A DNA stretch of 21,083 nt, filler included, from Parachlamydiales bacterium (GTDB taxonomy: Bacteria > Chlamydiota > Chlamydiia > Chlamydiales > Parachlamydiaceae): the NCBI GenBank assembly GCA_020051075.1. It is 2 parts of 2 records of this genome, joined end to end, with 100 filler letters (N's around TTAATTAATTAA, not from the genome) between each part and the next. Parts side by side here need not be neighbours in the genome. Positions count along the whole stretch, not along the records: positions 1 to 13,660 come from JAGVJP010000071.1; 1 more part is not named here. The stretch is one strand, 5' to 3'. Positions 1 to 21,083 of the stretch are shown here, one piece after another. The position numbers were made by a program, and so were the translations under genes. Each line of letters opens with the position of its first letter. Positions within the stretch are counted from its first letter, which is position 1. Under the pieces are notes generated by a model. The model worked only from the letters and a program-made list of their open reading frames with translations, was not told the origin of the DNA and ran no database searches.

Positions 1-1326
1 GTTACAGGTTCTAAATACCTGATTGAATTTCAGAATAAAAAAATTTTAGTGGATTGCGGTCTTTTCCAGGGTTTGAAGGAACTGCGTTTGTTGAACTGGG
101 AAACACCGAAATTCGACCCTTCCACTATCAACGCCGTACTTTTGACACATGGTCATCTGGATCACACCGGTTATCTTCCGCGTTTAGTAAAGTTAGGATT
201 TAAAGGTGAGATTTTTGCAACCGCTCCAACACTGAAAATTGCTGAAATCATTTTGAAAGATAGTGCTAAAATCCGGGAAGAAGAAGCTGAAAGAGCTAAT
301 CGAGAGGGTTATTCAAAACATAAACCAGCACTACCTTTTTACGATCTGAAAGATGTAGAACAAACTCAAAAATTATTTCGTCCTGTCCAGGAAGGAGAAT
401 GGCTTAACATTGAAAACTTATTCAAAGTCATTTTTCAATATAATGGCCACATCATAGGCTCTACTTTTATTCAACTGGAAGCAGCAGGGATAACATTTGT
501 ATTTTCTGGTGATATTGGTCGAGAAAAAGATCTTCTGCTCTATCCACCAAAAAAGCCCGATAAAGCAGATGTCCTCCTTATTGAGTCTACATATGGTGGA
601 AAAATACATCCTAATGAGGAGACTATCCTGCCGGAGCTGGAACAGATTGTTAACGAAACTATCAGCCGCGGTGGTTCACTATTTATCCCAAGTTTTGCCG
701 TGGAGAGGACTCAATTACTGATGCTCATTCTCTGGCGATTACTTAAAGGCAAAAAAATTCCAAAAGTTCCGATGATTATGGACAGTCCTATGGGGGCAAA
801 TGTCCTGGATCTATTTCATCATTCACAAGACTGGCACAAGCTGAAGACAGAAGAATGCAATCAGATGTGTTCTCATTTTCGGCTAGTCAGCAGTTATCAG
901 GAAACCATGCAATTGAGGATGGATAAAAAACCGAAAATCGTCATTGCCGGAAGCGGTATGATGACGGGTGGAAGAATTCTGAATTACTTGGAAACGCGAG
1001 CAGCAAATGAAAATGATACTCTTTTGTTTGTTGGTTATCAGGCTGAAGGAACAAGAGGTAGAAAATTGCTGGAAGGTGAAACAGAAATAAAAATCTATGG
1101 AAGAATAATCCCTTTCCGGATGCAGATTAAAAAAATTGAAGGCCTTTCTGCCCATGGAGACCAAAATGACCTGCTTCATTGGCTGTCCGATTTAAAACAA
1201 AAGCCATTCAATATTTTCATCATTCACGGTGAAACGGAACAAGCAGAGGCTTTTAAACAAAAACTCAATGAAGTTAAACATTGGGAAGCTGAAATACCCA
1301 AGTTAAACCAGAGCTTTGAAATATAA
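1..1326 (+). CDS. MBL-fold metallo-hydrolase, beta-CASP RNase family (5' partial; frame open from base 1)
   Basis: Frame reads VTGSKYLIEF..VDCGLFQG from base 1. Motifs THGHLDH, SGDIG, ESTYG, SAHGD and IHGE are typical of beta-CASP nucleases. Stop overlaps the next start (TAATG). Confidence 0.92.
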   Translation, partial: VTGSKYLIEFQNKKILVDCGLFQGLKELRLLNWETPKFDPSTINAVLLTHGHLDHTGYLPRLVKLGFKGEIFATAPTLKIAEIILKDSAKIREEEAERANREGYSKHKPALPFYDLKDVEQTQKLFRPVQEGEWLNIENLFKVIFQYNGHIIGSTFIQLEAAGITFVFSGDIGREKDLLLYPPKKPDKADVLLIESTYGGKIHPNEETILPELEQIVNETISRGGSLFIPSFAVERTQLLMLILWRLLKGKKIPKVPMIMDSPMGANVLDLFHHSQDWHKLKTEECNQMCSHFRLVSSYQETMQLRMDKKPKIVIAGSGMMTGGRILNYLETRAANENDTLLFVGYQAEGTRGRKLLEGETEIKIYGRIIPFRMQIKKIEGLSAHGDQNDLLHWLSDLKQKPFNIFIIHGETEQAEAFKQKLNEVKHWEAEIPKLNQSFEI

Positions 1327-2846
1327 TGGGATTAGAACATCAAGAACATAACACGCTAAAACTAAAAAAATTAGGTGTAGATTTTCGAAATGAACACCTA
1401 GTATTTATGCGAAGAGATTGCCACGTATGCAAATCAGAAGGTTTTGAAGCTTTAAACCGTATTAGGGTATCAAAAGAAGGGAAAACTCTTGTTGCTTCAT
1501 TGATCGTAATGGATGATCCTAGTCAGCTTCGCGATGGTGAGGTTGGTTTATCTGATGGGGCGATAGAATGGCTGTCAGCAACAGAAGGGGATAAGATTAC
1601 TCTGTCTCATATGGCCCCTCTTTATTCCATGAGCGACGTTCGAAAAAAAATCTATGGCAATGCATTGGAACCGGCAGCTTTTACACGCATTGTGCAGGAT
1701 ATTGCTGCTTCCAACCTATCTAACATACAATTATCAGCTTTTCTTACAGCTTGTGTCGGAGATAGGCTTAATGGAGATGAAGTGATTGCTTTGACTAAGG
1801 CAATGATTGATGTTGGATTTCGGCTAGAATGGGGACAAAGTGAAGTGTTTGACAAGCATAGTATCGGAGGGCTTCCAGGGAACCGCACAACACCTATTGT
1901 AGTAGCCATCGTTGCAGCTGCCGGACTCACTATCCCCAAAACATCTTCACGAGCCATTACTTCACCGGCCGGAACAGCTGATACAATGGAAACCATTACT
2001 AATGTAAACCTTTCTGTAGAGCAAATGAAAAATGTCATAAACCAGGAAGGCGGATGTCTTGTCTGGGGTGGTTCTGTGCAGCTTAGCCCGGCTGATGATA
2101 TTATGATCCGTGTGGAAAGAGCCTTGGATATTGATAGTGAAGGTCAATTGATTGCTTCTGTACTGTCAAAAAAAGCTGCAGCAGGTTCTACGCATGTGGT
2201 TATAGATATACCTGTGGGGCCAACTGCAAAGGTAAGATCCGAAGAGGCCGCAAAGCTGCTTTCAAAAAACATAATTGCCGTTGGCCGAGCTATCGGCCTG
2301 AACGTAGCTACAGTAATTACTGACGGCAGACAACCTATCGGCCGTGGCATTGGTCCAGCATTGGAAGCCCTTGATGTGCTGTCCGTACTGCAAAATACTG
2401 TTACAGCTCCGAAAGACCTTCGTCAAAAAGCTATACTCTTAGCCGGTAAGTTGCTCGAAATGGGAGAAAAAGCTTCTGTAGGACAAGGCGAAGCATTGGC
2501 GGCTGATATTTTGGATTCAGGCAAAGCATGGGAGAAATTTCAACGGATATGCATAGCTCAGGGAGGATTAAAAATACCCGAAACTGGACTCTATAGGCAG
2601 ATCATAAAAGCGGATAAATCCGGTACGATCATGGCTATAGATAACCGAAAGATTGCCAAAATTGCAAAGCTTGCCGGCGCCCCCGATGCAGCTACAGCCG
2701 GCATCTATTTATCTGCCTCATTAGGTCTTAGAGTAAATAAAGGACAAGATTTGTTCGAAATATTTGCCGAATCGCCAGGTGAACTGGCATATGCTCTGGA
2801 ATATTTAAAAGCTAATGCAGATATCATCAAAATTGAGGCCTCATGA
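1326..2846 (+). CDS. Thymidine phosphorylase family protein, AMP/NMP-phosphorylase-like long form
   Basis: DKHSIGGLPGNRTT and PKTSSRAITSPAGTADTME motifs, plus the extra N-terminal domain (FMRRDCHVCKSEGF) of the ~500-aa archaeal-type subfamily. Confidence 0.9.
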   Translation: MGLEHQEHNTLKLKKLGVDFRNEHLVFMRRDCHVCKSEGFEALNRIRVSKEGKTLVASLIVMDDPSQLRDGEVGLSDGAIEWLSATEGDKITLSHMAPLYSMSDVRKKIYGNALEPAAFTRIVQDIAASNLSNIQLSAFLTACVGDRLNGDEVIALTKAMIDVGFRLEWGQSEVFDKHSIGGLPGNRTTPIVVAIVAAAGLTIPKTSSRAITSPAGTADTMETITNVNLSVEQMKNVINQEGGCLVWGGSVQLSPADDIMIRVERALDIDSEGQLIASVLSKKAAAGSTHVVIDIPVGPTAKVRSEEAAKLLSKNIIAVGRAIGLNVATVITDGRQPIGRGIGPALEALDVLSVLQNTVTAPKDLRQKAILLAGKLLEMGEKASVGQGEALAADILDSGKAWEKFQRICIAQGGLKIPETGLYRQIIKADKSGTIMAIDNRKIAKIAKLAGAPDAATAGIYLSASLGLRVNKGQDLFEIFAESPGELAYALEYLKANADIIKIEAS

Positions 2847-3739
2847 AAATGATCCTTTTTTCCCTTCCTGGGAACGAAATAATGAGCCATAAACTCGCTC
2901 AATGTCTAAATGCAAAAATAGGGGAGTTTACCATTCGACAGTTCCCTGACGGAGAAAGTTATGTAAAGATTAATTCAGACGTCAAAGGGAAGTGCGTAGT
3001 CCTTGTCTGCACATTAAATGAACCCGATAACAAACTTCTTCCATTGTACTTTCTTTGTCAAACAGCCAAAGACTTGGGAGCACATTGCACGTGTCTTGTG
3101 ACTCCTTACCTTGCTTATATGAGACAAGACAAACGCTTTCAGCCGGGAGAAGGAATCACATCTACCTATTTTGGCAAATTGATTTCAAGCTTCGCTGACA
3201 GTCTTACAACTGTTGACCCACACTTACATCGCAGAAGATCCCTTTCAGAAGTCTATCGGATACCAAACAAGGTAATCCATGCAGCCGCACATATTTCTCA
3301 ATGGATCAAAACAAACGTAGAGAAGCCAGTCCTTATTGGACCAGACAGTGAAAGCTCGCAATGGGTGTCTGAGGTTGCAAAAAATGCTGGGGCCCCATTT
3401 ACGGTATTGCAAAAAATCCGACATGGCGACCGAGATGTGGAGGTTTCTATACCAGATGTAGACAATTACAAAGATCATACTCCAGTGCTTGTGGATGACA
3501 TTATATCAACTGCTAGAACGATGATCGAGACGGTCAAACATCTGAAAAGAGGAGGGATGAAACCTCCTGTTTGTATTGGCGTGCATGCAGTATTTGCCGG
3601 TAATGCCTATGAAGAATTAATGAACTCCGGAACAGCATCGATTATCACCTGCAATACCATTCCACATAAGAGCAATAAAATTGACCTTAGCGATATTTTG
3701 GCAGAGAACATTCAAGATCTTATGAAACCAAATTCTTGA
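2843..3739 (+). CDS. prs: Ribose-phosphate pyrophosphokinase (PRPP synthetase family)
   Basis: FPDGESYV, PYLAYMRQDKRF, VDPHLH, GPD and VDDIISTARTM motifs. ATGA overlap with the upstream gene. Confidence 0.9.
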   Translation: MKMILFSLPGNEIMSHKLAQCLNAKIGEFTIRQFPDGESYVKINSDVKGKCVVLVCTLNEPDNKLLPLYFLCQTAKDLGAHCTCLVTPYLAYMRQDKRFQPGEGITSTYFGKLISSFADSLTTVDPHLHRRRSLSEVYRIPNKVIHAAAHISQWIKTNVEKPVLIGPDSESSQWVSEVAKNAGAPFTVLQKIRHGDRDVEVSIPDVDNYKDHTPVLVDDIISTARTMIETVKHLKRGGMKPPVCIGVHAVFAGNAYEELMNSGTASIITCNTIPHKSNKIDLSDILAENIQDLMKPNS

Positions 3740-3759
3740 AGTGAATCATAGGAGGACAT

Positions 3760-5076
3760 GTGATCTCAGTCGCTGTTTATGATACGAAATCTTATGATCG
3801 TCAATATCTTGCGCGCAATCCCGAAAGCAAAAATATTACATGGCAGTTCTTTGATTTTCATTTAAATGACAAAACCGCAATGACAGCCAAAGGAACACAA
3901 GCGGTGTGTGTATTTGTGAATGGTGACGACTCCCTCGCGTAAACGCGAAGGCTTCTAGGGCTTTTACAACCCATGCTATCTCGCCCGAGAGCAATATTTG
4001 TCCTAGTTTTTTTCTTTAAGCTTTGGGATTGATGTCTATTAGGTTTGAACACTGAACAGAACCTTACTAGGGAACCCTTAGCCAACCTATAGTGTTTTAC
4101 ACTTAGAGGATTTGCTAAGTAACCGAATACACTTTTCAGATAGCGAGGTTGCTTCAAAGAGCAAGTAGAAGTAGAGTAACAAATAGGCGCATTTCATCCC
4201 AGTCTTAAAAAACTGGGTTTTCATGCGTCCATGGATAAAATAGACGGCGCATGTTTAGAACAACTTTCTCAATTGGGGATCAAGCTCATTCTCTTGCGTT
4301 GTGCAGGTTATAATAATGTTGACCTTGTTGCAGCTAAATCTTTTAATATAACCATCACTCGTGTACCTGCCTATTCACCTCATGCAGTAGCTGAACATGC
4401 ATTTGGATTGTTCTTATGCCTAAATCGGAAAATTCATCGTGCTTATCATCGCGTCCGTGAGCAAAATTTTTCATTAAATGGTTTGCTAGGTTTTGATATT
4501 GAAGGAAAAACAATAGGCATTATCGGAACTGGCAAAATAGGGAAAGTAACAGCTCAAATTGCAAAAGGATTTGAAGTTAAGGTTATTGCATACGATATCT
4601 GTCCTTCTACAGAATTGACAATGACATTTGGGATTCAGTACGTGGATTTACCAACATTGTTTTCGCAAAGCGATATTATTTCCTTACATGCCCCGCTATT
4701 GCCGAATACTTATCGTATGATAAATGCCGCAGCTATTCAGCAAATGAAACAGGGGGTTATTATCATTAATACCAGTCGTGGAAAAGTCATTGAAACGCAA
4801 GCTTTGATTCAAGGATTGAAATCAGGCCATATTGGTGGTGTGGCCTTGGATGTATACGAGGAGGAAGAAAATGTATTTTTTGAAGATTTTTCGGATAAAA
4901 TTTTGCTAGATGATGAATTATCCAGGCTGCTCACATTTCCAAATGTCCTTATTACTGCCCATCAAGGTTTTTTTACTCATGAATCTCTAACAGAAATCGC
5001 TAGGGTAACAATAGAGAATATTCTCCGCCTTGCAAAAAATGAGCCTTTCTTAGCAGAAACGACTCTGACATCCTGA
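3760..5076 (+). pseudogene. ldhA: D-lactate dehydrogenase (2-hydroxyacid dehydrogenase) interrupted by a 312-bp insertion
   Basis: AGGAGG RBS before GTG 3760. Removing 3923-4234 restores ...AVCVFVN-DKIDG... and a 334-aa ORF with LRCAGYNNVD, PAYSPHAVAEH, GTGKIG, INTSRG, DVYEEE and TAHQGFFT. Confidence 0.9.
3923..4234 (-). mobile_element. Non-autonomous IS200/IS605 derivative (PATE-like mini element, 312 bp)
   Basis: Both ends are homologous to the full IS at 8441-10070: GTGAC..CCTCGCG-TAAA-CGCGAAGGCTTCTAGGG at one end and hairpin CCCAGT..ACTGGG-TTTT..GCGTCC at the other. It abuts ATAAA (TTTAT on minus) with no target duplication and has no tnpA or tnpB. Confidence 0.9.
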
Positions 5077-5087
5077 AAAATTTTTGA

Positions 5088-5116
5088 TTGACCAGTTTTA
5101 AAATTGCGTATACGTT
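5088..5116 (+). promoter_or_regulatory. Possible sigma70-type promoter for fasciclin-copA
   Basis: TTGACC-N17-TACGTT upstream of the AAGGA RBS of ORF 5156. Confidence 0.35.
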
Positions 5117-5155
5117 GAGGTTAAGAGTGAATGCCTGTTTTTCTAAAGGAAATAT

Positions 5156-5668
5156 ATGATAAATGTAATTAGAGCTTTTTTTATATTCAGTTCATTATTA
5201 TTCATATATCCTTTGGCAGGAGAATCAAATGAAAAAACTTCTTCAAAGATCGAACATCCAAAAACGGTCCTCGATGAAGTATTGGAAAATCCCTCTTTAA
5301 GCACTCTGGCAAAAATTATCGTTAAGACTAATATTGTCGACATTTTAGAAAGCCAAGGTCCTTTTACTCTGTTTGCTCCCTCAAATGAAGCATTTGCAAA
5401 GTTATCTCCTGGAACCTTGGAAGACTGGCTTAAACCGAGCAATAAAGAAAAACTAACGGCTATTTTAAAATTTCACATAGTCTTGGGTAAAATGACCTTG
5501 GAGGAACTGAAAAAAAATAAAGGATTGATGACTCTTGAAGGCCAGCATGTTAGTATAAAATTCGATAACAACAAAGTGACCATTAACAATGCAGCTGTGG
5601 TCAGATCTAATCTCGAATATCCCAATGGTATCGTCTATATCATCGATCAAATCCTCATTCCAAAATGA
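5156..5668 (+). CDS. Fasciclin (FAS1) domain protein with N-terminal signal/anchor
   Basis: [23 protein letters not shown] and [13 protein letters not shown] motifs. ATGA overlap with copA. Confidence 0.9.
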
Positions 5669-7923
5669 CAGTCAACTCATCTGCAGAATCTAATATTTCA
5701 AAGAACGACATTTACACTTGCCCCATGCACCCTGAAATCAAACAAAATAAACCAGGAATATGCCCAAAATGTGGGATGACACTAGAAAAGATCCCAACAC
5801 CATCTTCGCATAAAGTGATCTATACTTGTCCTATGCATCATGAGATTCAGCAAGATCATCCAGGTCTTTGTCCAATTTGTGGAATGACTTTAGAGCCAAA
5901 AGAAGCTACAGCAGAAGTTGATGATTCCGAATATCGAGATATGCAGCGCAGATTTTGGATCGGAGCTGTTTTAACGATTCCTGTCTTGATACTAGCTACA
6001 AGCAATATGTTTCCATTTTTAAAACTAGAAAGCGTTGTGTCAGATCCTGTTTCTCGATGGATTCAATTTGTCATTAGTACACCTATCGTGCTTTGGTCGG
6101 GATGGCCATTTTTTGAAAAAGCCTGGTATTCTTTAGTTAATCGCTCTCTCAACATGTTCTCTTTGATTGCTTTAGGTGTCGGAGCGGCCTATTTTTACAG
6201 TGCCATTGCTGTTGTATTTCCTAACTTGTTTCCTGATTCCTTTAAAGAAAAGGGAGAGCTTTTCGTCTATTTTGAAGCAGCTTCTGTGATTACTGTTCTC
6301 GTTATCCTTGGTCAAGTATTAGAACTCAAAGCGAAAAGCCAGACAAGCCAAGCCATTAAAGCCTTACTTGGTCGAGCTGCTAAAACAGCTCATCTTCTAG
6401 TCAATGGCCAAGAACAAGAAGTTTCTATTGATCAAGTAAAAGTGGGAGATATATTAAGAGTAAAGCCTGGTGAGAAGATTCCCGTTGATGGAGTTGTAAC
6501 TGAAGGCTCGAGCTTCGTCGATGAATCCATGATTACGGGCGAACCCATCCCTGTTGAAAAGAAAGCTGAAGACAATGTGACTGGAAGTACAATTAATCAG
6601 ACAGGCAGCTTCTTAATGGAAGCAGAGCGAGTTGGTAGTGAAACCCTGCTAGCCAGAATTGTGCAAATGGTTTCAGAAGCTCAAAGAAGCAAAGCGCCTA
6701 TTCAAAAGCTTGCCGACACAATTTCTGGATATTTTGTCCCTGTTGTCGTTTTAGTTGCGATTATCACATTTATCGTTTGGGCTTCGATTGGGCCTGAGCC
6801 ACGTTTTGTTTTTGCATTAGTTAATGCTGTCGCTGTATTGATTATTGCTTGTCCATGCGCACTTGGCTTGGCAACGCCAATGTCAATCATGGTCGGAGTA
6901 GGACGAGGCGCTGAAATGGGAGTGCTCATTAAAAATGCTGAGGCTTTAGAGCGACTGGAAAAAGTCAATACTGTGATGATGGATAAAACAGGGACGCTCA
7001 CAGAAGGAAAACCTAGAATAACGCAGATTGTAGCTTCCTCTGATTGGCAAGAAAATGATCTTTTAAGATTAGCCGCTTCCGTAGAAAAAAATAGTGAACA
7101 TCCTCTTGCCTTAGCTATTGTACAAGGAGCCCAGGAAAGAAGTTTGACTATCCCAGAAGTCGATCAATTTAACTCAGTTACAGGTGGGGGAGTCACAGGT
7201 ATTGTGGAAGGCAAAAAGGTGTTTGTAGGTAAGCCGAATTTAATGGAAGAAAACCATATCACTGGAATTGCAAGCCTACAGGCTCAAGCAAAAGAAGCCC
7301 AAGAACAGGCTCAGACAGCCATCTTTGTGGCGATTGATGGGAAAGCCATAGGATTTATTGTGGTCGCCGATCCAATTAAAGCATCTACTTCAAAAGCGAT
7401 AGAGGATTTGCATCAACTTGGTATAAAGGTCATCATGTTGACGGGGGATAATGAATACACAGCTAAGGCCGTGGCCAAAAAGTTGAATATTGATGAAGTT
7501 CATGCAGGGGTTAATCCAAAAGATAAAAACATCTTAGTTCAGCAACTCAAGAATGAAAAACAAATTGTAGCGATGGCAGGAGATGGAATTAACGATTCAC
7601 CAGCTCTTGCTGCCGCAGATGTAGGGATTGCCATGGGAACAGGAACTGATGTGGCAATGGAAAGTGCTGGTGTAACTTTAGTTAAAGGAGACCTCAATGG
7701 TATTGTGCGAGCGATTACCTTGAGTCGAGCCACAATGCGCAATATTAGACAAAATCTCTTCTTTGCTTTTATCTATAATTTGGCAGGAATTCCTATCGCT
7801 GCCGGCATCCTGTTTCCATTGACAGGCCTTCTTTTAAATCCAATTATTGCAAGTGCTGCCATGGCTTTCAGTTCTGTTTCTGTCATTTTGAACGCACTTA
7901 GGCTTAATAAAGTAAAAACTTAA
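5665..7923 (+). CDS. copA: Cu(I)-translocating P1B-type ATPase with two N-terminal YTCPMH metal-binding domains
   Basis: YTCPMH..CPxCGM twice, [31 protein letters not shown], and the YN and MAFSS transmembrane ligands. Confidence 0.93.
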
Positions 7924-7926
7924 TCT

Positions 7927-8245
7927 TTACAACCATCCTCCGGAAAATCCAGCACGTTGCAAGCCCGTCCTGATATAGGAATAGTTATAGCCGGCTGCGT
8001 CGGGCTCAGGACCTTGCGGGCTATTCCAGAAAAACCGCAGCGTCGCAAGTGTTCGCTCAATAGCGGTGACAACTGAATATGACGCCAACGCAAGTCCAGT
8101 GGCAGCGATGCTTGCAGGCCAATCCGCCGCTGTTTTGTCGATCACGAGGCCATTAGAAGGATTTGTTTCATGTAAAAAATATTCGAATGTTTCGCGCTGC
8201 AGTTTTTCTAGTTCGGCATCAATGGTTGGTTTCTGGGCTGCCCAT
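7927..8245 (-). pseudogene. Internally deleted relic of a glucoamylase-family (GH144-like) glycoside hydrolase
   Basis: Reads ..QKPTIDAELEKLQRETFEYFLHETNPSNGLVIDKTAADWPASIAATGLAL..TLRFFWNSPQGPEPDAAGY fused in frame to the C-terminus YIRTGLQRAGFSGGWL. The ATG at 8245 is out of frame by one extra G. Confidence 0.75.
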
Positions 8246-8253
8246 GTTTTTGT

Positions 8254-8440
8254 TTATCCGCCCAGTCGAGGGATATATGCGGGTGTTTTGGCAGCATAGG
8301 CTTCATATTCCTTTCCAAACTCGGCATACATGTCACTCTCTTCAATTTTAGCAAGCCGAACATACATGATGACTAAAATGGGAAACATGATAAGAGTCAA
8401 TATAGTAGGCCATTGAAGGAGAAAACCGAACATGATCATG
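8254..8440 (-). pseudogene. C-terminal fragment of an isoprenylcysteine carboxylmethyltransferase-family membrane protein
   Basis: MIMFGFLLQWPTILTLIMFPILVIMYVRLAKIEE..FGKEYEAY..TPAYIP. Cut exactly at the IS right end. Confidence 0.8.
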
Positions 8441-8600
8441 GTGACTACTCCCTCGCCTAAAGGCGAAGGCTTCTAGGGGTTATCCCCAGGCCATCTAGTC
8501 CGAGGGCCAAAATATTTTGTGCTGCGTTGAGATCCCTGCTGGTTTGATATCCGCAACGAGCACAGACGTGAGATCTTTCCGAGAGCTCTTTAAGCTCACG
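8421..8600 (-). ncRNA. Predicted TnpB omega-RNA (right-end scaffold plus ~20-nt flank-derived guide CAUGAUCAUGUUCGGUUUUC); 5' boundary approximate
   Basis: Established TnpB biology: the scaffold overlaps the tnpB 3' end and right end, and the guide is the downstream flank. Confidence 0.6.
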
Positions 8601-9578
8601 ATGGCCGCATCTGCTGCAATCTTGTGTCGTATAGGCAGGGTTTACCAATCCTATCTTCCTACCAGCTTCTTCCGCTTTGTAGGAGAGGTATCGGCAAAAC
8701 TGATTCCAACTCACATCGGCAATACTCTTTGCAAAAGAAGAATTGGCTATCATCTCTTTAATTGCCAGATCCTCTACGCAAATGTACTGATACTCATTCA
8801 CTATCTTTTTAGATTCTTTATGACAAAAGTCTTTTCTTCGGTTTCTGATTCGCTCATGAATCTTTGCAATGGCTTTACCCTTTTTGCGTCTTTCAGGAGT
8901 TCCCTTGGCAAGCTTGGCGCATTGCCTCTGAGTCTTAGCTAAAGCCTTTTCTGCCTGCTTGAAAAATCGAGGATTTTCAATCTCTCGTCCATCAGAGAAC
9001 GTGGCAAACTGCTTCAACCCCATATCGATACCTATCGATTTGTCAGCGGAAGGCATAGGCCGAACATCCACTTCACAAGAAAAAGAGACATCCCAACTAC
9101 CAGTTGCATTCTTCTTTAAAGTGCAGGTTTTGATCGTACCCTCGATAGGACGATGATATAGAATACGCAAACGTCCCACTTTGGACAGTTTTAATTCATT
9201 CCCCTCAAGGTTAAAGCCGCTTTGGGGATAGCAAAAGCTATTGTAGCGATGGGTTCCTCTGAATCGGGGAAATCCTGATTTCTGCCCCTGCTTGCACCTT
9301 CTGAAAAATCCATTAAATGCCTTATCCAGCCTGTCAACCACATTCTGAAGGACTTGAGAGTGAACCTTCTCCAACCCTGGACGTTCTATTTTCAATTCTG
9401 GTAAGAACATGAGCTGCTGGATCTTAGTCAGGGAAATTTCCAGTTCATCGTAAGCCAGAATTCTCTGGGATAGCAGCTCGTTATAGAGCCATCGGCATTC
9501 CTGCAGCTGCTCATCTAAAAGGCGAGCTTGCTTCTTGGTGGTTTTGAGGCGAAAGTGAAAGGACTTCCTAACAATCAT
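8457..9578 (-). CDS. tnpB: RNA-guided endonuclease TnpB
   Basis: N-terminal HTH, GFPRFR, RuvC residues in GIDMG / VEDL / RDLNAA, and zinc finger CSRC..CARC. Confidence 0.95.
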   Translation of the reverse strand: MIVRKSFHFRLKTTKKQARLLDEQLQECRWLYNELLSQRILAYDELEISLTKIQQLMFLPELKIERPGLEKVHSQVLQNVVDRLDKAFNGFFRRCKQGQKSGFPRFRGTHRYNSFCYPQSGFNLEGNELKLSKVGRLRILYHRPIEGTIKTCTLKKNATGSWDVSFSCEVDVRPMPSADKSIGIDMGLKQFATFSDGREIENPRFFKQAEKALAKTQRQCAKLAKGTPERRKKGKAIAKIHERIRNRRKDFCHKESKKIVNEYQYICVEDLAIKEMIANSSFAKSIADVSWNQFCRYLSYKAEEAGRKIGLVNPAYTTQDCSRCGHRELKELSERSHVCARCGYQTSRDLNAAQNILALGLDGLGITPRSLRL

Positions 9579-9601
9579 GCGGCCATGTTATCATTTGGTC
9601 T

Positions 9602-10021
9602 ATGAATGAGTCAATTTCTTTAAGAAGAGGAAGAACATGTGTTTTTCTTATGCATGTACATTTGGTCTTTGTAACAAAATACAGACGCAAAATATTCACT
9701 AAACTGATATTACAGGAATTGAGAGAGATTTTTCAAAGTGTTTGTCGAGATTTTGAATCCACACTTGTAGAATTTGAAGGAGAAGGTGATCATGTGCATC
9801 TATTGATTGAATACCCTCCAAAAGTAGCTGTGTCCAAATTAGTTAACAGCCTTAAGGGAGTCTCTTCTCGTCTTATCAGAAAGCAAAATTATCCCACTAT
9901 TCAAAAGGCATTATGGGGAGGCAACCTCTGGTCACCCAGTTATTTTGCTGGAGCTTGCGGAGGTGCACCGCTATCTATTATTCGTCAATACATTGAACAA
10001 CAGCAAACTCCTAGCGATTAG
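9602..10021 (+). CDS. tnpA: IS200/IS605 HUH (Y1) transposase TnpA
   Basis: HLVFVTKYRR, DHVHLL (HUH), LKGVSSR, LWSPSYF and catalytic Tyr in RQYIEQQ. Confidence 0.95.
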   Translation: MNESISLRRGRTCVFLMHVHLVFVTKYRRKIFTKLILQELREIFQSVCRDFESTLVEFEGEGDHVHLLIEYPPKVAVSKLVNSLKGVSSRLIRKQNYPTIQKALWGGNLWSPSYFAGACGGAPLSIIRQYIEQQQTPSD

Positions 10022-10070
10022 GCGCGATTCATCTCGGCCCTAAAAGGCCGAGTTTTCTCGCGTCCGGGGG

Positions 10071-10094
10071 ATAAACTGGGGCTTCATGATCCAC
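10071..10094 (-). pseudogene. N-terminal 8 codons (MDHEAPVY) of the methyltransferase gene disrupted by the IS
   Basis: TAAGGAG RBS overlapping the DUF2933 stop, then GTG GAT CAT GAA GCC CCA GTT TAT, ending at the TTTAT target. Confidence 0.6.
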
Positions 10095-10104
10095 AATGAA
10101 CTCC

Positions 10105-10350
10105 TTAATGGTGGTGTGTTTCTTGGTTTTCTTTGCCCTTATCATCACTATCGCCTCCATGATGATGTCCGTGGCCATGAAAGATATGAATTAATGGACA
10201 GGCAAGTAATAGCAACCAAGGCAATATTCCCAAAAGATGAGCCGCATGTTCTGTGATGAGAAAAAAGCCAATCACGACTAAAAATCCAAATAATACTATA
10301 TAAGTTGGAGATGCCCAAGTTAACTTCGAAGGATGATCAGAATGGTTCAT
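10105..10350 (-). CDS. DUF2933-family small membrane protein with His-rich tail (copper-cluster associated)
   Basis: TEHAAHLLGILPWLLLLACPLIHIFHGHGHHHGG signature and GAGG RBS. Confidence 0.85.
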   Translation of the reverse strand: MNHSDHPSKLTWASPTYIVLFGFLVVIGFFLITEHAAHLLGILPWLLLLACPLIHIFHGHGHHHGGDSDDKGKENQETHHH

Positions 10351-10380
10351 AATTTCCTCATAAAAGATTTCATCTTTAAT

Positions 10381-10674
10381 TCAAAAGCGTGGCGTATACT
10401 CCAGACAATTTTCGTTGGTTAATATGTGATTATCTCCCTGCTCATATTGAGTGTCGTTGATGAGAACTTTGAACTCGCATGAATTAAATGATTGTTCAGG
10501 TTCCCATACCCATTCATCAGGCCGTGTATTCAGTAGCATGATTCCTTTATCCCAACTAAGGTTAGCACCATTTCCTCGAATGAAAATGCTATTGTTGAAT
10601 CCCACATCACAATGAATCACAACACGGGTAAGCTTGTCTTTTGCTTTCTTTTTCTCATTGCTAGAAACGGTCAC
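10381..10674 (-). CDS. Small CBM20-like (starch-binding-type) domain protein; start uncertain
   Basis: DVGFNNSIFIRGNGANLSWDKG..W.W....CEFKVLIND..YEQGDNH pattern. Confidence 0.6.
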   Translation of the reverse strand: MTVSSNEKKKAKDKLTRVVIHCDVGFNNSIFIRGNGANLSWDKGIMLLNTRPDEWVWEPEQSFNSCEFKVLINDTQYEQGDNHILTNENCLEYTPRF

Positions 10675-10729
10675 GGAAATAAACGCATCAACCTAAGAAA
10701 GATTAATAGGGAATTGGGGTGTGATCCCA

Positions 10730-10964
10730 CCCTGTTGCTCAATTCTTTTTCACTTACGTCGGTGGTCCAAATATAGCAACCATCAAATGCAGATTTGGTC
10801 TTTAATTTTTCCTCATCGAGTTGCAACACAAGCTGCCTCTTAATGATATTCACATTGACCCACTCAAAAACGCACAATGTTTTAAGAACCTTTTGAATCC
10901 TTGTCTTTGCCGTATAAGGGGAAGCTTTTAATTTTTCACTCAGTCTCAGATTTTCTTGATCCAC
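10730..10964 (-). pseudogene. IS1634-like transposase internal fragment
   Basis: LDEEKLKTKSAFDGCYIWTTDV resembles the IS1634 'DG.Y...TD' motif. No ends or full ORF. Confidence 0.55.
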
Positions 10965-10982
10965 TTTCCTTTGAGCGGTTTC

Positions 10983-11026
10983 AAATTGAGGTAACCACCC
11001 CGCAAGTGGGGTGGTTACCTCAATTT
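10983..11026. terminator. Perfect 19-bp hairpin, probable (bidirectional) terminator after the Cys-rich genes
   Basis: AAATTGAGGTAACCACCCC-GCAAGT-GGGGTGGTTACCTCAATTT, 28 nt past stop 11055. Confidence 0.7.
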
Positions 11027-11054
11027 TATGGGCACTTGTGCAATTTTTTACATA

Positions 11055-11285
11055 TTAATTGTAGCTACAATTACTTCCACAAGAGCAATTATAACCACAT
11101 TGACAATTCTCTCCGCACTGACAAGTTTGAGTAAAACACTGACATCCCGACCTAGAAAAACATCCACAATGTCTTTCTGATGTGCATGCACAGTTTTGGC
11201 AATTGCAATGACTCATTGTTGGGGCAGCAGAAAGAAAGCTTACTGCCATAAGGGACGCTCCTAAGAAGCCTAATAATGTTTTCAT
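11055..11285 (-). CDS. Cys-rich metallothionein-like protein with N-terminal signal peptide
   Basis: AGGAG RBS, MKTLLGFLGASLMAVSFLSA leader, and 15 Cys (seven CxC) in the last ~50 aa. Confidence 0.75.
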   Translation of the reverse strand: MKTLLGFLGASLMAVSFLSAAPTMSHCNCQNCACTSERHCGCFSRSGCQCFTQTCQCGENCQCGYNCSCGSNCSYN

Positions 11286-11346
11286 TTTTTCTCCTTTTGG
11301 TTATTGAAAGAGACTTTAACAACAGCTTTAGCTATTATTAAAAATG

Positions 11347-11601
11347 CTATTTCAGATTATTTTTTCTACAAATACAATGGGTGCCACATAAGCAACCTAT
11401 ATCACATTCACAGTGCCTTTCCTGAGTGAATCGGGAGATTTTTCCACTCGTTCCAATAGATTGGGTTATGCTAAGAAATGCTATGGCAACAAGAGAGATA
11501 CCTATGAATCCAAATAACAATGTTTTATTGTTTTTTAATATACCATAAGACTCTTGTCCGCTGACATCATTAAAGTTAAAGGTTTCACTATGAAATAGCA
11601 T
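11347..11601 (-). CDS. Paralogous small Cys-rich membrane/exported protein
   Basis: AGGAGG RBS. KTLLFGFIGISLVAIAFLS and TQERHCEC align with the neighbour's KTLLGFLGASLMAVSFLS and TSERHCGC. Three CxC motifs. Confidence 0.6.
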   Translation of the reverse strand: MLFHSETFNFNDVSGQESYGILKNNKTLLFGFIGISLVAIAFLSITQSIGTSGKISRFTQERHCECDIGCLCGTHCICRKNNLK

Positions 11602-11620
11602 TCAAGCCTCCTGTTGGGGT

Positions 11621-11926
11621 TCATTCAAATCTTTTAATTAATTCGCGAATTTCATCGATTTTTTTCCTCTGTTCATCATGATTTTTAGAAAGACAGGCCT
11701 TAGATACACAAGAGGACAAATGTGTATCTAAAATAAGCAATTCAATGCTTTTAATAGCTGAGCGTATAGCGCGAAGCTGGGTTAGGATTTCAGGGCAATA
11801 TCTTCCATCTTCGATCATTTTTTTGATCCCCTCTATTTGTCCACTTACTCTATTTAGATGAGACAATTGCTTATGGTGTGAAGGATATTGAGATGGTTGA
11901 TTGTGACAACACGATTTATCCGGCAT
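11621..11926 (-). CDS. csoR: CsoR/RcnR-family metal-sensing repressor
   Basis: LNRVSGQIEGIKKMIEDGRYCPEILTQLRA..HLSSC gives the Cys-His-Cys Cu(I) ligand set. Confidence 0.88.
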   Translation of the reverse strand: MPDKSCCHNQPSQYPSHHKQLSHLNRVSGQIEGIKKMIEDGRYCPEILTQLRAIRSAIKSIELLILDTHLSSCVSKACLSKNHDEQRKKIDEIRELIKRFE

Positions 11927-11942
11927 GGGAATTCCTTATTTT

Positions 11943-11983
11943 TACCATACCCCAGTATGGTATATGATTCGAGAATATGTCAA
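11943..11983 (-). promoter_or_regulatory. csoR promoter with overlapping CsoR-type operator
   Basis: Minus strand TTGACA (11983-11978)-N18-CATACT. Palindrome TACCATAC-CCCA-GTATGGTA (11943-11962), with a central C/G tract, covers the -10. Confidence 0.75.
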
Positions 11984-12064
11984 TATGGAAATATTAACAT
12001 CTAAAAAATACACAAACTGAATAAAAAATATCAAAAACCAAACAAAGATAAACAGGATCGCCTG

Positions 12065-12138
12065 CGGCGGCAGGATAAATTCAGTCGCCCGAAACTGGCT
12101 CTGTGTTTTGATCGATCTGCAAAAATATCCTGCCGCCG
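12065..12138. repeat. 13-bp perfect inverted repeat with 48-bp spacer
   Basis: CGGCGGCAGGATA ... TATCCTGCCGCCG; GC-rich in an AT-rich context. Confidence 0.7.
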
Positions 12139-12139
12139 T

Positions 12140-12241
12140 TTCTCTTCCTCTACAGTCTGCTGCCCCCAATGCTGTAGAAAGGAGCACAAAGATGGTTCAG
12201 TCACTTACTATCACCAAATGCTAGGCGCTTGCATCGTTCAT
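12140..12241 (+). pseudogene. DDE (ISNCY/IS4-like) transposase fragment
   Basis: Manual translation FSSSTVCCPQCCRKEHKDGSVTYYHQMLGACIVH resembles the 'FSS..IHC..C......G..TYYHQML' transposase motif. Confidence 0.6.
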
Positions 12242-12275
12242 TGTGCATCTCCTCCTCTTATCAAATTCGTTGCTC

Positions 12276-12452
12276 TCATTTCTCGCTGCTGATTAGTCCG
12301 GTATTTAAACGCAGCCAATCGTTAATCTTAATTAGAACCTGGGTAATATTTGTTGGTAGATCATGTAAATTTTCTGCACGCAAATTTTTTAGATACTCGC
12401 CCCAGAAATTTTGTACTTGAGACATTTCATCCGCTTCATAAGTAATTGGCAA
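12276..12452 (-). pseudogene. C-terminal gene fragment, possibly from an AbiEii-type nucleotidyltransferase
   Basis: Open frame LPITYEADEMSQVQNFWGEYLKNLRAENLHDLPTNITQVLIKINDWL..*. Family call is from pattern recall only. Confidence 0.3.
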
Positions 12453-12485
12453 GTCCAGTGGCAGCGATGCTCGCAGGCCAATCCG
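12449..12485. repeat. 37-bp direct repeat of 8090-8126 (glucoamylase-family N-terminal piece)
   Basis: GCAAGTCCAGTGGCAGCGATGCTYGCAGGCCAATCCG, 36/37 identical. Confidence 0.9.
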
Positions 12486-12583
12486 ACACCATCGTTTGAT
12501 AAAAAACTTTGTGTTGTTTTATCACCTTGACAATATCGAAATTCAAAGATATACCGATAATAGAACGAATTAAAGGAAAATTT

Positions 12584-13105
12584 ATGATTAATGCGGTTAT
12601 GGTCTTTTTAATATTAAGTTCATTCTTATTTATATATCCTTTAGCAGGAAATTCGAATGAAATTTCCGCTATAGTTGAACATCAAAAAACGATCTTAGAA
12701 GAAATACGACAGAATCCCTCTTTGAGCACCCTGGCAAAAATTATCTCTAATACCTACCTTGTCGATGTTTTAGAAAGCGAAGGTCCCTTTACACTATTTG
12801 CTCCTTCTAATGAAGCGTTTGCTAAATTAGCTCCTGGGACTTTAGATGATTGGCTTAAACCGAACAATAAAGAAATACTTACGAAAATTTTAGAATACCA
12901 TATAGCCTTAGGAAAAATAACTTTGGAAGATTTGAAAAAAAATAGTGGATTAATGACTCTCAGTGGCCAACATGTTAGTATAAAAACCGATAACAACAAC
13001 ATGACAGTTAACAATGTTGATTTGACCAAATCTAATTTTGAATATTCTAATGGTATTGTCTACATCATCGATCAAGTGCTAGTTCCAAAAATGACTGTCA
13101 AATAG
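12584..13105 (+). CDS. Second fasciclin (FAS1) domain protein, paralog of 5156-5668
   Basis: Same TAAAGGAAA RBS context and MIN start, with colinear similarity throughout. ATG 12584 preferred over the ORF-track start. Confidence 0.88.
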   Translation: MINAVMVFLILSSFLFIYPLAGNSNEISAIVEHQKTILEEIRQNPSLSTLAKIISNTYLVDVLESEGPFTLFAPSNEAFAKLAPGTLDDWLKPNNKEILTKILEYHIALGKITLEDLKKNSGLMTLSGQHVSIKTDNNNMTVNNVDLTKSNFEYSNGIVYIIDQVLVPKMTVK

Positions 13106-13161
13106 TAGAATCTTTCTACATTGATTGAAGAATTTTTTTCCTGAGCAGGGATTGACGACAA

Positions 13162-13660
13162 TCACAACCACCCCCCACTAAACCCTGCACGCTGCAACCC
13201 GGTTTTGATATAGGAGCAGTCTCGCATTAATTGCCACATCAGACCACTGTGATAGTTCTCGATCATTAGGACAATCGGTCCTTGATTGAGCCCAAAATGC
13301 CAAGGCGACACCCAGAATCCATAAGGATTACCCGGCTCACCTGGATGTGTTGGGTTGAATGCAGCTTTGAAGCCGTACCGGTTAAATTTCGTCAACTTCG
13401 CCTGGTGAATACAGTAATCTAGCGTGGGAAGTACAATTTCCGGAGCGAAAGGTAAAGATGCAACAACTGCCCAAGGTGCGAGCGTGCCGTCATCGGGTCC
13501 ATATGGCACACCGCGGCCCAGATAATCGTAAAATATGCGCTCAATTCCTCCTAACTTAATTGTGCTTGGGCCTGGGCCCTCGCTCGCAGTAATTCCCCAG
13601 CAGCACCCACAATAATCTGCAAACCTAAGCGGGTTATCAATCGCATAGCGTTGCTGTACA
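13162..13660 (-). CDS. Glucoamylase-family (GH144-like) glycoside hydrolase, 3' part (5' end lost in the gap)
   Basis: Open frame from the gap: VQQRYAIDNP..WGITASEGPG..PDDGTLAPWA..GLNQGPIVLMIENY..GLQRAGFSGGWL. Confidence 0.8.
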
Positions 13661-13760
13661 NNNNNNNNNNNNNNNNNNNNNNNNNNNNNNNNNNNNNNNN
13701 NNNNTTAATTAATTAANNNNNNNNNNNNNNNNNNNNNNNNNNNNNNNNNNNNNNNNNNNN
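13661..13760. other. Artificial contig linker / assembly gap
   Basis: 44 N + TTAATTAATTAA (stops in all six frames) + 44 N. Confidence 0.97.
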
Positions 13761-13847
13761 ATTTGCAGTCGTAATTGTCGTCGTTATGCAATTATAATTG
13801 ACGCGAAAGAGACGGAGTGCTCGAATGACTTGACAAATTCACATAGC

Positions 13848-14016
13848 AGGCTAACTCGCCTTTCGTGCCTGTGCCCGTGCCCGGGTCCCTTTTCATGCCC
13901 GAATTTTTCGTGAACGATCGTGATATTCCAGAATTTCTCAGGCAATTTCGGACTCTGGCTCGTTCTCGATAAGGGACAATCGGGCACGGGCAGGGGCACG
14001 AAAGGCGAGTTAGCCT
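13848..14016. repeat. 169-bp MITE/REPIN-like element with 36-bp terminal inverted repeats
   Basis: AGGCTAACTCGCCTTTCGTGCCTGTGCCCGTGCCCG versus the reverse complement of 13981-14016: 34/36 identical. Confidence 0.85.
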
Positions 14017-14058
14017 AATGCGTATGCCTTCCCATCCTGCTATCTGTGAGGCAGAAAC

Positions 14059-15555
14059 TCAGGGTTGAATGGCTTGAATGAATCTGTTGGACTTACTGCC
14101 CAAAAGATCATAATCTTTGACGATCTCTTCGAAAATCATTTTGAATTCAAGAACAGTCATCCCAGTCGTTCCTTCAGGCCGTTCACCAATTCTCTTCTTA
14201 AATTCAAAGATAAAGAAATTCATCACCCGCTTTTTCAAGCCAGGATCCGAAGGTGTTTTGAATCCGGTACGTTCAGGCTCATCCCTATGCTTTTGAATAA
14301 TCCTTCCCGCTTGACTTAGAGGTCCTAGAATGATGAATGTTTGCTCGGCCGTCGGATTAGTGATAAAAAATTGAACAAACTCTCTGAGTTCCTCGCTTGT
14401 ATAAGCACAATTGTCTGCAAAATGACATGCAGCGTACATTTCACCATCGTTGTTTTGGAATACTCGCTCCATTACTCGTGTTTGATCCTGGTTTGGAAAT
14501 CGAGTCATCATATTTCTAATCATGTGCTCATAGCGAGGGATGATTGCAATAAGCTCTTTCTTGGTAGATAGTCTCTTGAATTCATCGATGTAATAAACAA
14601 ATAGTTTCTTCATATTATCATCCAGATATGTACCTTCTAGATTCTGGCGTCCTGGGAGAAGGTTTGGGGATGATAGAAGCCTTGTAATATGAGGAGCTCT
14701 TTCCTGCAGCAGTTTTAAAACAACACCTTTACGATCCTTATTTTTCGTAGCCTCCAAACCAATGAAGAGATGATTCAATGTTTCCCGTGTACAATGAAGA
14801 GCATTTTCAAGAACATTGTATTGTGCATCCGTTAAGATGTTACTTGCAGTTGGTTGTTGTAAAGTCGGCAACAGTGAAAGTCCTAACGGTTTGCCTGGAC
14901 CACCATTTAAAGAACTCGGAAGAGTCGGAAGAGTCGGTGTGGGAGGATTTACAGTGAGAATCGGCTGCGTAGGGAATTCATCTTCAAATTGTAGAAAATT
15001 GAATGGTTCGTCATCCGGCTGTGCAGGGGATGCATTGTCATCTAAAAATTCGTAAGGAAAGTCGTCGGACTCAGGTGTTCTTGGTGGAAGGAGGAGAGAT
15101 CGTTCACTTGAACCTAGAGACGGATTCAGAGGAACGCCTAGTCCATCACCATTGGGTCGAGGAGGGTTGACTGTTGAATCTTCAATCACGGGCAATGGTG
15201 AAGAACGCCATTGACTCTTGTCATAAATATACCTCAAAATCATCAGAGCTGTCAAAGTCACGATAACAGCCAAGGAGGCGACTCTGCTAAGTCGGGCACC
15301 CAATAAGATTTTTACCTGAATCATATTAAGCAAGAGTGTAAGAGCTCCAAAACCTAGGACCTTTCTTGGCATTCGCTTGCTTTCATCGACAGGTTGAAAA
15401 CGATTTTCAAGTCGATCAATCAACGCAGAAATCGGGTGATAACAGACGATGTTTATAACAGTTGACACTCCAAGTCGACCGATATCATTGAAGTTGAATC
15501 CCCCTCTAAGGAATGATTCTTGCTGGGCCATTGATTGTTTTACAGATCCTAACAT
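14059..15555 (-). CDS. Hypothetical protein, Inc-like (bilobed hydrophobic segment, Pro-rich linker, helical C-domain)
   Basis: 498-aa ORF with hydrophobic hairpin VLGFGALTLLL..VASLAVIVTLTALMILRYIY. Paralog of the next ORF. Confidence 0.7.
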   Translation of the reverse strand: MLGSVKQSMAQQESFLRGGFNFNDIGRLGVSTVINIVCYHPISALIDRLENRFQPVDESKRMPRKVLGFGALTLLLNMIQVKILLGARLSRVASLAVIVTLTALMILRYIYDKSQWRSSPLPVIEDSTVNPPRPNGDGLGVPLNPSLGSSERSLLLPPRTPESDDFPYEFLDDNASPAQPDDEPFNFLQFEDEFPTQPILTVNPPTPTLPTLPSSLNGGPGKPLGLSLLPTLQQPTASNILTDAQYNVLENALHCTRETLNHLFIGLEATKNKDRKGVVLKLLQERAPHITRLLSSPNLLPGRQNLEGTYLDDNMKKLFVYYIDEFKRLSTKKELIAIIPRYEHMIRNMMTRFPNQDQTRVMERVFQNNDGEMYAACHFADNCAYTSEELREFVQFFITNPTAEQTFIILGPLSQAGRIIQKHRDEPERTGFKTPSDPGLKKRVMNFFIFEFKKRIGERPEGTTGMTVLEFKMIFEEIVKDYDLLGSKSNRFIQAIQP

Positions 15556-15662
15556 TTTTAATCCTAAGAATATTATTAATAATAAAAGAATATCGTATCA
15601 TATTACAAAATTATTTTCAACAACAATTATTTACAATTGATACAATTGTGATTGAAAGAAAC

Positions 15663-17171
15663 TCAGGGTTGAATGGCTAAGATGAATCTGTAGGATTTAC
15701 CTTGCAAAAGCTTATACTCTTCAACTATGTCTGAGAAAATCTCTTTGAACTCAAGAACAGTCATCTCACGTACAGGACGTTCATATAATCTAGCCTTAAA
15801 AAGTGACTTAATGAAATTCATCACCCGATTTTTCAAGCCTGGATCCAAAGGGGTTTTTCCCAGACGTTCAGGTTCTTCCTGATGCTTTTGGACCATTCTT
15901 CCCGCTTGATGCAGAAGAAATAAGATGGTGGATGCTTGCTCAGGCGTAGGATTAGGAATAAACCATCGAACAAACTCTCTGAGTTCCTCGCTTGAATAGG
16001 CACAATTGTCTGCAAAATGACATGCGGCATAGACTTCGTCATCGTTGTCATTGAATAGTCGATGCATCAAACGATTTTGGTTCTCGTTTGGAAATCGGCG
16101 CATCATCCCTTCAATCCAATATTTAAATCTATTAGGAATGATAGGATTATTATTTGAATTTGAAAAGGGACGCATGGATCTTCCGATTTTAGAAGAGTAA
16201 CGGATGAATTCTTCGATGTAGTAATCAAATAATTTCTTCATATTGTCATCCAGATATGGACCTGCTCGATTCTGGCCTTCCGGAAGAAAATCTCTGAGCG
16301 AAAGTAAGTGTGTGAAATTTACTGCTTGACGACGCAACTCTTTGAAAACAATTGCTTTAAGCACAGGATCTCGATGCGCACTTAAACCAGTAAAGAGAAA
16401 ATTCAGTGTTTCACGTCTACAATGAAGGGTATTTTCAAGAATACGATATTGATCCTCAGTTAAAATGTTCTCTGCTATGGGTTTCTGGAAATTCGGCAAC
16501 AGTGAAAACTTTAAAGGCTGGCCTTGACTCGTATTTAAATGATTTAGGAGAGGTGGATTTGATGATGATGATGCAGTGACAGAGCGATTTGGTACAGGAT
16601 TTGCTGGTCGTGGAGCAGTAGGAATCGGCGGGTAACGATTGTGACTATTTTGGTTTCGATCTGGTCCCAAGCCAGGATTATTCCTTTCTCGGGGAGGATT
16701 AGGGTTGGTGACATGACCGACATCTTGTCCACGATTGGAAGTTGGGAGAGATGGATTGACAGTTGCCTCTTGAGGTCTGGGTGATGGTGAAGAAACCCCT
16801 TTAGTCTTATTATACGCAATTTCTCCATGCAGCTGAACTATATACGCCAAAGTCATCAGAGCTGTCAAAGTCACAATAACTGCTACGTAGGCAACGATGC
16901 CAAGTCGAGCGCCGAATAAGATTTTTACCTGAACAAGATTAAGCAGGATTGTAAGGCTTGAAAAAGCGATCACTTTTCTAGAAAATTTTTTGCTTTCCTC
17001 TATCGTTTGAAGACGATTTTCTAACCGATCAATCAACGAAGAAATCGGGTGATAACAGAGGATATTTATAGAAGACGCCAATCCAAAACGACCGAGGTTA
17101 TTGTAGTTTACCCCTCCTCTAAGAAATGATCCTTGAGATGGGAGAATCGACTGTTGTACAGCTCCTAACAT
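15663..17171 (-). CDS. Hypothetical protein, Inc-like tandem paralog
   Basis: 502-aa ORF sharing the N-terminus (FLRGG..CYHPIS.LIDRLENR) and C-domain (YAACHFADNCAY.SEELREFV..DPGLK.RVMNF..AIQP). Confidence 0.7.
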   Translation of the reverse strand: MLGAVQQSILPSQGSFLRGGVNYNNLGRFGLASSINILCYHPISSLIDRLENRLQTIEESKKFSRKVIAFSSLTILLNLVQVKILFGARLGIVAYVAVIVTLTALMTLAYIVQLHGEIAYNKTKGVSSPSPRPQEATVNPSLPTSNRGQDVGHVTNPNPPRERNNPGLGPDRNQNSHNRYPPIPTAPRPANPVPNRSVTASSSSNPPLLNHLNTSQGQPLKFSLLPNFQKPIAENILTEDQYRILENTLHCRRETLNFLFTGLSAHRDPVLKAIVFKELRRQAVNFTHLLSLRDFLPEGQNRAGPYLDDNMKKLFDYYIEEFIRYSSKIGRSMRPFSNSNNNPIIPNRFKYWIEGMMRRFPNENQNRLMHRLFNDNDDEVYAACHFADNCAYSSEELREFVRWFIPNPTPEQASTILFLLHQAGRMVQKHQEEPERLGKTPLDPGLKNRVMNFIKSLFKARLYERPVREMTVLEFKEIFSDIVEEYKLLQGKSYRFILAIQP

Positions 17172-17405
17172 TTTTTACCCTAAGAGTATTATAAATTATA
17201 ATCTAAATAATTTATCAATTTTATCGCATTATTTGAATTGTTTTCAATAAAAAAACCAATAGATTATGTTGAAAAGAATCTGGGGCATAGAATAAAAAAT
17301 TGTTTATTAACTTGAAAAGCCAACGGTGCACATGCTGCTAACTATTTGTCGCTAGCTTTTATTGGGAAAATCGTTACACTATACCCTTTTTTAAAGATAC
17401 ATGAT

Positions 17406-18656
17406 ATGTTTTTACTCTTCCTTTGTCTATTGATCCCCTTCGCCACAATAGAACTTCCATTGAACGCTGTTCAAGCCAAAGTTCGGGTCGGAATCGATGT
17501 GTTGTTTACACAAAACTCCTGCCTGCTCAAAGGGAAGAAAATTGGACTGATCACCAACCACACCGCTATCGATTCTGAAGGGAACTCAACCTTAGAGCTG
17601 TTTAAGAAAAATGGGAAGGCTTACGGATATTTTCTCGACGCGATATTCGCCCCTGAACACGGCTTATTTGGCGTGCAGCATGCCGATAAAGCTGTCATCG
17701 ATATGATCGACCCAACCGGCATCCCTATCTACAGCCTGCATGGAGAAACCCGCCGCCCAACATCAAGCATGCTGCGGAACATCAACCTCCTGGTCTTCGA
17801 TATACAAGATGTTGGCTCTCGCTCTTATACCTACTGTTCCACCCTTTTTTATGCCATGGAAGAGGCAGCAAAAGCACGCATCCCTGTCATCGTTTTAGAT
17901 CGTCCTAACCCCATGGGCGGCCTCATGATCGATGGTCCAGTCCTTGAAGAGAGATGGCGTTCGTTCGTCGGTTATATCAATGTCCCTTATTGCCATGGGT
18001 TGACCATAGGTGAGCTGGCTCGATATTTTAATGAAGAATACCGCGTCGGCTGCCAGCTGACCGTCATCCCGATGCAGGGGTGGAAACGGTCGATGACGTT
18101 CGATGAGACGGGATTGACATGGATTCCCACCAGCCCGTATATTCCAGACGCAAAAACAGCATATTATTACCCCACAACAGGGATTCTAGGCGAACTTCAA
18201 CTCGTCAATATTGGCATTGGATACTCTCTTCCTTTCAAAACTGTGGGAGCTCCATGGATCAATGCAACGCAATTTGCCGACCAACTCAATGCACAGAAGC
18301 TTCCAGGGGTGAGGTTTCATCCTTTTCACTACTCCCCTTTCTATGGACGTTTTGCAAAAAAAGAATGCCATGGTGTGCTGATCGCAATCACAGATCCTCA
18401 AACGTATTTGCCGGTGACTACACAATATGTGTTAATCGGACTGCTCAAAAGCCTTTATCCCTCGCAATTTCAAGAGGCGTTATTATCCTCTGCAAGCCGG
18501 GAAGAGATGTTCAACAAAGTCAACGGGACGTCGGCTGTTTACGAGATGATAAAAAACGAGCCCTATGTTGCATGGAAGTTGCGCGCATTTGGCGAGACAG
18601 GGCGGCAAGACTATCTCAGAAGACGCCAGCCCTACCTCACTCCCTCATATCAGTAA
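17406..18656 (+). CDS. namZ: Exo-beta-N-acetylmuramidase NamZ family (DUF1343)
   Basis: GLITNHT, FAPEHG, YSLHG, FDIQDVGSRSYTY, LDRPNP, HGLTIGELA and WIPTSP motifs. ATG 17406 gives a signal-like N-terminus. Confidence 0.9.
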   Translation: MFLLFLCLLIPFATIELPLNAVQAKVRVGIDVLFTQNSCLLKGKKIGLITNHTAIDSEGNSTLELFKKNGKAYGYFLDAIFAPEHGLFGVQHADKAVIDMIDPTGIPIYSLHGETRRPTSSMLRNINLLVFDIQDVGSRSYTYCSTLFYAMEEAAKARIPVIVLDRPNPMGGLMIDGPVLEERWRSFVGYINVPYCHGLTIGELARYFNEEYRVGCQLTVIPMQGWKRSMTFDETGLTWIPTSPYIPDAKTAYYYPTTGILGELQLVNIGIGYSLPFKTVGAPWINATQFADQLNAQKLPGVRFHPFHYSPFYGRFAKKECHGVLIAITDPQTYLPVTTQYVLIGLLKSLYPSQFQEALLSSASREEMFNKVNGTSAVYEMIKNEPYVAWKLRAFGETGRQDYLRRRQPYLTPSYQ

Positions 18657-18694
18657 TTGACATCTGGACAATTTCAACTTGATGCCAGCATAAA

Positions 18695-18754
18695 CTAGCA
18701 ATCCGAACTCGAGTTTGCTAAACTCTTGACATAAATCTTTTTCGCTCCTACAAT
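18695..18754 (+). promoter_or_regulatory. CIRCE (HrcA operator) plus sigma70/sigma66 promoter of groESL
   Basis: CTAGCAATC-N9-GTTTGCTAA (18695-18721), then TTGACA (18726)-N17-TACAAT (18749). Confidence 0.88.
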
Positions 18755-18804
18755 TCCATCGGAATATTTCATTAAACTTACATCATTAACCCAGGAGCTA
18801 AATC

Positions 18805-19104
18805 ATGGCAAAGCCAAACAATAAAATTAAACCTTTAGGTGATCGTGTTGTTGTTGAAAAATGCAAGCCTCAAACTTCAAAAGGGGGAATCCTCTTGCCC
18901 GATTCTGCACAAGAAAAACCTCGTGAAGGAATCATTATTGCTGCGGGTCCTGGCGGCTTTAACGAAAATGGCCAAGTCGAACCTCTGTCAGTTAAAGTGG
19001 GTGATCGCATCTTATTTGGAGCCTACGCTGGAACAGAATTTAAGCAAGATGAAGAAGAGTATTTGATCTTGTCCGAGAAAGATATTCTTGGAATTATCGC
19101 ATAA
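18805..19104 (+). CDS. groES: Co-chaperonin GroES
   Basis: IKPLGDRVVV, GGILLPDSAQEKP and VKVGD motifs; AGGAG RBS. Confidence 0.97.
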   Translation: MAKPNNKIKPLGDRVVVEKCKPQTSKGGILLPDSAQEKPREGIIIAAGPGGFNENGQVEPLSVKVGDRILFGAYAGTEFKQDEEEYLILSEKDILGIIA

Positions 19105-19137
19105 TTTGATCACATAACCTCTCGGAAATAAGGATGA

Positions 19138-20826
<1,689 letters not shown>

Positions 20827-20880
20827 TCGAACTGATTGCATTCTTCCCCCCCTTTATTTATTGTACCCATGCTCTCTTGC

Positions 20881-21073
20881 AGCCCTTCAGGCTGCGATAT
20901 GAACGCTGAACCTACCCAGGGCGTTGCCCTGGGCTGTTGCAGTTTTGAGCCCTTCGGGCTATAGCAACAAACAGTCCGAAGGACTGAAACTGCAACAGCC
21001 CAGGGCAACGCCCTTACCATTTCCCATTTTTTCAGCGCGAAGCGTTTGGAGTGCGGAAGTCCTCTTCCGCTTT
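20881..21073. repeat. Cluster of REP-like palindromes (REPIN-like inverted pair)
   Basis: Perfect 28-bp IR AGGGCGTTGCCCTGGGCTGTTGCAGTTT (20918-20945 / 20987-21014). It encloses hairpins AGCCCTTCGGGCT and CAGTCCGAAGGACTG. Further hairpins at 20881-20893 and GCGGAAG-TCCT-CTTCCGC near 21052-21070. Confidence 0.8.
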
Positions 21074-21083
21074 ATCGACGAAC

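Follow-up and report, generated by a model that had tools for sequence, protein, structure and literature searches.

Results

The locus and its IS605-family elements

The window, by which we mean the whole 21,083-nt stretch of DNA that we analyzed, joins two contigs at an N run (13661-13760) with TTAATTAA in its middle. A gene resembling those of D-2-hydroxyacid (D-lactate) dehydrogenases (3760-5076, plus strand), whose C-terminal part matches D-lactate dehydrogenase models at sub-cut-off scores, is interrupted in this window by a gene-less, 312-bp mini-element of the IS605 family (3923-4234, minus strand). We refer to this kind of mini as type a. Our analysis confirmed the element, which had been proposed in an initial annotation, and placed it antisense to the dehydrogenase-like host gene, of which other strains carry an intact allele. 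Excision of positions 3923-4234 in silico yielded a stop-free ORF of 336 aa. In all four public runs examined (two of them apparently a single data set), contigs with the uninterrupted allele skip exactly 312 nt, and the insertion is therefore real, recent, and precise. The three RNA runs examined showed the empty allele only and so do not bear on the 312-bp element.

The left end (LE; 4185-4234, minus strand) matches the other LEs of the genome at 74 to 78% and includes a subterminal hairpin (4198-4217) that covaries among minis. Immediately outside it lies the TAM, TTTAT (4235-4239, minus strand), which is identical to that of the full-length IS described below and precedes most type-a homologs as well. 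The element sits 3′ of this TAM with no target duplication and terminates in GTCAC. Like PATEs, it consists of an LE and a right end (RE) with subterminal hairpins and has no protein gene; no ORF kept across its homologs was found. The flank beyond the RE (3903-3922, minus strand) is the predicted guide, and its target, following the model of Meers et al., would be the empty insertion site. A second site with TTTAT and an 8-nt seed for this guide is absent from the genome.

The assembly contains one copy of the 312-bp element. Three more IS605-type LEs (TTTAT, then GGACGC) stand at contig ends (C26:40-98, C26:21799-21888, and C20:7808-7863), where the RE was not assembled; the genome probably holds additional collapsed copies or minis. 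Plasmid and phage collections gave no match to the 312-bp element; a G398 element was matched there at its right end only (about 330-404 of 411).

An autonomous IS605 element occupies positions 8441-10070 (minus strand), with tnpB at 8457-9578 on the minus strand and tnpA at 9602-10021 on the plus strand. It scored above cut-off with both NF040570 (316 bits) and NF033573 (148 bits), and the RuvC residues D185/E269/D349 of its TnpB are intact. Its tnpA and tnpB are the only ones found in the assembly (single matches in the genome), and this IS is likely the helper of the 312-bp mini. By blastn, the mini matches the full IS at its two ends only, and its middle was matched to the IS by neither nhmmer nor a covariance model, in agreement with the earlier claim that the middle has no counterpart there.

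The full IS seems to remove the start of a small ORF (8254-8439). This ORF and its surroundings (10105-10350, 11621-11926, and 5665-7923) presumably form a heavy-metal cluster with a P-type ATPase, a CsoR-like repressor, and small membrane proteins. Elsewhere in the window, DNA identities of 76 to 86% mark a paralog pair (5145-5534 and 12573-12959), which we take to be fasciclin-like proteins, and a tandem pair (14053-15585 and 15657-17201), presumably proline-rich proteins of ~500 aa with N-terminal hydrophobic stretches. After groEL, a perfect 28-bp inverted repeat is found (20918-21014), with Rfam microRNA matches far under gathering scores.

The omegaRNA end of the minis

The mini ends in an omegaRNA core and RE (3923-3999, minus strand) that is 79% identical to the full-IS end over 80 nt. 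It contains an RE hairpin (3933-3950) and a pseudoknot of GGCGA (3981-3985) with TCGTC (3925-3929), which joins a loop just downstream of an AAATATT motif to the final bases of the mini. Among 18 distinct ends, this pseudoknot forms with 5/5 pairs in 15 to 16 and with 4/5 in 2, one end reaching 5/5 only by a wobble counting that is prone to mismatches. The pairing is made by GGCGA/TCGTC in the 312-bp element, by GAAGA/TCTTC, GATGA/TCATC, GGCTA/TAGTC, and GGCAA/TTGTC in other minis, and by GACTA/TAGTC and GATTG/CAGTC in full elements. These variants include compensatory changes, and over four helices the omega end is 93% paired. Judged by sequence comparison, the omega end of the minis is under structural selection.

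Mini 3′ ends also match tnpB ends of the same genome, at 93 to 96% in G090 and G485 and at 83% in G492. Since the omega core keeps a pseudoknot of the TnpB/Cas12 type, the minis are probably still loaded by TnpB in trans; minis without a use for TnpB would be unlikely to retain it. In a type-a subgroup (L023, L027, L031, L052, and L057), the RE-proximal hairpin holds 45 to 125 extra structured bases, and the pseudoknot is kept.

A covarying, two-domain middle

The initial annotation had described the middle as a structured, boxA-led RNA, and every string that it quoted sits where it had been placed. Folded singly, the 181-nt middle is on neither strand more stable than shuffled versions of itself (z -0.13; 88/200 shuffles as good), and single-sequence folding was weak over the middles of 10 elements (z +1.7 to -2.8). 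The structure originally drawn fared poorly in alignment. Its three longer stems and pseudoknot were 66.7% paired on 11 homologous middles, which 52/500 shuffles equaled; this test left out the AGGG/CCCT stem, whose loop of 2 nt is too short for all 4 bp to form. The AGGTT/AACCT stem was 45.5% paired across the same middles. The CTTAGC..GCTAAG hairpin does appear in the single-sequence minimum free energy fold, but the stems as drawn show no covariation. An alternative fold was 89.2% paired on the 11 aligned middles with 16/32 pairs changed on both sides, and only 0-1/500 shuffles were as good on four of five measures (141/500 on the fifth, further pair types). These fold statistics are overstated, since shuffling takes no account of how the sequences are related, and most of the sequences tested had also served to derive the structure. 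The middle is, as far as alignment can tell, a conserved, covarying RNA, so that the description as structured holds for a fold other than the one drawn.

This fold divides the middle into a leader domain of ~63 nt, D1, followed by a second domain, D2. The initial annotation had overlooked this division; the 5′ domain is a portable leader common to minis of different TnpB families. Upstream of D1 lies a candidate extended -10 promoter, TGTTACTCT (4173-4181, minus strand). TGnTAnnnT is found 57 to 61 nt upstream of the GGTT motif in 3/15 elements, and by eye plain TAnnnT hexamers are similarly placed in others; a sigma-70 consensus scan made no call at positions 4173-4181. Next comes P1 (4149-4164, minus strand), a small 5′ hairpin, TTGC-TCTTTGAA-GCAA, which homologs replace with hairpins of different sequence. 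The boxA-like string TGCTCTTTGAA, one mismatch from the consensus to which it had been compared, is the loop and stem of P1. It stands ~20 nt inside the segment and not at its start, and boxA-like 10-mers with one mismatch allowed number 7 in the window versus 5.06 expected. A boxA antitermination site, which would be a conserved, single-stranded TGCTCTTTAA(CA) near the transcript start, was rejected because the string occurs in 1/15 elements and there within a hairpin.

D1 itself (4083-4145, minus strand) was found by our model R2 at E 3.9e-14, this copy having been in the training set. It is built of two stems, Pa (AGTG/CACT, 4130-4133 with 4091-4094) and Pb (TACTTAG/CTAAGTG, 4115-4121 with 4100-4106), with invariant unpaired bases GGUU, AAUCCU in the loop, and GUAAA(A). 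In the model built from 18 sequences, 88% of cells are paired and 9/14 pairs show double changes. The linker AGGTTGGCTAAGGGTT (4073-4088, minus strand) offers the D1 loop two candidate pseudoknot partners, AGG (4086-4088) and AGGGTT (4073-4078). The proximal pairing is 83% paired with one double-change pair, and the distal pairing is 95.5% paired with zero double changes. D2 (4002-4071, minus strand) is restricted to type a and has a near-invariant A-rich strand (4008-4030). Its helix Pc (CCTAGT/ACTAGG, 4066-4071 with 4002-4007) is 97% paired with 4/6 pairs double-changed, homologs having CAAGT/ACTTG or AAGGT/ACCTT; Pd (TCTGTT/AATAGA, 4055-4060 with 4035-4040) is 83% paired with 5/9 double-changed, as in TCTGTG/CACAGA and GTGGTT/AACCAC. 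No part of the middle looks like a second RE or guide, contrary to the suggestion that it might be a second guide scaffold.

The Rfam 15 covariance models gave no match over the 312-bp element at E up to 5, consistent with the earlier suggestion of an uncharacterized ncRNA. At E up to 10, 11 homolog loci returned only weak matches far under gathering scores, of which two fell on element ends. IscB/HEARO on the plus strand, a group I intron, twister, pistol, hatchet, HDV-like, and preQ1 RNAs were considered as candidates and dropped, as none had an Rfam match.

Two readings of D1 other than as a stabilizing leader bear on these structural data. In one, D1 belongs to an undescribed kind of small self-cleaving ribozyme, which would cut the precursor and so make the omegaRNA 5′ end without TnpB. 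A size of ~60 nt, two covarying stems, the invariant unpaired GGUU/AAUCCU/GUAAA, a possible loop pseudoknot, and a location 5′ of an RNA that is normally 5′-processed would all suit a ribozyme, as would the independence of D1 from the clade of the partner protein (see below), and we take its topology to be loosely twister-like. Nevertheless, with E allowed up to 5-10, neither the window nor the 11 homolog loci matched an Rfam ribozyme model, the pseudoknot is without clear covariation, TnpB trims unaided, and the cassette seems to own a promoter. We consider self-cleavage of this kind improbable.

The other is that D1 is a regulatory leader, whether a host-protein site, an antiterminator that targets RNA polymerase or Rho, or a ligand switch, that tunes omegaRNA output. 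D1 directly follows a promoter-like site, and CTTRG can pair with either a near or a far CYAAG, with an A-U/G-C change common to both as in a switch. The far CYAAG, however, exists in type a only and its helix is 71% paired, no terminator follows D1, and the boxA string is not conserved. Among the genomes searched, D1 was confined to Chlamydiota, as a host-factor site would be, but the search outside the phylum (0/151 genomes of the class of G504) scored 35 candidates per genome and was run without a positive control. A regulatory role of this sort seems to us distinctly unlikely.

Distribution and portability of D1

A DNA search for the middle over 400 scored genomes of the phylum matched 11 at E 0.001, its own included, and three of the weakest matches among these were not minis. 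Homologs of the middle thus exist in several other families of the phylum. Pattern scans found true loci in 13/16 cases in species genomes and 6/12 in metagenomes, and chance matches (3/16 and 6/12, respectively) were removed before counting. A D1-only model matched 5/103, 2/129, and 2/73 genomes in three families; with G357, G369, and G398, D1 is present in 12 Chlamydiota genomes from six families at up to 16 copies per genome. Model R2 was scored with a candidate filter on about 300 Chlamydiota and 151 outside genomes, and among 18 new D1-pattern loci, only the two in G398 passed it. Every complete D1 case is a gene-less, LE-to-RE element, some copies being cut by contig ends or other insertions, and 32 tnpB-bearing loci gave no D1 match below E 0.22. 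In viral contigs, the type-a pattern had 0 matches; the D1 pattern had 43 loci, whose model E values never fell below 0.011 and which we treated as chance.

In the held-out genomes G398 (2 copies) and G492 (16 copies with the TAM TTGAA), both D1 stems persist with new pairs, namely TCGCGGA/TCCGCGG and TCGTAGA/TCTACGG in Pb and AGTC/GACT in Pa. Thirteen copies in G090 match only the first ~65 positions of a 152-position model. They form two families that have one promoter-P1-D1 block in common and two different LEs and omega ends; D1 is 95% identical between the families, and the last 90 nt agree at 61%, no more than the background level. Overall, at least four unrelated kinds of omegaRNA end, associated with three different TAMs, are found behind D1, which lies 183 to 308 nt from the RE: type a in the 312-bp element and in G417/G474, G357, G363, G369, and G237; type b in G090 and G485; type c in G090; and type d in G112, G398, and G492. 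Because its structure and unpaired bases are conserved despite swapped LEs, TAMs, and omega ends, D1 is independent of any one TnpA/TnpB clade.

Near-identical mini copies with different flanks number 16 in G492 and 7 in G417, and tnpA was found in 4/5 carrier genomes tested as well as in that of the 312-bp element. Mobilization of the 312-bp mini by TnpA in trans is a supported prediction. With homologs, covariation, and a precise empty allele all found, the earlier proposal of a mobile, protein-free RNA module was borne out.

Several loci depart from the common layout. In L025 of G140 (1192-1615), a type-a mini retains D2 and the omega core, with P1-D1 replaced by a different palindrome that is long and imperfect. 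A short LE-omega mini without D1 and D2 lies near position 1500 of L008 (G004), and in L143 (G112), a mini without D1 has tnpA 5′ codons fused to tnpB 3′ codons. Other mobile DNA frequently strikes minis: a MITE with TACCAAACGCAA ends lies in L058 (about 410-590), one G398 copy contains a transposase-like ORF (L171, about 1720), and palindromic inserts replace the left end in two G492 copies (L239 and L243).

The distribution also bears on whether the middle is neutral cargo, kept by common descent and structured at the level of single-stranded DNA or by chance. Such cargo would account for the weak folding energies, the small number of independent lineages (about 8-10), the many decaying copies in G090, and the patchy occurrence (5/103, 2/129, and 2/73 genomes). 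It would not readily explain the compensatory changes that recur in four helices, unpaired bases that stay invariant next to freely diverging LE-proximal sequence, or the retention of D1 while both ends are swapped, and we regard it as highly improbable.

Origin of the middle

D1 has no match in 33 tnpB or 15 tnpA coding sequences, and a check for decayed coding sequence found no detectable tnpB or tnpA similarity in D1 or in the middle of the 312-bp element. A by-eye idea that tnpB N-terminal (REC) codons persist was dropped after nhmmer gave a null result and a frameshift-aware profile left 9/9 cores in the shuffle range, with a clear positive control. Similarly, a likeness of D1 to the HUH codons of the window's tnpA (E 0.22) was not repeated in 15 tnpA genes. 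P1 and D1 of the 312-bp element scored against tnpB at a level reached by 1/100 shuffles, and the match ends at base 22, within the variable pre-P1 region, and is absent in homologs.

Traces of tnpB do occur near D1. The hairpin after D1 in type d derives from tnpB zinc-finger codons (24/27 bases, 89%, E 1.9e-4), and the type-a middle of L057 is colinear with the 3′ ends of clade tnpB genes, beating 100/100 shuffles (z 3.2), mainly via P1. These traces would fit a middle that is, as a whole, an enlarged TnpB-bound scaffold grown from tnpB 3′ codons, in which D1 and D2 remain part of the RNP; processed omegaRNAs span 79 to 466 nt in the published text available to us, against only ~77 nt for the type-a core by itself. 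Against such a scaffold, no fewer than four unrelated omega cores share the same D1 (183 to 308 nt from the RE), 14/15 middles, including that of the 312-bp element (z -0.6), have no colinear alignment with clade tnpB, and D1 is unmatched in the tnpB and tnpA coding sequences. We therefore think an enlarged scaffold improbable. An old origin from tnpB 3′ codons may nonetheless lie behind the middle, but D1 now behaves as a non-coding unit.

Discussion

We consider it somewhat better than an even bet that the mini is a stand-alone omegaRNA expression cassette, that is, a PATE-like mini-IS605, whose dedicated 5′ leader stabilizes or matures an untranslated omegaRNA. Such a cassette would move by its TnpA-type ends, as the precise 312-bp insertion after TTTAT and the 7 to 16 copies per genome reached by relatives suggest. 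The candidate promoter just inside the left end would drive one untranslated RNA in the order P1-D1-D2-omega core-guide. TnpB made elsewhere would load onto the omega core and cut the empty site after excision, so that the mini is retained. In the text available from PMC10278001, a normal omegaRNA is excised by TnpB from translated mRNA; an untranslated, stand-alone precursor would be without the protection of a translated message. D1 may substitute for what translated tnpB mRNA gives a normal omegaRNA. Its compact fold would keep the untranslated precursor from being degraded or terminated prematurely and present it for 5′ trimming, and the protected precursor could then persist to capture TnpB in trans. 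D2 would serve as a type-specific spacer or scaffold extension.

The indifference of D1 to its partner proteins makes it most likely that this domain acts alone or through a host factor. The invariant unpaired bases are not required by a plain stabilizer and hint at catalysis or binding. Further observations count against the leader reading: single sequences fold weakly, minis without D1 exist (L025 of G140 and L008 of G004), the omega core of the 312-bp element is only 79% like that of the resident IS, and in G357 (86% complete), which has three minis, no tnpA or tnpB was found. A bolder proposal, unlikely in our estimate, is that D1 represents a new functional RNA class, either a self-cleaving ribozyme or a maturation element that binds a host factor, which protein-free IS605 parasites graft onto any TnpB omegaRNA as a universal leader for trans guides.

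In the literature, we found no description of a shared non-coding leader on gene-less omegaRNA minis, and supplementary omegaRNA alignments may include one. Gene-less omegaRNA minis are already published; the portable D1 leader, an RNA motif without an Rfam model, is the new part. Found only in gene-less versions and moving between TnpB families, D1 is testable as a 60-nt RNA with natural compensatory variants. Should it prove to stabilize or mature guides, it would be a candidate 5′ cassette for TnpB editors, which at present depend on processing elements added to their guides; self-cleavage would make it a new ribozyme class.

IStrons are defined by a group I core from the LE, a terminal G, and an orientation sense to the host gene. 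The 312-bp element has no Rfam group I match, ends in TCAC and so lacks the terminal G, and is antisense to its host gene; in addition, D1 lies about 90 to 140 nt inside the left end. What the minis have in common with IStrons (group I intron in IS605/IS607), as far as the available text describes them, is extra structured RNA in the left part of the element (10.1101/2023.11.20.567912).

The omega end resembles those of ISDra2 and AmaTnpB in its end pseudoknot, RE hairpin, and dispensable, trimmed 5′ region, according to the parts of PMC10097598 and PMC10278001 available to us. The loop-to-end pseudoknot is as in the ISDra2 TnpB structure, and the same excerpts report that omegaRNA 5′ regions are dispensable for cleavage and are trimmed by TnpB (PMC10097598, PMC10278001). 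In those systems, the 5′ region is tnpB coding sequence, whereas here it is a covarying, non-coding fold.

Standalone OMEGA omegaRNAs, as described in PMC10691335 with reference to the 2021 OMEGA paper, are likewise mobilized, effector-less loci in effector-bearing genomes; there, they were shown to work in trans, and the role of effector-less omegaRNA loci was called unknown. They are compatible copies of a parent scaffold, whereas the minis described here are mosaics of an LE, a common leader, and different omega ends. The minis are also close to PATEs, which often encode omegaRNAs used in trans (Meers et al., 10.1101/2023.03.14.532601). As set out in the accessible text of that study, they too keep the LE and RE, are gene-less and TAM-adjacent, and have an RE omegaRNA that needs TnpB and TnpA in trans. 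Unlike PATEs as described there, the present minis place 105 to 230 nt of structured, non-tnpB RNA before the omega core, including a domain common to several TnpB families.

Follow-up and report, generated by a model that had tools for sequence, protein, structure and literature searches.

A 312-bp IS605-type element without a protein gene (3923–4234, minus strand) lies antisense within the D-lactate dehydrogenase gene, ldhA, of a Parachlamydiales bacterium (GenBank assembly GCA_020051075.1), and splits that gene in two. Our account of this PATE-like insert, which we hold to be the probable one, is that it belongs to a long-lived protein-free IS605 lineage and acts as a selfish stand-alone guide-RNA cassette, knocking out ldhA and defending the site with TnpB provided in trans. 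Coordinates refer throughout to the window, the whole 21,083-nt stretch of DNA that was analysed (two contig parts joined across filler letters).

The kind of element is already known, and its insertion into ldhA is most likely ordinary transposon damage. The locus does provide a clean natural test case for the role of stand-alone omega-RNAs (a question that the accessible text of a 2023 paper calls open), since the filled allele, empty alleles in circulation and an intact candidate helper IS have all been identified. Gene-less elements here have, in addition, repeatedly placed pseudoknotted leaders before the omega-RNA; were these leaders to stabilize or process that RNA, the making of stand-alone guides would be accounted for, and the leaders might serve as 5′ modules for compact TnpB guides (paired core of 68–71 nt).

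The split ldhA gene and the anatomy of its insert

Ortholog alignment places the 5′ piece of ldhA, comprising its first 54 codons, at 3760–3922 (plus strand); the 3′ piece (4235–5076, plus strand) runs without stop or frameshift in the ORF list and finds its best solved relatives among D-lactate dehydrogenases (E 1e-91). An ATG at 4231, within the left end of the element, starts a 281-aa ldhA frame that has no N-terminus. Excision of 3923–4234 in silico gives an open frame of 334 aa, starting at a GTG (3760) and reading VN|DKID across the joint (the boundary is ambiguous by 1 nt, 3922–4233 being equivalent), and an intact LdhA ortholog in genome G025 has FVND at the joint position and aligns straight across it. 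This restoration of the frame had been claimed in a first-pass annotation of the region, and it held both when the open frame was recomputed and in near-identical alleles lacking exactly the 312 nt, found in 4/4 independent sequencing runs; two peptides quoted in that annotation are present in the ORF list. The filled allele is known from the assembly only, yet it is unlikely to be an assembly artefact, since the ends of the insert coincide exactly with the TAM and TEM; the absence of decay in ldhA argues that the insertion is recent.

Read along the minus strand, the order is TTTAT, the left end with its hairpin, the interior, the right-end hairpin, TCAC and the flank. The TAM TTTAT (4235–4239) is identical at a neighbouring full IS and at all nine aligned complete members of the family. 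Behind it stands a subterminal hairpin (4198–4217) with AAAA before it (the whole spanning 4198–4221), AAAA being the left guide tetranucleotide expected for a TTTAT target under the pairing rule of IS608 and ISDra2. There follow a weak extended −10-like box with TG (4173–4181; 3/6 to TATAAT), two leader modules designated D1 (4086–4133) and D2 (4002–4085), an omega-RNA scaffold of 71 nt (3923–3993) ending in the TEM TCAC (3923–3926), and a predicted guide formed by the 20-nt flank (3903–3922), all on the minus strand; TAM, TCAC end and flank guide had been proposed previously, and each is found in the sequence as described. In keeping with IS200/IS605 elements, insertion has occurred 3′ of a fixed TAM without target duplication and removal restores the site exactly, and subterminal hairpins at both ends (8-bp type, TTTA loop) are accompanied by guide tetranucleotides, as assigned by that pairing rule, and by the TEM.

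The element yielded no tblastn match to TnpA or TnpB, and a 99-aa ORF overlapping it matched no NCBIfam family. A promoter scan found no −35/−10 pair within it; relatives have −10 boxes of 4–6/6 between left end and leader, compared with 3/6 in this copy. A terminator-like left-end hairpin on the plus strand was discarded as being at chance level (1 found, 0.5 expected). The element is single-copy in this assembly, no other part of the genome matches its middle, and plasmid and phage BLAST searches using it as query gave no match.

Structured RNA inside an IS605 element brings to mind the IStrons (group I intron plus IS605/IS607), which in the accessible descriptions likewise have IS605-type ends around a structured RNA and an omega-RNA. 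An insert of that sort would splice out of the ldhA mRNA and leave the gene working, and the register 3922–4233 does have a U before it and a G at its end on the sense strand. We give this reading almost no credence, given that the covarying structure lies on the strand antisense to ldhA, the wrong one for splicing it, that the element strand ends in C where an IStron has a terminal G, and that there is no group I core, Rfam group I introns giving no match at E up to 10 or 5.

A candidate helper and the retained omega-RNA end

Some 4 kb away is a full IS605-type element (8441–10070, minus strand) with divergent genes and the same TAM and TEM, a candidate helper in trans and the only TnpA/TnpB match in the assembly. 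Its tnpB (8457–9578, minus strand) encodes 373 aa with RuvC D/E/D motifs and zinc-finger cysteines, matching the ISDra2 TnpB structure (PDB 8h1j) at E 5e-60, and its tnpA (9602–10021, plus strand) encodes a 139-aa Y1 HUH transposase; the earlier placing of a TnpB gene 4 kb away is borne out, in an element that is intact and shares its TAM and TEM with the small one. Three further left ends of the IS clade, each different, stand at contig ends (G000 C26:1–93, the end of C26 and the end of C20), and more copies are probably unassembled in this genome. The left end at the start of C26 resembles a 258-nt gene-less family. The full IS is itself flanked by a gene start and an apparent C-terminal half in another frame (7930–8440 and 10071–10100, minus strand); the missing middle points to a deletion beside the IS, running between two TTTAT sites. 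We take the interrupted gene to be a probable member of the isoprenylcysteine carboxylmethyltransferase family, behind DUF2933, with the same order in the matched sequence.

The first-pass annotation had regarded the small element as an IS605 derivative with a right end of ~80 nt matching the full IS. That match is present (79.5% over 83 nt, E 1e-12), as are the non-autonomous IS605-type character and the exact boundaries; descent from the neighbouring IS is not supported. We rejected an internal-deletion derivative of 8441–10070, the left ends being identical at 35/49 positions and the scaffolds at 56/71 (71–79%) with an unmatched interior, and the remaining ~190 nt do not come from this IS but recur in other genomes as conserved, structured sequence.

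The scaffold consists of stem 1, stem 2, the right-end hairpin with its UUUA loop (3932–3951) and the TEM TCAC. The loop of stem 1 (3981–3985) pairs with 3925–3929 as a pseudoknot, a helix also picked by an unbiased column-pair scan (stem 1 loop with the five bases preceding the last AC). The 69 right-end matches yielded 38 distinct scaffolds; this pseudoknot is paired at 5/5 positions in 34 of them and at 4/5 in the other four. Covariation shows selection on the predicted 71-nt scaffold, and the earlier claim that the element keeps an omega-RNA end is upheld by the completeness of this scaffold, its intact pseudoknot and the covariation across elements. A TEM-proximal pseudoknot, a terminal hairpin and a guide drawn from the flank are present together, as in a stand-alone omega-RNA.

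Scaffolds with a tnpB match (n = 19) are all 68 nt long, those bearing a leader (n = 12) 71–144 nt, and stem 2 is three nucleotides longer in every leader-bearing scaffold than in the 68-nt form, so that the cognate TnpB may be another one. Six pseudoknot strand combinations occur among the 12 and none of these among the 19; compensation therefore arose either among the gene-less elements or in parents that were not sampled. Since a pseudoknot of the omega-RNA type matters to the RNA and not to TnpA, gene-less elements would appear to have kept a guide-RNA function, unless their parents are unsampled. Long omega scaffolds (108–144 nt; L026, L029, L052, L064, L066) were seen in gene-less elements only and differ from the short ones (68–71 nt, including window 3923–3993) by a block between two similar GAAGCC-like repeats.

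The predicted guide together with TTTAT amounts to the uninterrupted ldhA allele, and among 12,214 TTTAT sites in this genome (G000) no second target has a TAM-adjacent match of more than 6 nt.

The state of the RNA bears on a rival account, in which the family is functional and this copy, inserted once, is poorly transcribed or incompatible with the local TnpA/TnpB, ldhA being simply a new pseudogene. We think such an inert passenger unlikely, though deserving of real weight: a weak promoter box, a single copy, 21–29% divergence from the local IS ends with a longer stem 2, and an element body uncovered in all four examined runs (which has no bearing on expression) are to be set against omega-RNA helices and a pseudoknot that are all intact, with differences from the local scaffold that are compensatory or wobble, against end hairpins that are kept, and against the undecayed ldhA of a recent insertion.

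The guide-RNA cassette that we favour has close counterparts. In the accessible text of Meers et al. (bioRxiv 10.1101/2023.03.14.532601), PATEs often encode omega-RNAs that are acted on in trans, and the PATE-like elements of Geobacillus stearothermophilus described there share with the present one the absence of a protein gene and the retention of both ends with TAM and TEM. Their omega-RNA needs TnpB in trans and TnpA mobilizes them in trans, to which we liken the ldhA insert from its sequence; TTTAT is also given as the TAM of G. stearothermophilus TnpB2. Stand-alone omega-RNAs of OMEGA systems, a similar case of a mobilized omega-RNA without effector or transposase, function in trans according to the available portions of PMC10691335, which call their biological role unknown and mention no leader; here, by contrast, natural samples are seen to contain the empty target allele. 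For the ISDra2 TnpB omega-RNA, the accessible text of PMC10097598 describes, as here, a 5′ loop pseudoknotted with bases next to the guide and, ~20 nt from the end, a terminal hairpin capped by a UUUA tetraloop. That scaffold measures 116 nt versus a paired core of 68–71 nt here, and its 5′ region (−231 to −117) is dispensable tnpB coding sequence; in the present element, by contrast, the 5′ region is conserved and does not code for protein.

Gene-less relatives and the pseudoknotted leader

When 400 genomes of the phylum were searched at the DNA level, 57 showed some match, mostly to the right end; the middle of the element was matched in G357, G363, G237 and G369 and partly in G140. By a pattern for the middle (D2), 12 sites were found in 7/401 genomes; 10 sites in 6 genomes are real, L071 and L078 being set aside as chance, and by this pattern the family is rare (6/401 genomes). 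Metagenome contigs contributed four further copies, two of them repeating known sites, and in a Simkania MAG the right-hand portion is found three times in identical form, at contig ends and next to different flanks. Relatives occur in multiple copies with different flanks, indicating that the family is mobile. Nine complete elements (304–427 nt) were aligned from unrelated sites; TTTAT and TCAC are present in every one, and a match to tnpA or tnpB in none. TnpB matches are found in 4/5 other genomes carrying the family, and G357 (86% complete) has three element copies and no TnpB match.

Between the left end and the scaffold, upstream of the omega-RNA, runs a covarying, pseudoknotted leader of ~130 nt. 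D2 is formed by nested helices crossed by a CUAGU/ACUAG pairing, with an A-rich linker, and resembles an H-type pseudoknot. D1 consists of a closing stem, an invariant GGUU, a 6-bp hairpin with the loop RAAUCCU, and an invariant GUAAA; the end of its loop pairs with a downstream AGG as a second pseudoknot, in which one column covaries. A further pairing between GGUU and the loop (96% paired, no double change) is unproven.

RNAalifold on 10 sequences recovered double-sided changes in 18/43 pairs. For the full pseudoknotted structure in nine elements, 95.3% of 423 cells are paired and 18/47 pairs change on both sides, with 0/500 shuffles as high and 36–49% of cells paired in slid controls; this structure was derived from the same related sequences on which it was scored, and the controls flatter it. 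In 13 D1 sequences (a count leaving out the unparsed G357 and G250 copies) the hairpin is paired in 75/78 cells and each of its six columns shows double changes; the closing stem is paired in 59/65, 0/2000 shuffles being as high. An alignment of 14 D1 sequences has double changes in 8/15 pairs.

A leader model matched 3/151 genomes, namely this one, G090 (nine copies) and G112 (one copy), to which the D1 pattern adds two copies in G398. D1 is present in three other end-types of gene-less element besides the type described here: in G090 with the ends TTTAC...TCAA and TTTAT...TCAA, and in G398 and G112 in elements that end in TCAC but have different left ends and longer RNAs. In G140, a second TnpB clade has a right end similar to that of the TTTAT...TCAA elements.

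No D1 was found in 27 loci with a TnpB match of at least 100 aa, by a descriptor of limited sensitivity that finds family members in 22 loci and misses the G357, G090, G112 and G398 copies. Models R2 and R3 gave nothing convincing in full-length IS loci, R3 being effectively a sequence-profile search that may miss members (one true match, in G250, and two chance matches in 160 genomes). These results weigh upon the suggestion that the leader takes its fold in single-stranded DNA as the element undergoes peel-and-paste transposition, for protein binding or priming, and is not a functional RNA. Elements of this type do move as single strands, and G-U/G-T wobbles fix the strand and not the polymer; we nevertheless judge the suggestion very unlikely, with D1 not found in those 27 tnpB-bearing loci, which transpose with the same ends, with the leader placed between the −10 boxes and the omega-RNA, and with a pseudoknot that has an A-rich linker, a feature typical of RNA.

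Taking the leader as RNA, its conservation and its restriction to gene-less elements lead us to infer that it most likely replaces the tnpB mRNA context, standing in for the absent message by protecting, trimming or otherwise defining the 5′ end of the RNA. A bolder possibility, in our view improbable, is that D1 represents a novel small RNA, either catalytic or nuclease-blocking (such as a self-cleaving ribozyme, or a stop to exonucleases), a portable module which matures the guide without tnpB mRNA and has been swapped between elements of different TnpB clades; a new ribozyme class would matter more, if true, and is the unlikely end of the range.

Neither the element, nor the leader by itself, nor any of 13 related loci gave an Rfam match near the gathering score. 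The best candidate among known riboswitches and ribozymes, PreQ1 (13.1 bits against a gathering score of 39, E 2.2), covered the A-rich tail only and was rejected; twister, HDV-like, glmS, preQ1-I and group I P4/P5 folds are, on informal comparison, unlike the leader in topology or conserved bases. Patterns run against viral contigs gave 0, 0 and 23 matches, the 23 being chance hits in which the two D1 stems do not pair jointly. A loose D1 pattern, run on 401 genomes, matched controls as often as real sequence, only G398 being new and four more G112 matches being chance. The twister ribozyme is, on the accessible text of PMC6154101, also a small fold with one hairpin loop able to make two pseudoknot pairings; the resemblance to D1 is topological only, with no Rfam twister match and no position at which the P1/L1 U-A cleavage site could be placed.

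Stand-alone omega-RNA elements are already published, and the leader is the new part. The titles and abstracts listed by literature searches describe neither a conserved leader in gene-less IS605 elements nor the chlamydial family, and no passage on such leaders was found in the accessible parts of a 2026 review (PMC13565253) and of PMC12558985. The G. stearothermophilus PATEs, as described in the text of their report (Extended Data Fig. 2e aside), differ from the present element in its ~130-nt double-pseudoknot leader.

Some further elements and end fragments were also seen. A second family, about 205–290 nt long (L009, L016, L033, L057, L127, L129, L130), has promoter-like boxes and, by eye, what looks like a single pseudoknot, unlike those of the leader, immediately 5′ of the omega-RNA, with three near-identical copies in G002. 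G090 holds at least 11 decaying gene-less IS605-type elements (L056, L132, L134–L141, L201) of two end types, with D1 common to them, and the strands of the right-end pseudoknot change in step between L132 and L134. At L093 (G357:C1) and L106 (G363:C38), right ends meet head to head in a short palindrome with TCAC at the end of each half, and at L106 a left-end piece adjoins it. At L039 (G145:C26) the same type of left-end hairpin is followed by sequence that resembles, on the opposite strand, an RNA of the IscB/HEARO type.

Empty alleles and the fate of ldhA

Part of the region is present in 20 sequencing runs, four of which, from four studies, were examined. In all four a contig joins 3921 to 4234, omitting exactly 312 nt; the empty ldhA site occurs in natural samples. 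These contigs differ from the present genome by ~1% upstream of the site and by 2–6% downstream (6/622 and 55/967 positions, respectively, in the longest), and they are therefore other strains' alleles and not excision products of this genome. Of the excised junction that the first-pass annotation proposed to look for, the exact joint was found in 4/4 runs, on the alleles of other strains; no excised allele from this population was seen.

The same annotation had portrayed ldhA as reversibly switched by TnpA excision, with TnpB opposing, and this portrayal fares poorly. Excision would restore the frame exactly, and intact helper genes are adjacent; the empty alleles seen, however, carry strain differences, no excised allele was found from this population (source-sample reads were not found, and no run contained half of the region's words), and TnpA re-insertion is not site-addressed, all 12,214 TTTAT sites being open to it. 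Excision reached 0.7% with expressed TnpA in the available text of Meers et al. (bioRxiv 10.1101/2023.03.14.532601), and most relatives lie outside ORFs, only 5/13 rebuilt empty sites having any open frame of 30 or more codons on both sides, with no sign of a host regulatory role. We consider a switch highly improbable. According to the same text excision is scarless, TnpB cuts the donor joint and the filled allele is restored, so that the expected net effect is a lock and not a switch.

For the stand-alone guide-RNA cassette, the course of events may be pictured as follows. TnpA acting in trans would have inserted the element after TTTAT and so split ldhA; the boundaries and the empty alleles are observed. 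In the accessible text of Meers et al. (bioRxiv 10.1101/2023.03.14.532601), one TnpA excised all five IS families tested. From behind the left end, a promoter whose box is weak in this copy would transcribe leader, omega-RNA and flank antisense to ldhA, and the 71-nt scaffold would load TnpB made elsewhere, probably the neighbouring one. The guide would then direct a cut at TTTAT plus empty ldhA, whether the element has been excised or a copy of the mobile region lacking it has come in, and repair templated by the filled copy would, if published TnpB behaviour applies, keep or spread the element. The loss of ldhA is most likely collateral transposon damage, with the gene held off.

The module flanking ldhA matches a Criblamydia plasmid at 85% (genes upstream) and is present at 95–99% in unrelated samples, from which we infer that empty alleles circulate and that the region upstream of and around ldhA is probably mobile. 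Together with the Simkania matches, the match to Criblamydia points to a host within the Chlamydiota. Among the 40 of 62 differences listed, 25 are ldhA allele differences (14 synonymous and 11 non-synonymous, not polarized). Divergence from the alleles of other samples (window 3300–5200) is ~1% near the insertion and 5–7% beyond 4485, a rise that suggests a recombination patch in ldhA.

Past the N gap (~13661), off contig C131, tandem paralogs of ~500 aa with a proline-rich middle lie at 14059–15555 and 15663–17171 (minus strand), the first of which matched no NCBIfam family. Nearer to ldhA, a gene of ~170 aa that we take to be fasciclin-like is present in two copies (5156–5668 and 12509–13105; 78% DNA identity), and fragments of a glucoamylase-like gene are repeated and scattered (7929–8126 and 12449–13220); together, these copies and fragments point to a rearranged mobile region.
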